The notes below the pieces were generated by a model. That model saw nothing but the letters and a program-made list of their open reading frames with translations. It was not told the origin of the DNA and did no database searches. A stretch of 64,000 nucleotides of DNA from the IMG/VR virus record IMGVR_UViG_3300042540_001822, positions 1-64,000 of that record, one strand, 5' to 3'. Both the position numbers and the translations under genes were made by a program. Positions within the stretch are counted from its first letter, which is position 1. Each line of letters begins with the position of its first letter. Positions 1-64,000 of the stretch are shown here, in pieces.

Positions 1-2
1 CC

Positions 3-311
3 CCAGGAGGAGGAAACCCCCCACCTCCCCCACCACCTCCTCCTCCCAAACCTGGAAATGAAGAAATTTGGCCTCCGAAAGGTTCAGATCCTAAGAATCC
101 ACCTCCTCCAAATGAAGATCCAGAAGATCCAGAAGGTCCAGAAGGTCCAGAAGGTCCAGGAGGAGGTAAACCAGGCGATAAACCTAAAGATAAACCTAAT
201 CCAGCTATTATCGGAAAAAAAGCTAGAATTACTTCTGGACCTAATGTCGGACAGATTGGCAAAATTACCGGAATCACCCCGGAAGGTAAGGTAATAATTC
301 AGCCCGACTAA
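3..311 (+). CDS. C-terminal part of a Pro/Gly-rich protein ending in a KOW-like motif (5' partial; absent from the ORF track)
   Basis: Frame 3 is open from the window edge: PGGGNPPPPPPPPPPKPG...PEGPEGPEG...IIGKKARITSGPNVGQIGKITGITPEGKVIIQPD*; TAA at 309-311. Confidence 0.8.
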   Translation, partial: PGGGNPPPPPPPPPPKPGNEEIWPPKGSDPKNPPPPNEDPEDPEGPEGPEGPGGGKPGDKPKDKPNPAIIGKKARITSGPNVGQIGKITGITPEGKVIIQPD

Positions 312-337
312 GATTATTTCCAATTAAAAATTAAATT

Positions 338-1321
338 ATGATAGAAGTAAATTTAGATGAATTGGTTATTCTAAATCCAGACAAAATGGAAGGAAGTGAG
401 AATGGTCAAAGAGGAAAGGTAGGAAAGGAACAAATTGATATTCCATCAGAAAGAGAAAATCCAGGAGAAGTTCCAATCCCAGACTTTGACGATTCAGAAA
501 AAACAAGGACCGGTATAGCAAGGAGTATTTCTAAGGTTACTGACGATGGAAAACAACACACAACAAGATCAACTTTAGGTGATGCTGGAACAATTTTTGA
601 CGTTAGTAAAAAATGGGAAAAATTAGCCAATGCTGCTTTATCAAAAGCTGGTTCAGGATTAAGTTCTCAAGCTAAAATGCTTCTCACTGGTTTAATTTCT
701 ACCAAACCCAAGGTAAACTGGAAAAAAGAACTAAAAAAATTCTTCGATTGGGGATTTTCTGGTCAAGAAGATACCCTTCCAAACCGTCGTCTTCTTGGTA
801 GTGGAGACATATTGTATGGAACTAAACCTAAAGAAAAAGAAACCGTCAGAACCCTTGTTGTGGCAGTAGACACCTCTGGTTCTATCTCAACAAAACAAGG
901 AGCTGTTTTTTTGAATGAATGTAATCATCTTTGTAAAATGTTTGATTTTGATGAGATGATTGTTATCTATTGTTCTGATGATATAGGAATAAACGGTAAG
1001 GGAGGGATTGAAAGAGTAAAAAGAGGAAAAAAAATTGAATTCAATCCAGATGGGTCTCCAAAAAATTGGCTCAGTACCGGAGGGAATGATAAAGGATTTG
1101 CTCCTCCTTTTGCCTGGTGTGAAAAAAATAAAATTGTTCCCAGCGCTTTTATTTATTTAACTGATACTGGAGCAGAATATCCATCCGCCACGGCATTTGG
1201 AATTCCAAAATACAAGAACAAAGTTTTTTGGTTTATCTGTTCTTTGTGGGGTGAAGAAAATTTGCCCCCTTTTGGTCGGTATGCTATCATACCCATGGAT
1301 CAAGAAGGAAATTTCACGTAA
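338..1321 (+). CDS. VWA-like (DUF2201-type) domain protein, paralog 1
   Basis: VNWKKEL...PNRR segment, MIDAS motif VAVDTSGSIS, YLTD motif. Confidence 0.8.
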   Translation: MIEVNLDELVILNPDKMEGSENGQRGKVGKEQIDIPSERENPGEVPIPDFDDSEKTRTGIARSISKVTDDGKQHTTRSTLGDAGTIFDVSKKWEKLANAALSKAGSGLSSQAKMLLTGLISTKPKVNWKKELKKFFDWGFSGQEDTLPNRRLLGSGDILYGTKPKEKETVRTLVVAVDTSGSISTKQGAVFLNECNHLCKMFDFDEMIVIYCSDDIGINGKGGIERVKRGKKIEFNPDGSPKNWLSTGGNDKGFAPPFAWCEKNKIVPSAFIYLTDTGAEYPSATAFGIPKYKNKVFWFICSLWGEENLPPFGRYAIIPMDQEGNFT

Positions 1322-1334
1322 AAAAATTTACAAA

Positions 1335-2276
1335 ATGATAGAAGTTAATGTTGAAGATATAGTAATCATAAATCCAGGAACGGTTCCTCAAACTCCAAAT
1401 GAAACAGAAGATGAAGGGGAGTTACAACCTGATGCCGAATTAGAAAATCCTCCAGAAAAACCTTCTGCTGGAAAAACTGCTGCAGGATCAGCTAGGATCC
1501 AAAGAAGTTTTGCTCCAGTAACAGGTGGGATTGGTAAACCTCAGATTAAAAAAGCAGAAAGTACCTTAGGTAAAGCTGGAACTATTTATGACGTAGCCCA
1601 AAAATGGGACAAACTAGCAAATGAAGCTGTTTCTAGGGGTATGTCTGGAATGAGTGATACAGCAAAAATGTTACTCAGAGATTTGATTTCTACCAAGGCA
1701 AAAGTCAATTGGAGAATTGTTCTGAAGAAATTTTTCGATAAGATTTTCAACAAGGAAGAGGATGTTTTACCCAATCGCAGGCTTTTGGGAACAGGAGACA
1801 TTCTATATGGTACCAAAAAATCAGATTCTGATGAGTTAAAAACTTTAGTTATAGCAATAGATACTTCTGGTTCTATTTCTAAAAAACAATGTTCTGTTTT
1901 TTTAAACGAAGTTTATAATCTGACTAAAACTTTCGAGTTTGATCAAACTGTAATTATCTATTGTGATGATAATATACCTAAAGGAGCCGTTGATCGTGTG
2001 AAGAAAAAAGGAAAATTAGATTTAGAAAAATGGCAAGGTGGTGGGGGCACTGCGTTTGCTCCTCCTTTTGCATGGTGTGAGGATAATAAGATTGTTCCAA
2101 CAGCTTTTATTTACTTTACGGATATGGAGGGTCCATTTCCCTCAGTTAATTCTTTTGGAATTAAAAAATACAAGGACAAAGTTTTATGGTTTGTTATTAC
2201 TCCAGGTGGATATAAAAAGCCTCCTTTTGGAAAACACATTCAAGTTCCCATCGACAACCAAGGAAATTTTGTATAA
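1335..2276 (+). CDS. VWA-like (DUF2201-type) domain protein, paralog 2
   Basis: IAIDTSGSIS and YFTDMEGPFP; start moved to ATG 1335 (MIEVNVEDIVIINP) because it matches the paralog 1 N-terminus. Confidence 0.8.
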   Translation: MIEVNVEDIVIINPGTVPQTPNETEDEGELQPDAELENPPEKPSAGKTAAGSARIQRSFAPVTGGIGKPQIKKAESTLGKAGTIYDVAQKWDKLANEAVSRGMSGMSDTAKMLLRDLISTKAKVNWRIVLKKFFDKIFNKEEDVLPNRRLLGTGDILYGTKKSDSDELKTLVIAIDTSGSISKKQCSVFLNEVYNLTKTFEFDQTVIIYCDDNIPKGAVDRVKKKGKLDLEKWQGGGGTAFAPPFAWCEDNKIVPTAFIYFTDMEGPFPSVNSFGIKKYKDKVLWFVITPGGYKKPPFGKHIQVPIDNQGNFV

Positions 2277-2282
2277 TCTTTT

Positions 2283-3431
2283 TTAATAAATCCCAAGATC
2301 CTCGAAGTCTGACATCATTTCTGTGTCACTTACCTCTTGATCAGTTAATTGAATTTTTTTCATCAATCTTTTGACAGCTGGATTTTGCATAATCGGATCT
2401 TTCCAAATTGGGGATAAGGCAAAAGATTTACCTTGAAGTGCCTGTGGTGAAATTGAATTTCTGATTGGATCTCTTTGTGCCTTACTCATCCTTTGAAATT
2501 TTTCAGTTGTAATAAGGTAAAAATATGCTGCCGTCCAAGAATTAAATTTTACTGCGTCATTATAAACCTCTTTTAAAACAGATTCTGGCATAAGACATCT
2601 CTTGGCTGAATTAACGGAGCATCTTTTGTCTAAAGGTAAACCTTCTAAAGAATACAATTGAAAATTATCTTCACAAGTAATGTAATATCCATCTCTACCC
2701 GCAGCAGGTGCTCCGATTAGTGTTTTTAGATTGTTATATCCACATTTGAAAATACCTGTGCTATTAAAAACTTTAGGACCTCCTTCTAAAGTTGATAAAT
2801 TACAATCTTGAACTTCAAAATTACGTTTTACATCACAATTTTCCGAACCTTGAAGAGAAACAAGACTTTGAGTATTTCCCAATTCGAAATCCCTACCTAC
2901 GAAATCTGGACATCCTTCTAAATTCTGGATTTTGCTTTCCCTAACGCGGAAATCCAGTCCTACTTTTCTGGGCGAACCAATTAAAGATTCAAGTTCATTA
3001 GAATTCACTTTGAAATTCCTTTTAACCTCCGTTGGAAAACCAGAAAAAGAAACTACAGGAAAACTAACTTCAAAATCATTTTCAATTGTACCGAATACAA
3101 CTTCAGGAACTAATTTTCCATTTTTAAACAAATGATTTCGGGTTTCTGGATTATTGTAAATATTTACCCCACCCTGTACGTTGATAATTCCGTCTTCTAA
3201 CTCCCAACTTCCTGAACAGATTGAATCTAGAACTTTTACCAGTTCCTCCGAAAATCCTGAAGAATCAGTAAGTGGTATATTTAAAGCTTTGCATGCTTCT
3301 TCGAAATCTACCCCTTGATTTTTACAGAATTCCCTAATTCTTTCTTTCCAATTTCTTAATTCTCTACTAGTATAAGACTCGTTTAGTTCTAAAAGTTTGG
3401 AGTAAAAATCAAAATCTTTGATTAAATGCAT
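2283..3431 (-). CDS. LRR-like repeat protein (L.SL.G.P..V..DF repeats) with C-terminal DFEDLGIY motif
   Basis: Repeats such as LESLIGSPRKVGLDF and IQNLEGCPDFVGRDF; ATG 3431 lies downstream of GATATATA (3450-3457). Confidence 0.75.
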   Translation of the reverse strand: MHLIKDFDFYSKLLELNESYTSRELRNWKERIREFCKNQGVDFEEACKALNIPLTDSSGFSEELVKVLDSICSGSWELEDGIINVQGGVNIYNNPETRNHLFKNGKLVPEVVFGTIENDFEVSFPVVSFSGFPTEVKRNFKVNSNELESLIGSPRKVGLDFRVRESKIQNLEGCPDFVGRDFELGNTQSLVSLQGSENCDVKRNFEVQDCNLSTLEGGPKVFNSTGIFKCGYNNLKTLIGAPAAGRDGYYITCEDNFQLYSLEGLPLDKRCSVNSAKRCLMPESVLKEVYNDAVKFNSWTAAYFYLITTEKFQRMSKAQRDPIRNSISPQALQGKSFALSPIWKDPIMQNPAVKRLMKKIQLTDQEVSDTEMMSDFEDLGIY

Positions 3432-3478
3432 TGGAGATATTTTTTTAATTATATATCTCAAAAATTTTAAAATTCTAA

Positions 3479-3943
3479 TTAGAAGTCACCAGGTGCAACT
3501 TGAAAACAGGGAATTCCGTTTCTTCTCCACATAGCAACCACCTTATCTCGGTCGTCGTAAACACAAAGAAGATTTTGTTTATCTGGAAATTCCTGATTTA
3601 GCCATTCCTCTTTTAAAACATCATCCGCTGTGAACATTCTGGAACCAGTTGCGGGCCTCATGAGCAACTTATTGGGTCGAATACCGTACATATCCAGCCA
3701 TTTCTCGGTTTCTTCTCTTGTTGCCTCACTTCTTCCGGAAAAAATAACCATGTTGAATCCAGCCTTTTGGAGGGATTTAAAAGATTCGATCACCGGAATG
3801 TTTGGTTTGTCCAAAGAAATGTTATTTGGATCGAAAAATTTAGGCCAATCAATTTTACCGCTGTCTTTTGTGGCCAGGGTTCTTCTTTCTCTGATGTCGG
3901 CCAATGTGCCGTCCAGGTCAAAGATAATTGTTTTATTTGTCAT
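3479..3943 (-). CDS. HAD 3'-phosphatase, T4 PseT/PNKP phosphatase-domain-like
   Basis: IIFDLDGTLAD, SGR, DDVLKE, VYDDRDKVVAMWRRNGIPCFQVAPGDF motifs. Confidence 0.85.
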   Translation of the reverse strand: MTNKTIIFDLDGTLADIRERRTLATKDSGKIDWPKFFDPNNISLDKPNIPVIESFKSLQKAGFNMVIFSGRSEATREETEKWLDMYGIRPNKLLMRPATGSRMFTADDVLKEEWLNQEFPDKQNLLCVYDDRDKVVAMWRRNGIPCFQVAPGDF

Positions 3944-4154
3944 TTGATTTTTGAGTTGGTACTCTAAGTATGATGAGAACAAGAATTGCTCCTAGGAAAG
4001 ATTTAAAGGTATAAACCACGTCAAAACCCATCCAATCCAAACCAAGCAAAAGTAGAAATGGAATGGCGAGGAAAATTGCTAGAACAAAGAAAATTACGAA
4101 ACTTGTGGCCCCTGCCGATGTTAATTTTCTGTTTAGTTTTTGAAGATCTGTCAT
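3933..4154 (-). CDS. small membrane protein
   Basis: Two hydrophobic segments; overlaps the next gene. Confidence 0.65.
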   Translation of the reverse strand: MTDLQKLNRKLTSAGATSFVIFFVLAIFLAIPFLLLLGLDWMGFDVVYTFKSFLGAILVLIILRVPTQKSNDK

Positions 4155-4173
4155 GTAGTTGAATTATTTTGAT

Positions 4174-4419
4174 TTAAAATTGTTCTTCCTCCCAGTATTT
4201 CACACCTGGTTCAGAACTGGCCCACACCTGTTTTCCATCTATGTCGATTCTGATGATGTTGTCCTTGAACTCAACCTTGGAAATGTAATTCTGTGGGCTC
4301 TTTATGTTGTCATAAACGTAAACCATTCCATCGTGACAGAAAAGTTTAACTACCGAACCTCCGGGTTGATGACTCAAAGGATTAGTTCTGTATTCATCTT
4401 GAACTTTGATTTCTTTCAT
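4174..4419 (-). CDS. hypothetical protein
   Basis: ORF in a tightly packed minus-strand run. Confidence 0.7.
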   Translation of the reverse strand: MKEIKVQDEYRTNPLSHQPGGSVVKLFCHDGMVYVYDNIKSPQNYISKVEFKDNIIRIDIDGKQVWASSEPGVKYWEEEQF

Positions 4420-4481
4420 GTTTAAATTTTTCGCTAAAGTAAGGCAGAAATTAGGTATTTTCTAATTTTTTAAAAAAAAAT

Positions 4482-4742
4482 TTATCGGTATTTTTTGAAC
4501 ATTTTCTCTATTTCAACCCAAGAAATCATTTTTCCACTCAAAACCCTCATGGTTAATAAAAAGTCCTCCGGATGTAAATTAAATTCACCTAGGTTGTGCC
4601 CTATAGATAGGTCCTTAGACATATGAATTTTTCTGGTTTTGATCGACTGCTGTCTAGCTATTCTGGAATTTTTTCTACTCAAACTATCCCTTCGTTGGCG
4701 TTCCCTCCAAACTAGAAATTGTCTTTTCCATGACGTCATCAA
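4482..4742 (-). CDS. hypothetical protein
   Basis: ORF in the same run. Confidence 0.55.
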   Translation of the reverse strand: MMTSWKRQFLVWRERQRRDSLSRKNSRIARQQSIKTRKIHMSKDLSIGHNLGEFNLHPEDFLLTMRVLSGKMISWVEIEKMFKKYR

Positions 4743-4750
4743 TCTTTTAT

Positions 4751-4948
4751 TTAAATTTTTGTTTTTTCAGCTGCCACCATTCGTATCATGTGGATTCGGA
4801 TTGCATTTTTTTCTTCGTCTCTAATTTTTGATTCGTTTAAATCCCTTACACACTCTTGGAGTTTCAAGTACACATTTCTTGCTGTACTCAGAACTTCTTG
4901 GTTGTAATTTGCCTTTAAACTTTGGGATCTAGGATCTTCCATGGTCAT
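4751..4948 (-). CDS. hypothetical protein
   Basis: ATGA overlap with the upstream ORF. Confidence 0.65.
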   Translation of the reverse strand: MTMEDPRSQSLKANYNQEVLSTARNVYLKLQECVRDLNESKIRDEEKNAIRIHMIRMVAAEKTKI

Positions 4949-5172
4949 TTAATTTTAAGTAGTTGTGTCAATTCTTCCTGGTTGAGATCTGAGAGAATGA
5001 TTGCGTTTGGATTTGTAATTTTGCACACGCACTTCCAACATAAAACTGAAGCAACCTCGGAGTCAACATTTTTCACCACCGTCTGACACTGGCGGCATGG
5101 TAAACTTGAATTCTTGTTTGAAGAATTTGAACTGTAGCCTATTTTTTTAGCCATAAATTTCTCGATAGTCAA
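4945..5172 (-). CDS. small Zn-binding protein
   Basis: CRQC...CWKC cysteine pairs. Confidence 0.65.
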   Translation of the reverse strand: MTIEKFMAKKIGYSSNSSNKNSSLPCRQCQTVVKNVDSEVASVLCWKCVCKITNPNAIILSDLNQEELTQLLKIK

Positions 5173-5473
5173 AAAGTGGGGTTGGATCAGAAAAGGATGT
5201 TTTGATTAATGCAGATTTCAGCAGTGAACACTTTTCAAATTCCTCTAAATCAGAATAAAGACCCATCATTCTACGAATTCCTAAAATTGTATCCTCATCA
5301 AAATTTAATCTTCTTCTTTTTTTCATGAAAGGCTCTAAAGCATGAATGGCCTCTTCACACACCAAATAGAAATTTTCGAATTTCGGATTTTCTGAAAATC
5401 GGGAAAAAAGTTCTGGGTTGGGCTTTGATTCCATCCCTCTATTTATTCTTTTGTCCATCAAATTATTCCTCAT
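5147..5473 (-). CDS. hypothetical protein with UVR-like helical C-terminus
   Basis: YSDLEEFEKCSLLK resembles a UVR motif; start uncertain. Confidence 0.6.
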   Translation of the reverse strand: MRNNLMDKRINRGMESKPNPELFSRFSENPKFENFYLVCEEAIHALEPFMKKRRRLNFDEDTILGIRRMMGLYSDLEEFEKCSLLKSALIKTSFSDPTPLFDYREIYG

Positions 5474-5705
5474 CTGATTCTAATTTAGTTCGCAAAATCA
5501 AATTCTTACACAAATTGGACTGTTTTAAATCCCGATATAAAGTTCTTCCGTGAGAAAGTATTTCAAACTCAACGTAAAAATCGTTCTTCAGATCTCTTAC
5601 CCTTTCTCTAATAATTGTGGCTCTATTGAAATTAATTTTGGATTTAATTTCCCAATAGTCCTTCTTGTTATCCGTGTTACAAAAAAATTTAACCAACATT
5701 TTCAA
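5463..5705 (-). CDS. hypothetical protein
   Basis: Overlapping ORFs in an operon. Confidence 0.6.
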   Translation of the reverse strand: MKMLVKFFCNTDNKKDYWEIKSKINFNRATIIRERVRDLKNDFYVEFEILSHGRTLYRDLKQSNLCKNLILRTKLESDEE

Positions 5706-5905
5706 TTTTTTTCAATTTCCATATCATACCCATTTTCGTGAACCAAAGGAGAATGTGATTTAACCCTGAGAGAATGAAGCCACCCTTTGAATAAAACCTT
5801 TTCTCTTGGTTTCATTTTTTGAAAAAAAGAAAGAAAAGAACCTTTGGATTTTTGAAAATCTTGGATAATTTGTGGTAAATCTCTGGGATCTGAAATTTCG
5901 TTCAT
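5702..5905 (-). CDS. hypothetical protein
   Basis: Overlapping ORFs in an operon. Confidence 0.6.
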   Translation of the reverse strand: MNEISDPRDLPQIIQDFQKSKGSFLSFFQKMKPREKVLFKGWLHSLRVKSHSPLVHENGYDMEIEKN

Positions 5906-5952
5906 GTAAACTTTAATTTCAAATTATACAAGAATATCTTGCCTTTGTTTCT

Positions 5953-6696
5953 TTATCCTATTTTTTCCCCTTCCCTCGTGAATTTATAATCCATCGAATC
6001 CATCCATTCGATTACAGCCTTATCTGAATTGATTGAACCATACTCTGCTTCTAATTCAGAATACAGTTCTCTAGATTTTTGTCTGGCCCATTTGGTTATG
6101 GAATCAGCCAAACTACCCAACCAATTGTCAAATTCTTTCTGCTCACTGGCATTGAAATTCCGTCCTTCCATGGGTTCTTCTACATCTATCTCTGCACTAA
6201 TTGTAAATTCATGATAATAGCGTGAACTATTTCTTTCGATGTTAATCCAAAAATCGTCAGGTGTTAAAGGGATAATTTTAGAATTGATTCCTAGCTCTTC
6301 GAATCCAGAAATCATAGCATCAATTTCGTCTTCTTCTTCTTTTTCTTCTTTTTCTTCTCCATAAGCAAACCACTTTACAGGTTGCAATTTAAGAGCTTCT
6401 TTAAAAAACTTTCCAACGTCTCTAACTCTGGCAGTGAAAGATGCACCATCTCCTTGAGACCAAAAACCGGAAAAATTACATTCAATATTTTCTAAACCCA
6501 ATTCCTCTAATCCGGATTTAAAATTTTCAATCACATCTTCGTACCACCAGGAATCTATCTTATCCCGGTATTCTTCTTTATAATTGGATAAAACCTTTTC
6601 CTGAATTTCCGGGGATAATTCATCGAATGAAAATTCTTGATTCTCTTCGTCAGATTCGAATAAACTGAAGTTCGAAAAGGGAATAATAAACCTCAT
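5953..6696 (-). CDS. acidic hypothetical protein with internal IDAMISGFEELGI motif
   Basis: N-terminus MRFIIPFSNFSLFE; GATATATA at 6701-6708. Confidence 0.75.
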   Translation of the reverse strand: MRFIIPFSNFSLFESDEENQEFSFDELSPEIQEKVLSNYKEEYRDKIDSWWYEDVIENFKSGLEELGLENIECNFSGFWSQGDGASFTARVRDVGKFFKEALKLQPVKWFAYGEEKEEKEEEDEIDAMISGFEELGINSKIIPLTPDDFWINIERNSSRYYHEFTISAEIDVEEPMEGRNFNASEQKEFDNWLGSLADSITKWARQKSRELYSELEAEYGSINSDKAVIEWMDSMDYKFTREGEKIG

Positions 6697-6713
6697 CCCT
6701 TATATATCTTTGA

Positions 6714-7019
6714 TTATTCTTTTTTATCCCAAAATTTAACCCAGCCAAAAATCTTGGCCCGATAATTTTCAAATCTGGTCATTGCTATCCATTTGCCTAG
6801 AACACTTCCGGACACATAAAAAAGGATAATCCAAACATCTCCCTTCAATAGATTTCCTATAGAATAGTAAACAGAAATTAAACTTACTAAATTGATGAAA
6901 ATAGAATTTAACAATAAACCTGATGTTTTGTTTTCATAAGTCAATTTTATTTCTAGAACTTTACCAATATTAAATAATAACTGGGAGAAAAAAACAACTA
7001 AATAAATTTGAAAAGACAT
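6714..7019 (-). CDS. small multi-pass membrane protein
   Basis: Three hydrophobic segments, GSVLG motif. Confidence 0.7.
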   Translation of the reverse strand: MSFQIYLVVFFSQLLFNIGKVLEIKLTYENKTSGLLLNSIFINLVSLISVYYSIGNLLKGDVWIILFYVSGSVLGKWIAMTRFENYRAKIFGWVKFWDKKE

Positions 7020-7445
7020 CTATCTTGATTCTAATTTCGTAACAAAAGTTCTTTTGATGATAGCATCGGGGCCTCCATCTTTTTCTCTGATAATAAAGTA
7101 CAATTCGTCATGAGGGTTTTTGAATAAATCAAGCAAAATTTGTTTCATTATCCAAGATGAAAGTTCATCCAAACTCGCAATAGAATAAGATGTTGAATCG
7201 AAAACGGAACCTTTGTAATTAGGACTTAATTTGTACATGTCCCAAAGAATACCATTCGAAATTAAACAATTTAAAATCTTTTCCTCGTTTCTATCACAGG
7301 TAATTGTTTTAGAAAAATGAACAAAACTATTTTTCTCTATTATTCTGTTTTTCACCCCTAATTCTATTTCAAGAGTAATTAGGGATCCTTCTTCGGTAAA
7401 TCCAAAGTTTGAAAATTCTTCTACAGCATATTTTTGTGTATCCAT
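7020..7445 (-). CDS. hypothetical protein
   Basis: ORF abuts its neighbours. Confidence 0.65.
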   Translation of the reverse strand: MDTQKYAVEEFSNFGFTEEGSLITLEIELGVKNRIIEKNSFVHFSKTITCDRNEEKILNCLISNGILWDMYKLSPNYKGSVFDSTSYSIASLDELSSWIMKQILLDLFKNPHDELYFIIREKDGGPDAIIKRTFVTKLESR

Positions 7446-7451
7446 TTGAAA

Positions 7452-8207
7452 TTAAAGCATATTTTCTGCCAATTCCCAAAGTTTGGTATTTATGGTATTG
7501 ACTCGTTGAAAGTTTTTTAAACCCGTAACCTTTCGGTTCTTACCTCCAGAGTTGACATGTTCGTTAGTTCCTCCAACAAATTTTTCTTGAACCAAATTGA
7601 ACGTGTTCCATAAAGTTGGCTCTGCATCTTCCTCCCGGCGGGGAATCAAGATTTGTTGATGGTTAATAATCGGGGTGTTTTCTTTGCCCCATCTAATAAT
7701 TTTGGCTGCCTCAACATAGGAGCATTGCTCCTTCCAGGTTAAATATTTTTCTGACATTCTTCTGACCTTTTCCGAAATAAACGGAAGTTTTTCTGCAAAA
7801 CTATCAGTGATTTCTCTAACCTGTTCAACACTAAAATTGACGTGTCTGAGTTTGAATGTGTGGGACAAAGCTGTGGGAACAGTTAAACCGTTTGAACAAA
7901 CCAAACGAAGTAAACCTGTACTTAAATTAAACGGAGTACTTCCATCGTGAGAATTTGATATCAGCAATTCTGGCAAACAGTCCCCCACCTGTGGGAGCGA
8001 GTCCAGCCTCATTCGCAAAAAGTGTTTACCGTGCAAATCCCTGCCCCTCTGGGTTGCGTGAGTTATTTGCCATCCCTCGGACAAGAATTTGTCCAAAATT
8101 TCGATGGTCGGAACAAAAGAATACCGATCGGTAACCTTTGGGGATCTGGATGTCGTAAAGACTGCTGGGGCAATACCAAGAACTTCTGTAGGGGATAATG
8201 TTGTCAT
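7452..8207 (-). CDS. DUF932 family protein
   Basis: NSHDGST, GLLRLVCSNGL, TLWNTFNLVQE motifs; start set at MTTLSP. Confidence 0.85.
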   Translation of the reverse strand: MTTLSPTEVLGIAPAVFTTSRSPKVTDRYSFVPTIEILDKFLSEGWQITHATQRGRDLHGKHFLRMRLDSLPQVGDCLPELLISNSHDGSTPFNLSTGLLRLVCSNGLTVPTALSHTFKLRHVNFSVEQVREITDSFAEKLPFISEKVRRMSEKYLTWKEQCSYVEAAKIIRWGKENTPIINHQQILIPRREEDAEPTLWNTFNLVQEKFVGGTNEHVNSGGKNRKVTGLKNFQRVNTINTKLWELAENML

Positions 8208-8296
8208 GTTTGTTTTTTTACAAGGTAAAAATATGAAAGTTTCTCCAAATAAAAAAATATTATTCAACTTATTTTTGAATCAAATTTTGGAAGATT

Positions 8297-8524
8297 TTGA
8301 TTTATATTTGGGACATGAAATCTACAAGACCATTATCAGAGGTTCAAAAATTAACCAGAAGTGAACAAATTAGTTCCACGTTGTCATGTCTTTGTGATGC
8401 ACTAAAGTCCTTAGAAGAATCGTCTGTACCCAACACATTTGAACTAAAATTAAAAATGGTGGCTACCGTAGAAGCTCTGGTGGAAAAACTTCAAAGACTC
8501 CATGGTATAGATGATTCATTTTGA
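8297..8524 (+). CDS. hypothetical helical protein
   Basis: Fills the gap between two minus-strand genes; start may be 8315. Confidence 0.55.
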   Translation: MIYIWDMKSTRPLSEVQKLTRSEQISSTLSCLCDALKSLEESSVPNTFELKLKMVATVEALVEKLQRLHGIDDSF

Positions 8525-8542
8525 ATTTTTCCAAAGTGAAAT

Positions 8543-9352
8543 TTAATTCTTCCAAAAATTCAAAGTAACCTCTGCTCCACTTCCGTGGAAAAGGGTAAAA
8601 TGGGAAAATCCATTGGACGCTAGTCTCTCTGTAATCAATTCTCTAGTTTCATTTCCCAAAATATCTGCATGAAATTCCATGGCAATTTTTTTAATTTTAC
8701 ACAGATTGTCATCTGTTAAATCATCCAGAATTTGTTTTTCTGCACCTTCGCAATCTATTTTCATAAAATCTATATGAGGTGGTAAAATCCCAATTTCAAA
8801 TAATTTGTTAAGGGTCACACACATCACATTTTCAAAGCCAGATTCTGAATGGTTTATATCTTTAACTATGCTAGCCCCACCAATTCCAGTAGACATATCA
8901 TATTTAAGGGATATGCTTCCATTTGATCCACCAACTGCCATTTTGTGACACTCCACCAAATTTCTAGGAGTGTTATCAAGTAAGCAAGAAAAAATCCTAG
9001 AGGCAGGTTCGAATGCTATTACTTTACTTGCTCCTCTCTGTATAGCTCTCCTAGAAAACATTCCTATATTTCCCCCTATATCAACAACTACATCACCCTG
9101 ATTAATAAAACATCCCATTCTTTCATAATCACATCCATTAGACTCGTGGATATAACAATCAAAAATTTCCCAGTACATATAATTCATATCATCAAGGCCG
9201 AATTGTTTAGAACAATATTTGTCCCAATCAAATCCTATAGTTTTATTTTCAAGACCAGGATCTCTTAAAATTTTTTTACCTTGGGAATTAATTACCCAAA
9301 AAGAAGAGGAGGAATTCTCAAAAGAGAATGGTATTTTATTTAATTCTGTCAC
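8543..9352 (-). CDS. FkbM family SAM-dependent methyltransferase
   Basis: VVDIGGNIGMFS, IAFEP, FMKIDCEGAE motifs; GTG start uncertain. Confidence 0.85.
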   Translation of the reverse strand: MTELNKIPFSFENSSSSFWVINSQGKKILRDPGLENKTIGFDWDKYCSKQFGLDDMNYMYWEIFDCYIHESNGCDYERMGCFINQGDVVVDIGGNIGMFSRRAIQRGASKVIAFEPASRIFSCLLDNTPRNLVECHKMAVGGSNGSISLKYDMSTGIGGASIVKDINHSESGFENVMCVTLNKLFEIGILPPHIDFMKIDCEGAEKQILDDLTDDNLCKIKKIAMEFHADILGNETRELITERLASNGFSHFTLFHGSGAEVTLNFWKN

Positions 9353-9432
9353 CTGAAATAGTATTTGATTTTTTATTAATTATAACCAAATTTGTTCCAT
9401 TCAGGAATTTTAAATTCAAAATATAACTTAAT

Positions 9433-10140
9433 TTAAAGTGATTTCCAAGTAAATCTTTTCACCAAATAATGGGTCACTTCAGAAGTTTCCGGAATATATT
9501 CCCTTGTAACGTTTGTATTAATCAAAACCCTAATTCTTCCTCTTAGCTTTAAAAATTCTTTCATCAGTTCAGGATCTTTAATTGTCCTGACTTTTCTATT
9601 ATCCCAATAAATTACAAATTTGTCGGGGAACCAATCTACTCTGTAAGAAATAAAATTTTTAGTTGGATCCTTGAATAAAAATCCTCTTCGAGCTCCCAAC
9701 ATTCTGTAGGGTTTAGGGTTGGATAAAAAAGCGTTGGATTCAATTTTATACCACCTAAAAGGGTTGAACAAATCAAAATTACGGTAATTAGGATTTTTTT
9801 TAGAATATCCCTCAAAGACGTCTAACTCCGGTGGCCACTGATCCAAAGGAGAAAGCCAAAAAGCAGGCCAAAGATTTTTTCCATAGGGGAGCTGTGCCTC
9901 TATCTCAAAGGTTCCAAAGTCAAAACCTTCAATGGAACAAACCAATCCGCAACCAGTTGGTATTGTCAAATCTCCAAATTGCCTGGGATTATGACGTGTT
10001 TTTAAATCTAGAATTCCGTCAGATCTAATTTCTGTAGCTTCCGGATCGGTCCACTTGTAGGTGTGATCTGGATGATAAGAACCCCATTCTTCCTGAAGTC
10101 TCCAATCATATCCGGACCAATTTATTTGTTCAATTTCCAT
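9433..10140 (-). CDS. GH16 glycoside hydrolase (laminarinase-like)
   Basis: LWPAFWL followed by the catalytic E-x-D-x-x-E motif (ELDVFE). Confidence 0.85.
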   Translation of the reverse strand: MEIEQINWSGYDWRLQEEWGSYHPDHTYKWTDPEATEIRSDGILDLKTRHNPRQFGDLTIPTGCGLVCSIEGFDFGTFEIEAQLPYGKNLWPAFWLSPLDQWPPELDVFEGYSKKNPNYRNFDLFNPFRWYKIESNAFLSNPKPYRMLGARRGFLFKDPTKNFISYRVDWFPDKFVIYWDNRKVRTIKDPELMKEFLKLRGRIRVLINTNVTREYIPETSEVTHYLVKRFTWKSL

Positions 10141-10144
10141 TTTT

Positions 10145-11002
10145 CTATGTTCCTAATTTTTTTAAAATTTCAGCTAAATTTCTAGCTCTTTCGCCAACCT
10201 GCTTAGCCCATCTTGATCTTAACATTTCAGATGCTGCTCTTTTAAATTTTTTAATTTTGAAATATTTTAAAAATGAATCGAATTTTAAAACACCGGTTGT
10301 TCCTAAATTAAAAACCATTTCTGTAAGAACACCTAATGCCGGCTCTGACATGTTTGTAGCCGAAGGTCCTAATATTCTACGTGCTCCTGCCAAAGCATTT
10401 TCTAAATCTAAAATTAGAAGATTCTCAGCTTGTTGTGGGGTTAGCTTTTGTGAACCTTTTTTTACTTTTGCTGAGTTAAGACCGATTTTCTTTAATTTTT
10501 CATCGGCGTCTTTTCTATTTAGATTAAATCCTACACCTACGGTGGGGATTCCTCTAGAATCCAAATACCTTTGAAATTTAACACCCTCGTGTTTTTTTAC
10601 TCTTTCTAGAATGGAGGAAATTATAGGATCTATTTTTGGATTAGCTTCCGATTGTTTAAGTCTTCGAAGATGGTTTTGAGCTTCTTGTTTATCTTTAAGG
10701 TCAAAAAGTCCTAATTCTCCAGTAATCGCGGATTGTACATCACGATATGAAAATTTAGGTGAAGAGGACATAATTTTGTTTACCATCTCCAATGTCTTCA
10801 AATCACCTATGGATCTTATTGCCTCTAAAAATTTTTTCTCGTCTGTTCCCAATCCACCAACCGAATTTTGGATTGAATTAGCAATATCCAATGTGTTAAT
10901 AGGTTGCCCAGTAGATTCATTTATTACGGAACGAGCAGAAAAAGATTTAAAATCTCGGAATTTAAAAATTCTAGAAGTAAAATTGAATTTCATCAAAAAC
11001 AA
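10145..11002 (-). CDS. T4-type (GH24) lysozyme with N-terminal annexin-like repeat
   Basis: HEG...YLDSRGIPTVGVGFNL and SRWAKQVGERA; N-terminal IANSIQNSVGGLGTDEKKFLEAI. Confidence 0.85.
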   Translation of the reverse strand: MFLMKFNFTSRIFKFRDFKSFSARSVINESTGQPINTLDIANSIQNSVGGLGTDEKKFLEAIRSIGDLKTLEMVNKIMSSSPKFSYRDVQSAITGELGLFDLKDKQEAQNHLRRLKQSEANPKIDPIISSILERVKKHEGVKFQRYLDSRGIPTVGVGFNLNRKDADEKLKKIGLNSAKVKKGSQKLTPQQAENLLILDLENALAGARRILGPSATNMSEPALGVLTEMVFNLGTTGVLKFDSFLKYFKIKKFKRAASEMLRSRWAKQVGERARNLAEILKKLGT

Positions 11003-11008
11003 TTCATC

Positions 11009-11257
11009 TTAATTTTTAGAATGATAAGTAGTCGTATTTCCCGTTTCTTTACGGGTTAAAATCTGTAGTTGTCTTTCAGTAGCGAATCCCCTTTGTCTTT
11101 TGAAAATAGAATCAACCACACCGTTTAGGTAAGCATCTCCACCCACTATGTTTCTCCAATAAGCCTCAGATTTAGGCATTCTTTGTGTTCTTTTTTTAGT
11201 TCCAGGAAGTTCTTCATTTGCCTCTTGGATAAATTGGGTAAATTTGATTAAAGCCAT
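11009..11257 (-). CDS. hypothetical protein with CTS-like N-terminus
   Basis: MALIKFTQFIQE. Confidence 0.7.
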   Translation of the reverse strand: MALIKFTQFIQEANEELPGTKKRTQRMPKSEAYWRNIVGGDAYLNGVVDSIFKRQRGFATERQLQILTRKETGNTTTYHSKN

Positions 11258-11260
11258 GTA

Positions 11261-11809
11261 TTAATTATTTTCTTCGTAGGATTTGATTGAATCTAGATTT
11301 TTGCCCACTAGAGTCATCAATTGTTGATTAACCTTTTTTAGGTTATCTATTATTTCATCCAATCTCATGTTATTTCTATAAACTTCGATGTGGTACATTT
11401 CCTGTTTTTTTGAAGATGAATTTCTACCCAATACATAAACCCCTTTAATATCAAATTGAGAAGAATCAGAGACTTCCCCAGAATCGTCTTGTTTGTTCAT
11501 AAGGTCAATTACTTCTTGAAAACTAAAGGTTCCATTTTTGATGGATTGAAAAATTTCTTCTCTCTCCTCTTCATCTATGTATTCATCAATTAAATCCTCG
11601 TCATAATAATTGAAAATTAAACCTGCTGCCTCTGATCTGGTGTGGGCTACACAAACAAATAAAAATCTGTCCAAGTCTCCTCCACAATTCGACTCCATGT
11701 CTAGCACCCAAGATTCTAAAGGTTGGTAAATTCCTAAATCTTCAAATCCAGAAATTAAATCTTCGATATCTTCGTTTTCAAATGTAATGAAATTTTTAAT
11801 GTTTTTCAT
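11261..11809 (-). CDS. acidic GFEDLG-motif protein
   Basis: MKNIKNFITFENEDIEDLISGFEDLGIY. Confidence 0.75.
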   Translation of the reverse strand: MKNIKNFITFENEDIEDLISGFEDLGIYQPLESWVLDMESNCGGDLDRFLFVCVAHTRSEAAGLIFNYYDEDLIDEYIDEEEREEIFQSIKNGTFSFQEVIDLMNKQDDSGEVSDSSQFDIKGVYVLGRNSSSKKQEMYHIEVYRNNMRLDEIIDNLKKVNQQLMTLVGKNLDSIKSYEENN

Positions 11810-11836
11810 GTACGGCTGGTTTTTTAGTTGAATTTT

Positions 11837-12517
11837 CTAAAAAATTCCCAAATCAGAAAATCCAGAAAATAGTTCTAGTTCATCGTCAAAACCAGGTGGT
11901 ATATTTATTTTTGCTTTAATGGGAGCAAAATCAGGCCAGTTCAAAACGGGGGCAATGATATGTATTCCTTGCGCAGGAAAAAATTCAAATAATTTATTCC
12001 AACAATCTGGATTCAAAAAAGAAGAAGTTTCAAGAGCTTTCTTTACATTCCCACATGCTGTAGTCCCACATGCTGTCTTAGACTCCAAAAGAACGTCTTT
12101 GGCATTCCAATCCTTACCTTTTTTGTCTATGTCTTTAGACTTAAAAGACCACCCGACAGAAAATGGCGACCCTGAATAATTTTCAAGTGGATTATCATCA
12201 ACATTGAATTTCTTTTTTACAAAAAAAGGAAATCCAGTTAGGTCTTTGAAATCGTTACTATAGGCATGGAAACTGCCTGAGACCTTTCCAAATTTTAGAC
12301 CGTGGGGAATCGCTTTTAATCTTTGAAATGAACAATCAAAATCTCCTTCTACGTTAATTAATTTTGATTTCGGATCTTGAGACCAAGACCCCTTGGTGCA
12401 TTTATTTAACCAATCCTTGAATGGATTGGGCAGTTCGTAAAACTCTTCACCTGCATCATTCGTGGACCAATCGTAATCTGATTCTTTGAAGAGTTTGAAA
12501 TTTTGAAGGTACTTCAT
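11837..12517 (-). CDS. LRR-like repeat protein with C-terminal GFSDLGIF motif
   Basis: MKYLQNFKLFKE; DLTGFP..V...F repeats; paralog of 2283 and 19794. Confidence 0.75.
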   Translation of the reverse strand: MKYLQNFKLFKESDYDWSTNDAGEEFYELPNPFKDWLNKCTKGSWSQDPKSKLINVEGDFDCSFQRLKAIPHGLKFGKVSGSFHAYSNDFKDLTGFPFFVKKKFNVDDNPLENYSGSPFSVGWSFKSKDIDKKGKDWNAKDVLLESKTACGTTACGNVKKALETSSFLNPDCWNKLFEFFPAQGIHIIAPVLNWPDFAPIKAKINIPPGFDDELELFSGFSDLGIF

Positions 12518-12528
12518 GTATTTTGTGT

Positions 12529-13017
12529 TTATGTTTGTGGAAACTTGATTAAATCTGCCATTCCAAATCCAAATTCATTTTTAATTTTTCGATCTGCCTC
12601 GAGAAATTGTTCGATCGAATTTAAATTAAAACTGCTCTCAAATCCATCTGACCCTGGTTTGGGATGGTCAATGATCCAAAAATTATCGATGGTATACTCT
12701 TTGGCAAACCTATGACTAGTCATGAGATAACCCAAATTATAGGAATCAAACTTTTCTTCGGAAAATTCAGATAAAATTTCTTCTATCTCAGATTTTTCAA
12801 ACTCTGCGTTATATAAAAAACTTTCTACAATTTCAAATGAAGAATTCCCTTCGATAATAAGAAGTTCACCCGAATGATTATATTCCTCTTGCACATAATA
12901 TTCAATGAATGCCAATTTTTTAACCTTATTTATTCCAAGTTCTTCAAATCCGGCAATCATGGAATCAATGTCAGATTCAGAAATCAAAAAACTCTGGATA
13001 TTTTGGAGATGCTTCAT
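12529..13017 (-). CDS. acidic GFEELG-motif protein
   Basis: MKHLQNIQSFLISESDIDSMIAGFEELGI; C-terminus FGFGMADL shared with 24346. Confidence 0.75.
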   Translation of the reverse strand: MKHLQNIQSFLISESDIDSMIAGFEELGINKVKKLAFIEYYVQEEYNHSGELLIIEGNSSFEIVESFLYNAEFEKSEIEEILSEFSEEKFDSYNLGYLMTSHRFAKEYTIDNFWIIDHPKPGSDGFESSFNLNSIEQFLEADRKIKNEFGFGMADLIKFPQT

Positions 13018-13036
13018 TCACGGAAGGAAATTTTCA

Positions 13037-13048
13037 GATATATATATC
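13037..13048. promoter_or_regulatory. palindromic GATATATATATC, putative bidirectional late promoter
   Basis: Lies between divergent genes 13017(-) and 13068(+); each strand reads GATATATA. Confidence 0.6.
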
Positions 13049-13067
13049 CAAAATTCAAATTCAAAAT

Positions 13068-13394
13068 ATGCGACATTTGGTTATTTATGAGTCTTGGTCC
13101 CAAGAGAAAACGATAGTTTTAGAATCTATCCGAAATCGTGCTAGAATTATTTTGAGCGTTCAGGCGGGCAGAATTCAAACAATAGATAATCCTAGGGGGA
13201 TTAGATTCCCTTGGTCTGAAGGCCAGACTTTAAACAGAAGTCTAGAAACTTGGGCTTGCAACAACGGGTTTACCATCAATGGAAAAGATCCATGTCCAGA
13301 AGAAAAAATATTTGGTATTAAAACCTCGGATATCCCAAAAGGTCACGAATGGAGAATGATGTTTCCGAATAAATTTAAAAAAACTAATTATTAA
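13068..13394 (+). CDS. hypothetical protein
   Basis: MRHLVIYESW N-terminus. Confidence 0.7.
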   Translation: MRHLVIYESWSQEKTIVLESIRNRARIILSVQAGRIQTIDNPRGIRFPWSEGQTLNRSLETWACNNGFTINGKDPCPEEKIFGIKTSDIPKGHEWRMMFPNKFKKTNY

Positions 13395-14920
13395 TGCCAA
13401 ATCCAGTTAAATATAATACTTCACCAGAATCCCTAGCTTTGAGAAGCGGGAATTTTTACCTTGGAACTGGTGATGTTCCAAAGGGAGGGACAACACTAGC
13501 ATATTGGGCTGGTGTAGATCCTCCAGGAGCAACAGCCTACACGATTTATCTTAATAAATCAGCAAATGGACCTTCTATCTACCAGGTCGGGGGAGGAGCA
13601 GATCTACAATCTTTGACAAATAGGATTGCAGGAACGATCCACACAACAGATGCACCTTGTATCGATTATTTCATGTCCCAATCGGATAAAATGATTGTTA
13701 ATAGGAATTTTGGACCCATCGTCACCAACGGTCTACAGTTTGCCGTGGATAAAAGATCTACTCTAAGCTGGAATGGAATTTCTGGGGTTATTGTTTATGA
13801 TATGCAAGGGGGAGGAACAAACTCTGTACCTTATCAGTGGGCTAATTCGTATGTTCAATCCTGGGCTGATTCTCCTTCTTCTCTAACAATCTGTTGTTTA
13901 ATAAGGAGAAGGGCAACACCTACAACATCCACACAATATCCCATTTCAAAATTAGGTACAATTGGTTCTAATTTTAACCTGGCTTCTTTTGGTTTAAGAG
14001 CTGTTTGGGATGGTTCTAATTCTTCCCTAACGTGGGTAGGTCCTGGTACTTCATCATATACTGCTTTGGGACAAGAAAATTTTGCAACTTTTGGAAGCGT
14101 AGTGGATCAAACCTCGTGGGTTGGTCTTCAGTATTCTTCTTCGACTGGTCAAGCTTGGTTCAATGGAAACAAAGTGGGAGGAACTGGTGGTACCACATTA
14201 GCAACTAACACTGGGAATTTAAGTTTATTAAGAATTCCCGGTACATCAACAACAGGAGCAGTCTCTTATGAAATTATTCAAGCTTTTTTTTACAACAGAG
14301 AATTGACAGATGCCGAAATGTACCAAAATTACCAAGCATCAATAGCTCCACCCGTTGGTTCTTTCTACGGAGGAGGTATAGTCTTTGCTACCGAACCCTT
14401 TGGAACCACGGGTGCTACCGGAACTGCATATATCGTGGCCAACGTGAATTCTGGTCCTCAGGAAAATCAAAATTCAAATTTTACTGTTACACCAACCCCT
14501 AATGCAACTAATGCTTTATATGCTGCGATTTCTGCATCGGAGTCAAATACAACGGCAATGCAAAATGCAGCTGCTTCTGCTGGTGTTACTGTCTCGGGAA
14601 TAGCCTGGGCCAGAAATTTATCAGAAGGGGGATTTGGGCCCGGATCTTGGTCATTGGCCTCTTTTGGGGCTGCAACAGCTATCCACAACAACATTTGGAA
14701 ACCATCGCCTGGAGCAAGCTCTGCAATAAATAGATTCGCATCGGGGATGACAATGTCAGCAGAATCTGTTTTGTGCTCCAATAAATCTGGTGCTTCTACC
14801 ACACAGGGAATGTCTTTTAATGATTCAGGAAGAACATCAATAATTAATCAAATAGCTCAGACTTCAAAAATTGCATGGGCTGTGAGATCTCAGACCTACT
14901 CGGTAACAGATGTAACCTAA
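13394..14920 (+). CDS. LamG/ConA-like beta-rich protein, possibly virion-associated
   Basis: Ser/Thr/Gly-rich; WFNG..VG and FFYNRELTDAEMYQNY typical of LamG C-termini. Confidence 0.65.
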   Translation: MPNPVKYNTSPESLALRSGNFYLGTGDVPKGGTTLAYWAGVDPPGATAYTIYLNKSANGPSIYQVGGGADLQSLTNRIAGTIHTTDAPCIDYFMSQSDKMIVNRNFGPIVTNGLQFAVDKRSTLSWNGISGVIVYDMQGGGTNSVPYQWANSYVQSWADSPSSLTICCLIRRRATPTTSTQYPISKLGTIGSNFNLASFGLRAVWDGSNSSLTWVGPGTSSYTALGQENFATFGSVVDQTSWVGLQYSSSTGQAWFNGNKVGGTGGTTLATNTGNLSLLRIPGTSTTGAVSYEIIQAFFYNRELTDAEMYQNYQASIAPPVGSFYGGGIVFATEPFGTTGATGTAYIVANVNSGPQENQNSNFTVTPTPNATNALYAAISASESNTTAMQNAAASAGVTVSGIAWARNLSEGGFGPGSWSLASFGAATAIHNNIWKPSPGASSAINRFASGMTMSAESVLCSNKSGASTTQGMSFNDSGRTSIINQIAQTSKIAWAVRSQTYSVTDVT

Positions 14921-15026
14921 AATTATGGTTTTTAATTCAATGTCCGATAATTACCACGGAAAATAAAGCCATGAAATATTTTTAATTTTTTTTCCAAGAT
15001 ATATAATTAAAAATTAGAATTTTAAA

Positions 15027-15485
15027 ATGAAAAATGTGATCAGATACGAAGACTTTGATGCCAATTCAAAACAAAGTATCCAAGAGTCTTTTTTTGGTTC
15101 AAATAAACCAAAACTTGGTTCTCTCCAGCCATACAAAAGACCAGGTATGCTCCAACAAATGACACGCAAGGCAAAAAGCTTTGTTGGTATAGAAAACAAA
15201 CAGGATCGGGAGAACTTCGAAAAGTTGATCACTGCACTGATGAATCCCCCTTACCCAGATTTTATCAGGGGAATCAAGGATGAAACTGGTTCTGACGGGG
15301 TGACCGCCATGGTGGCCTACACAGATATGGGAAATTTATTGGTTAGATGTGACGATAAAGATCCTATGATTTCTTTCAAAGGAAGAAATTTAGATTTAGC
15401 TGATTTAGAGGAAGAGTGTGAACGACTAGTCAGTCTTCTGAAATTAGAGGCAGAAGACCACGGTCCATATCCTAATTTTCACTAA
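15027..15485 (+). CDS. hypothetical protein with CTS-like N-terminus
   Basis: MKNVIRYEDF...IQE; GATATATA at 14998-15005. Confidence 0.7.
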   Translation: MKNVIRYEDFDANSKQSIQESFFGSNKPKLGSLQPYKRPGMLQQMTRKAKSFVGIENKQDRENFEKLITALMNPPYPDFIRGIKDETGSDGVTAMVAYTDMGNLLVRCDDKDPMISFKGRNLDLADLEEECERLVSLLKLEAEDHGPYPNFH

Positions 15486-15736
15486 AATTTAACCTCCTGA
15501 AGGTAGGTATATCTTCCGCACGAGTCTTTAATTTGTTTTCTATATGGAAGACCCTTTCCAGTAGATTGTTTTTGAATGAAATAAAATTCACAAAGTCCGT
15601 TTCCTAAATCTTTTTGATTTATCATTTGCCAGGAACTAGATTTATCTGGACCCAAGCAAGAAATGAAAATGCAAGAAAACAAAATAAATAGAAAAATCAA
15701 CTTTGACATCTTGTTTAAATTTTTGGAATTATACAA
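15482..15736 (-). CDS. putative lipoprotein
   Basis: Hydrophobic stretch followed by a lipobox-like FISC. Confidence 0.55.
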   Translation of the reverse strand: MYNSKNLNKMSKLIFLFILFSCIFISCLGPDKSSSWQMINQKDLGNGLCEFYFIQKQSTGKGLPYRKQIKDSCGRYTYLQEVKF

Positions 15737-15769
15737 GACAATTTGAGATTGTTCCGGTATAACTCCTTG

Positions 15770-16969
15770 CTACCTAGACCATCTTCTGGTGAAAAAATCA
15801 GATAAATTCCCACCAGGGCCAGCCTCATTTAAAGTCGCCCACCTAGATACAAGAATTGTGATTAGAGATGTAATAAGAGAGGTTACCCATATGGTCCACG
15901 TTGGTGGATCTACGCTCAAGTAAGAGAATTCTTTGAAGTCTTTTCTTACATAATGTTCAACCACCGAATTTTCAACTGCTTCAGATATTTCTAAAGGTTT
16001 GAATTTTCCAATTTTCATAATTTCTTCTCTTACCTCTGGAATAATTCTTCTGCTAGGCGACCACGTGAATGGACGGACCCATTCGATTTGGGCGTTCTTT
16101 GAATTCATACCAACGCAAACAACAAGTTCGTTGTCGTTGCCGCCATCCCAGTATGCTTCTTGCATGGATGCAGCCAAAGGTGGTTGATTCTTAAAAAACA
16201 AAAAGAAAATTCTAACCTTCTTTTTAGGTCCAAGTTTACCGTTTAAATGTGAAAACTTTTGTTTAAAAAATTTAACGTTGATTGGATTTAGTTGAACCAA
16301 AGAATCCAAACCCAAAACTGTTTCTTGTTTCCACTCATTTACTTTGGGGTATTCGAATAGTTTGTATGTTTTAACATCATCTGGAGTCACATTTGCAAAA
16401 TCAAAAGCAGAGTGTGCTGCCTGAACCCTATTTTCGTACCAGTGGCTGGTTGTTGTAGACTTAGAGTGTATTGGATTAAAATCCCAATCAATTTTGTACA
16501 TATCCCCGTCTTGTCCACATCCCCATCCTCCGTGGTTAATACTTCTGTCAAGTTCTACAAATTGAGGTGATGCTTTCCATAATTTGGTAAGGTACTGGTA
16601 GTAAGACTTAGATATAGAAAATTCTTCTCCCAAAGAATTTACAACAGTCCATCGGGGAGGATTCTTATCACAATACGAGCAATCGTAGGTTACCGTGTGA
16701 GATGTTTTTCCGTTAGAGATTGTTCTGGTACAAGTTTTGTGAACATATGTTTCCCAATATTCGTAATATCTAGCACCCGTAACCAACGCTCCATGGAATT
16801 CAGTGTCATTGACTTGAATTTTTTCAACAGAAAATTTGAAAATCAGAATGAAAAGAAAACAAACTATGGCTGGAACAATGACTTCCCACCAGGCCAAAGT
16901 GTGTTTATACCACCGAAGCAAAACAAATGAACCAATAAAGGGAATTACAAGACAAATCCAAATTGACAT
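15770..16969 (-). CDS. membrane protein with N- and C-terminal TM helices and a large soluble domain
   Basis: Hydrophobic termini; AYWDGGNDNELVVC segment; downstream of the LemA-like gene. Confidence 0.75.
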   Translation of the reverse strand: MSIWICLVIPFIGSFVLLRWYKHTLAWWEVIVPAIVCFLFILIFKFSVEKIQVNDTEFHGALVTGARYYEYWETYVHKTCTRTISNGKTSHTVTYDCSYCDKNPPRWTVVNSLGEEFSISKSYYQYLTKLWKASPQFVELDRSINHGGWGCGQDGDMYKIDWDFNPIHSKSTTTSHWYENRVQAAHSAFDFANVTPDDVKTYKLFEYPKVNEWKQETVLGLDSLVQLNPINVKFFKQKFSHLNGKLGPKKKVRIFFLFFKNQPPLAASMQEAYWDGGNDNELVVCVGMNSKNAQIEWVRPFTWSPSRRIIPEVREEIMKIGKFKPLEISEAVENSVVEHYVRKDFKEFSYLSVDPPTWTIWVTSLITSLITILVSRWATLNEAGPGGNLSDFFTRRWSR

Positions 16970-17108
16970 GGGAATTTATTTAAAAAAAGAAATAAGGGCT
17001 GATGTCGTTCTAACCGATTCTATCCTGTTAGACACGGCGAGTAATAAGAAACATCATTTTCTCTACACCCTTATTTTTCCGACACCTAGGTGTTGAGTTG
17101 AATTTGGT

Positions 17109-17666
17109 TTAGAAAATCTGAACGTCGTTGTCCTTGCCTTTTTGAATCACCTCGTCTGTACGATCTGAAGTGATAGGCTTATAAACCAACCTGGATCTTC
17201 CCATAAGATTCGATAAAATCCACCCAGAAGGAAACATGGTCATGATATTATCGTGTTCTAATACGATAGATTGAATCATCTTTTCTTCCATGAAAAATCC
17301 ATCTCTCTGTGCTTCAATTGCTCTACTGAGATCCCCATATAAGGAGGAAACAGCCTCAAAGTTGGAATTTGGATTTGACTCTTGAACCCACTTCATGAAT
17401 AAACCTTGGGCGTCTTTTCTACCTGCCATAATGGCGTCAACGTTTCGGGCAAAGGAGCTGTCGTTTCGAACAGCGACCTGTGATTTTTGGGACAAGGTCT
17501 TCCACATTTTATCGTAGAAGGCGGAGCGCTCGTCTATTTTTTGTTTAAATCTATTGGACAATGTTTTCTCTTGGTTTGAGATAGAAACTATGCTGATCAT
17601 CAGCAGTCCGAAAATAAGTCCACCAATACCTAGAATGGCGAACTTGACGATGTTTGAGTTTGTCAT
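17109..17666 (-). CDS. LemA-like membrane-anchored helical protein
   Basis: N-terminal TM, helical body, YGDLSRAIEAQRDGF, FPSGWIL. Confidence 0.65.
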   Translation of the reverse strand: MTNSNIVKFAILGIGGLIFGLLMISIVSISNQEKTLSNRFKQKIDERSAFYDKMWKTLSQKSQVAVRNDSSFARNVDAIMAGRKDAQGLFMKWVQESNPNSNFEAVSSLYGDLSRAIEAQRDGFFMEEKMIQSIVLEHDNIMTMFPSGWILSNLMGRSRLVYKPITSDRTDEVIQKGKDNDVQIF

Positions 17667-17707
17667 GTGTTTTTATTTTAAGGAGTTAGATATGAAAAGT
17701 TTCGTAA

Positions 17708-17857
17708 TTATAAACAATTCCAACAAATACCATCTGTGTATGAAGTTCCTAATAATTCTGGCAAATGAACACGGGTTCTATATTTTTTCTCACTTCCACA
17801 AAGAACACAGATGTGAATTTCTGTTGAGTACCAATATTTTCTGTCTTCGGACTTCAT
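17708..17857 (-). CDS. small Zn-binding protein
   Basis: CVLCG...CWNC; start set at MKSEDR. Confidence 0.5.
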   Translation of the reverse strand: MKSEDRKYWYSTEIHICVLCGSEKKYRTRVHLPELLGTSYTDGICWNCL

Positions 17858-18093
17858 TATTATTGAAAGTATGTTAGATTTTGGTTTTTTTTCTTCTGGT
17901 ATCAATTTGTAACCGTTTGAAATCCAAATATACGATTTTTTCTGATAACTTTCTCTTTTTCCGGAACTTTTTTTTTGTTTTAACTAAAATTATTTGCACA
18001 GCCTTTCCCGGTGATGTCCAGAGTCTTCTGACTTTCGAGTGGTTTTACCGCCACAAATGGATTTCAACAAAAAAAAAACAAAGGTAAAGCAAC

Positions 18094-18885
18094 ATGATAA
18101 ACACATCACATCTGTCTGTGGATTCTAGGAATCCCCAGGCATGGATCGCCATCCAAAAGAACAGGCTAAAAGTCCATTCGGGTCAAAAGGTATTTTTGAA
18201 CGATGGCCAGGAGTTTCAAATCGAACTCCATAATCCAACCCAGTCTAGATTGCTGGTAAAATTCCAACTTAATGGTCGATATCCCTCCCACCGGGGGTTA
18301 ATTTTAAACCCCGGACAAAGGTACTTTCTGGATCGATTTTTGGACGTCCAACGTCGTCTAACCTTTTCGACCTACGAGGTCGAAGACAATTCAGAATCTA
18401 GAGAGGCAATATCCAAAAACGGCTTGCTCAGGATTGAATTTTACGCGGAGGAAACACCTCCACCAACGAATTGGCTTACTTTCAACAACACCGGGACATT
18501 CAACGCAAATACCTGGAACAATTGTCTGAATCTTAAAGGTCATTCAGTAACGACCACGGGGACTTCTATATCTTCTAATTCAACATTTACCGGGACTTCG
18601 TATTATTCCGGAGAAACATTCGGTTCGCTCTGTGAAAATCTTTCCTCCAGGATAAACTCGTTAGAAACAGGAAGAATTGAGGAGGGCAAGAATTCAAACC
18701 AGTCGTTTTCTGAAGGTCACGGGAAATTCAATTCTTGGACCAGCTTTGTCACGGAAATTAAACTTCTCCCTTCTTCTAGAATGGAAATGGAAACTTCCGA
18801 GATGAAAACCTACTGTACACAGTGTGGAACAAAGAAAAAAAAGTCGGCGTGGAAATTCTGTCCACAATGTGGAAATAAAATGTAA
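18094..18885 (+). CDS. hypothetical protein with C-terminal zinc ribbon
   Basis: CTQCG...WKFCPQCGNKM. Confidence 0.75.
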   Translation: MINTSHLSVDSRNPQAWIAIQKNRLKVHSGQKVFLNDGQEFQIELHNPTQSRLLVKFQLNGRYPSHRGLILNPGQRYFLDRFLDVQRRLTFSTYEVEDNSESREAISKNGLLRIEFYAEETPPPTNWLTFNNTGTFNANTWNNCLNLKGHSVTTTGTSISSNSTFTGTSYYSGETFGSLCENLSSRINSLETGRIEEGKNSNQSFSEGHGKFNSWTSFVTEIKLLPSSRMEMETSEMKTYCTQCGTKKKKSAWKFCPQCGNKM

Positions 18886-18919
18886 ACCCAACGGGAAGGG
18901 TCAGTGTCAGTCCTCGGCT

Positions 18920-19432
18920 TTATCTCCGGGGACTTTTTGTGTCTCCCAGAATTTTTTTCACCATGCCATACACATCCCCATATTTGTCCATTGTTTGAAG
19001 TGTTTCTTCGTCCTTAATATCACAGTCTCGCAAATGAACTTTTTCCCCATTCAAGGGCTTAAAAAAAACTTTTAAAATACCTCTTCCCCTTTTGATATCT
19101 ACGTATGGTGAATATAAATATTCAACTTCTATAATGATATTACCCTTCAAATAAAATTCTAAAGAAAAATCACTTTCTCCTGCACGGCCTGTGACTCTAA
19201 TTACCTTTTCCCCCGTAGATTCTTCGATTTGTTTTTCAACATATCCCACCATTGAATTTTTATCATTCTCTGAGTTGAATTTATCCCAAATTTCAACTTC
19301 TGGATAAGGTGGGGGTTTTTGGTTTACCCCCAGATCCTCGAACCCTGAAATTAAATCATCAATTTCGTTTTGATTTGGAATTTCGTTTTCTTTAATTAAC
19401 CTTAAATCTTCGAATTTAAAAAGATGTTTCAT
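18920..19432 (-). CDS. GFEDLG-motif protein
   Basis: MKHLFKFEDL...EIDDLISGFEDLGV. Confidence 0.75.
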   Translation of the reverse strand: MKHLFKFEDLRLIKENEIPNQNEIDDLISGFEDLGVNQKPPPYPEVEIWDKFNSENDKNSMVGYVEKQIEESTGEKVIRVTGRAGESDFSLEFYLKGNIIIEVEYLYSPYVDIKRGRGILKVFFKPLNGEKVHLRDCDIKDEETLQTMDKYGDVYGMVKKILGDTKSPRR

Positions 19433-19467
19433 GGATTCAATTCATTAAATTGTAAATTGGGCTAACC

Positions 19468-19779
19468 CTATTCATAGCGATCGTCAAAAACTTTTTGTGC
19501 GAATTTCTCATCAAATTCTTTTAACTCTGATGGTGTTAGATCCTCACCATTTAAATATTTAGCATTCGTAATCCAAAATTTAAAAAATCCGTCATAATCT
19601 AAGCCTTCGACCTCGAGTTCAATGGAATCATCACTCACCCATTTGCCCTTGAAATACAAATCTTTAGGACCCGGTTTGGGATTAATCCCTAGCACCTCGA
19701 ATCCTGTAAGCATACCATCTAGTTCATCCTCTATATTCTCTTTTAAATTGAAATCTTCAAATTTAAAAAGATGTTTCAT
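19468..19779 (-). CDS. GFEVLG-motif protein
   Basis: MKHLFKFEDF...ELDGMLTGFEVLGI; AATATATA at 19784-19791. Confidence 0.75.
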   Translation of the reverse strand: MKHLFKFEDFNLKENIEDELDGMLTGFEVLGINPKPGPKDLYFKGKWVSDDSIELEVEGLDYDGFFKFWITNAKYLNGEDLTPSELKEFDEKFAQKVFDDRYE

Positions 19780-19793
19780 GTGTTATATATTTT

Positions 19794-20984
19794 CTAAAAC
19801 AACCCTAGCTCGTCAAATCCCGAGAACAAATCAAATTGGTCTTCGTATTCTGGTGGAATCTTTATTCCGGCTTTCACCTTCGGATCTAGATACTTCCAGA
19901 TAGGAGCCAACATGTGAACCGTCTTGCCCGGGTCCCGTTGGAATTCCTTGTTAAACCAGAGACTAGAAAGATAGGGCAAAGTCCCCATCATTTTTTTTGC
20001 ATCTGGATTTCCCTCCTTTAAAACTTCTAACCAACCGTTCACATCCCACTTGGCATCAAACCAATAGCCGGGTTTCTGATTTTTCATAAAATCCAATGTT
20101 CCTTTGGTTGTCAACACAAAATCATCAGAAATAACATCGCCTTGAACATGAAAAGGAGCCCCTTCCAGGCTTTTTAAAAGGATATTTTCTTCAAAGCGAA
20201 AATCTCCACCTATTTCCGAAGGAGAACCTCTTAGATTTTCAATCTTATTCCATGAACAGTGAAAATTTTTATCTACTGTGCGGGGAAACCCCATTCCGTC
20301 CATGGTGGTGAGATTTAAACCCGAAGCATCAAAATTGCCTTTCACATGGCCAAATTTGATGCCATTTTTGGCAGGTAAAGATGAAATATTTCGGTACGAT
20401 GGATGATGAATCTTATTTGATAAATTCACATCCCCATCCACATCGACCTCGCCGGTTCTGGAATTATAAATCCAGGTTTGAGGTTTTCCATTCTTAGTTT
20501 TACAAACAGATTCTAAAAATTTTAATTGTTGCGTAGTCAGGTTAGGATGTGGAGTTGAAAAAAATAAAGAGTCTTCTTCATCCCTAATTTTTTTAATTTC
20601 TGCCAAAATCGCCTGGTCCTCTGGACTTGGTTTGCGGCCAATTTTTTTTAGCCATCTGGAAAAATAACGTTCAATAAGATAAAAAAACATGGTGTCTATG
20701 TCTTCTTGTCCAAAAGTAGCAGATATTCCTGATTTTGGGGTTCTAACATAGCCTGCCTTGGTCAGGTGAAATCTTTTGCCATCCGGGGCTTCTACAACAA
20801 AGGTATCTTTTTGAACGTAGGGCGATTTTGAAACCTCTGAGAATCCCATTTGAGACAGAATATTCCATCTCGGAGAGTCTTCCAGTCGCAAAGGCCACGT
20901 TTTTAATTTTGGGGTTCTGACCGAAATTTTCCCGAAATCCTCCTGAAGTAAATTAAAATTTTTGAAATTTTGAAGATATTTCAT
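19794..20984 (-). CDS. LRR-like repeat protein with C-terminal GFDELGLF motif
   Basis: IENLRGSPSEIGGDF, LKSLEGAPFHVQGD; GATATATA at 21004-21011. Confidence 0.75.
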   Translation of the reverse strand: MKYLQNFKNFNLLQEDFGKISVRTPKLKTWPLRLEDSPRWNILSQMGFSEVSKSPYVQKDTFVVEAPDGKRFHLTKAGYVRTPKSGISATFGQEDIDTMFFYLIERYFSRWLKKIGRKPSPEDQAILAEIKKIRDEEDSLFFSTPHPNLTTQQLKFLESVCKTKNGKPQTWIYNSRTGEVDVDGDVNLSNKIHHPSYRNISSLPAKNGIKFGHVKGNFDASGLNLTTMDGMGFPRTVDKNFHCSWNKIENLRGSPSEIGGDFRFEENILLKSLEGAPFHVQGDVISDDFVLTTKGTLDFMKNQKPGYWFDAKWDVNGWLEVLKEGNPDAKKMMGTLPYLSSLWFNKEFQRDPGKTVHMLAPIWKYLDPKVKAGIKIPPEYEDQFDLFSGFDELGLF

Positions 20985-21046
20985 TCTTCGATTGAATTTC
21001 TTGTATATATCTTATTTAGCCAATTAAAATGACTAAATTAAAAATT

Positions 21047-22534
21047 CTAATTTTTCCCTGTACCTAGAGATTCTTTATTCCCAATATGAAAAAATCTTGG
21101 CCATTTGGTATAGATCTGTTTGAAATTGTTTTGCTGTCTAAATTTCAATTCGAATTCAAGATCTCGTTGAAATTTACAATTTTTAAAAATTTGTGTTCTG
21201 TATAATGATGGATTCAGAGAGAAATTTTTAAATATACCATCTTTCCATGCTCTATCTGCCAATGGGAATATGAAATCATTTTGTCCTTCATAACCAAAGT
21301 AATAAAGAAAATGCCTCAAATAACTAGGGAATGGATTTCTAAAATAATTTATATCTACATCAATTTCATTTTTAATTTCATCTACTTGTAAATCGAAATA
21401 TTCTGAAAATGAAATCAAATCGAATTTTCCTTCCAAAAGAGTTTGAACGTGTGTTTCCAAATTTAAAGGAGATAGGCTTTCCCAGTCATCTTCCAAATAC
21501 AAAATAAATTCGGAATCAATTTTATGAAGCCAATTCAATTTTTCTACAAATGCAAATTCTTCATCGTTGTCAAATGTGACAAGTTGAACCCTATTCTTTC
21601 CAAAAATTTCGGAAATATCTGAAAACATTTGTTCTCTTTCTTTCCATGGAGAACGATCATCCAAGATGTAAATTGAATCAATTTCATTTGGCAAAGATGG
21701 ATTATGAAAAATTAAAGAATTCAAAGTTCTTTTGAAAAGATGAAATCTTCTGGCCGTGCTAAAAACTAAGCTTGTTAGTTTTTTTGTAGTGGGAACTGGA
21801 ATTCCCTTTTGAGAAAAAAAATCAGCATTAAAGTCAATGGTTCCATTTTCTTTGGTAACATATCCACAACCATCCGAATAGAAATGATTTTGATATAAAA
21901 TTTTATCCTGAGAGGACACACCAGAATTCAAAGAATTTGTCCAAGTGTAATGGAGTGGCTGTGCAACCGAAGTTGGTATAATTCCTCCAGGATAACTTCG
22001 ATAATCTGTTTCCCCAATCAAAAAGTGACAGTCAAAATAGAAACTGGATACACCACCATCTCTTTGGAACCAAGCCAAACGACCGACATTGAAATCTAAA
22101 TAGGAGGTACAATTTCCAACCAAATTCTTGAAAGACATCTCATACCAATTAAAATGGTCATTAGATAAAACCCATTTTAAAACTTCAAAGATATCATCTT
22201 TTGTGTAAAATTCATCACTGTCCACTACCCAAAGGAGATCAATGTTTTGTTCTTTAAACCACGTTAATGATTCACTTCTTGTACCTTGGTCTGATGTGTT
22301 TCCATCATTACCTGGTGTCCAAAGAAAATCAACAACATCAGAAAATTCATTTTCTATTTTTTCCAAAGTCTTCTGATTCCGGTCAGGGAATCCAAGATCT
22401 TTATAAAGTTTGAATTGACCGCTGCCAACCCAAATTTTGAGATCCAACAGTTTTTTGGCCTGTCTCCAGGGCTCTAATAAACGGTCAAGCCTGTCGTGAC
22501 AGTTGTATGCTAAAATTTGTATTCCGATTCTCAC
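21047..22534 (-). CDS. two-domain GT2-like glycosyltransferase
   Basis: WVVDSDE in the first domain; ILDDRS and YLEDDW in the second. Confidence 0.65.
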   Translation of the reverse strand: MRIGIQILAYNCHDRLDRLLEPWRQAKKLLDLKIWVGSGQFKLYKDLGFPDRNQKTLEKIENEFSDVVDFLWTPGNDGNTSDQGTRSESLTWFKEQNIDLLWVVDSDEFYTKDDIFEVLKWVLSNDHFNWYEMSFKNLVGNCTSYLDFNVGRLAWFQRDGGVSSFYFDCHFLIGETDYRSYPGGIIPTSVAQPLHYTWTNSLNSGVSSQDKILYQNHFYSDGCGYVTKENGTIDFNADFFSQKGIPVPTTKKLTSLVFSTARRFHLFKRTLNSLIFHNPSLPNEIDSIYILDDRSPWKEREQMFSDISEIFGKNRVQLVTFDNDEEFAFVEKLNWLHKIDSEFILYLEDDWESLSPLNLETHVQTLLEGKFDLISFSEYFDLQVDEIKNEIDVDINYFRNPFPSYLRHFLYYFGYEGQNDFIFPLADRAWKDGIFKNFSLNPSLYRTQIFKNCKFQRDLEFELKFRQQNNFKQIYTKWPRFFHIGNKESLGTGKN

Positions 22535-22639
22535 GTTGAATTATACGTGGAAAAATTAGAAAAATTTCAAAAAATTTTGAAATTTGATTTTCTTGGTTTT
22601 TCATCAATCGAACTAGGATGATGAAGTTAATAATAAAAA

Positions 22640-23167
22640 TTATTTCAATGGAATTTTCAGTCCCATCTTTGCCATGGCGAGCAGGGCCTCTGCGTTTCCC
22701 TTGGCGTCATTGACCGGGTTGTGATCGTGTTTTGTGCGTCTAAATTTGGACTTCCATTCGGCATTCAATCCGGTATCCATTTTCATGCCGCAGTACAAAT
22801 CACCAATACGCCGACCTGAAAATCCAAATGGATTTCTTTCCAGATAAGAATGAAAGTAAAAATTGATCCACTGCCAGTCAAACGCGACGTTATCAGAGAT
22901 AAAGGTGGGCTTGCCAATAGAATTGGTTTTCAACCAATCTGCAAAGTTCGACATTACCACGGCGGGATCACCAAAATTTTCGTGCTCCTCCCTTGTGAAT
23001 CCGCTAACCGCCAGAGCATCAGACTTCCATTCATAGGATATGGGTTTGACCCTTCCAAGAAAAGTTTTTGAAAGGCTTGGCTCCAGCACCACGGCCCCAA
23101 AACAAACCATGGAGTACTTGCCTGGGATGGGCCCATCAGCCTCAACATCTACAATAATATATGACAT
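22640..23167 (-). CDS. DEDDh 3'-5' exo(ribo)nuclease (Rv2179c-like)
   Basis: IVDVEADGP, NVAFDW, HNPVNDAK motifs. Confidence 0.8.
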   Translation of the reverse strand: MSYIIVDVEADGPIPGKYSMVCFGAVVLEPSLSKTFLGRVKPISYEWKSDALAVSGFTREEHENFGDPAVVMSNFADWLKTNSIGKPTFISDNVAFDWQWINFYFHSYLERNPFGFSGRRIGDLYCGMKMDTGLNAEWKSKFRRTKHDHNPVNDAKGNAEALLAMAKMGLKIPLK

Positions 23168-23321
23168 GTTTTCTTTTTTAATTACCCCACAAATTTACAA
23201 AATAAAATTCAGATTGCCACGATTTTTCCTCATTTTTAAATCCCCCGTCTAAAATTGAAATTTCATGATGAAATTTAATTGCAAATTCAAATAAAATGAA
23301 TTTAAATTCATCACAAACCCC

Positions 23322-24248
23322 ATGTCTTCCATAGTCCTTATTTCTTCTTACTGTAACACCGATGAAAAATGTCAAGTACTACACGACAATCTTAAAATTA
23401 TGAAATCAGAGGGCTTGGAAATTGCACTCATTACTCCTCTTCAAATTTCTCCCGCAACCGCTTCCCTGTGTGATTATATTTTTTACACGAAAGAAAACCC
23501 AGTTTTGAAATATCCACAAAAGGCCATGATGTATTACCAGACATTTCCAGACGGAGACAAATTTTGGTGCGTCCAGAATGCTCTGCCTGATCCAGGATTT
23601 GCTTCTCTTAACCATATTAGGAGATTGGGGGAAATTTTCTCTTTACACGATTACAACCAATTTCATTTTGTGGTTTATGACATCCTTTTGGACGAATCCA
23701 CGATTCAATCTCTAAAGACGAACGGGATATCTATGTGTTATCCACATTACAGGGATGGAAAAATAAAATACGATTTGGGAGCAATTTTAATTTCTCTCAC
23801 TAGAAACCACCTCGCGGAGGTTCTACCTTTGCTTACCATTGAAAATTATCTTGCCGTCGCCAATAGGTCTATAGAAACATTTCTTTTCGACGTTCTCCAT
23901 CAAAAGATGGAAATCCCCATATCAGTTTTGCCAGTCTCTGATCTAATTTTCACCGAGCCCGATAATCCGACTAACCATTCCAATATCCCATCTCTTTTTT
24001 ACTCCATTATTTTGGAATACAACTCCATAGAAAACGTTCGTCTCTTTTTTCATGGAAGACATCAGGGCGAGGTTAGATGTGAAATTAACGGGAACACAAT
24101 TTTCTTTTTTTCTAACCAGCCTGGAGTTTTAGATTTAGGTATGGCAAAGTCACATATTAACTCGGCCATTATAATTTACAATGAAAAGTATTATGACATA
24201 ACAAATGACATTGTTAACCATGTACATTCAACTCTCGAAATCATCTGA
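23322..24248 (+). CDS. hypothetical protein, possibly glycan-related
   Basis: Long ORF; LISSYC N-terminus. Confidence 0.65.
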   Translation: MSSIVLISSYCNTDEKCQVLHDNLKIMKSEGLEIALITPLQISPATASLCDYIFYTKENPVLKYPQKAMMYYQTFPDGDKFWCVQNALPDPGFASLNHIRRLGEIFSLHDYNQFHFVVYDILLDESTIQSLKTNGISMCYPHYRDGKIKYDLGAILISLTRNHLAEVLPLLTIENYLAVANRSIETFLFDVLHQKMEIPISVLPVSDLIFTEPDNPTNHSNIPSLFYSIILEYNSIENVRLFFHGRHQGEVRCEINGNTIFFFSNQPGVLDLGMAKSHINSAIIIYNEKYYDITNDIVNHVHSTLEII

Positions 24249-24345
24249 TTAATTCAATAAGAAATTTTCTTTAATGATATTTTTCTAAAATAGATTTAAA
24301 GATGTTCAACACATAATACAGCAAGAAAAGTTGTAAAGTAATAAA

Positions 24346-24894
24346 TTACACTTTCCTTTTGGGCATTTTGTTTAAATCTGCCAATCCAAATCCAAAATTG
24401 CTTTTCAGTTCTTCATCCGTATCGACGGCTCCGTTCACTCCAACAAGACTCGTGTACACATAGCAGTTAGGATTAAATTTTTTGGATGTGGGCCAATCGA
24501 TGACCCATTCGGCATCCACTTCAAATTCTCCTTCGTCTTCCAAGATTTGACATAATTGATACCACGTGAAATCTTTTTGGCCCTGAAAATTCTTTTCTAA
24601 TTTTTTAATTTGAGATTCCTGGTTTTTTTGGAATTGCTCGAAATCCACGTCATACCCTAAAATAAAACTAACAGCCTTAAAGACAACTGGAAAAATATCC
24701 GTCTCGTCCGTCGGGATGGCGAGCAAAAAGCAACTGTGATCATTGTGTTCATAGGAAGTATATGTGATTTCCCCCACATAAATTTGAGGTTTTTGATTGA
24801 TGCCCAAGTCTTCAAATCCTTGAACGAGAGAATCCAAATCAAATTCTCCAAATTCCGATTCAAAAATCGATTTTAAAAGGGTGAGTCTTGGCAT
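24346..24894 (-). CDS. acidic GFEDLG-motif protein, paralog of 12529
   Basis: LDSLVQGFEDLGI; WVIDWP; FGFGLADL. Confidence 0.75.
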   Translation of the reverse strand: MPRLTLLKSIFESEFGEFDLDSLVQGFEDLGINQKPQIYVGEITYTSYEHNDHSCFLLAIPTDETDIFPVVFKAVSFILGYDVDFEQFQKNQESQIKKLEKNFQGQKDFTWYQLCQILEDEGEFEVDAEWVIDWPTSKKFNPNCYVYTSLVGVNGAVDTDEELKSNFGFGLADLNKMPKRKV

Positions 24895-24979
24895 AAAATT
24901 TAAAAAGTAATTTTACATTATATATTCTTTTTGCAAAATGAATTGATTGTTTATATCAAATTGGCTTTGCAATTTTCCG

Positions 24980-25462
24980 TCAATCCATTTCCCACATAGA
25001 CTCGTGAAAAGCCCTGATAAGGTCATCTACATTTCTTATTTTTACCAATTGATCTTCATCGTATTCGTCATCAAACATGTAGATTTGCCGATGTTCTTTT
25101 TCCTCTGGGGTAAGCTTGTAGGCAAAGGTCTGACCCCCGATATTGACAAAAGCAAGAACATGGATGGGCAAAACTTTTGAAAAATCCCCATCATAATCAT
25201 CTGCATAACCGCTATCGAGCCATCTATCATCGTCTTGTGGGTTTTGCCAAACCAGAAATGGAGTCTCTGGGTCTTTTCGATCTATGGTCAGAGAAAAGGG
25301 TTTTTTATTTATACCCAATTCTTCAAACCCAGTAATTAAATCATCAATTTCTGTGTTGTTTGTTGTTTGATCTTTTTGGTTCATCTGTTTCTCCATTTGT
25401 GCCACCATATGATCCAAGTTGTGAGAGAAATCAAATGATTCGAATAATTTAATGTGTCGCAT
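24980..25462 (-). CDS. GFEELG-motif protein
   Basis: MRHIKLFESF...EIDDLITGFEELGI. Confidence 0.75.
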   Translation of the reverse strand: MRHIKLFESFDFSHNLDHMVAQMEKQMNQKDQTTNNTEIDDLITGFEELGINKKPFSLTIDRKDPETPFLVWQNPQDDDRWLDSGYADDYDGDFSKVLPIHVLAFVNIGGQTFAYKLTPEEKEHRQIYMFDDEYDEDQLVKIRNVDDLIRAFHESMWEMD

Positions 25463-25486
25463 TTTTTCTAATTTAATTTTTTTCTT

Positions 25487-25687
25487 CTAATGTGTGTTTA
25501 TACAGTATTTTTTCACTTTTTCATTTCTCTCAATAAAAAAATCTACTCTCTTTTCTAATTCATCAGGAGTTGCCATAGGTTTGAACACAATACCATGTGT
25601 ATCTACCCAAAGTTCAACATCACAAGCACCATAAGATTCTTCTTTTAGAAGTTCTACCAAAATTTCTTTAAGTTTATTTGTTTCCAT
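25487..25687 (-). CDS. hypothetical protein
   Basis: Operon-packed ORF. Confidence 0.6.
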   Translation of the reverse strand: METNKLKEILVELLKEESYGACDVELWVDTHGIVFKPMATPDELEKRVDFFIERNEKVKKYCINTH

Positions 25688-25940
25688 TTATTCTTTCTTT
25701 AATTTTAGTTTCTAATTCACGAACAATCCTTTCCTTTTCTTCTAATTCTTTTTCGGATTTTTCAATTTCATCTTTTAATTCTTGATGATATTTTTTCATT
25801 TTTTTAAATTTAAGAACTGGATTTATTTCTGAATGAATATCATCAAACACCTCCTTGATAGTTTTTCCAAAGAGTATTTTACTCCAACTTACTTCTTCGT
25901 TTAGAAAATCCCCCAATTTCTTAATTTTTATATCTTTCAT
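25674..25940 (-). CDS. coiled-coil protein with CTS-like N-terminus
   Basis: KKLGDFLNEE; GATATATA at 25962-25969. Confidence 0.65.
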   Translation of the reverse strand: MKDIKIKKLGDFLNEEVSWSKILFGKTIKEVFDDIHSEINPVLKFKKMKKYHQELKDEIEKSEKELEEKERIVRELETKIKERINGNK

Positions 25941-25999
25941 AACATTGATTGATTTTTAGAATATATATCTAAATGAAACATTAATGTATCCCAGGAACG

Positions 26000-26278
26000 T
26001 TAGTCACAATTAATTTCTGCTATATTCACCCACATATATTCACATTTTGGGTCATTTTCATTTTCGGTTTTTCTGATTAACAAGTCATCTCCGTGTATCT
26101 CATCAACCCACCACCAACTCTTTCTATTATTTCTTTTTACTTTTTGATTGATGGACAAATCCCCGATTTTAAGAACAGATTGTTCCAATTGCAATTTATA
26201 AGCATCGACAATTTTTTGTGCTTCTAAATATTCTTTGTATTTTATCATAGGTTTGTGGTTTGGTGGTTTAAAATTCAC
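26000..26278 (-). CDS. hypothetical protein
   Basis: TATATTTG -7 box upstream, near 26314. Confidence 0.6.
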   Translation of the reverse strand: MNFKPPNHKPMIKYKEYLEAQKIVDAYKLQLEQSVLKIGDLSINQKVKRNNRKSWWWVDEIHGDDLLIRKTENENDPKCEYMWVNIAEINCD

Positions 26279-26336
26279 AAAAAATAAGTTTTCATATTTC
26301 TATATTTTCTGGACAAATATACCAGCTGATAAATTG

Positions 26337-26430
26337 CACGCAAGACGGGATTCGAACCAAACCTTAGTATATCCAGTCGTATCTCCTGAGTTGGCCGCAT
26401 CAGGCGCATTACCAATTATGCTACTTACGT
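26337..26430 (-). ncRNA. isolated tRNA-like element with a 10-nt anticodon loop
   Basis: ACGTAAG/CTTGCGT acceptor, GCAT/ATGC D stem, CCTGA/TCAGG stem with loop TGCGGCCAAC, GGTTCGAATCC in a weak T stem. Confidence 0.6.
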
Positions 26431-26526
26431 ATACTTATTTTAATCCATTGGAGATTAATCTACTTAATGAGAAATTACATTATATTCTTGGTGTATGGGT
26501 GAAGAAAAACTGGACAAATAAACGAG

Positions 26527-26736
26527 TTAGTGATAATTCATAGGTAAACAATCACAAGATGGTATATCATAAAATTTCTCACCAGTTTCTATATCTTCCA
26601 GTGTGTAATATTTTGTTCCTATTTTCCAAGGAGCATATGTTTTTAAAATTTTATGAACTTTTCCTCTATACTTAATCAATGAACTATCACTAACATCAGA
26701 TACATTCAATTCTGAGTTTTCGTTTTCTGATTTCAT
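26527..26736 (-). CDS. cassette-derived small protein
   Basis: Stop lies in GTTA at 26526; leader …LNVSDVSDS crosses the right cassette end. Confidence 0.65.
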   Translation of the reverse strand: MKSENENSELNVSDVSDSSLIKYRGKVHKILKTYAPWKIGTKYYTLEDIETGEKFYDIPSCDCLPMNYH

Positions 26737-26871
26737 TTTATTCTATGGCTTTATGGTTTGGTGTTTGTTTTTACAAATATACAAATAAGTTTCGGGATCT
26801 CCAAATCTTACTTACACAAATACATCATATTCCTGGTGTATAAGTGAAAGAAAACTGGACAAATAAACGAG

Positions 26872-27090
26872 TTATACAACATTTATAAAATCCTCTATCC
26901 GTTGATTAACTCGTTTTATTTTTTCGTGATTTTCGTCTTGATGGTAAATCAATTCTCTTCTACAATATTCTTCGTAATTATGACCACGTTCCGCAACCAT
27001 CCATTTTTCTTTCTTTTCAAGTCTTTCTGTGAGAATTGATTTGATTTGTTTTAAATCACTCAAACTCATTGTTTTAATATTAAGTTCCAT
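26872..27090 (-). CDS. cassette-borne small helical protein
   Basis: Lies within the 10-bp inverted ends 26871/27109. Confidence 0.65.
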   Translation of the reverse strand: MELNIKTMSLSDLKQIKSILTERLEKKEKWMVAERGHNYEEYCRRELIYHQDENHEKIKRVNQRIEDFINVV

Positions 27091-27102
27091 AAAATAAACG
27101 TT

Positions 27103-27196
27103 GTATAACAAGGTATATACGAAATACCCTATTAAGGTTTATACTAAATTTTAAAGTTTGTTGTTAGGGTACTTCGTATATACCCAACCGTTATGT
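27103..27196 (+). mobile_element. attC-like site a
   Basis: TAAC-AA-[20-bp stem with one A.C mismatch]-CAACC-GTTA. Confidence 0.75.
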
Positions 27197-27197
27197 T

Positions 27198-27425
27198 TCA
27201 TTTTAGACGAGCATACCATTTCAATCTATCATCATTACCAATTTCAACTAATTCAAATTTAACTTTACAGTTTTCTAATATTTTCCAAGGATGAAAATTA
27301 AAACTCAACGGGTCTATTGGTAATTCACCATTTCTATTACCTGTTAAATTTGAGTTATCGCATTTCACAACCCAATAAGGTGTTGTGTTGAAATTGGTTG
27401 ATTTAATTAATATTCCTATTTCCAT
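27198..27425 (-). CDS. cassette-associated hypothetical protein
   Basis: Ends next to GTT 27190. Confidence 0.6.
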   Translation of the reverse strand: MEIGILIKSTNFNTTPYWVVKCDNSNLTGNRNGELPIDPLSFNFHPWKILENCKVKFELVEIGNDDRLKWYARLK

Positions 27426-27468
27426 ATTTATTTAAGTTTAAAACGACATTTATCTGTAACCGTTATGT

Positions 27469-27690
27469 TCAAGTTTTTGAAACAGGACTAACCTCCACAA
27501 TTTCAATTTGGGAAGTTTTATTCAACAGTACCCTATTAGAATATTTAGAAATAATAAAATCTCTAATATCATCAACTGTTGAATTTTCGTCAATTCCATC
27601 TTTCTTCCAAAAAGTCATAGTGTAATTTTGATTATTTCTAAATCTATCACCACTTTTAACAGATACGTTTTTTAATTTAACTGATACCAT
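27469..27690 (-). CDS. cassette-associated hypothetical protein
   Basis: Ends next to GTT 27462. Confidence 0.6.
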   Translation of the reverse strand: MVSVKLKNVSVKSGDRFRNNQNYTMTFWKKDGIDENSTVDDIRDFIISKYSNRVLLNKTSQIEIVEVSPVSKT

Positions 27691-27736
27691 ATTTTTTTAA
27701 TTTATAAAACAATAATTTAACTAAATAAAACAAAAA

Positions 27737-27970
27737 TTATGAGTTTTTCAGTTTTCCCCATCTTTTGTTAAATTCTTCATCTGTTTTAAGTTTTTCCAAA
27801 AATTCATCCTCTGAATAGTTTGAAGTTGTTGTTGTCTTAAATGGTAATTCAACCGGTAATTCTCTCACAACTTCCCATTTTCTTTGTTCTTCAGGATTCA
27901 TTTTTTCAAGTTCATCCATATATTGTCTCCATAATGGATTTTCATCTTCTGTATTTAATTTCCAACTCAT
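27737..27970 (-). CDS. hypothetical protein ending in NS*
   Basis: Carries the shared AACTCATAATTTTTG tail. Confidence 0.6.
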   Translation of the reverse strand: MSWKLNTEDENPLWRQYMDELEKMNPEEQRKWEVVRELPVELPFKTTTTSNYSEDEFLEKLKTDEEFNKRWGKLKNS

Positions 27971-28017
27971 AATTTTTTGTTTTTTATATTAATTTGTATA
28001 ATTTTTGTTTTACATAC

Positions 28018-28071
28018 TTATAACAAATGATAGACAACATTAAAACGATTGTTTATCATCGAACGTTATAA
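28018..28071 (+). mobile_element. attC-like site b (54 nt, CATTAAAACGA loop family)
   Basis: ATGATAGACAA/TTGTTTATCAT stem between TAAC and GTTA. Confidence 0.75.
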
Positions 28072-28075
28072 GAAA

Positions 28076-28246
28076 TTATTTTTTAATCACTATTCCATTA
28101 TCTTTACAAAATTTTTGATCAACAATCCATTTGTTTTTATCCCAATCCCAAACATACATTCCATATATTCTACCAGGATAAGTCATAGGTGGAATTTTTG
28201 TAAAAACCCCTTCTAATATTATTTTTTCTTCTTTCTTTTTCCCCAT
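28076..28246 (-). CDS. 56-aa cassette ORF (below the ORF-track cut-off)
   Basis: MGKKKEEKIILEG...VIKK*; inside cassette 28065-28276. Confidence 0.6.
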   Translation of the reverse strand: MGKKKEEKIILEGVFTKIPPMTYPGRIYGMYVWDWDKNKWIVDQKFCKDNGIVIKK

Positions 28247-28316
28247 TTGTGTATATTAAAAATAACTACTTATAACAAAGTGTAAATAAACACGCAAAAC
28301 ATTATGTGCAAGCCTA

Positions 28317-28490
28317 CTATTCCGCTTCGATATGATTATATATTAATTTCATTACCCAAGCATTTTCAAACTCATAGAACCCACAAGTCGAGCAAGCATC
28401 TTCTTCGGTATCATAGTAGATTATTTTACCTTCTTTATTTTTCATAAAGTCCATATTTCTAAGGTCTATGATTACATATTGGTCTTTCAT
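28317..28490 (-). CDS. 57-aa cassette ORF (below the ORF-track cut-off)
   Basis: MKDQYVIIDL...HIEAE*; inside degenerate cassette 28301-28538. Confidence 0.6.
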   Translation of the reverse strand: MKDQYVIIDLRNMDFMKNKEGKIIYYDTEEDACSTCGFYEFENAWVMKLIYNHIEAE

Positions 28491-28637
28491 TTCGTTTTAA
28501 AATTAAATTTAATGATGATAAGCCGCCCAGCACATAAGAGCGGTTTGGCAAGGCTTGTTGGTTGGTTTTATGGGTTTAGGGTGTGGGGTCGGGGAAGGAA
28601 AACTGGACAAATAAACGATTTATGTGTAATAAAAAAA

Positions 28638-28922
28638 TTATTCAGCACTCACAAAATGACTTTTCTTCAATTCAGAAAAAGTTTCAAATCTTTTTTGTTT
28701 ATCGTCAATTGTTAAAAGATAGTAATACTGTTCACCATATTGAAAATGTGCCTTCTTTTCAATTTTAGCATTACCCTTAGTAAAGTTTCCTACTTTTTTA
28801 TGTTCATCTCCCGAAAATATAAAGTCCATATTAATTGTGTATTGATACTCGTCATTAAACCAGTAATACTTGTCAACATTTTTATCATCAAAAAAAGATT
28901 TGAATTTCTTAATTATACCCAT
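28638..28922 (-). CDS. cassette-borne protein with CTS-like N-terminus
   Basis: MGIIKKFKSFF; cassette 28619-28958. Confidence 0.6.
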   Translation of the reverse strand: MGIIKKFKSFFDDKNVDKYYWFNDEYQYTINMDFIFSGDEHKKVGNFTKGNAKIEKKAHFQYGEQYYYLLTIDDKQKRFETFSELKKSHFVSAE

Positions 28923-28963
28923 TTTGTTGTTTTAATTTATTTTTTACATACACATAACAAGGT

Positions 28964-29164
28964 TTAGGTGTATATGTAAAATAAATCCAAGTTTCTATGT
29001 TTCACTCTACAAAACTTACCATCTTTAGTTTCAATTAAGAAACTAATATCACCTCTATCTAAGTTTATCTTTTCTCGAATGTATCCATCAACTAATGATG
29101 TTCCGAGATTGAAACTGATATGTGTCCCAACTTCTAATTCTTTGTTCATTTTACAATCAATCAT
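28964..29164 (-). CDS. hypothetical protein
   Basis: Start set at MIDCKMNKEL. Confidence 0.5.
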   Translation of the reverse strand: MIDCKMNKELEVGTHISFNLGTSLVDGYIREKINLDRGDISFLIETKDGKFCRVKHRNLDLFYIYT

Positions 29165-29214
29165 GTGTATAAATTTTAAGTTACTAAATACAACAACAAA
29201 TATAAGAAATAAAA

Positions 29215-29559
29215 TTAAACGCCAAACCAAGAACCATTGTGTAGATAACACTGATTTATTACCTCACCAGTTTCAGTGTTTTTAATATCGTATCTTGGTT
29301 TATCCTCTGTCAGATAAATTTTCCTATCAAAATAACCTTTAGTGATTATTGAAATATTTTTAATAATATCATATCCCATGTTTTTGTATTCTGAAAAGGT
29401 AATATATCTTTCTTTGCCTATATTACCATCATAAACTAACATCAACGGTTCTTTTGAGTCAACCCATCCTGAAAATTTATCATGTTTGTTGATGATATTA
29501 AAAACATCCATTCCTTTTGTGGTTACTTTTTCACCTAAATTAAATTCTTTCATATTCAT
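29215..29559 (-). CDS. hypothetical protein
   Basis: Start set at MNMKEF; the upstream extension overlaps attC c. Confidence 0.55.
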   Translation of the reverse strand: MNMKEFNLGEKVTTKGMDVFNIINKHDKFSGWVDSKEPLMLVYDGNIGKERYITFSEYKNMGYDIIKNISIITKGYFDRKIYLTEDKPRYDIKNTETGEVINQCYLHNGSWFGV

Positions 29560-29581
29560 ATTTTTGTTTAATTTTACATTC

Positions 29582-29635
29582 ATACAACAAATGATAAAAA
29601 ACATTAAAACGAACACATATTCTTAACCGTTATAA
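29582..29635 (+). mobile_element. attC-like site c (chimeric arms)
   Basis: Left arm resembles b/d, right arm resembles i; joined at the shared loop. Confidence 0.6.
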
Positions 29636-29641
29636 GTAATA

Positions 29642-29761
29642 TTATTTTTGTTCAAGTAATTTAATTAATTCATCATATTCTTGTTGATTTTCTTCTTTTA
29701 TTACTTTTAACATATAACCCATCGGTGTTAGGTATTCTTTCTTTTCTTTCTTCTTTTTCAT
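29642..29761 (-). CDS. 39-aa cassette ORF
   Basis: MKKKKEKKEYLTPMGY...LLEQK*; lies between GTT 29629 and TAAC 29789. Confidence 0.45.
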   Translation of the reverse strand: MKKKKEKKEYLTPMGYMLKVIKEENQQEYDELIKLLEQK

Positions 29762-29794
29762 AATTTTAAATTTTTTAACTAAGTATAACAAAAA

Positions 29795-30277
29795 TTATTG
29801 TTCATCACTCTCAATAACTATATCTTCTGAATCTAAATTTTCAGAAACCAATTCATCAACAACTTGCTCTATTGTCTTTTTATATTCTTCCATCTGTTCT
29901 TTTTCATTAATGTAGTCAATAATCTCATTTAATTTATTTCTAAATTGCGAAAGTTTTTGACCAATTGTTTCTTCTTGAAAATTTGATTCTCTTGATGTTT
30001 TTAATCTTTCTATTTTTTTCATATTGTATAATTTTTGATACTCATCTACAATTAGTTTTATGTTGTATGTGTCTTTGCTAAACTCTGATTTATGAATATA
30101 CCAAGTCAAAAAATCAACTAACAATCCACTAACAACAGGTTCATTCAATTTAATAACCTCGCTTTCTAATATAATTTCAGCAATAGTTGTCATAGCAGCA
30201 TTTTCCTCTTTATTCCACATATCCATTCCATATCCTGTCTTTTCTATGTATTTCTCTATCAAGTAATCTGATGTCAT
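29795..30277 (-). CDS. hypothetical protein
   Basis: 5' leader GTTAGGTTTAGTTAAATTATTG is shared with gene 32456. Confidence 0.6.
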   Translation of the reverse strand: MTSDYLIEKYIEKTGYGMDMWNKEENAAMTTIAEIILESEVIKLNEPVVSGLLVDFLTWYIHKSEFSKDTYNIKLIVDEYQKLYNMKKIERLKTSRESNFQEETIGQKLSQFRNKLNEIIDYINEKEQMEEYKKTIEQVVDELVSENLDSEDIVIESDEQ

Positions 30278-30315
30278 AATTCTTTTTTTAATTTGTAAAA
30301 CAATAATTTAACTAA

Positions 30316-30369
30316 ACCTAACAAATGATAAACAACATTAAAACGATTGTTTATCATCGGACGTTAGCG
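30316..30369 (+). mobile_element. attC-like site d (54 nt)
   Basis: Perfect 11-bp stem ATGATAAACAA/TTGTTTATCAT. Confidence 0.8.
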
Positions 30370-30648
30370 ACCATTAAAAGACCGCCACAATTCGACAAAC
30401 TTTTCACGTTTCATTTGCCTTAATTCTCTATTATGCGCATATTTTCTTTCGTGGTAAATTTCTATTTCACTACCACCTGTGAAGTAAACTGAATACGTTA
30501 ACCAGGAACTATCCCCGCCAACTTGACCTACTCTTTCAATTTTTCGTAAATCAATGGTGTCGCCCCCAATATCAACTAAAGGATTAACGGCTTCTAACAC
30601 ATTATTTGCATCAGTGGGGGTGTCGTTTTTCAAATTATCTTTCTGCAT
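30364..30648 (-). CDS. cassette-derived protein
   Basis: Stop in GTTA; leader …TDANNVLEAV. Confidence 0.65.
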   Translation of the reverse strand: MQKDNLKNDTPTDANNVLEAVNPLVDIGGDTIDLRKIERVGQVGGDSSWLTYSVYFTGGSEIEIYHERKYAHNRELRQMKREKFVELWRSFNGR

Positions 30649-30721
30649 GTTATTAAAGTTTTGTGCTTCAATTTAAGAAAAAACTACATATATCTGTGAT
30701 CGTTAGCAGTAATACTACCAA

Positions 30722-31018
30722 TCAGTGCTGATTTTTCAAATAATTTGTTGTACATTCTATCCAACACTTTGCTTTATCCGTATTATCCATAAAATCAACT
30801 TTATGAACAAATAAACAAGTAAATTTTTCAGACCATCCCATTGGTAGCCAAAGAGTATTCATGTATCCTTCCAATAATTCCTTATTAGATTTTTCAAATT
30901 TAGTTTCATCTCTTTGTGATAGCCAATCCTCACACATTCTAACTATCGGTTGGAATTCTGGTATTCCAATCACATTTACTATTTTATTCAATATTTTTTC
31001 AGATTCAAATTGATTCAT
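30722..31018 (-). CDS. hypothetical protein
   Basis: Start set at MNQFES; the track extension is an attC half-site. Confidence 0.6.
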   Translation of the reverse strand: MNQFESEKILNKIVNVIGIPEFQPIVRMCEDWLSQRDETKFEKSNKELLEGYMNTLWLPMGWSEKFTCLFVHKVDFMDNTDKAKCWIECTTNYLKNQH

Positions 31019-31061
31019 ATTTTTAAGTTTTGTGGTAAGGTACTTCGCATATGCCCAGCCG

Positions 31062-31280
31062 TTATGCAAAAGGTAGCGGACAACCGTTCGGTATTGTATC
31101 AGCGTCTACAATTTCAACATCCAGTTTTTCACACCAGTGTTTACCCCATCTGTATTCATGATTACCATCATCGTGAATATGATGAGGACATTGCCAACAA
31201 CACTCAACAACCACTACCCTTCGCATAACATTATGTTGCTGCAATGTGGGCTGACCGTTTTCATTTTTACTGTTGTTCAT
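31062..31280 (-). CDS. cassette-derived Cys-rich small protein
   Basis: CCWQCPH...WC...CPLP; cassette 31061-31229. Confidence 0.7.
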   Translation of the reverse strand: MNNSKNENGQPTLQQHNVMRRVVVVECCWQCPHHIHDDGNHEYRWGKHWCEKLDVEIVDADTIPNGCPLPFA

Positions 31281-31321
31281 CTATGTTTCTTGTTTTGTTC
31301 TTTTTACTCAAATTCGTAAAA

Positions 31322-31504
31322 TTACTGTTTTGTGTTTTCTAATTTATTCTCTAATTCCTCCACTTTGTTTCTCCAATATCTCGTAACCGTATATTGTGCT
31401 GAACGAATATAATCGTATGGATGAACATATCCACCCCATCTTAATTTATATTCTTCTTCTTCTAGAGTTTTCTTAGCCTCTTTCAATTCTTCCTCTATGT
31501 TCAT
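31322..31504 (-). CDS. hypothetical coiled-coil protein
   Basis: ORF track. Confidence 0.55.
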   Translation of the reverse strand: MNIEEELKEAKKTLEEEEYKLRWGGYVHPYDYIRSAQYTVTRYWRNKVEELENKLENTKQ

Positions 31505-31511
31505 ATATTCT

Positions 31512-31787
31512 TTAATTTGTATTTTTTAATTTATTCAAAGTAATCACGTTATTTAGTTGCACTTCTTTTAATGTGATTTTTCGTGTATCTTTAAAGTTTT
31601 CGATTACTTCATCCAAATTTTTACTCATGTGTTTATCAAAATCACTTTCAGTTGGGTGGTCTAGATTAGCCTCAAACTCTACCTCAAAACCGTGTTCACT
31701 TAAAAATTTCTTTAATAAGTAAGTTAAACGAGATTTACCAGATGCAACTTGCCCTGATACTGTAATAATTAAATCTTTCTTTTCCAT
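31512..31787 (-). CDS. small P-loop-like protein fragment
   Basis: ITVSGQVASGKS; promoter at 31819. Confidence 0.6.
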   Translation of the reverse strand: MEKKDLIITVSGQVASGKSRLTYLLKKFLSEHGFEVEFEANLDHPTESDFDKHMSKNLDEVIENFKDTRKITLKEVQLNNVITLNKLKNTN

Positions 31788-31928
31788 TTTATTTTTTTAT
31801 AGTTTAGTGTTTGTTTTACAAATATACGAATAAGTTTTCAGATTTCCAAATTTTATCCACACAAATACATCATATTTCTGGTGTATAAGTGAAGAAAAAC
31901 TGGACAAATAAACGAGTTATAAACAATT

Positions 31929-32162
31929 TTAAGAAACATGTTCCCTTGTATTGAGTTCCGTTTTAATTAAACTCAAAAAATCTTTATGTTCATTGTATTT
32001 TTGCTCCATATCTGATTGTGTTGCTCGTGCTTCCCATATCATTTCACCACATCCACAACTGCACCAATACCCGACACCGTAAAATCTTCTACGTTCTGCT
32101 TTGTAAAATCGTAATAGATTTTTTGTATTTAATTTTCTTAATTCTTCGATTGACTTTCCCAT
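31929..32162 (-). CDS. cassette-borne small protein
   Basis: CSCGCG; cassette 31916-32181. Confidence 0.65.
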   Translation of the reverse strand: MGKSIEELRKLNTKNLLRFYKAERRRFYGVGYWCSCGCGEMIWEARATQSDMEQKYNEHKDFLSLIKTELNTREHVS

Positions 32163-32174
32163 AATAAAAACTGT

Positions 32175-32270
32175 TTATAACAAGGTGTATATGTAATTTT
32201 TTTTTACAAAGATATGAATAATTTTTGAAATTTCCAAATAAAAAACTACATATACACCCAACCGTTAGGT
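32175..32270 (+). mobile_element. attC-like site e with a promoter in its loop
   Basis: 17-bp stem (one A.C mismatch); loop holds TTTG-N20-TATCTTTG on the minus strand. Confidence 0.75.
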
Positions 32271-32456
32271 TCAATCATTAATTTGTTTTGATTTTTTTAA
32301 TTCTTCTTCTAACTCTTTTAATTGAATTTCCCAATGTTTCTTAAATTTAATCCAAAATTCATTTCCATTAGGTCCTTCCACCTCAATCTTTTCTCCACAA
32401 AATTTTATTGATGTTTTACAATGTTCAATTTTATCCTCTGTTGTTAAGTAATTCAT
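32271..32456 (-). CDS. cassette-borne small protein
   Basis: Cassette 32264-32504. Confidence 0.6.
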   Translation of the reverse strand: MNYLTTEDKIEHCKTSIKFCGEKIEVEGPNGNEFWIKFKKHWEIQLKELEEELKKSKQIND

Positions 32457-32546
32457 ATTTCTATTTTTTTTAATTTGTAAAACAATAATTTAACTAAACC
32501 TAACATATAAACGAAAACTCGTTTATTTGTCCACTCTTCTAATTAT

Positions 32547-32969
32547 TTAATAACCAAAATCTCCATACAAATCTTGAAAAGATAAATCATTCATAGCACC
32601 TAAATCATTCCAATGTTCAAGATTATTATTCTTTTTTGATTTGTGTTTTGGTGTTGCCCTTTCACTTCTCGATGGCGGTAATGAATTATAAGCATCATCC
32701 CAATATTTTTGCCAAAAATTCAAATCTTCTTTTGATAAGTCTCTTAATTTGATGGTACATTTACTCAAACTTGTTAGAGTTTCTTTTTCTTGTATAGTTG
32801 CTTCGTTTTCATGTAGTTTCCCAACTAAATTTTGAAGCCACCATCCTTTAATTTGATAGTAAGGATGTTTTAGTCCTCTGTTGTCTAATACAGATTTTGG
32901 TATCCAACCATTACCTTCTAGTTTATATGCTTTCTCTGTTTCTTGAATAATATTTAATTTTACTAACAT
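32547..32969 (-). CDS. hypothetical protein
   Basis: ETEKAY...WIPKS N-terminal beta motif. Confidence 0.65.
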   Translation of the reverse strand: MLVKLNIIQETEKAYKLEGNGWIPKSVLDNRGLKHPYYQIKGWWLQNLVGKLHENEATIQEKETLTSLSKCTIKLRDLSKEDLNFWQKYWDDAYNSLPPSRSERATPKHKSKKNNNLEHWNDLGAMNDLSFQDLYGDFGY

Positions 32970-33069
32970 AGTTTAATGTTTAAATTTATTAATTGCCTCT
33001 CTAAAATTTTGTATTTCAATTTAAGTTTAGTTAAACACTACGTTTATACCCAACCGTTAGCGGTAATTG

Positions 33070-33261
33070 TTAAAGTTCTTCTTTTTCCATTTTACCACAC
33101 CTTACACAATATCGTGTTTGGATTGTGCCAACATAAGGATATTGTTGCCCTTGTTTAACTAATAACATATCTATATTTTCTTGTTTCCATTTAGTCCACT
33201 TGTGTCTCCAAAAACAACTACCGTTAACAACGGTTTGGCTAGATTCAGGGGTTGCTTCCAT
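33070..33261 (-). CDS. cassette-derived small Zn-binding protein
   Basis: CFWRHKW...CVRCG; leader SSQTVVNGS; cassette 33056-33228. Confidence 0.7.
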   Translation of the reverse strand: MEATPESSQTVVNGSCFWRHKWTKWKQENIDMLLVKQGQQYPYVGTIQTRYCVRCGKMEKEEL

Positions 33262-33390
33262 AGGTTTAAAGTTTGTTTTTACAAATATACGAATAAGTTT
33301 TCAGATTTCCAAATTTTATCCACACAAATACATCATATTTCTAGTGTATAAGTGAAGAAAAACTGGACAAATAAACGAGTTATCGGAAAT

Positions 33391-33693
33391 TCATTTTTCT
33401 TCCGACTCCTGCTCCGAAGAAGGTTGTTGCTTTTCAAATTCTTCTCTGATTTTAGTTAATCTTGAAAACTCTGCTACCCAAGCATCTAATGTCATTCCAT
33501 TTACTGAAATGTTTTCAAGCCTGTCCCTACCATCACCATCCCAATCAATTACCACTTCTCTACTACTACCCATTTGCCCAAGACTTCGTAGTTTTGAAAA
33601 AAATTCTAATAGTGGCTTTACTGCATCATCTGAGCAGGTAAATGAAATGACATTTTGAAAAGCAATGTTTGGTGTTTTAAATTTTTGTTCCAT
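33391..33693 (-). CDS. cassette-borne protein
   Basis: MGSSR...DWDGDG; cassette 33379-33738. Confidence 0.7.
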   Translation of the reverse strand: MEQKFKTPNIAFQNVISFTCSDDAVKPLLEFFSKLRSLGQMGSSREVVIDWDGDGRDRLENISVNGMTLDAWVAEFSRLTKIREEFEKQQPSSEQESEEK

Positions 33694-33731
33694 TTTAAAT
33701 TAAGTTTATTACCCACGAAAAATGAACTATC

Positions 33732-33827
33732 CGATAACACGGGTTTGGCAAAATGCCACCAAATAGTTTGTGCCAAGATTGAAAGTTCGTGCAAGGTGGC
33801 ACTTCGCCAAGCCCGAAGCCGTTATGT
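33732..33827 (+). mobile_element. attC-like site f
   Basis: CGGGTTTGGCAAAATGCCACC/GGTGGCACTTCGCCAAGCCCG stem, 18 of 21 Watson-Crick pairs. Confidence 0.8.
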
Positions 33828-33834
33828 GTAATTG

Positions 33835-34152
33835 CTACATTCCGTACATTTGAAGAACTATATTCTTTGAACGACATAATTCAGCCCAAGCTTCTTGACA
33901 GTAATTTCTACCGTGTAATGCGTTATTAAATTCGTGACACAATTCAGTTACCAATGATTCAATGTCTTGTGTTAAATCAATTTGTGTTTCGTATTGGTAT
34001 CTTCCACGCAATATTCCATCCTCGTATAAGTGCAATTCACTTTTCGCTCTTGTTTCTAAATCTACATAGAATTGGTCTTTTTCGCTATTGTAGTGCATTG
34101 ATGTAGAAATTCCTTTCTTTGCCAACGCTTTCATTATGTCTTGTATTTCCAT
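33835..34152 (-). CDS. hypothetical protein
   Basis: Promoter at 34179; ends next to GTT 33821. Confidence 0.65.
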   Translation of the reverse strand: MEIQDIMKALAKKGISTSMHYNSEKDQFYVDLETRAKSELHLYEDGILRGRYQYETQIDLTQDIESLVTELCHEFNNALHGRNYCQEAWAELCRSKNIVLQMYGM

Positions 34153-34287
34153 TTTATTTTTGTTTACTGTTTGTTTTACAAATATACAAATAAATTTTTA
34201 GATTTACAAATTTTACCCCCCACAAATACATCATATTCCTGGTGTATAAGTGAAGGGAAACTGGACAAATAAACGAGTTATGTGCCA

Positions 34288-34488
34288 TTAAGAACCATAA
34301 CCGTTTTTAACCATTTTTTGACGAATTTGTTCAGCTATTTCTAACTTTATCTTTTCGTCTTGGTCATATCTTCCAACAAGGAAATTAAATGATTTTAACA
34401 TTGCAGTCCTTAACTCAAGTTGGTCATCATTTGGATATATTTTCCACATATATTCAACAAATTCGGCTTCGGTTTTACATAATTTCAT
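34288..34488 (-). CDS. cassette-borne small protein
   Basis: Cassette 34277-34513. Confidence 0.65.
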   Translation of the reverse strand: MKLCKTEAEFVEYMWKIYPNDDQLELRTAMLKSFNFLVGRYDQDEKIKLEIAEQIRQKMVKNGYGS

Positions 34489-34506
34489 GCTTCAAAAATT
34501 AACGGC

Positions 34507-34597
34507 ACATAACAAGGTATATGTGAAATACCTTATAAAGTTTCTACTAATTTTTAAGTTCGTCTTTAGGTACTTCACATATACCCAACTGTTATAT
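34507..34597 (+). mobile_element. attC-like site g
   Basis: TATATGTGAAATACCT/AGGTACTTCACATATA stem (one A.C mismatch). Confidence 0.8.
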
Positions 34598-34921
34598 TCA
34601 ATTTTCAATTTGTTTTGGAATTTCTACCCATTTATTATCAACCAATTTATATCGTGTTTCATAATCAAATGAAGTCTCGGAAGCATCATTATTAAAATAT
34701 AAAATATTTTCCATATCCCAACTACTTCTATAAAAGGTGTGTTCGTTATTTTCACAATGAATTACAGTGTTTCCGTCCATAACTATCATCGCATTTATAT
34801 GTGTTGAAAATAACTTACCCCCACATATCGGACATTTATGTTCATATTCATTTATATCACACCAATAATCACCCATTCTTTTTTGTTGGTATCTAAACCA
34901 TTCTAATTTTTCTTTTCCCAT
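34598..34921 (-). CDS. Zn-binding hypothetical protein
   Basis: CPICGG. Confidence 0.6.
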   Translation of the reverse strand: MGKEKLEWFRYQQKRMGDYWCDINEYEHKCPICGGKLFSTHINAMIVMDGNTVIHCENNEHTFYRSSWDMENILYFNNDASETSFDYETRYKLVDNKWVEIPKQIEN

Positions 34922-35008
34922 AATTTTATATTTTACTTACACAAATATATCATATTCTTGGTGTATGTGTGAAGGAAACCTGGACAAATAAACGAGTTAG
35001 CAGAAATA

Positions 35009-35278
35009 CTACTGAGCGTTACTAACAGGAATTGCATCTGCATCTAAATTATGGTCGTGTCTTTGCAGTTCAGAAACTAAATAGTTATCTCTAACAGACT
35101 TGTGAAATGGCTCAACATAACCTTCTTTTGCAAAATACCATTCGCCTTGATAGTTAAACTCAAAGCCACTATCTCGCATACAAATTGACATAGTTTCACC
35201 ACTTGCAGTTTTTAAAGTTAAACCGCTAAAAACTTCTTCTAATTGGATACCTAAATCCTCTGTTACTGTTACTTTCAT
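35009..35278 (-). CDS. cassette-borne protein
   Basis: Cassette 34996-35333. Confidence 0.65.
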   Translation of the reverse strand: MKVTVTEDLGIQLEEVFSGLTLKTASGETMSICMRDSGFEFNYQGEWYFAKEGYVEPFHKSVRDNYLVSELQRHDHNLDADAIPVSNAQ

Positions 35279-35326
35279 TTTGTTATTTATTTAAGTTAAA
35301 AATTCGTTTTAATTACACCGTACTTC

Positions 35327-35412
35327 TGCTAACAGCACATAAGCAAAAGCCCAAATCCAACCGCATAATGCCACCGCTATTTGTGCCTTCGCTTATCTGC
35401 AAACCGTTATAA
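35327..35412 (+). mobile_element. attC-like site h
   Basis: GCACATAAGCAAAAGC/GCCTTCGCTTATCTGC stem between TAAC and GTTA. Confidence 0.7.
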
Positions 35413-35427
35413 GTAATGAAACAAAAA

Positions 35428-35619
35428 TTATGAGTTTTCATTTTTCTTACTCCCATCTTCATTCCACTTCCTAAGAAATTCTTGATTTTCAGGTTTTGAA
35501 AGTTCTTCTTTCATCGCATCATCAAATTTCTTTTGCATTTCAAGATTTTGTTCCTCTGTCAGTGTATTCAAATCCTGAAAATCTTCTTTTGTTAATTTAC
35601 TTTTCATATTGTAAATCAT
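35428..35619 (-). CDS. hypothetical protein ending in NS*
   Basis: Shared 3' tail. Confidence 0.6.
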   Translation of the reverse strand: MIYNMKSKLTKEDFQDLNTLTEEQNLEMQKKFDDAMKEELSKPENQEFLRKWNEDGSKKNENS

Positions 35620-35696
35620 ATTGTAAAATTTTTGTTTTAAGTTTTGTGGTAAGGTACTTCACATATACCCAACCGTTATATTCAATATCAAAAATT

Positions 35697-35993
35697 TTAT
35701 GAGTTTTTATATTTTTCAACCCACTCATCATAAGATAGTCTATTTTCTACCAAATATCTTTTAGCAACCTTAGCGTTCCATTCTTTCATTTCTTCAAAAG
35801 TAACTCCTTTTATATACTTACTACAATTCAAATCAAATTTGTAATCTAACCCACCTTCCCACATCACTTCATAAAACACACTATCTTTATCGTGTCCAAT
35901 CGTTCCATTTATCTTATCAGACTGCATATCAACAAAAGCATCAGTTACTCTTTTCATATATGCTTCGTATTCTTTTTGAAATTCTTTTTTCAT
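35697..35993 (-). CDS. cassette-borne protein ending in NS*
   Basis: Cassette 35675-36023. Confidence 0.65.
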   Translation of the reverse strand: MKKEFQKEYEAYMKRVTDAFVDMQSDKINGTIGHDKDSVFYEVMWEGGLDYKFDLNCSKYIKGVTFEEMKEWNAKVAKRYLVENRLSYDEWVEKYKNS

Positions 35994-36035
35994 TTGTATA
36001 AAATTTTTGATACTAAATATAACAAAGAATATGTG

Positions 36036-36617
36036 TCATTGCCTTTCGTTCCAAACTGATTCTGCTTCATCAATAGTGTCAGACCACCAATCAAGTGAAT
36101 GTCCTTTTTGTTTACAATTCACCCTGTAATATTCTGTCATACTATCTCCAAAAGTCTTGTTTTCAATTTCCGTATCCGAACCACAAAAAGGACAAGGCAA
36201 CGCACACACAACAGCAGGTATATTCAATTGTGGGTTCTGTGGTTTATCCGAATTTTGTGTTTCTCTTGATGTGATTTCATTTAGTTCTTTGTATAATCCA
36301 TTATGCCAAGTTTTCATTTTATCTAAACAATCACTAATAACATCATCAATGTTTGTTTTATAAATTGAAACATCTTGTAATTCACCTTCTTTATATTCTT
36401 TTGTTGAAGGTAACATTTCAACAATATTATAAAACAAATCAATTGGTTTATTTTCCCAATTAAAAAAATTACCATCAAACTCACCATAACTTATTCTAAA
36501 TCCGCCACTAAGCAATCCGTGTGCGTATAATTTATAATTAACACCATCTACCATTAACATTTTTGGTAAATCTTTTTCACATCTTAACACGTGGTCTTTT
36601 TCTTCTTGTAATTCCAT
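36036..36617 (-). CDS. fusion of an unknown domain and a Lar-like (restriction alleviation) Zn finger, joined by an attC-derived linker
   Basis: PQLNIPAVVCALPCPFCG...WN; attC left-arm remnant at 36205-36240. Confidence 0.65.
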   Translation of the reverse strand: MELQEEKDHVLRCEKDLPKMLMVDGVNYKLYAHGLLSGGFRISYGEFDGNFFNWENKPIDLFYNIVEMLPSTKEYKEGELQDVSIYKTNIDDVISDCLDKMKTWHNGLYKELNEITSRETQNSDKPQNPQLNIPAVVCALPCPFCGSDTEIENKTFGDSMTEYYRVNCKQKGHSLDWWSDTIDEAESVWNERQ

Positions 36618-36618
36618 T

Positions 36619-36849
36619 TTATTTAGTTTTCAACATTTCTTTATAGGCATTACCTGTGCTAAATTGTTGTTCAAATGTTGGATTTGGATAATGTTCATTT
36701 TGAATCCAATTATCGTGATGTTCAAATGTTCTCCAACCATTATCACGTAATTCTTTTACCATATTCATTAACCCACTTCCAACTTTCATATCAGAAGGAA
36801 TTTCAATACCACCATCAGGTGTTACTTTTACAATAGTTTCTAATTTCAT
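36619..36849 (-). CDS. hypothetical protein
   Basis: ORF track. Confidence 0.6.
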   Translation of the reverse strand: MKLETIVKVTPDGGIEIPSDMKVGSGLMNMVKELRDNGWRTFEHHDNWIQNEHYPNPTFEQQFSTGNAYKEMLKTK

Positions 36850-36910
36850 AATTTATTTTTTTATAAATGAAGGAAAACTGGACAAATAAACGAGTTATAT
36901 TCAATAAAAA

Positions 36911-37090
36911 TTAATTTATGAGTTTATCTACATAATAGTTATCACCACCATAACCGTATTTAATTCTTGCTTGTTCAGCTTCTTCTTTTGTGTTATATGG
37001 TGCTAATATCACACCATTTTTCTCGTTTTGATGTGCTGGTTCTTTTTCATAAACCGCATAATACTCTTTTTTAAGTGCTTCGTATTTCAT
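36911..37090 (-). CDS. 59-aa cassette ORF (below the ORF-track cut-off)
   Basis: MKYEALKKEYY...DKLIN*; cassette 36894-37120. Confidence 0.6.
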   Translation of the reverse strand: MKYEALKKEYYAVYEKEPAHQNEKNGVILAPYNTKEEAEQARIKYGYGGDNYYVDKLIN

Positions 37091-37113
37091 ATGTATAAAT
37101 TAATTTTTACTAA

Positions 37114-37167
37114 ATATAACAAAGAATATGTGTCATTAAAACGAACACATATTCTCAATCGTTAGCG
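37114..37167 (+). mobile_element. attC-like site i (54 nt)
   Basis: Perfect GAATATGTGT/ACACATATTC stem with loop CATTAAAACGA. Confidence 0.8.
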
Positions 37168-37395
37168 GTAATTTTTACGAACATATCGTTCTACATATTT
37201 CCCGTAATCTTCCATCATTTCCCACCAAGTATCATTACTAATTAAGTTATCGGACAAATAATCTAATTTTGAACGACCATAAACTTTTACCACCCAACCA
37301 ATCGGGTCTAAAAAACTACCGCTAACACCAGATAAAAGCATTTTATTACTGCTAATATCTAACTTCTCTGCTTGTTTTTTACTTTTGTTTTTCAT
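37162..37395 (-). CDS. cassette-derived protein
   Basis: Leader …MLLSGVSGS; cassette 37161-37326. Confidence 0.65.
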   Translation of the reverse strand: MKNKSKKQAEKLDISSNKMLLSGVSGSFLDPIGWVVKVYGRSKLDYLSDNLISNDTWWEMMEDYGKYVERYVRKNYR

Positions 37396-37421
37396 ATTAA
37401 ATTATTGTTTATCATCAGTCG

Positions 37422-37667
37422 TTATAAAACATTTCCGAGAACGTTTCTTAGTTCGTCCTTATCTACGAATGAATTAAGAACAAAAATTTCTTTTCCTGTG
37501 TGATTTTTTTGAACAACATTATCGTTTATCCAAATATGTGCATTATAAATCTCAATTTCAGGTATTATTGTATATCTTGTAGGATATTTACCATCAGTCG
37601 TTTCGGTAATCAATATATTATGTTCACCAAAGAAATTTTTGTAAATCAGTTTTAATTTTGTTTTCAT
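37422..37667 (-). CDS. cassette-borne protein
   Basis: Stop in GTTA at 37421. Confidence 0.6.
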   Translation of the reverse strand: MKTKLKLIYKNFFGEHNILITETTDGKYPTRYTIIPEIEIYNAHIWINDNVVQKNHTGKEIFVLNSFVDKDELRNVLGNVL

Positions 37668-37736
37668 TTTATTTAGTTTTTAACATTTCGGTGTATGGAT
37701 GAAGAAAAACTGGACAAATAAACGAGTTAGCAACAA

Positions 37737-37946
37737 TTAGTGCTGACCATACCTCAAATGAATGTTATCATAATCAGTGTCATAATAAGCACCGTTTTCT
37801 TGCTTATGTTTCTTTATACATTGGTATAAATATATTTCGGTTAATCCAACCAAAGAACAATCACATTTATCCCAAACATTATACAGTTGTTTAATTTCGT
37901 CATCATTCAAATCTAATAAACTTTCTATTGTGTTCTTTTCATTCAT
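37737..37946 (-). CDS. hypothetical protein
   Basis: Follows attI-like junction 37726. Confidence 0.55.
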   Translation of the reverse strand: MNEKNTIESLLDLNDDEIKQLYNVWDKCDCSLVGLTEIYLYQCIKKHKQENGAYYDTDYDNIHLRYGQH

Positions 37947-38190
37947 AAATCAACGTTTTATATCAAGGTATAAATTCAATTAAATATTTTTACTATCTCT
38001 CTAACCTTATCAATCAAAAAATTAGTTTCTTCAATATGATGTTGTTCCAATCTTTTATACCTTTCTTCCCAAGTCAATGTATCATCATCCTTGTATTTTT
38101 TGATTTTAATCCACTTGTATGTTTCAAGTATTTCTTTCTTTTCTAATTCTTCCATAATAAAATATTTAATTAGATTTATACTAAGGAATA

Positions 38191-38409
38191 TTATTTTTGT
38201 TTTGAGAATGTTGATATAACACTATCAATAACTTCTTCTTTACTACCAATATCCCACCAATCTGGATTTTGTTTTAGTTTATACTCTGGATTATCGTTAT
38301 GATAAGTTTCTACCAACCCATCAACTAATCCATTCCACGAAATATTGTTCTGTTCTAAAACTGAAACAATCTCCGCATATTTAATCATTTTTTCTACTAT
38401 TTCTTCCAT
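38191..38409 (-). CDS. hypothetical protein
   Basis: ORF track. Confidence 0.55.
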   Translation of the reverse strand: MEEIVEKMIKYAEIVSVLEQNNISWNGLVDGLVETYHNDNPEYKLKQNPDWWDIGSKEEVIDSVISTFSKQK

Positions 38410-38549
38410 AATTTATATTTTTTAATAAGTTTCATATAACAAGGTGTATGGGAAATTTTTTATCAAATATACATCATATTCCTGATGTATGGATGAAGGA
38501 AACCTGGACAAATAAACGAGTTATAGCCAATACTACCGAAGTACTTCGA

Positions 38550-38978
38550 TTAAGCATTTAGTGGCTCATCAAAGATTACATTCCAACTATCTAATGGTTG
38601 CCAACCGCCACCCATAGTCATTACTTCTAAATCTGATGATGGTATATTTTTGAACGTAATATATTCGTCACCTTTATTATTTACTATTCTTGGTGATAGT
38701 TGAAAATCATCAGTCAATTTTGTTCTCAAAACACACATTTTACTAATCCCACCTTTTGATTTAGCATAGTATTTAGCATAATCTAAATCGTTTGTAAAAC
38801 TAATTGATGGTTGTTCTTCACCAGTTCTATTTGGTTTCATATATCCATCGTACTGTATATTCATTGCTTGTCCTTTACCTGTTCCATGATAAATATAATC
38901 ATCTTGTTTTATATCTTCATTTACAAATTGATTGAATGATTTAACCTCATCAATCATATCTCGTATTTCTTTACTCAT
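38550..38978 (-). CDS. ADP-ribosyltransferase-like protein with CTS-like N-terminus
   Basis: YIYHGT...PSISFTNDLDYAKYYA; N-terminus …KSFNQFVNE. Confidence 0.55.
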   Translation of the reverse strand: MSKEIRDMIDEVKSFNQFVNEDIKQDDYIYHGTGKGQAMNIQYDGYMKPNRTGEEQPSISFTNDLDYAKYYAKSKGGISKMCVLRTKLTDDFQLSPRIVNNKGDEYITFKNIPSSDLEVMTMGGGWQPLDSWNVIFDEPLNA

Positions 38979-39091
38979 TTTGTTTATGTTTATATAAAAA
39001 TATTTCTATGTTTCTACAAAAATACATCATATTCCTGGTGTATAAGTGAAAGAAAACTGGACAAATAAACGAGTTATAGATAATAAAATAT

Positions 39092-39340
39092 CTATTTAAT
39101 CTTAGTTCCTTTTGGAACAAATTTCTTCAAATCTTTTTTCAATTGTTTATCTACTGATTTAGAGTATTCTTCATCATTTTCAATCATCCAAGTATGAAGT
39201 TGAAGAAATTCTTTTTCTGATAGAGTTTCACCATCTAATTTACGTTGAATAAGTTTAGATATTTTACTATCTATAAAATCAGATATATTCAAGTTTTCTT
39301 GATGTTCGTTGAAACTTTGTATGTGTTTATTACCTTTCAT
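39092..39340 (-). CDS. hypothetical protein with CTS-like N-terminus
   Basis: KHIQSFNE; AATATATA at 39360-39367. Confidence 0.6.
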   Translation of the reverse strand: MKGNKHIQSFNEHQENLNISDFIDSKISKLIQRKLDGETLSEKEFLQLHTWMIENDEEYSKSVDKQLKKDLKKFVPKGTKIK

Positions 39341-39382
39341 CTTCGTAAATTGTTTTTAGTATATATTAAAAAGAAAACCTAA

Positions 39383-39436
39383 ATACAACAAATGAGAAAC
39401 AACATTAAAACGATTGTTTATCACACGACGTTGGCA
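39383..39436 (+). mobile_element. attC-like site j (54 nt)
   Basis: CAAC-AAATGAGAAACAA-CATTAAAACGA-TTGTTTATCACACGAC-GTTGGCA. Confidence 0.7.
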
Positions 39437-39720
39437 ACCACCTCTGTTGGAATTATTGTAAAATCCACCACTCTATACACACCATTTTCGTCTTCAAAAG
39501 AAATCTTACCAAATGTTTGTCCATTTTTAGTTTCCGAATCAGATACGTTAGTTTCAAACTTCAAATTTGAGTTTAATCGATCTTGTAAAATTTCTTTCAA
39601 ATCATCTACTGGTCCAAATAAGTTTTCTTCTATGAAAGACTTTACCTCGACTTCCACCAACATTCCTCTGTGACTTCTGTTTTCTATTTTCATCATGATT
39701 TTGGGTTTTAATTTGTGCAC
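39421..39720 (-). CDS. hypothetical protein whose C-terminus reads into attC j
   Basis: Ends …EVVANVV*; -7 box at 39742. Confidence 0.55.
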   Translation of the reverse strand: MHKLKPKIMMKIENRSHRGMLVEVEVKSFIEENLFGPVDDLKEILQDRLNSNLKFETNVSDSETKNGQTFGKISFEDENGVYRVVDFTIIPTEVVANVV

Positions 39721-39789
39721 CTTAGTTTATGGTTTGTTTTACAAATATACAAATAGGTTTTTTATTTAGTCTATATAAATATTCAAAAA

Positions 39790-40284
39790 TTAAAATCCCC
39801 CGCCGCCCCCTTTAAAATTAGGAACTAAATTGTATTTGATCCTATTATCATTCAGCATTTTTTGGACATCATCAAACTTATGATCATTTTTAAGATGTTC
39901 TAAAATGTCAATTTGTATAATGTAATCAAATATTGGAAAAGTTTCTTTGTTGGTAAAAATTCGTTCTTCCGATTGTGATTTATTAAATTTAAAGTAGGTG
40001 ACTGGTTTTATAACAAAACGATTTGATATTTTATCCCCGTCTAACATTATCCTGATACCACCCCATGTAAGAGATTTGTTTCTTGTACAGGAAACACTAT
40101 AATCGTAATTATATTTAGGCAAGTCATTATATCTTGTCAGAAATGTTTTGCTTTCTAATATAAAATATAAATTCATAAGATGGGTGAAATGGTATATTAT
40201 TCCTTCATTTTTTGATTCCTCTAAATGATCCTTCATCAAGAAGTTTTTAAACTTGTCAATGTGTTGTCTCATTTCTTTACTCAT
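39790..40284 (-). CDS. ART-like protein (DarT/DUF4433-like YHFT motif) with CTS-like N-terminus
   Basis: IIYHFTHLMNLYFILES...SVSCTR; AATATATA at 40296-40303. Confidence 0.5.
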   Translation of the reverse strand: MSKEMRQHIDKFKNFLMKDHLEESKNEGIIYHFTHLMNLYFILESKTFLTRYNDLPKYNYDYSVSCTRNKSLTWGGIRIMLDGDKISNRFVIKPVTYFKFNKSQSEERIFTNKETFPIFDYIIQIDILEHLKNDHKFDDVQKMLNDNRIKYNLVPNFKGGGGGF

Positions 40285-40416
40285 AGTTTTATCTTTATAT
40301 ATTAAATCTCAGAACTAAATGTTTTGAAGAAACTTTATGGGCAATGCTAATAATCAGATGTCTTAACAAAATTATACATTTAACATTCTACTTCATTTAA
40401 ATCCGATATAACTCGA

Positions 40417-40671
40417 TTTACTCTGCCCTACTTGACTTCATCTTAGACTTCACCATAGACTCTGCCCTAGACTTCACCATAGACTCTGCCCTAGACTTCA
40501 CCATAGACTCTGCCCTAGACTTCACCATAGACTTCACCATAGACTTCACCATAGACTCTGCCCTAGACTCTGCCCTAGACTTCACCATAGACTCTGCCCT
40601 AGACTTCACCATAGACTCTGCCCTAGACTTCACCATAGACTCTGCCCTAGACTTCACCATAGACTCTGCCC
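40417..40671. repeat. tandem array of two 12-bp units (TAGACTTCACCA x10, TAGACTCTGCCC x9)
   Basis: 19 perfect units at 40444-40671 plus degenerate leading copies. Confidence 0.95.
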
Positions 40672-41121
40672 ATTTTACATAACCCCTTTGTGCAAGCGCC
40701 CCCCGACCCAGTGCTTATTGTATATACGTGAGGGCCCCGGGTTTTTCCATGCTAAGGGTCCCCTAAATTGGTCCATTTAGACCCCTTCTAAGTCCGAGGG
40801 TCCCCCATTTATAACCGGGCCCTGTATAAGGGGCCTTTTACCCCCTAAAAAAGGACCCTGTTTTTACCCCCCTCCATGGACCGGAGGGGACCTATTTTAG
40901 GGTCCATTTGGGTGCTTCGGATTTCCCGGAATTTAAGGCTTATTTATAGAATAGGGTCCCCGGGATGGATTTGGATCCTTGGTCCCCAGCCCTCCCCCAG
41001 CCCATGGCCATTCTTGGGCCCCAAAAAAACCCCCAAAAACACCCGTTGTTTAATCTGTTCATTACCTGGTTTTCCGATGGATTCTTAACCCCGTTTAACC
41101 TCACGCCTAACCTCGGTCCAC

Positions 41122-41149
41122 AAAAAACCCCAGACCGTTAGGCCTGGGG
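41122..41149 (-). terminator. intrinsic terminator
   Basis: CCCCAGGCC-TAAC-GGTCTGGGG followed by a T-run. Confidence 0.85.
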
Positions 41150-41196
41150 CTTGAAGGAGGTCCAACCACGAACCCCCTTCGGGAGGGGGTCCCTTC

Positions 41197-41556
41197 TTAG
41201 TCTTCCCCCTCCTGGTCCATTGATTTTTTACGGTCCAGCCCTTCCAGCCCCCCAAACAACTTTTCCATCATTTTCATGACTTGGTCGTGATCGGATTTTT
41301 TCGTTGCGTGGATTTTCCCGAGGAAATAACCGGCCAGAAGAAGTTTCTTTTCGTAGCGTGACAGGGGACCAGGAACGTCCAGTTCTTCGTCCCGGATTTT
41401 CCTGCCAGATACGAGAATGGCTTCGGACAACTTGCTTTGACTTCGGAAAGATTGAATACAATCCTCCGCAAGTTGGTCGAAGTATTGTTCGGTGAGACCG
41501 AGGCCTCCGGAGATGGTCGAATCGTCGACCGGTGCGTCATGTGGATGCTGTGACAT
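41197..41556 (-). CDS. hypothetical protein, paralog of 51870
   Basis: MSQHPHDAP...SRYEKKLLLAGYF...MDQEGED. Confidence 0.75.
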   Translation of the reverse strand: MSQHPHDAPVDDSTISGGLGLTEQYFDQLAEDCIQSFRSQSKLSEAILVSGRKIRDEELDVPGPLSRYEKKLLLAGYFLGKIHATKKSDHDQVMKMMEKLFGGLEGLDRKKSMDQEGED

Positions 41557-41794
41557 AAAAGAAGGGTTTAAAAGGTTAGTGATGTAAAGATAAGAAAACG
41601 GGACGAAAGAAAAAAATGGAACCCCAAAAAAATCTGGGATTAGTTATCTGAAATGAAGTTGTCCTTTCCCCGCTTATAGAGCTTGGCTGACGGCTTTGCT
41701 TTCGTGGTCATTTTCCTACGGACAATTTGGGCAATGTGCCTTAAGGATAGACCGTGTTGCCAGGTGGTGGTTTCTTTTTGCATGGTGTGGTTGG

Positions 41795-42079
41795 TTATTT
41801 CTTTTTAAATTGTTCAAACCATCTTTCACAATGTTCATTTTTCAAATCTAATTCTTGTACAGGACTTCCATATCCTATATTAAAACCAATTTTAAAAGCA
41901 CTTTTTAATTCTTTCTCACTATGCATTCTTTCAGCTTGCCATTTAGCACCTTCAATCCAAAAAAGGCGTTTAATGGTTATAATTCTATTTTCAGAATCAT
42001 CTTTTGTGAAAGGAAATAATCTTTCAGCTGCCTCTTCAATTGTTTCTTGTTTAGGTTCTTCTGCTGTTGGTATGTTCAT
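41795..42079 (-). CDS. hypothetical protein
   Basis: QETIEEAAE...GAKWQAERM motif common in Bacteroidota-phage small ORFs. Confidence 0.65.
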   Translation of the reverse strand: MNIPTAEEPKQETIEEAAERLFPFTKDDSENRIITIKRLFWIEGAKWQAERMHSEKELKSAFKIGFNIGYGSPVQELDLKNEHCERWFEQFKKK

Positions 42080-42080
42080 A

Positions 42081-42449
42081 TTATTTATTTTTAACTATTT
42101 CTATCAATTTAATTAAACAAGCAAGTTCTGCTTCTTCTTCCTTTCCACCTCCAATAATATAATTAAACATTATTGTATGATGTGGAAATACACCATACTT
42201 ATCTTTTAGATTATACTTCTCTCTAAACCATCTAAATGCTTGTGAGAATGTTGGGGCGGATATACAATCCCCAATACTACCATAATAAGATTCTTGGTTA
42301 GTTTTTGGTGTGAGTTTACCCCAGTCACAGATACAAGGTATCAATTTGGGTGCATAAGTCCATTGCATAAAACAAGGTTCATTAAACCCAAGTTCTTTGA
42401 GTTCTAAGGCTTGTTCGTAAGGAACGAATTCTTTTTCTAAGGAGTTCAT
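42081..42449 (-). CDS. hypothetical protein
   Basis: ALELKELGFNEPC...APTFSQAFRWFREK. Confidence 0.7.
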   Translation of the reverse strand: MNSLEKEFVPYEQALELKELGFNEPCFMQWTYAPKLIPCICDWGKLTPKTNQESYYGSIGDCISAPTFSQAFRWFREKYNLKDKYGVFPHHTIMFNYIIGGGKEEEAELACLIKLIEIVKNK

Positions 42450-42802
42450 AACAAGTTTTTTAAAGTGTATTCGATAGCAGCTTCATAGGCTTCTGTTGGT
42501 GAGTTAGATTCCCCAATTTTTCCTGATAAAACTGCCATATCTCCAAACTTATGTTGAATACACGGATGCCATATCTTACCATTTGTATAGACATAGCACC
42601 AATATTCATGTTTCTCATACAACCACATTATCACTTCCACAATGGTTGGTATTGAAACAGATTGTTTGGTTAAGTTGTAGTTACCTAATGGCGCGTTATC
42701 AATTTGTGTATTACTAATTAGATCATAAAAAGAAGTGCATTTTTTTTTAAAATCTTTCTCTTTTAGCAACTTGCCTAATTCAAAACTTACTGAGGTGTTC
42801 AT
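42446..42802 (-). CDS. hypothetical protein, distant relative of 42081
   Basis: VSFELGKLLKEK...PTIVEVIMWLYEKH...SPTEAYEAAIEY. Confidence 0.7.
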   Translation of the reverse strand: MNTSVSFELGKLLKEKDFKKKCTSFYDLISNTQIDNAPLGNYNLTKQSVSIPTIVEVIMWLYEKHEYWCYVYTNGKIWHPCIQHKFGDMAVLSGKIGESNSPTEAYEAAIEYTLKNLL

Positions 42803-42814
42803 TTCTTTTATGTT

Positions 42815-42967
42815 TTAATCGTGTAGTTTTGTCCATTTAAAGAATCCTATTAGATACATTAGTAACATTCCAATACTTGGTGCTTCTCTAATAATTTCAT
42901 TACCATTTAAGAAAATACAAACTAAAACACCTAACCAAAATGGGTAATACTTTTTTATTTTTTCCAT
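42815..42967 (-). CDS. small membrane protein
   Basis: Start set at MEKIKKYY; two hydrophobic segments. Confidence 0.5.
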   Translation of the reverse strand: MEKIKKYYPFWLGVLVCIFLNGNEIIREAPSIGMLLMYLIGFFKWTKLHD

Positions 42968-43038
42968 TTTATAAATAATTTTTGGTAATGTAAATATAAG
43001 AAAAGACTTGGAAAGAAAAACCGAATCCCCGTTTTTTT

Positions 43039-44004
43039 CTATTCTGGATATAAACGAGCAAGGGCGCGCATCTCTAGAGAATCCCCGTCCAAAATCTGTT
43101 TTTGAACCCTTTCTTCTGTCGGGAGTTCCTGAGGTTCCACGGTTGGCTCTGCCCAAATAATTTCCCCGCCATTTCTGAGGTCAAAGTAAAGCCTTTTCCC
43201 GATGGATCCTCTTCTGTTTTTTGTGAACTCTAAGAAGGTGATGGATTTGTCCTCCTCGTCAAATCTCATTTCCAGCATGCCGGTCGTGGCGTGCTTTAAA
43301 CGATTGGATCCAAGAAAAACTCCGTCTTTGGTCACCTGTTGGATACACAGAAACGTGGTAAACTTGGACTGGGGGTTTCCTCCCATGTTGTGTTTCTTCA
43401 TAAGATTCACTAACCACTTCTGAGCAACAACAGATGAAATTTTGAGGGACTCCTGAACATATTCTTGAACCTCTACAAAAGAATCAATTAGGACAACATC
43501 GAACCCGAGGTCTAAGGCCTGTTCGAGTATGGTTTGAGGATTGTGGTCTATGAACTCCCCTAAAAACAGAGTTTGCAAAGTTGAGAGTCGAGGGAATCTT
43601 TGAACGTATTTGGCTAGATCTACCCTCGTCATTTCCGCAGAGACGAACAGACATTTGGCACCTTGCTCTGTCAGTGAAGCTAGGGTGTCCATGCCAACAG
43701 TGGATTTGCCAACACCCGGGTCTCCAACAAGAATCCAGTTGGTGGCTTTGGGTACTCCACCCTCCGGGGTGAAAAGGAAATCAAGGGCTGTCTGCGTGAG
43801 GTGATTTTCCCACAGAGAATCTGGAAATGACATAGAACCTAAAGAAAGGATCTCTAGCGCCTTGGCTGGTTTGGGAGATAGGGCAACGTGAGGGCCCTTT
43901 GTATTTACCCGGGCCGCAGCGGCCTTCTTCACAGCCGCAGCTATGCGGGCTTTGGCTTCTTCGGACATTGGTCTGCGTTGTCCTGTGGTGGTTTTTCTAG
44001 GCAT
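43039..44004 (-). CDS. RadA/Sms-like RecA-superfamily ATPase
   Basis: Walker A GDPGVGKST, Walker B VVLIDS, QVTKDG, KNRRG. Confidence 0.8.
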   Translation of the reverse strand: MPRKTTTGQRRPMSEEAKARIAAAVKKAAAARVNTKGPHVALSPKPAKALEILSLGSMSFPDSLWENHLTQTALDFLFTPEGGVPKATNWILVGDPGVGKSTVGMDTLASLTEQGAKCLFVSAEMTRVDLAKYVQRFPRLSTLQTLFLGEFIDHNPQTILEQALDLGFDVVLIDSFVEVQEYVQESLKISSVVAQKWLVNLMKKHNMGGNPQSKFTTFLCIQQVTKDGVFLGSNRLKHATTGMLEMRFDEEDKSITFLEFTKNRRGSIGKRLYFDLRNGGEIIWAEPTVEPQELPTEERVQKQILDGDSLEMRALARLYPE

Positions 44005-44081
44005 GGTTTGGAATTGAAATTTGAAGTAAAAAAAACCACGGGCCGAGAGGAGTGCTGTCTCCTCCCAAGCCCGTGGAGTTG

Positions 44082-44582
44082 TTAGGCTGGCTGAGAATCC
44101 AACCGATTGAGTTCGGTTGGAATTGCTGGGGTGGTTGGGTTGGTGTTGGCGAAGCAGTCATCCCCAAGGCCCCTTTCGATAGATTGGGGATTGGTGAGGG
44201 GAAGGCCACACCGGCAACACCGACCTTCGTGAAGAAGGGAAATTCCCTTGGTGCGAAGAAGGTGTGGATGAGCAACAGCGTTGAGGACGAAGTTGAACAC
44301 CTGGGCGAGTTGGGAGTTGGGGAGAAGATTTTTTGCGGGTTTGTAGGTCATGGTGTCCTGGAAGATGGTCCCCGCAAAAACCATGCCTTGTTCCTTGTCA
44401 CCCAGAAGGGAAATGTTGACAAAGAAAATGGGGAGACGGACCTTGCGGTCTTTTTTGTCCCGGGCCTGCTTCACATGCACTGTGATGTGCTTTTCGGTCG
44501 CAGGGTTGAAGAAGGTGAGGACTGCACGACCTGCAAAGAAGAGGCGTGGGAGGGAGAGGGGGTTGACGTTGGAACGTATCAT
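44082..44582 (-). CDS. DUF6011-type Zn-finger protein
   Basis: CCRCGLPLTNPQSIERGLGDDC; start set at MIRSNV. Confidence 0.75.
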   Translation of the reverse strand: MIRSNVNPLSLPRLFFAGRAVLTFFNPATEKHITVHVKQARDKKDRKVRLPIFFVNISLLGDKEQGMVFAGTIFQDTMTYKPAKNLLPNSQLAQVFNFVLNAVAHPHLLRTKGISLLHEGRCCRCGLPLTNPQSIERGLGDDCFANTNPTTPAIPTELNRLDSQPA

Positions 44583-45070
44583 AGGTGGTTGGTTTATAAT
44601 GTAAAGATACGACATATCCCCGAGGATAAAAAATTAAACCCCGTTTTTTTCCAATTTATTTTTGGTCCAAAATTCCCCGGAGAAAACAAAGAATGCATAC
44701 GCATAAAACCCCGGGGTTTCCCATCCTGGCTTGGCCCAGCCTGGGCAGGCTGGGGCTCGGGCCTTGGCTGGGGATGGATAGGCCTTACCAGGCCAGGCTG
44801 GACCTGAGGTTAATAACCCGACGGTTTGATGTGTTTTATGGTTGGTTTCGTTCGGGGTTTTCGTGTGAAGTGGAAAGGGTATAAGAAGGTAGGATTAATT
44901 TAATGGAAAAAAACATACTCAAAACCTTTACTTTATGGAAAAAATGAATTGAAAATTGCCAATGATGATATTTTGGTGGAATAAAAAAGGCCCTCTTTTA
45001 TCGCGCGCTAAGAGTATGTTAGTGACATACTATGTTTTTGGGGGCCTTACCTATTTAAGCAAATAAGTTT

Positions 45071-45262
45071 TTACAAGGAATGATTATACCCATTAACCAA
45101 TCGTTCTGCAAATTCTTTATCCCTAGTTTTTAGGATAAGGTTTTTTGTTTGTTCTACATGCCCTCTGTGTATCTCATATTCTGTTGGAAATTTGCGTTCC
45201 AACAAAACAAGAGAATCTTTACCTTTAACAAATGCTTGACAGGAATCAGGGTTTGGTTTCAT
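45071..45262 (-). CDS. hypothetical protein
   Basis: ORF track. Confidence 0.55.
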   Translation of the reverse strand: MKPNPDSCQAFVKGKDSLVLLERKFPTEYEIHRGHVEQTKNLILKTRDKEFAERLVNGYNHSL

Positions 45263-45300
45263 GGGTTAGGTGTTACACGAATATACAAGTTATCGGAAAT

Positions 45301-45645
45301 TCATTTTTTTCCCGGATCAGTGTAAAAACAAAGTGTGTGGAATAAACCAAATGAAATTGATTTGAACTCTCTCGAAAAAATGTTGTAAGTGTTGAATAGT
45401 TCTTCAAACTCAAAATACATTTTATGTAGAATTTCATTTGCTTTTTCCCTTTCAATCTTACCTTTCTCTTGTTCAATTCTAACATCTAATGCGTTCCAAG
45501 CCAACGAATATACTCTTGCAATTAGTTTATCTGAAAATACCCCACACAACTGCATATTAGCCAGAAGTTTATTGTGTGCTTCGTAGTTTGGTTGAAGTTT
45601 TTTTAATTCTTTTGGTGGTTCACCAACTTGATAATCTAAGTTCAT
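45301..45645 (-). CDS. hypothetical protein
   Basis: Promoter at 45666; left end GTTATCGGAAATTCATTTTT identical to 33379. Confidence 0.65.
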   Translation of the reverse strand: MNLDYQVGEPPKELKKLQPNYEAHNKLLANMQLCGVFSDKLIARVYSLAWNALDVRIEQEKGKIEREKANEILHKMYFEFEELFNTYNIFSREFKSISFGLFHTLCFYTDPGKK

Positions 45646-45708
45646 ATGTTTAGTGTTTGTTTTTACAAATATACAAATAAATTTCTAAATTTTCAAATCT
45701 TATCTACA

Positions 45709-45948
45709 CTAATATACAAGTTGTAGGTAATGCCTTGAAAACCATTCCTCAAATTTCAATGCTTTGTCAGGAACATCTTTAATATCAGTATCCACACTTC
45801 TATTTTTGTATTGTTCCATATCAAACATTCTACCATTACTCCACGCCTTTCTAAGATGTTCCTTGAAAAAGGCACTACTCATAACAGCAGATATAAGCAA
45901 TTGCTCATCGCTGTTATTAAGTTTTTGTTGTTTATTATCATTCTTCAT
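45709..45948 (-). CDS. cassette-derived protein that starts inside the attC k loop
   Basis: Leader …EQLLISAVMSSA. Confidence 0.65.
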   Translation of the reverse strand: MKNDNKQQKLNNSDEQLLISAVMSSAFFKEHLRKAWSNGRMFDMEQYKNRSVDTDIKDVPDKALKFEEWFSRHYLQLVY

Positions 45949-46008
45949 ATTATCAAATTTTGTCTGTTAATTAAAAGAGCAACTGCTCATATCTGCAAAC
46001 CGTTTTAG
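45879..46008 (+). mobile_element. attC-like site k
   Basis: GCAGATATAAGCAATTGCTC/GAGCAACTGCTCATATCTGC, 18 of 20 pairs with two A.C mismatches; R' degenerate. Confidence 0.7.
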
Positions 46009-46021
46009 CTAATAAAATTTA

Positions 46022-46237
46022 CTACGCCTTTACCCATTTTTTACCATTGTGTTTTAATTCTACAACTTGTTTTAATTTCGTTTGTTCATCGTATGCTTCA
46101 ACATTACTACTGTCTAAAGGGTGTTCACCCCATCTGCTGTAAGTAAGTTGTTGTTCCCACAATTCTCTTGCCTGTTTTTCGTCCTTTGCCATTATTACAA
46201 CTTCTGCTTTAATAATGAATTTTTTAATTGTTTTCAT
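46022..46237 (-). CDS. hypothetical protein
   Basis: ORF track. Confidence 0.55.
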   Translation of the reverse strand: MKTIKKFIIKAEVVIMAKDEKQARELWEQQLTYSRWGEHPLDSSNVEAYDEQTKLKQVVELKHNGKKWVKA

Positions 46238-46278
46238 AATCCGTAAATTTTCAAATCTTACCTACACTAATATACAAG

Positions 46279-46656
46279 TTAGCGGTCAGCTTTAGACAGT
46301 TCACTTTTCAGCCACTCTTTACGCCAATTAAGACAGTAGTTAATGGCATCTTCAAGTTTCTTAAACTCTTTACTATGCGGTAATTCCATAAACATTGAAA
46401 TATCGTGAACATTACACACATCGTGTTTAGTTCTTGGACACACCCACCAATGAGTTTTTTTGTATTTAGTATAATCTTTGTTATCAGGTGGACAACCATC
46501 TAACCCACAAATAACATCAAAAGGCATAAAGATACCTTTCCAAACAACTTCCCAGCATCCACTACCTTCTGAATAGTTTTTGGGAGTTTTCAATGACCAA
46601 GCCGAACCGCTAACACGGGTTTGGCAAAATGGCTGTTCAGTAATTCTATTTGACAT
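46279..46656 (-). CDS. cassette-derived protein
   Basis: Leader …PFCQTRVSGSA; cassette 46278-46614. Confidence 0.65.
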   Translation of the reverse strand: MSNRITEQPFCQTRVSGSAWSLKTPKNYSEGSGCWEVVWKGIFMPFDVICGLDGCPPDNKDYTKYKKTHWWVCPRTKHDVCNVHDISMFMELPHSKEFKKLEDAINYCLNWRKEWLKSELSKADR

Positions 46657-46682
46657 ACCTATAACATAACAAGTGATATATG

Positions 46683-47183
46683 TTATTTGACTTCGTACAA
46701 GTGAAAGCAAATTACATATTCAAAGTCATCACCAAAATCTTCATCATCTAAATATTCACATTTAGGTTCTAACTTACCAATGTATTCACCCCATTTGTGC
46801 CAACGCCATCCCCCACCTTTGCCTTTATTTTCTTTATCTTGAAATACGGGTGTAACTGCAATAAAGTATTTCCTGTTGGGGTCTTCAATTTCTTCCTTAA
46901 AATACTCTTTTATTTGTTCAATACTATCACCAACACCATATTGTGCTTTAAGATAACTTGGAGCAAAAACTTCAAAACTTTGGTCAAATGGGATACTACC
47001 CATATCATCAAATTCTAAAAACTCTTCGTGAGAAAAATTAAATTCAATGTTACATTGGTAAACACCAATACCGAACTGCATCCATAATTCATCACACTGC
47101 GGGATGTATTCAAAATTGTGCTCTTTTGATATGGCACTTCTTCTTTCTATTTCTTTCCAATTTGGAGTTAAGTTTACTAACAT
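46683..47183 (-). CDS. hypothetical protein
   Basis: GGWRWHKWGEYIG motif. Confidence 0.7.
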   Translation of the reverse strand: MLVNLTPNWKEIERRSAISKEHNFEYIPQCDELWMQFGIGVYQCNIEFNFSHEEFLEFDDMGSIPFDQSFEVFAPSYLKAQYGVGDSIEQIKEYFKEEIEDPNRKYFIAVTPVFQDKENKGKGGGWRWHKWGEYIGKLEPKCEYLDDEDFGDDFEYVICFHLYEVK

Positions 47184-47239
47184 TTGTGTTTCAAATTAAA
47201 TTGTCTTATTGTCTAGAAAAAAGTTTTAAGTCTGGTGAT

Positions 47240-47767
47240 TTATTTATTTAGAACTATCTTTGCAAATGACGAATCCACATTCATCTTTTGAATTAATTCA
47301 TCCGTGGTCATATTTTTAGCTTCATTTAATATCTTCTCCTTTTGGTTTGCGATATTCAAATCAACTTTAGCATCTGCCGCCATATTTTTTAATTCGGTTA
47401 CAACAAAGTTAGATAACTCATGTGGAATTTGTTTAGCACTAGAATCTGTTGTTAAAAAGTTCATTGTTTGACCACCCGCCACAATTAATAAAGCGTCTTT
47501 CTTAGATGGTGTGAACACCAAAAGTGCCCACCACAAAAACATAAAAGGATAACTCCACAATATCCATTTTCTAGATGATTTTGCTGTTTGTAAATAATCT
47601 TCCTTGTCACTTTCAGGGGTTTCAGAACTCAAATATTTACCACGACAAATAATATTAATAATAGTAGCTACAACAGCAATGGTCGTAAAAATAGCAACAC
47701 CCCAACCAAATAGTGTTCTTGCATTGTCAGCTACTGCGAGCCAATAAAATAATTTTGTGTAATTCAT
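47240..47767 (-). CDS. membrane protein
   Basis: Two TM segments, PSKKDALLI motif. Confidence 0.7.
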   Translation of the reverse strand: MNYTKLFYWLAVADNARTLFGWGVAIFTTIAVVATIINIICRGKYLSSETPESDKEDYLQTAKSSRKWILWSYPFMFLWWALLVFTPSKKDALLIVAGGQTMNFLTTDSSAKQIPHELSNFVVTELKNMAADAKVDLNIANQKEKILNEAKNMTTDELIQKMNVDSSFAKIVLNK

Positions 47768-47791
47768 AATTTTTGTTTTGAAAAGTTTGAG

Positions 47792-48151
47792 TTATTGATT
47801 TTTTAATAAGGGATTTCCTAATGCAATACTTCTAAGTGCTAACATTGCGTTATTATACTGTTTTGCAGTCATTGTATTTTCATAGTCTCGAAATAAATAC
47901 TTCAAAACATATTTACATCTTTCTTCCAGTAAATCCTTTTCTTTGTCTAAATATTGTTTAGATCTGTTGTCTTCAATTACACCATTTGAATTCTCAAAGT
48001 AAATTTCCTCACCTTTAGAATCATATTCCCACTTTTCCCAATATCCACCTGAAATCTCAAAGTAAACTAGATTACCATTCGTGTCTTTAATTGCCAAGGA
48101 AGGATTGGCCTTAAAATCCCATTTGATTAGTTGTCCTACTGTTTGTTCCAT
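47792..48151 (-). CDS. dispersed member of the 21-aa repeat family, fused to a different C-terminus
   Basis: QLIKWDFK...YFEISGGYWEKWEYDSKG. Confidence 0.7.
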   Translation of the reverse strand: MEQTVGQLIKWDFKANPSLAIKDTNGNLVYFEISGGYWEKWEYDSKGEEIYFENSNGVIEDNRSKQYLDKEKDLLEERCKYVLKYLFRDYENTMTAKQYNNAMLALRSIALGNPLLKNQ

Positions 48152-48155
48152 GGTT

Positions 48156-48365
48156 TCACTTTTCTAAAACATACCGCATCATTTCTTGCATCTTGAGAAT
48201 CAAAACTTTCATTTCATCCTCATTAAGATACAACCTACTGTTAGGTGTTTTATCATCTAATTCTTTGGTTTCTATGATGATTCCATCGAACTCTTCCATG
48301 GGGTAAATTCCAACATTCTGGGATTCTGTTGAAATAATAGTTTTGATCCAAACTTTGTTAGCCAT
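48156..48365 (-). CDS. hypothetical protein
   Basis: ORF track. Confidence 0.6.
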   Translation of the reverse strand: MANKVWIKTIISTESQNVGIYPMEEFDGIIIETKELDDKTPNSRLYLNEDEMKVLILKMQEMMRYVLEK

Positions 48366-48420
48366 TCCGTGAAAATTGATGTTTTAGTTTATGGTGTAAA
48401 TATAGGATAAAAATGGAAAT

Positions 48421-48454
48421 AAAAAAAATGGAACCCCGGAAATTCCGGGGCTCC
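48421..48454 (-). terminator. intrinsic terminator overlapping the promoter upstream element
   Basis: GGAGCCCCGG-AATTT-CCGGGGTTCC followed by A and a T-run; similar structure near 48946-48977. Confidence 0.75.
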
Positions 48455-48460
48455 TTCAAT

Positions 48461-48895
48461 TTACTTCAAAATCAAAATTCTTTTTCCTGTTGAAATTTCT
48501 TGGGTCAAAATCATTTCAAAGTTTGGATTTTGAATCAAAAATTCCAAAACAAAATTCACTTTGTCATGAATTTGGGGTTGGGTTGGAATGGTTTGGACTT
48601 TTGGTTTTGGTTGAGAAATCTTTTTGAGACAAACTTGAACATAACCATGTTGAGCTCCAACAATTCTGGCAATGTCTTTGGATGAGAGTTCGGGGAATTT
48701 CTTTTTCAACCTCAAAATTTTCTGACTTTTTGTGGTTTTCTTTTCCTCCCTCAAACAAAAGTGAACATAACCAATGTGAACTCCCAATTTCTTGGAAATG
48801 TCCATGAATGACATTTTGGGATTTTCCTTTCGGATTTGCAGGATTTTTTCCTTTTTGAAAATTGGTTTGGGGGTTGGGATTTGGATGTTTTGCAT
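48461..48895 (-). CDS. tandem-HTH putative DNA-binding protein
   Basis: Two repeats: KILQIRKENP..SFMDISKKLGV..GYV and KILRLKKKFP..SSKDIARIVGA..GYV. Confidence 0.65.
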   Translation of the reverse strand: MQNIQIPTPKPIFKKEKILQIRKENPKMSFMDISKKLGVHIGYVHFCLREEKKTTKSQKILRLKKKFPELSSKDIARIVGAQHGYVQVCLKKISQPKPKVQTIPTQPQIHDKVNFVLEFLIQNPNFEMILTQEISTGKRILILK

Positions 48896-48984
48896 AAGTG
48901 GTTGGTTTTAGTTAATGATGTAAAGATAATCCAAAACTTAGAAAAATAAAAATGGAACCCCGGAAAATTGGGGCTCCATTTCAA

Positions 48985-49521
48985 TTAAACAACTGGACCA
49001 ACAAGTTCGGTTTTGGATTTCCGAATTTTGAGGATGGATTCAAAGGAGTAGGTTCGAATGATAACCTTGTCAATCAAACCACCTTGTTCTCCCTCTGTTT
49101 TTGTGGGTAAACCTTGGACTTCTTCTTTGGAAATTTCCACCCCATCCAAGAGGTAGGTTGATTGACCGCCTCTCAGGAAAATACACTCAAGATATTCCTT
49201 TCCTTTGTGGGTGATGAAAGGGGAGTTTGGGATCCTTTCTCCCCATGCCCTAGGTCCTGGCTCCCAACATCCATTGGGGGAATCTGTTGCAAGGATTTCA
49301 AACACTCTGTTGGCTTCATGTTGCTTTGAAAGCCTCCGGTTGACCATGTTGAAGTAACCTTTGCCATTTTTGAAAATCATCACCCTTGAATTGGTGGTAA
49401 GTTTGGTGACCCTTCCTTGTTGAGGATTGGATTTTCCCCCAAGCAAATCTACTTTGACGAGGGTATCAAGGCTGACGATTTGGCAACCTTTGAAAGAATT
49501 GATTTGAGATTTTTGAAACAT
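48985..49521 (-). CDS. hypothetical protein
   Basis: Start set at MFQKSQ; promoter at 49541. Confidence 0.7.
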   Translation of the reverse strand: MFQKSQINSFKGCQIVSLDTLVKVDLLGGKSNPQQGRVTKLTTNSRVMIFKNGKGYFNMVNRRLSKQHEANRVFEILATDSPNGCWEPGPRAWGERIPNSPFITHKGKEYLECIFLRGGQSTYLLDGVEISKEEVQGLPTKTEGEQGGLIDKVIIRTYSFESILKIRKSKTELVGPVV

Positions 49522-49619
49522 ATGTGGTTGGTTTATGTCGTAAAGATACGACATTTTTACTAAGAATAAAACCAAAACCCCGAAAAGTTTTTCCCCAATT
49601 TATGGGGCTAAGTAAATTG

Positions 49620-49693
49620 TGATTCCACTAGGACTCGAACCTAGGACCTACAAATTATGAGTTTGCAGCTCTAACCAACTGAGCTATGGAATC
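49620..49693 (-). tRNA. tRNA with CAT anticodon (elongator Met or Ile2)
   Basis: Canonical cloverleaf GATTCCA/TGGAATC, loop CTCATAA, TTCGAGT; CCA not encoded. Confidence 0.92.
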
Positions 49694-50000
49694 TTTGGGT
49701 AAATTCTGTTTACGGTTTGTAGGGGTTTGTAAACAAAATTATGGTGGGTTGTTTAATTCATTTTTTTGATTTCCTCTATTAACTGAATAAACATGGATTT
49801 TGTTATATGTTCTTGTTTAACCCACATATAAATTATGCCCATCCTTTCATGGTAATCTTTTTTAGTTTGTAATTTTTCAATGAGTTCCTTTATCATTTAA
49901 CTATTTGTTTTTTCTTCTTTTGACCCGCCCGCGTTCGACGTATGTTAGTAATATACTATGTTAAAAAGTAACACCTAGCCGTTGTCTGTTTCGGAACGTG

Positions 50001-50098
50001 TAGTCAGGACAGGATTCGAACCTGCACACCTCAGTGTTTTATAGTTCATCAACTATGCGTTTCCCAAATGATATGTCTACCAATTTCGCCACCTGACT
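50001..50098 (-). ncRNA. AGTCAGG-family tRNA-like element 1
   Basis: AGTCAGG…GCAGGTTCGAATCCTGTCCTGACTA; Leu-type D loop; no canonical anticodon arm. Confidence 0.8.
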
Positions 50099-50201
50099 AT
50101 TTGTTTAACGATACGGTATTACATTATTTTCAATACACCATAAGTAATACTCTCTGTTGTCAATGTAATAATCTTTCATTGTTTCTATTTTTAATTGTTA
50201 G

Positions 50202-50333
50202 TAGTCAGGACAGGACTCGAACCTGTGCCTTGAGACTGACCCCTTGCTGACCTTTAGGTATCCACATCCTACCAGACTTGATGTGATATTTCTTTATCTG
50301 GGGAGCTGCTCTAACCAACTGAGCTACCTGACT
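50202..50333 (-). ncRNA. AGTCAGG-family tRNA-like element 2 (132 nt)
   Basis: Class-I D arm GCTCAGTTGGTTAGAGC; long insert. Confidence 0.8.
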
Positions 50334-50338
50334 GTGTT

Positions 50339-50536
50339 TTATTCCTCAATATATGTCCACTTTTTAATATCTTTCTCATCACAATAATCATCATATGATG
50401 GAAGATACCACTCACCATTTTTATAATAACACACCTCAAACTTTGGTGTGTTTTTTAATGATGTCCGAATCAAAACCCAACTATTATCTTTGGGAGGTAT
50501 TTTGTCTTTTTTGAAATCTATCCAATTCATATCCAT
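50339..50536 (-). CDS. DUF551-like small protein
   Basis: MNWID...PP...W motif. Confidence 0.6.
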   Translation of the reverse strand: MDMNWIDFKKDKIPPKDNSWVLIRTSLKNTPKFEVCYYKNGEWYLPSYDDYCDEKDIKKWTYIEE

Positions 50537-50538
50537 AC

Positions 50539-50745
50539 TTAAGAATTAAACAATCTTTTATATTCACTTTCACAAGTATCTCGTTTGTTTAATGGGTGAA
50601 CGTCATTCCACTCACCTATATCAACACATTTGACATCTTTTACCTTGGGGTAAATGTAACTAGTGTTTTCAATTAATTGTGTAATTTCTTGTTCACCGAC
50701 ATTTTTTATATCAATAACCAGTAATTCTACTTTATATGCTTTCAT
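50539..50745 (-). CDS. hypothetical protein
   Basis: DIGEWNDVHPLN motif. Confidence 0.65.
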   Translation of the reverse strand: MKAYKVELLVIDIKNVGEQEITQLIENTSYIYPKVKDVKCVDIGEWNDVHPLNKRDTCESEYKRLFNS

Positions 50746-50759
50746 ATTTTTATTTTTAG

Positions 50760-50892
50760 CAGTCAGGACAGGATTCGAACCTGTGGTGCAAGTTATTAGG
50801 TGAAGTAATACTCTTCATTCATCAGACTGAGCTGAACCTCTCATTACCTTGCCGACTTGTAGTAGTTGCGTCTGCCATTCCGCCACATGACT
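50760..50892 (-). ncRNA. AGTCAGG-family tRNA-like element 3 (133 nt)
   Basis: G73; insert with GCAAG/CTTGC and GTAAT/ATTAC stems. Confidence 0.8.
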
Positions 50893-51022
50893 ATTTTATT
50901 TTTTTATGCTGTCAACATTCTTATTACAACACCTAACAATACTGAGTAAATCATTGCGGTAATTGCAAAACCAATCATTATACCATCAAAATATGTTTTT
51001 TCCTTTTTCATAACTTTAAATT

Positions 51023-51232
51023 TTAGGATTTCTGTCTTATCCAAACCTCACCACATTTTTCACACTCTTGTCGGTCTTTAAAATTTCGTACATCATGCTC
51101 GCAAACCGATTTCATAACAGCAGATTGGCGTAATACTTTGGCATACTCATCGGCAAAGTTAAGTGCCATTTCTAAAGTCCAGTGTCTCGTTTCAATCATT
51201 CGAGTTGATTTGTAATATTCTTTTGCTGTCAT
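51023..51232 (-). CDS. hypothetical protein
   Basis: Contains …QSAVMKSVCEH...CEKCG. Confidence 0.55.
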   Translation of the reverse strand: MTAKEYYKSTRMIETRHWTLEMALNFADEYAKVLRQSAVMKSVCEHDVRNFKDRQECEKCGEVWIRQKS

Positions 51233-51421
51233 AACCTTTATTTATGAACTGTGAGGTATTGACTTATCCTTTTGAATTACTTCTAGTGTATCTAGCTGTT
51301 CTTTCAAAGATTTAAGTTCTGTGTGACAAATTAATAACTGCCTTTCCTTTTCTTTAATATGCAATTTTACATCGTAAATTGCTTTCTCAATTTTATTCAT
51401 TGTGTTAATTAAAAATTTTAG

Positions 51422-51515
51422 TAGTCAGACAGGGTTCGAACCTGTATGTCAGCTTTACATTTCGTTGACTGACCGCACCTTGAAGCGAGCGTCTATCCAA
51501 TTCCGCCACTTGACT
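51422..51515 (-). pseudogene. AGTCAGG-family element 4: tRNA-Leu-like with an 8-nt anticodon loop
   Basis: CGC-TTCAAGGT-GCG; 1-nt deletion in the acceptor 3' strand; long variable arm. Confidence 0.7.
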
Positions 51516-51521
51516 ATTTAT

Positions 51522-51737
51522 TTAAGTAAGCAAATCCCCACACTTTAGTATATCCCCAACCATTTTCTTGGTACCATTTTCATCAGTAATAGAATTTAGT
51601 TGATAGTGTTTTCCACTGTTGATTGCATCAGCAGTTAAAAGGAATAATGCTTGGATAAATCCATTACAATAAGCAGTCAATTCATATGTGTGTCCATTAC
51701 TGCTTTTAAATAAGCCTATGTACTTGTTATGTTTCAC
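51522..51737 (-). CDS. hypothetical protein
   Basis: Promoter at 51757. Confidence 0.6.
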   Translation of the reverse strand: MKHNKYIGLFKSSNGHTYELTAYCNGFIQALFLLTADAINSGKHYQLNSITDENGTKKMVGDILKCGDLLT

Positions 51738-51869
51738 TGTATTTATTTTATTAAGACAAATATACTATTGAAATGAGATTAGAAAAAATGAAACCCCAGG
51801 CCAAAAGACCTGGGGCTTGAAAGGGACCCAACCACAGATCCCTTTCGGGAGGGGGACTTTGGACTCCTA

Positions 51870-52220
51870 TTAGTCTTCCCCCTCCTGGTCCATTTCTTTT
51901 TTACGTTCAAGACCCCCAAACAAACCCCCCATCATTTTCTGAATTTCTTCTCGTTTGTTTTCGAATCCTGCGTGGATTTTTCCAACAAAATAACCTGCCA
52001 GAAGAAGTTTCTTTTCGTAACGTGTTAGGGAACCAGGAACATCCAGTTCCTCGGAACGAACAAAGTTACCACAGTCAAGAATGGTGTCAGAAACTGAATC
52101 ACATTTCTTAAAGGAATTCACACATTCCTTAGCCAATGAATCGAAACAGGAATCTGATAAACTGAGACCTCCGGAGATAGTTTTTGGGTAGAATGGTGCG
52201 TCATGCGGATGATTTGACAT
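51870..52220 (-). CDS. hypothetical protein, paralog of 41197
   Basis: MSNHPHDAP...TRYEKKLLLAGYF...MDQEGED. Confidence 0.75.
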   Translation of the reverse strand: MSNHPHDAPFYPKTISGGLSLSDSCFDSLAKECVNSFKKCDSVSDTILDCGNFVRSEELDVPGSLTRYEKKLLLAGYFVGKIHAGFENKREEIQKMMGGLFGGLERKKEMDQEGED

Positions 52221-52320
52221 AAAATAAGGGTTTAAAGGTTAATGATGTAAAGGTAAGATAAAATTTAGTGAAAAAAAAATGGAACCCCGATTTTATAAAA
52301 TAAATTTGAAATTGTTTTAG

Positions 52321-52407
52321 TAGTCAGGACAGGATTCGAACCTGTGTTCAGGGACTCAAAGTAAGTAACCCTCTGAGTTTGAATGGCAATCTTTTCGCCA
52401 CCTGACT
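52321..52407 (-). ncRNA. AGTCAGG-family tRNA-like element 5
   Basis: Long ACTCAGAG/CTTTGAGT hairpin replaces the anticodon arm. Confidence 0.8.
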
Positions 52408-52471
52408 ATTTGTAATTTTGGCTTTTCATTTAGTATCCACAGAGCCCAAATTACTAAAATGAACTGTGCTG

Positions 52472-52593
52472 TAGTCAGGACAGGATTCGAACCTGTGACA
52501 TTGCAACCCTTATACTTCCCGCGTCCTAATGATTATGAACCGTGTTGTTTTCGGGATGTGATAAACCTCTTTCACATTACGCAATACCTGACT
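52472..52593 (-). ncRNA. AGTCAGG-family tRNA-like element 6
   Basis: No D arm; ATGTGA/TCACAT and TCCCG/CGGGA stems. Confidence 0.75.
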
Positions 52594-52596
52594 ATG

Positions 52597-52806
52597 TTTC
52601 CCCACCCTGAGATTTGGGGTGAGTAGTCATTCTGGTTTTTTCCTATTGATAAAACCTACAGGGCATCCCCTATTAAAACAGTCACACTACGAAGGAGGGG
52701 CTGTGAGTGGCACCTTTAGCCCTAAGAACCGGCATTCCGCTGTCCGATTTAAGCGAGTCCATTGTTTAAGTCTTGAACCAAAGACTCTGAGTATCTCTTA
52801 CTCATT
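52597..52806 (-). ncRNA. candidate structured ncRNA
   Basis: Non-coding; hairpins at 52603-52621, 52769-52786, 52788-52804. Confidence 0.45.
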
Positions 52807-52807
52807 G

Positions 52808-52928
52808 CAGTCAGGACAGGACTCGAACCCGTGGAGAACGGCTTGATAGTTTCTGCGCGAGGGCTACTTAATTCGCCACCCCTCAATCCTTGTTCTCAAT
52901 TACGCTGCGGAACCACCGCCACCTGACT
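52808..52928 (-). ncRNA. AGTCAGG-family tRNA-like element 7
   Basis: G73; GCGG/CCGC D hairpin; GAGAAC/GTTCTC and GAGGG/CCCTC stems. Confidence 0.8.
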
Positions 52929-53089
52929 ATATTTAAAGTAACCCAACTCAGAGGGGTATTTGTTACATTATCACAGCTTTTGCAAAGTACTCTGGTTAAT
53001 TACTCCGTCTGTACCCAACTGCTTTATGTTGGCTTATAGCTGGCTATTTTAATGCAACTCACAACTTTATTTGTTGGAATTACTTTTTG

Positions 53090-53170
53090 TAGTCAGGGCA
53101 GGACTCGAACCTGCGGGAACTGTTTTGCCACGTAGGACTTATGTAGGCTCCACCATTTTGCCACCTGACT
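53090..53170 (-). ncRNA. AGTCAGG-family tRNA-like element 8 (81 nt)
   Basis: Perfect acceptor and T arm; non-canonical middle. Confidence 0.75.
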
Positions 53171-53340
53171 GTGTGTACCGTTCCTATCTACTTTATGAAC
53201 ATACGGTACCAGATGCTTCATCATGACCTTCGGATAGGTAAGTTTTGAGGATGAGAAGACCTCTGTGTTGTAAGTTGCCTACCATAAATGGTATCCTTTA
53301 GCATCTACTCAAGCAATTCCTTTCTCAAGGGAACAACACT
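53171..53340 (-). ncRNA. candidate structured ncRNA
   Basis: Stems GTACCGT/ACGGTAC, GTGTTG/CAACAC, TACCAT/ATGGTA. Confidence 0.5.
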
Positions 53341-53342
53341 AG

Positions 53343-53463
53343 CAGTAAGGACAGGCTTCGAACCTGTAAGGTCTCCATGACAGAGCCTATGGTGTGATTA
53401 CGCTCACTCATCTTAGGGATGCGAACCCATTCCAATACCGTTTACCAATTTCGGCACCTAACT
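53343..53463 (-). ncRNA. AGTCAGG-family tRNA-like element 9
   Basis: AGTTAGG/CCTTACT acceptor, CCG/CGG D stem, G73. Confidence 0.75.
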
Positions 53464-53975
53464 AAAAAAGAAGGTTCTGGATCGTACCTGGACCAATCAG
53501 GAGAACCTTCAAATTGTATATAAAAGGTCATTTATAATCCTACCTATATTTCCAAGATCCTTTGGAATATAGTAACCATCCAAGGTAGGCCTATACTCTG
53601 GCACTCCGTCTGTACTTGTTGGCCTAATCAATGTGTCATAGGTTTTCAGATACAGCGTTCAGTGTTACCCTCAGGACTTCTTCATCCTGCCCCCAAAGTT
53701 ACGTGGGAACCTCACTTAGAAGTTTAAGTGTGTATCGTAGAATTGTCCAGTATTTCTACGACTTGTGGATTACAACACGACCAATTAAGGCCCCTTACCC
53801 TCTCAATCCATAATGAGGGACTCATTTATTCTCGTTCCCGACGTAACCTACTGAATACCTTCTGTGGTTATACGAATTTCACTTTTGTGTATCTTTCACC
53901 CATAGCCACGAAGACTTCCAGTCGTGGATCACACACCATAACGGATGAGTACTTCCGTTAATTGTGGGCTCTTTT
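53464..53975 (-). ncRNA. candidate large structured ncRNA (about 500 nt)
   Basis: At least 7 clear stems; no plausible minus-strand ORF in the track. Confidence 0.5.
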
Positions 53976-54072
53976 GTTGATTAATAAGGATTCGAACCTT
54001 AATCCTCCAGCCCTGTAGCGTTTCGTGTTCCCGAACCTACCGGGGCCAGTGTGCCCATTACACTATAATCAA
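53976..54072 (-). ncRNA. tRNA-like element with a 29-nt structured anticodon loop
   Basis: TTGATTA/TAATCAA acceptor, GTGT/ACAC D stem, GGCCC/GGGCT stem, TAAGG-TTCGAAT-CCTTA. Confidence 0.65.
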
Positions 54073-54122
54073 TCGAGAGTTTCGAACCTCTCAGGTACCA
54101 AGGTAATTAATCTTGGACTTTG

Positions 54123-54262
54123 CAATCGGTGTGAGAATCGAACTCACTCAAAAGGACGGTTCCTTTATCAGTTACACAAAGTAATTACTCCTTGCTTTAC
54201 CTGCCGTGTAACGTTTTGTGGCCACTCCGCGTTACCAAATGTCAACCAAAGACATACCAATT
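54123..54262 (-). ncRNA. tRNA-like element (140 nt)
   Basis: AATTGGT/ACCGATT acceptor, GTGAG-TTCGATT-CTCAC T arm; 5' boundary uncertain. Confidence 0.5.
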
Positions 54263-54340
54263 CCGCTGTCTTCCCAGCTGTGTGGGTTTAGTATTGACTT
54301 ACCCGTCAATGACGAGCTCTTGCCCCAAACCAAGGCTAGG

Positions 54341-54436
54341 TAGTCAGGACAGGAATCGAACCTGTGAGTATAGGATTAGCGCTTAGCCTATACACATCTT
54401 ATTTCTAGAGTGCGTCTACCACTCCGCCACCTGACC
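54341..54436 (-). ncRNA. AGTCAGG-family tRNA-like element 10
   Basis: Leu-type D arm, 7-bp GTATAGG/CCTATAC variable arm, collapsed anticodon stem. Confidence 0.8.
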
Positions 54437-54655
54437 AAATAAAGGGACTGGTTACCCCTTAAGTACCGTTTTCCCGGTTGACGATCTTTCTGTTCACACC
54501 ATGCCACTTTTTTTAGGCATTACAGTGACTGGTTGTTCCCTACTCCAACTACCAGAAAGATCTCGTTGAAAGCAAGGCCGGGTCTAAAAATGGAAAGCAA
54601 TAACTTTCCAAATGAACCATTTTCCATTTTCAGTCTCCCGACTGAAGATGATGAT
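54437..54655 (-). ncRNA. candidate structured ncRNA
   Basis: 10-bp GATCTTTCTG/CAGAAAGATC; TGGAAAG/CTTTCCA; TTCAGTC/GACTGAA. Confidence 0.5.
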
Positions 54656-54687
54656 TTTTCCAAAATGTCAAAGAACAAAATCTTTAG

Positions 54688-54758
54688 TAGCGGGTGGGGG
54701 TAACGCTCCCCCTACACACCTTGGGTTATGAGCCCAGGCTGCTACTAAGCTACCCGCA
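54688..54758 (-). tRNA. divergent initiator-like tRNA(CAT)
   Basis: 1-72 mismatch, GGG/CCC in the anticodon stem, loop CTCATAA; T loop AGCGTTA and reduced D arm. Confidence 0.6.
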
Positions 54759-54770
54759 TAAATATCTATC

Positions 54771-55178
54771 TTACCACCATGAATCGTACCAAATTGTGAA
54801 TCCTTCCTTTAATGCCTGTGATGCCTTTTCTAGAAATTCAATGTCTTTCTCCTTCATTTCATCAGACGACTTACCAAAATTAAAACCTTCAGTAATGGGA
54901 AGTTCATCATCAATAACCAAAGCACCAATCCTATCTAAATCTTCCTGGGTAAGTTTGACAGGAGTACAGTTGAAATGATTTTCTTTACCTCCCTTTTCCC
55001 TGTAAATTTTTTCCATCAAACCATGAAGATTTGGATGGTTTCTCCAGTGAAAAAATTTTTCTGGTTTATGAATGGTTCCATCATTTTCCACAAGGAAATC
55101 TATTTCTTCATGGAAATCGACAGTGTTAGAAGGTTTGAATTCCTTCATTTTATAAACATACATATCTAATCCACCCAT
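54771..55178 (-). CDS. conserved phage hypothetical protein
   Basis: GLDMY...FHWRNHPNLHGLME...YDSWW. Confidence 0.8.
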   Translation of the reverse strand: MGGLDMYVYKMKEFKPSNTVDFHEEIDFLVENDGTIHKPEKFFHWRNHPNLHGLMEKIYREKGGKENHFNCTPVKLTQEDLDRIGALVIDDELPITEGFNFGKSSDEMKEKDIEFLEKASQALKEGFTIWYDSWW

Positions 55179-55274
55179 ACTTTGTTTTTGTTTTGTGAAA
55201 GCAAATTTATGTAAAGAATCGAAATTAAAAAAATTAAACCTCTGTTTTTAAACCGGAAAATTTCAAAAATGTTT

Positions 55275-55475
55275 CTACTTTTTTTTCAGTAATCCAAATA
55301 AAACAATTACACCCAAAACAAAAAAAGCAAATTGTGAAAAGGAAATCCCAGACTCAATTCCTGCCAATTCTGTTAATAGCCAGTAGAAAAATCCAATTAC
55401 TAAAATATTCCACAATAAAATTAGTAGTCCTGCTAGAACTACTAATTTAATGAAACAGCCAATCAAATCACTCAT
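55275..55475 (-). CDS. small membrane protein
   Basis: Two TM segments. Confidence 0.6.
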   Translation of the reverse strand: MSDLIGCFIKLVVLAGLLILLWNILVIGFFYWLLTELAGIESGISFSQFAFFVLGVIVLFGLLKKK

Positions 55476-55918
55476 TTGATTTCTCCTTTTCTGAAGTAAA
55501 ATGGGTTTTCCATTCCAGGTGATTTTTTGATTTTGTCCAACATGTGATTGTTGAATTCAATTGCAGATTCAAATTCTGGAACATTCAATTTTTCTGATTC
55601 CACCCATTCGAAGGGTAGAACCATCATTCTGGTTGCCAGTTGGGTTTTTTCCCAGAATTTGGTGACAACATTTTCCTGCTTTGAAAAACCATCAGCTGGA
55701 GAATTGAGGTAGGCATGAAGCTGAGATGGATTGTTGGGTTTGATGATTGCAAACATTCCTTTCATAACTCCATACATAGATTCATGAACCAAACCAACCA
55801 AAACCTTGTCTCCATTCTTGGCAAGTTCTCCAAGAAGCAATTCGATAGGGGTTGGTTGATAGGTTTGACCTGAATTGTCGTTGACAATTACTGTTTGTGG
55901 TTTTTGGTTTTTGTTCAT
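55472..55918 (-). CDS. hypothetical protein
   Basis: Promoter at 55941. Confidence 0.65.
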   Translation of the reverse strand: MNKNQKPQTVIVNDNSGQTYQPTPIELLLGELAKNGDKVLVGLVHESMYGVMKGMFAIIKPNNPSQLHAYLNSPADGFSKQENVVTKFWEKTQLATRMMVLPFEWVESEKLNVPEFESAIEFNNHMLDKIKKSPGMENPFYFRKGEIK

Positions 55919-55988
55919 AAGTGGTTGTTTTTAGTAAAAGCAAATGTACAATAATTCTTAGAAAAGTAAAAATGAAACCTCATTTTTT

Positions 55989-56765
55989 TCAAATCCCCAA
56001 TTCTGCAAAATCATGAATTGTTGTACCTACTTCCTCCCCAAATACTTCTTGAATAGTTTTTAGTTCCCCATATGGAATATCCATATTATAAACAGAGATG
56101 CTATAATAAAATTCCCGATCTTCTTTGAATCCCATCTCATAAGTGAATGAATTGATTTTTTTCTCGGGTTTACTTTGGTATCTCTTCCACAATTTAAATT
56201 TGGGGTTTAGAGGTTCAACCCTCACATATTTGGAACCAGCTGAAACAACTTTAAAAACATCTCCAAGTTCATATCTTGGTCTGTAAGAATCTTTGGAAAT
56301 TAAACACAATGACCCAACCTTAAATTTCTCTTTTGCTGATTGTATTTTAGTATTCAATACTTTGTCGATTGGTAAAAAAATAATACTGTTAGCAGAAATC
56401 GTAACATTTACATTTGGTTCATCCACCAAATAACCTTTAACACACAAATTCGATTTACTTCTCACACACATTTTATACCCGTGTTTGGAAAAAGAGGGAG
56501 AGTTAATTTGAATTATTTCACCTGGTTTTACTAATTTGTAATTGATAGCACCAATGATATTTTGATTAATTTCAGTTCTAGTAGCAACAAAATACTCTTG
56601 ATAACCATACACAATTTTAGGAATCTCTAATTTTACATCTTCCATCAGAATTTCCAAAATATGGGGCGCATAACCATAGATAGCAGGTAATTCTGCTTCA
56701 AATTTTTCCCTTGTAGGTTCAAACCTAACAATGTTACGTGCTAATGAAAGTCTAGTTCTAGGCAT
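55989..56765 (-). CDS. hypothetical protein with weak C-terminal DFAELGI motif
   Basis: ORF track. Confidence 0.7.
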   Translation of the reverse strand: MPRTRLSLARNIVRFEPTREKFEAELPAIYGYAPHILEILMEDVKLEIPKIVYGYQEYFVATRTEINQNIIGAINYKLVKPGEIIQINSPSFSKHGYKMCVRSKSNLCVKGYLVDEPNVNVTISANSIIFLPIDKVLNTKIQSAKEKFKVGSLCLISKDSYRPRYELGDVFKVVSAGSKYVRVEPLNPKFKLWKRYQSKPEKKINSFTYEMGFKEDREFYYSISVYNMDIPYGELKTIQEVFGEEVGTTIHDFAELGI

Positions 56766-56817
56766 AAGATTTAATACCGTAAGAATAAAAGAATCAAGTG
56801 AACAAAAAAAATGAAAC

Positions 56818-57051
56818 CTATCTTCTATTTCTAAATACTCCCACCAAAATTAAAAACACTACCATAAAGAAAATCACATATTCTCTATCCTCTGGTTTGT
56901 TTTCAATTGCCGCTTGTATCACAATCCAAACTGATTTTCCAATTAATTGGATAACATACCAAAAGAATTTAGCAATATCTCCAAATAGGGGAACATTGAT
57001 TATAACATACCCAAAGGCAAAAAAAACCAACAACCTAAATGCTTGATTCAT
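56818..57051 (-). CDS. small membrane protein
   Basis: Hydrophobic segments. Confidence 0.55.
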   Translation of the reverse strand: MNQAFRLLVFFAFGYVIINVPLFGDIAKFFWYVIQLIGKSVWIVIQAAIENKPEDREYVIFFMVVFLILVGVFRNRR

Positions 57052-57053
57052 TT

Positions 57054-57320
57054 TTATTTGGTTTGGGTTTTCTTTAACCTTTCCTTCTTGGCCTTCTCCC
57101 TTCTTGCTATCCAGGCGAATTCAGCATTAACCCTCTTCATTTCCCGATCTGCTGCCTTCTGAAAAACGGTGGAATTAAAGGTTGATTTTTGGGGTGTTGG
57201 TTTGGGTTGATTCCTTTCGTTTTCGATTTGGGTCCAACGTAAAACTGGATCTTGGGTAACCTGTTGGGCAAAGGTTTGGATACAACAGATAAGGCAGAGG
57301 AAAAAAAGAGATGCTTTCAT
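57054..57320 (-). CDS. small protein with a signal peptide
   Basis: MKASLFFLCLICCIQTFAQ. Confidence 0.55.
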   Translation of the reverse strand: MKASLFFLCLICCIQTFAQQVTQDPVLRWTQIENERNQPKPTPQKSTFNSTVFQKAADREMKRVNAEFAWIARREKAKKERLKKTQTK

Positions 57321-57367
57321 AGGGTTGGGTTTCGCGAGCGCTGAGTATGTTAGTAATATAGTATGTT

Positions 57368-57943
57368 TTAAAATGTGTTGTTGTCAATTTGGGATTTCTC
57401 TTCCGTGTTTATCTTCGTAACTTCCTCGTCTTCGTAAGAAATTCTAATTTCAGCTTCTCCGTATTTCACAGAGGTAATTTCAAGTAAAATAGAACCACCG
57501 GGTATATTCCAATTGTACAAACAAACTACCTTGTCAAGATTAAGAGCCAACATCTCGTGACCATCTCCTTCTTCATAAGGGTTTCTAAAATAGAAATATT
57601 GATCGGAATGTGCACCGTATTTTTTGGTGAAAATTTCGATGTATTTATTCAAGGAAGCCTTGGTGTCATACCAATCTGTATGAGTCTCGGCTACCACTAA
57701 AAATTTCCAAACCAATTTTGATTTGGGAGTTGAAACTGTGTAAATCTTACCGGTTTTTCCGCCGAAAGTACCTTCCCAGGTAATAACATTACCTTTGGAT
57801 GATTTTTGAACAAATCCCTTTGCAATAAAGTTTTTCTTTGTGATTTCCAAACTTTCTCCTACCCTCATGCCGTTAAACTCGACTTGAGAGTGTGAAAGAA
57901 ATGGAATTAGAAAAAGAAGAGGGATTAAAAGAAATTTTTTCAT
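57368..57943 (-). CDS. exported protein with a signal peptide
   Basis: MKKFLLIPLLFLIPFLSHSQ, Bacteroidota-style Q after the cleavage site. Confidence 0.7.
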   Translation of the reverse strand: MKKFLLIPLLFLIPFLSHSQVEFNGMRVGESLEITKKNFIAKGFVQKSSKGNVITWEGTFGGKTGKIYTVSTPKSKLVWKFLVVAETHTDWYDTKASLNKYIEIFTKKYGAHSDQYFYFRNPYEEGDGHEMLALNLDKVVCLYNWNIPGGSILLEITSVKYGEAEIRISYEDEEVTKINTEEKSQIDNNTF

Positions 57944-57967
57944 GGGTTTGTGATTTGGAAATTAAAG

Positions 57968-58321
57968 TTAAAGTGAATATGACGATTCTTGGTTGGCAAA
58001 ATAACCAACCTCCTGTAATTCTGTGATTGCTGCCTGGTCCCATTTATCGGGAAGACCAGATTCGATTTTCAACATCCACTCAACGTGCTCCTCTTTGTCC
58101 TCATCATAAACAAGGGCCAGGTCAAGATAAGTGCCAAAGTCGTGGGGACAATGTAAGGTTTTGAATCGTGCTCCTTCGGGAGGAACACCATGAATTCGAA
58201 GTAACTGCCGGGTAAATGCCTGGACTTCTTGTCTTGCCCTGGTGGAATAATTTTCAGAGCCAATTTGGGCACATTCCTCTTCGTGAGGAACTGTGGTTGC
58301 TAATTCTAGAGTTTCTAACAT
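57968..58321 (-). CDS. conserved phage hypothetical protein
   Basis: TVPHEEECAQIG...PHDFGTY...LPDKWD. Confidence 0.75.
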   Translation of the reverse strand: MLETLELATTVPHEEECAQIGSENYSTRARQEVQAFTRQLLRIHGVPPEGARFKTLHCPHDFGTYLDLALVYDEDKEEHVEWMLKIESGLPDKWDQAAITELQEVGYFANQESSYSL

Positions 58322-58418
58322 GTGTGTGTTTTTATGAAGGTAAATGTACAAATAAACTGGGAAACAAAAAAACGAAACCCTACAAAACTAGGGATTTTTA
58401 ATCAATATTTTAAGAACA

Positions 58419-59126
58419 TTAATTAATAATAAATTTACTGAAATTACTGAATGATGTTTCAAAGTATTCATCTTCAAAGTATTTATTTGAATATTCATTT
58501 TTTTCATATGGAACATAAAATCTAACATCTTCATTTTCCATTTTTCTTATAGGAAAAATATAAGTTGTATTATGTACATATTTTGGATAATTTAATTCAT
58601 TTTGTATTAGGTCCAAAAATAAGGTTTCTTCATATTCTTCATAATATGATCCTAATTCTACTGTTAGTTGTGTTTTTAAATCTAGATTAGTCTTTATATT
58701 TTTAAGTTTATTATATTCAGTTTCTTCAAAAATATAACCATACATAGTTTTAAATTCTCTCCAATTATACATTATTTCCTTATATTCATAATTACCATTC
58801 CATTTTTCAACTAATATAACATAATATCTAATATCTTTGTAAATTAAAACTTTAGTTTGGATTGATATAAAATTTTGTTCATTATTTTTAGACATCATAT
58901 AAGAACCTTGTAAATTACTCCAAGTTTCTTTCCATTTTTTATCTTCACAAATAACATTCTTATAATCAATCCATTCTCCAATTGTATGGTTATAAGACCA
59001 ACCAATTGATGATGTTAATTGAAAGGAAGAGTCAATAAATTTCAATTTTTGTCTATTAACCCTATCTTGAGCTAAAGTTAATAACGAAAGAAAAATAAAA
59101 AAAATTGTTAAAATTTTGTGTTTCAT
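58419..59126 (-). CDS. exported protein with a signal peptide
   Basis: MKHKILTIFFIFLSLLTLAQ. Confidence 0.7.
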   Translation of the reverse strand: MKHKILTIFFIFLSLLTLAQDRVNRQKLKFIDSSFQLTSSIGWSYNHTIGEWIDYKNVICEDKKWKETWSNLQGSYMMSKNNEQNFISIQTKVLIYKDIRYYVILVEKWNGNYEYKEIMYNWREFKTMYGYIFEETEYNKLKNIKTNLDLKTQLTVELGSYYEEYEETLFLDLIQNELNYPKYVHNTTYIFPIRKMENEDVRFYVPYEKNEYSNKYFEDEYFETSFSNFSKFIIN

Positions 59127-59155
59127 GAATTCTCGTTTTTTTAAAATCCCTTTTT

Positions 59156-59371
59156 TTACATGTCTCTTTCTTCTAGAAAAGCTTGAATTTCTTCCACCAA
59201 AGCTGGATCCTCAATGGAAAAACCATCTTTGTCTCTTAACTGAAAATCTATGACCTTTCCTTTTTCATTCAACCATTCCTTATAGATAAGCTTTCCTTTA
59301 GAATCTTGAAGGATGAAGGTTTCTTCAGTAATAGGACCTGAAGTGTCGTGATTCAAAATTTCAAATCTCAT
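59156..59371 (-). CDS. hypothetical protein
   Basis: Promoter at 59393. Confidence 0.65.
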   Translation of the reverse strand: MRFEILNHDTSGPITEETFILQDSKGKLIYKEWLNEKGKVIDFQLRDKDGFSIEDPALVEEIQAFLEERDM

Positions 59372-59435
59372 GAGTGTGTGTTTTTATGAAGGTAAATGTA
59401 CAAATAAACTGGGAATCAAAAAAACGAAACCCCGT

Positions 59436-59747
59436 TTATAATTTTACAAGTTTAAATTTTTCACCACCAATTACGATTTCTTTATCTTCACAAGGTTTAG
59501 GCCGATTATCTATGATTTTACCTTTTGAATCCTCGTAGTAGATTCTATTACCTTGAGAATCCCACTCCTGCTTTGACCAATATCCATTTGAATTCTCAAA
59601 GTAGATTAATTTACCTTGAGAATTCCATTCCTTCTTTGCCCAAAATCCACCTGAACCCTCAAAGTAGATTTCTTTGCCATTCTTGTCTAGTATTGCCAAG
59701 TTTCCATTGGTCTTGAAGTCCCATTTGATTTGTTGTGCTATTGTCAT
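59436..59747 (-). CDS. 21-aa repeat family paralog 1 (2 full units)
   Basis: MTIAQQIKWDF...GEKFKLVKL. Confidence 0.8.
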   Translation of the reverse strand: MTIAQQIKWDFKTNGNLAILDKNGKEIYFEGSGGFWAKKEWNSQGKLIYFENSNGYWSKQEWDSQGNRIYYEDSKGKIIDNRPKPCEDKEIVIGGEKFKLVKL

Positions 59748-59992
59748 ACTTTTACAAGTTTAAATTTTTCACCACCGATTACAATCTCTTTACCTTCACA
59801 GGGTTTGGGTCGTTTGTCTATGATGTAACCATCTGAATCCTCATAGTAAATTCTATTACCTTGAGAATTGTATTCACGCTTTGTCCAACCTCCATTTGAA
59901 TTCTCCCAGTAGATTACTTTACCATTCTTGTCTTTGACTACCAATTCACCATTGGTCTTAAAATCCCATTTGATTTGTTGTGCAATTGTCAT
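59744..59992 (-). CDS. 21-aa repeat family paralog 2 (1 full unit)
   Basis: ATGA-coupled to its neighbours. Confidence 0.8.
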   Translation of the reverse strand: MTIAQQIKWDFKTNGELVVKDKNGKVIYWENSNGGWTKREYNSQGNRIYYEDSDGYIIDKRPKPCEGKEIVIGGEKFKLVKV

Positions 59993-60303
59993 ACTTTCAC
60001 GAGTTTAAATTTTTCACCACCAAATTCTACAATCTTACCTTCACAGGTTTTAGGTCGGTTGTCTATGATTAGACCATCTGAATCCCCAAAGTAGATTTGA
60101 TTACCTTTAGAATCGTATTCACACTTTTCCCAATCCCCATGTGAATTCTCCCAGTAGATTAATCTACCTTGAGAATCGTATTCATACTTTACCCAAAGTC
60201 CAGTTGAATCCTCAGAGTAGATTACTCTACCATTCTTGTCTTGGATATCCAAGGAACCATTGGTCTCAAAATCCCATTTGATTTGTTGTGCGATTGTTTT
60301 TAT
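59989..60303 (-). CDS. 21-aa repeat family paralog 3 (2 full units; ATA in place of ATG)
   Basis: In-frame (I)KTIAQQIKWDFETNG upstream of the track start. Confidence 0.7.
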   Translation of the reverse strand: MKTIAQQIKWDFETNGSLDIQDKNGRVIYSEDSTGLWVKYEYDSQGRLIYWENSHGDWEKCEYDSKGNQIYFGDSDGLIIDNRPKTCEGKIVEFGGEKFKLVKV

Positions 60304-60674
60304 ACTTTTACAAGTTTAAATTTTTCACCACCGATTAGGATTTCTTTACCTTCACAGGGTTTGGGTCGTTTGTCTATAATTCCACCATTTGAATTCTCGT
60401 AGTAGAGTTCATTGCCTTGAGAATCCCGTTCATACTTTGCCCAATCACCATTTGAATTCTCTATGTAGATTCTATTTCCTTTGGAATCCAGTTCCCTCTT
60501 TACCCAAAATCCACCTGAATTTTCATAGTAGATTTCATTTCCTTGGGAATCGTATTCTCGTTTTGCCCAATCCCCAAATGAATTCTCCCAGTAGATTCTA
60601 TTACCATTCTTGTCTTTGATTGTCAATTTACCATTGGTCTTGAAATCCCATTTGATTTGTTGTGCTATTGTCAT
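60300..60674 (-). CDS. 21-aa repeat family paralog 4 (3 full units)
   Basis: ATGA-coupled. Confidence 0.8.
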   Translation of the reverse strand: MTIAQQIKWDFKTNGKLTIKDKNGNRIYWENSFGDWAKREYDSQGNEIYYENSGGFWVKRELDSKGNRIYIENSNGDWAKYERDSQGNELYYENSNGGIIDKRPKPCEGKEILIGGEKFKLVKV

Positions 60675-60985
60675 ACTTTCACAAGTTTAAATTTTTCACC
60701 ACCAAATTCTACTATCTTACCTTCGCAAGACTTGGGTCGTTTGTCTTTAATTAGACCATCTGAATTCTCAAAGTAGATTTGATTGCCTCCAGAATCGTAT
60801 TCATACTTTGCCCAAAATCCATCTGAATTCTCAAAGTAGATTACTTTTCCTCGAGAATCGTATTCACGCTTTAACCAATACCCAGTTGAATCCTCAGAGT
60901 AGATTGGGTTACCATTCTTGTCTTTGATTTCCAAGGGGCCATTGGTGAAATCCCATTTGATTTGTTGTCCTATTGTTTGGTTCAT
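60671..60985 (-). CDS. 21-aa repeat family paralog 5 (2 full units)
   Basis: Start MNQTIGQQ; promoter at 61005. Confidence 0.8.
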   Translation of the reverse strand: MNQTIGQQIKWDFTNGPLEIKDKNGNPIYSEDSTGYWLKREYDSRGKVIYFENSDGFWAKYEYDSGGNQIYFENSDGLIKDKRPKSCEGKIVEFGGEKFKLVKV

Positions 60986-61088
60986 TTTCGGATTTTTACA
61001 AAGGTAAATGTAAGAATAAAAGGGGAAACAAAAAAACGAAACACACAAAAAGTCTTGAATTTAACTTCATCAAAAATTGGATTGTTTT

Positions 61089-61511
61089 TTACATATCAAT
61101 AGAGAAACAATGGTTCCAATCATCTTTTGATGGATTTTCAGAATAAAACCATGAACCATTACGGAAAAGAAAAATATTAATTGGTCTAAATAAGTCACAA
61201 TAAAACAAAAATTCATTCATGTTTTCGAAAACCTTGGCTTCTGTTCCAGTTTCTCCCTTATCTCTTTTATATGCAACTGTAATACCTACAGCGGGATTTT
61301 CAAAATCGTGTGATTGACCTTGTTCAGGAGACAATTTCTTCTCAAGATAAGATAAATCTCCTAACCCCAAAATTTGAGATGCTGCAAGTAATGAGTTGTA
61401 GTGGGTGTGAAGCATGTGACCCAATGCTTCTGTCTGACCAAATTTAGAACAGTATATCGCCTCAATAGTTCCATTTGGCATTTCAACACCTATAACTGAA
61501 TGGTTTTGCAT
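61089..61511 (-). CDS. conserved phage hypothetical protein
   Basis: IYC...G...LGHML..HY...LGDLSYL...AYKRDKGE. Confidence 0.75.
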   Translation of the reverse strand: MQNHSVIGVEMPNGTIEAIYCSKFGQTEALGHMLHTHYNSLLAASQILGLGDLSYLEKKLSPEQGQSHDFENPAVGITVAYKRDKGETGTEAKVFENMNEFLFYCDLFRPINIFLFRNGSWFYSENPSKDDWNHCFSIDM

Positions 61512-61575
61512 AATTATATTTTATTAATGAGCCAAATGTAGAAAACAAAATTGGATCAAAAAAATTAAACCCCAC

Positions 61576-61601
61576 AAAAAACCCGGTTTGAAGACCGGGT
61601 T
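61576..61601 (-). terminator. intrinsic terminator (identical copy at 62618-62643)
   Basis: AACCCGGTC-TTCA-AACCGGGTT followed by a T-run. Confidence 0.85.
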
Positions 61602-61615
61602 ATTTTGGATTGGAT

Positions 61616-62122
61616 TTAAACAACTTTGAAAATCAATGTTATTCTTGGATTCATAAACATTCCAGATCCAGATACAACTGCTTTACAGTGATTTAAGAAT
61701 TCTGGTGTGTATTTTCTCTTATCCGGGTCTTCTAAAACCTCTTCACATTGATCTTTTTCAATCTCTGGATTTTCATTAAAGTTATTTATAAAATCTTCCA
61801 ATTCCCTTTTGAAATCCTCTGGTGAGATTGAAGGATCTGCTGCAAATATTACCATTCCATTATCACGTTGACTAAGATTCATACCATTTTGGTCACCCCC
61901 AATTATTTCTTCAACACCTTGTTCAAGGTCTAATGTTTCGCCAGGGGTTGAACCTTCTAAATCACGCAGTTTTTGAGAGGGATTAGTGTGATAGGTTACC
62001 ATATAAGTGTTAGGTTGTGTCCAATCAATGGGGGAACCGTCTTTTGTGAGTTTTGAAAAATCACCAGTTGCTGTGATAATTGGATTGGTTCCAAAATTTT
62101 CGAATAATTTAATGTGTTTCAT
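61616..62122 (-). CDS. hypothetical protein with CTS-like N-terminus
   Basis: MKHIKLFENF; GATATATA at 62139-62146. Confidence 0.75.
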   Translation of the reverse strand: MKHIKLFENFGTNPIITATGDFSKLTKDGSPIDWTQPNTYMVTYHTNPSQKLRDLEGSTPGETLDLEQGVEEIIGGDQNGMNLSQRDNGMVIFAADPSISPEDFKRELEDFINNFNENPEIEKDQCEEVLEDPDKRKYTPEFLNHCKAVVSGSGMFMNPRITLIFKVV

Positions 62123-62176
62123 TTTTTTGTTTTTTTTTTATATATCTAAATGTGAGGAAGAATTTTTGGTTGGTTT

Positions 62177-62551
62177 CTATTTCAGATTCTTGGCAATAAC
62201 TTCCCATTGATTTAAAATCTCTTCCATCATATTTGTGCCATTTTTCAAAATTGCGTAGTAGCATTCTTCATATCTCAGTTCCTCAAGATTCTCCTCCAAT
62301 TCACTCACAGATTTAACCAAACCATGTGAAAGATTTTCCAAAAAATTTTCCCAATTTCTTTCAATGGGTGCATTGTTGTAGGATTTCACTTGTTCTAGGG
62401 TTTTCTGCCATACAGATTCTTCTGCTTCTTGCAAAGTTAGAAAAGTTCCAACCGGATCTTTCTCACCCCTATATAAATTGTAGTACATAACAAGGAATGG
62501 TCCTGAATTAGATGAAGCCCCAAAATTTTCGAATAATTCTACGTGTTTCAT
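62177..62551 (-). CDS. hypothetical protein with CTS-like N-terminus
   Basis: MKHVELFENF; GATATATA at 62567-62574. Confidence 0.75.
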   Translation of the reverse strand: MKHVELFENFGASSNSGPFLVMYYNLYRGEKDPVGTFLTLQEAEESVWQKTLEQVKSYNNAPIERNWENFLENLSHGLVKSVSELEENLEELRYEECYYAILKNGTNMMEEILNQWEVIAKNLK

Positions 62552-62736
62552 TTTTTATTTTTTTTTTATATATCTAAATGTAAGAAAAAATTTTGGAGCA
62601 AAAAAACCAAACCCCACAAAAAACCCGGTTTGAAGACCGGGTTCTTAATTTTTGTATTTTAAAGTTTTGTTTTTTAATTTAAGTTCTCGTTAGCACTGCG
62701 TATATACGCAAAACGTTATAAGTAATAAAACAAAAA

Positions 62737-63153
62737 TTATGAGTTTATTATATTAATTAACGATTTCTTACAATTTTCAATAACTTCATTTGAGACATAT
62801 TCATCTTTGTATGTTTTTAATTCGTCCAGGTAGAATTTTGATAATTCTTTTAACCCTTCATCCGAAGTTAGAAATCTATAACCGATCCTTCCAAGTTCAT
62901 AATCAAAATCATTATCACCCTGATTTATTTTAATAAACTTAATTAAGAAATCTTTATCAAAATTACCTTCATTTGGTTTTACTTTATATCGTTGAACTCC
63001 ACCATATAATCCTTCGTATATGGATTCAAATAAATCATGAATTCCCATCATACCTGTAAAAAAATCAATAATAATATTATTATAATTCATACTTTCTTGT
63101 TTTAGTTGTTCGTTAATAAACTGACTTAGAGTTCTTTTAATATTCTTTTTCAT
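62737..63153 (-). CDS. hypothetical protein with CTS-like N-terminus and cassette-type NS* tail
   Basis: LSQFINE; followed by GTTATAAGTAAT at 62715 and an attC-like half-site. Confidence 0.65.
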   Translation of the reverse strand: MKKNIKRTLSQFINEQLKQESMNYNNIIIDFFTGMMGIHDLFESIYEGLYGGVQRYKVKPNEGNFDKDFLIKFIKINQGDNDFDYELGRIGYRFLTSDEGLKELSKFYLDELKTYKDEYVSNEVIENCKKSLINIINS

Positions 63154-63186
63154 ATTTATTATTTTTATATGTATAGTTTTAATTTT

Positions 63187-63534
63187 TTACCCACCCACTT
63201 TTGAAATAGATGTTTTAGTTGCCCCACATTTAAAACCATCATCAAAAATCAAATTTACCATAGCACTATCATTTTTACCTCGTTCTACCCAAGTTACAGT
63301 TGCTATATCACCAGATAATGCCTTATCATATAACCCATCATGTTGTCCAGCCATATGTATTTCTCTTTTAAAATGTTTGCCTAACGCTTTTTTCATCATT
63401 TTTTCGTAGCTTTCCATTTGATTTTTAATGATTTCAGGATTGACTAAAACCTTATCACCTTTTTTAAAATCAGTAGTTATTTCTTCATTCAAGAATTGTT
63501 GCCAGTTCTTTACTTTGTTTATTTGTTCTCCCAT
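63187..63534 (-). CDS. hypothetical protein with CTS-like N-terminus
   Basis: KVKNWQQFLNEE. Confidence 0.7.
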   Translation of the reverse strand: MGEQINKVKNWQQFLNEEITTDFKKGDKVLVNPEIIKNQMESYEKMMKKALGKHFKREIHMAGQHDGLYDKALSGDIATVTWVERGKNDSAMVNLIFDDGFKCGATKTSISKVGG

Positions 63535-63617
63535 TTTTTGCTATTATTTTTATTTTTTATGTATCTAAATGTAATTAAGAATTTTTGACCAAAAAAATCA
63601 AACCCCATTTTTACAAT

Positions 63618-63935
63618 CTAGAAATCGGAATCCTTGGAAACTGTGTTACCTTCTTTGGTTCCAAAATAATAGGAAAAGATCATAAGAACCAAAGTTCTAA
63701 TTAAATCAAAAAGCTGGTCGCTTTGTTCTGGTGAAAGTAGGGATACTTTCCATGCAATTGTTTTATCCACAATAAACAAAGCAACCAAAGAGGTAAAAAT
63801 AACTAAAATGTATCTTACCAAAATTTCTTTGGTGCTTTTAGCAAACATCCTATAAACAAAAAAGGATGTGCCTAAGATAAATCCTAGAGCCATGAAAATC
63901 CCTAGCATCATAATGGTGGGAGAAGAGGAAAACAT
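63618..63935 (-). CDS. small 3-TM membrane protein (holin-like topology)
   Basis: Three hydrophobic helices, SYYFGTK; GATATATA at 63940-63947. Confidence 0.6.
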   Translation of the reverse strand: MFSSSPTIMMLGIFMALGFILGTSFFVYRMFAKSTKEILVRYILVIFTSLVALFIVDKTIAWKVSLLSPEQSDQLFDLIRTLVLMIFSYYFGTKEGNTVSKDSDF

Positions 63936-63947
63936 GGATTATATATC

Positions 63948-63979
63948 AAAAAAAAAGACCCAAACTTTCGTTTGGGTCT
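63948..63979 (-). terminator. intrinsic terminator
   Basis: AGACCCAAAC-GAAA-GTTTGGGTCT followed by a T-run. Confidence 0.85.
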
Positions 63980-64000
63980 GGCGTCAATTTTAATTCTTTT

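Follow-up and report, generated by a model that had tools for sequence, protein, structure and literature searches.

Two classes of giant phage RNAs tied to tRNA islands are known, GOLLD and ROOL. Both were recently shown to build RNA-only cages, and neither has a known function. GOLLD RNA (Rfam RF02032) is a large, ornate phage-borne RNA that is found beside or inside tRNA islands and was first seen in lake metagenomes. It has no known protein partner, and tRNAs can be physically linked to it (PMC12286853). ROOL RNA (Rfam RF03087) is a phage or prophage RNA of about 580 nt. It is often near tRNA islands, highly structured with pseudoknots, and abundant (PMC12286853). Non-tRNA RNAs that lie flush between tRNA-shaped elements may also be released by tRNA end processing, as in the mitochondrial punctuation model, MALAT1/mascRNA and the MHV68 tRNA-miRNA units. 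Additionally, a 62-nt motif known as freshwater-1 (Rfam RF02979) has been described from freshwater metagenomes.

Here we describe a structured non-coding RNA of about 510 nt that is carried by uncultured lake-water phages inside their tRNA and tRNA-like gene islands. It shares with GOLLD the genomic niche, the freshwater source and direct abutment to tRNA-like genes. However, the GOLLD covariance model (threshold 150 bits) gives no match at E<=10 anywhere in the 219-kb genome, with 30 candidates scored. The RNA is also shorter than GOLLD (about 410-545 nt versus often more than 800) and has different conserved motifs and helices. The ROOL model (threshold 99.1 bits) likewise gives no match at E<=10 in the genome, although that search also gave none in its control genomes. 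No ROOL row is seen in the Rfam scans of the window or of four relatives. ROOL occurs in prophages of cultured bacteria, whereas the present family was found only in uncultured viral contigs. A freshwater-1 copy scoring 61.9 bits, below the gathering score of 72, lies about 470 nt downstream of the family member in one viral locus (L137, copy at 996-1056), in the same tRNA island. It is unrelated in sequence and is not present in the candidate region.

Genomic setting of the RNA

The window is the stretch of 64,000 nucleotides that begins the IMG/VR virus record IMGVR_UViG_3300042540_001822, a genome of 219,475 bases that is estimated to be 88% complete. Its genes are small, densely packed and mostly on the minus strand. 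The few recognisable ones are phage-like and include a lysozyme, a DnaB/KaiC-type ATPase and phrog_2087. Two adjacent, partly overlapping ORFs at 338-2276 on the plus strand both carry a VWA-like DUF2201 domain. Blastn and tblastn searches of 50,697 cultured-phage records with the island, a relative's RNA and a 508-aa protein found nothing. From about 49.6 to 54.5 kb the minus strand carries a tRNA-Met and a series of tRNA-like genes, and from 52.25 to 54.53 kb there is no credible ORF. The RNA fills the largest gap in that series, between the tRNA-like genes e11 and e10 (Table 1). The whole genome has only three canonical tRNAs (Met, Arg, Ser) despite its many tRNA-shaped RNAs. Outside the window, ARAGORN calls a tmRNA with an atypical tag peptide (G000:C1:175910-176347, where G000:C1 is the genome's contig handle). 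When ARAGORN was run with introns it mis-joined the repeated acceptor stems into false tRNAs with introns of 368-1386 nt, and these were rejected.

The first-pass annotation had proposed a candidate large ornate ncRNA of about 500 nt at 53464-53975, with six stems and no credible gene. It had noted that GOLLD and ROOL lie among tRNAs and could not match this RNA to them. Our analysis supports each of these points. The proposed interval is almost exactly the gap between e11 and e10, and all six stems coincide with covarying helices of the family consensus structure. No strand had been stated, and the RNA is on the minus strand. The tRNAs around it in the window are mostly aberrant tRNA-shaped RNAs rather than ordinary tRNAs.

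Table 1. Features of the RNA and of its flanks, in window coordinates.
Coordinates	Strand	Feature	Support
53464-53976	-	ncRNA gene, about 513 nt, from the first base after the discriminator of e11 to the end of the U6 run	nhmmer family profile hits 53462-53978, E 1.5e-117, single copy in the 219-kb genome; RNA-library contigs cover 53499-53959
53977-54072	-	Upstream flank e11, a tRNA-shaped RNA of a second frame type whose 3' end abuts the ncRNA	Read from the sequence
53940-53959	-	Hairpin 1, 5 bp, variable loop	4 of 5 pairs covary
53906-53927	-	Hairpin 2, 5 bp, conserved 10-nt loop	2 pairs covary; the window carries the compensated CGA/UCG version of UGA/UCA
53830-53884	-	Optional insert domain 1, enclosed by an invariant 8-bp helix (53896-53903 / 53813-53820)	Present in 11 of 30 aligned relatives, absent from the rest (alignment columns 104-185); enclosing helix 98% canonical but invariant, so untested by covariation
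53777-53794	-	Hairpin 3, 5 bp, 6-nt loop starting with an invariant UUAA	3 pairs covary
53734-53762	-	Hairpin 4, 9 bp, 11-nt loop with a conserved ACUG.ACAA	5 pairs covary, 100% canonical
53714-53730	-	Hairpin 5, 5 bp	2 pairs covary
53689-53711	-	Hairpin 6, invariant 8-nt loop; contains the invariant 15-mer used to find the family	7 bp, 98% canonical, 1 pair covaries
53601-53665	-	Optional domain 2, closed by a 4-bp helix	3 of 4 closing pairs covary; missing or replaced in several relatives (alignment columns 354-420)
53539-53589	-	Hairpin 7 (7 bp) enclosing hairpin 8 (6 bp, 53550-53567) and an invariant 12-nt strand	5 and 6 pairs covary, 100% canonical
53464-53511	-	3' element, a branched hairpin (53470-53511; outer stem 53470-53510, 9 bp) followed by U6 (53464-53469), intrinsic-terminator-like	8 of 9 outer pairs and 4 of 4 inner pairs covary; missed by a simple terminator scan because its loop exceeds 8 nt
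53343-53463	-	Downstream flank e10, a tRNA-shaped RNA (variant of the main frame) that starts one base after the U6 run	

Conservation, predicted fold and expression

The comparative evidence for this RNA is decisive. A search of viral loci first identified two relatives at about 76% identity. An invariant 15-mer taken from their alignment retrieved 42 viral contigs from IMG/VR, of which 38 are true homologues, and a second, independent pattern added 15 more. With a family profile there are 53 loci at E<1e-30 and nothing between that and chance level. The 42 unique full-length members are 411-545 nt long, share a median identity of 74% and have 130 invariant columns. The invariant 15-mer has 110 exact hits in 185,579 prokaryotic species genomes; all are chance, and none matches the family profile. 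Rfam 15 scans at gathering scores and at E<=10 of the window, of 49-56 kb, of 53440-54000 and of six related loci gave only tRNA and chance-level rows for the candidate. RNase P RNA, tmRNA, 6S and SRP RNA are not listed at E<=10 in a 561-nt search with lax filters. No description of this RNA turned up in Rfam or in the papers searched, although an anonymous entry in a 2023 catalogue of about 8,500 IMG/VR RNA candidates cannot be excluded (PMC10690425).

RNAalifold applied to 30 members predicts a consensus fold of 87 pairs, 43 of which show double compensatory changes. In a separate count 97.5% of the cells are canonical, whereas sliding the 3' partners by 1-3 columns gives 34-46% canonical cells and 11-18 apparent covariations. 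The two optional domains define a smaller core. The long-range helices join invariant G-runs and C-runs that cannot be tested by covariation, and they came out differently in two consensus folds, so we treat the predicted global architecture as unresolved. Two invariant elements, a hairpin loop containing GUAAC and a strand containing GUUAC, are complementary. Two further invariant motifs are self-complementary, namely UUAA in the loop of hairpin 3 and ACGU formed by the closing A and the first loop bases of hairpin 6. These are leads only. The same 13-mer (plus strand ACTCCGTCTGTAC) occurs at 53603-53615 in optional domain 2 and at 53002-53014 in the spacer between two tRNA-shaped RNAs, which may indicate a paralogous sub-module.

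Several lines of evidence point to the minus strand. Within predicted pairs there are 240 G.U cells and 13 A.C cells, and the consensus energy is -77.7 against -59.7 for the reverse complement. The 3' hairpin is followed by U6 only on this strand. A tRNA lies within 1.5 kb in 32 of 38 relatives, and every neighbouring tRNA is on the same strand as the RNA. The single sequence folds better than shuffles, with z = -2.5 on the RNA strand and -5.3 on the opposite strand, a statistic that alone would have pointed to the wrong strand. The RNA is non-coding. The ORFs of the window in this interval are 30-77 aa on mixed strands, and across the 42 relatives the longest ATG ORF ranges from 14 to 101 aa and falls on either strand. 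It travels with no fixed protein gene, as no protein cluster occurs in more than 9 of 38 loci.

In four relatives a TAnnTTTG box lies 8-13 nt upstream of the conserved 5' end. In six others it lies 74-76 nt upstream, before an extra covarying 75-nt 5' hairpin domain that is fused to the RNA, has its promoter about 8 nt upstream and is not present anywhere in the window. It is also seen at 99 nt with a tRNA-shaped RNA in between. In five relatives the 3' element is followed by non-tRNA DNA, a new promoter or a protein gene. In some phages it is thus inferred that the RNA is its own transcription unit, with a -33/-7 promoter and a hairpin-plus-U terminator. The box, with TTTG about 19 nt further up, resembles the promoter form of Bacteroidota. 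It recurs eight times on the minus strand of the window, and six of these, as near-identical copies (TTTG, about 20 nt, TAnnTTTG, then TAAAA; -7 boxes ending at 45666, 34179, 33282, 32207, 31819 and 26774), lie upstream of small genes in the A+T-rich 26-46 kb region. A Bacteroidota host is inferred from promoter shape alone. No such box was found upstream of the island in the window, where the RNA is flush against tRNA-like genes on both sides. Here it is likely released from a longer island transcript by host enzymes that trim tRNA ends, with a 3' cut after the discriminator of e11 and an RNase P cut at the first base of e10. This route is inferred, and in the family it would be optional.

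The RNA is present in RNA libraries. The 2.3-kb non-coding stretch is about 99% present in eight or more lake and freshwater DNA runs, whereas only 22-29% of it is present in six metatranscriptome runs from six studies. In four of these runs, from four studies, whole contigs of 460 nt (53499-53958), 458 nt (53502-53959) and 395 nt (53569-53963), and most of a 246-nt contig (53530-53759), sit on the RNA with 1-4 differences at a depth of 21-30. The region 54098-54328 has depth 0 in all four runs, and 53405-53481 has depth 0 in three runs and under 1 in the fourth. Uneven cover of this kind argues against DNA carry-over, although contigs give neither strand, exact ends nor abundance. Other pieces of the island (52519-52849, 52824-53103 and 53245-53368) are also present as RNA.

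Possible roles and the surrounding tRNA-shaped RNAs

With moderate confidence, we favor the view that this is a free-standing, trans-acting RNA that works as a folded particle rather than as a leader, intron or mRNA, in the same genomic niche as GOLLD and ROOL. The analogy rests on niche, size and ornateness only, and no function has been measured. Our best guess, which is speculative, is that it occupies the same functional niche as GOLLD and ROOL, as an abundant architectural RNA made during infection that binds, or assembles around, parts of the tRNA/translation machinery. It may self-associate through its self-complementary loop motifs, but this is a guess from two invariant palindromes.

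Other roles are considered less likely. The RNA could be a decoy or sponge for a host protein, such as a defence nuclease aimed at tRNA, an RNase or a ribosomal protein. Its position in an island of tRNA look-alikes and its contig being the deepest of the island in three of four RNA runs would fit this view, and OLE RNA is proposed to sequester a ribosomal protein (PMC12286853). No binding partner is known or encoded nearby, and the genome has no TROVE/Ro60 or RtcB gene, so a Y-RNA-like system is not supported. Apart from the partner, nothing here separates this unlikely reading from the favored one. It is similarly doubtful that the RNA is a ribozyme that cuts, joins, charges or otherwise matures the tRNA-shaped RNAs of its island. 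Its 130 invariant columns, many in loops and junctions, are more than a passive scaffold usually needs, no protein partner is conserved, and tRNA-shaped frame RNAs occur on the same strand, and none on the other, in 36 of 53 loci. However, it does not resemble RNase P, group I/II introns or any small self-cleaver in Rfam, 17 of 53 loci show no frame RNA in the DNA retrieved, and its conserved single strands are no more complementary to the constant parts of the frame than to shuffled versions.

A cis-acting leader or attenuator and a mobile intron are largely excluded by the data. The terminator-like element ends 1-6 nt before a tRNA or tRNA-like gene in many loci, including the window, and could control read-through into these genes. 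This is very unlikely because of the five relatives in which other DNA follows the element, because no alternative (antiterminator) pairing is conserved and the terminator covaries as a plain hairpin, and because about 450 nt with 130 invariant columns is far beyond known leaders. The RNA also persists as a discrete species in RNA libraries. The appearance of the module in different neighborhoods of diverse phages, on contigs of 5 to 304 kb, suggests mobility. A self-splicing intron, another mobile RNA element or its remnant is nevertheless the least likely reading, as no group I or group II model matches at E<=10, the flanks are complete tRNA-like genes or promoters rather than two halves of one gene, there is no ORF for a homing enzyme or reverse transcriptase, and no joint removing the RNA appears in RNA contigs.

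The surrounding island is itself striking. Ten window elements on the minus strand (50001-50098, 50202-50333, 50760-50893, 51422-51515, 52321-52407, 52472-52593, 52808-52928, 53090-53170, 53343-53463 and 54341-54436) share one frame, with the acceptor AGUCAGG/CCUGACU plus A, a Leu-like D arm and one T arm. Each has an unrelated insert of 20-130 nt where the anticodon and variable arms belong. The constant 3' part occurs in more than 120 IMG/VR contigs. It was not found as a copy of a host tRNA in 301 sampled genomes of the Flavobacterium phylum (Bacteroidota), nor in three named genomes. Of 184 unique elements only 38 are called tRNA by ARAGORN, with scattered and sometimes 2- or 4-base anticodons, and the inserts fall into 143 clusters. 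One copy has a GAAA-capped hairpin instead of an anticodon arm, and some inserts recur in other contigs with compensatory changes. A second frame (53977-54072 and 54073-54200, minus strand; acceptor UUGAUUA/UAAUCAA) is preceded by a lone T-arm-like hairpin, and the same pair with different inserts precedes the large RNA in two other loci. Other spacer pieces (52594-52807, 53171-53345 and 54071-54340) are conserved in different viral contigs in other orders, and parts are present in RNA libraries; for example, 52594-52807 recurs in eight loci, weakly in one of them. The island looks like a mix-and-match set of separate RNA modules. It is conceivable, though improbable, that the large RNA is the hub of a co-transcribed set of such RNAs and would organize, process or cage them or host tRNAs. 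Together they would form an RNA-only system that reprograms or shields the host's tRNA and translation machinery during infection. No description of the frame RNAs was found in the papers searched.

A third, unrelated class in the niche of GOLLD and ROOL would show that the niche, rather than one fold, is what recurs. The new class comes from different phages, from freshwater and probably infecting Bacteroidota. It is compact, has a crisp set of invariant loops and two optional domains that define a minimal core, and there is direct evidence of its expression in nature, which gives a tractable handle for asking what such RNAs do. Its neighbors, more than 180 different tRNA-shaped RNAs that share one frame but carry unrelated inserts, suggest that phages use the tRNA fold as a general chassis for expressing other RNAs, which would be of interest to both RNA biology and RNA engineering.
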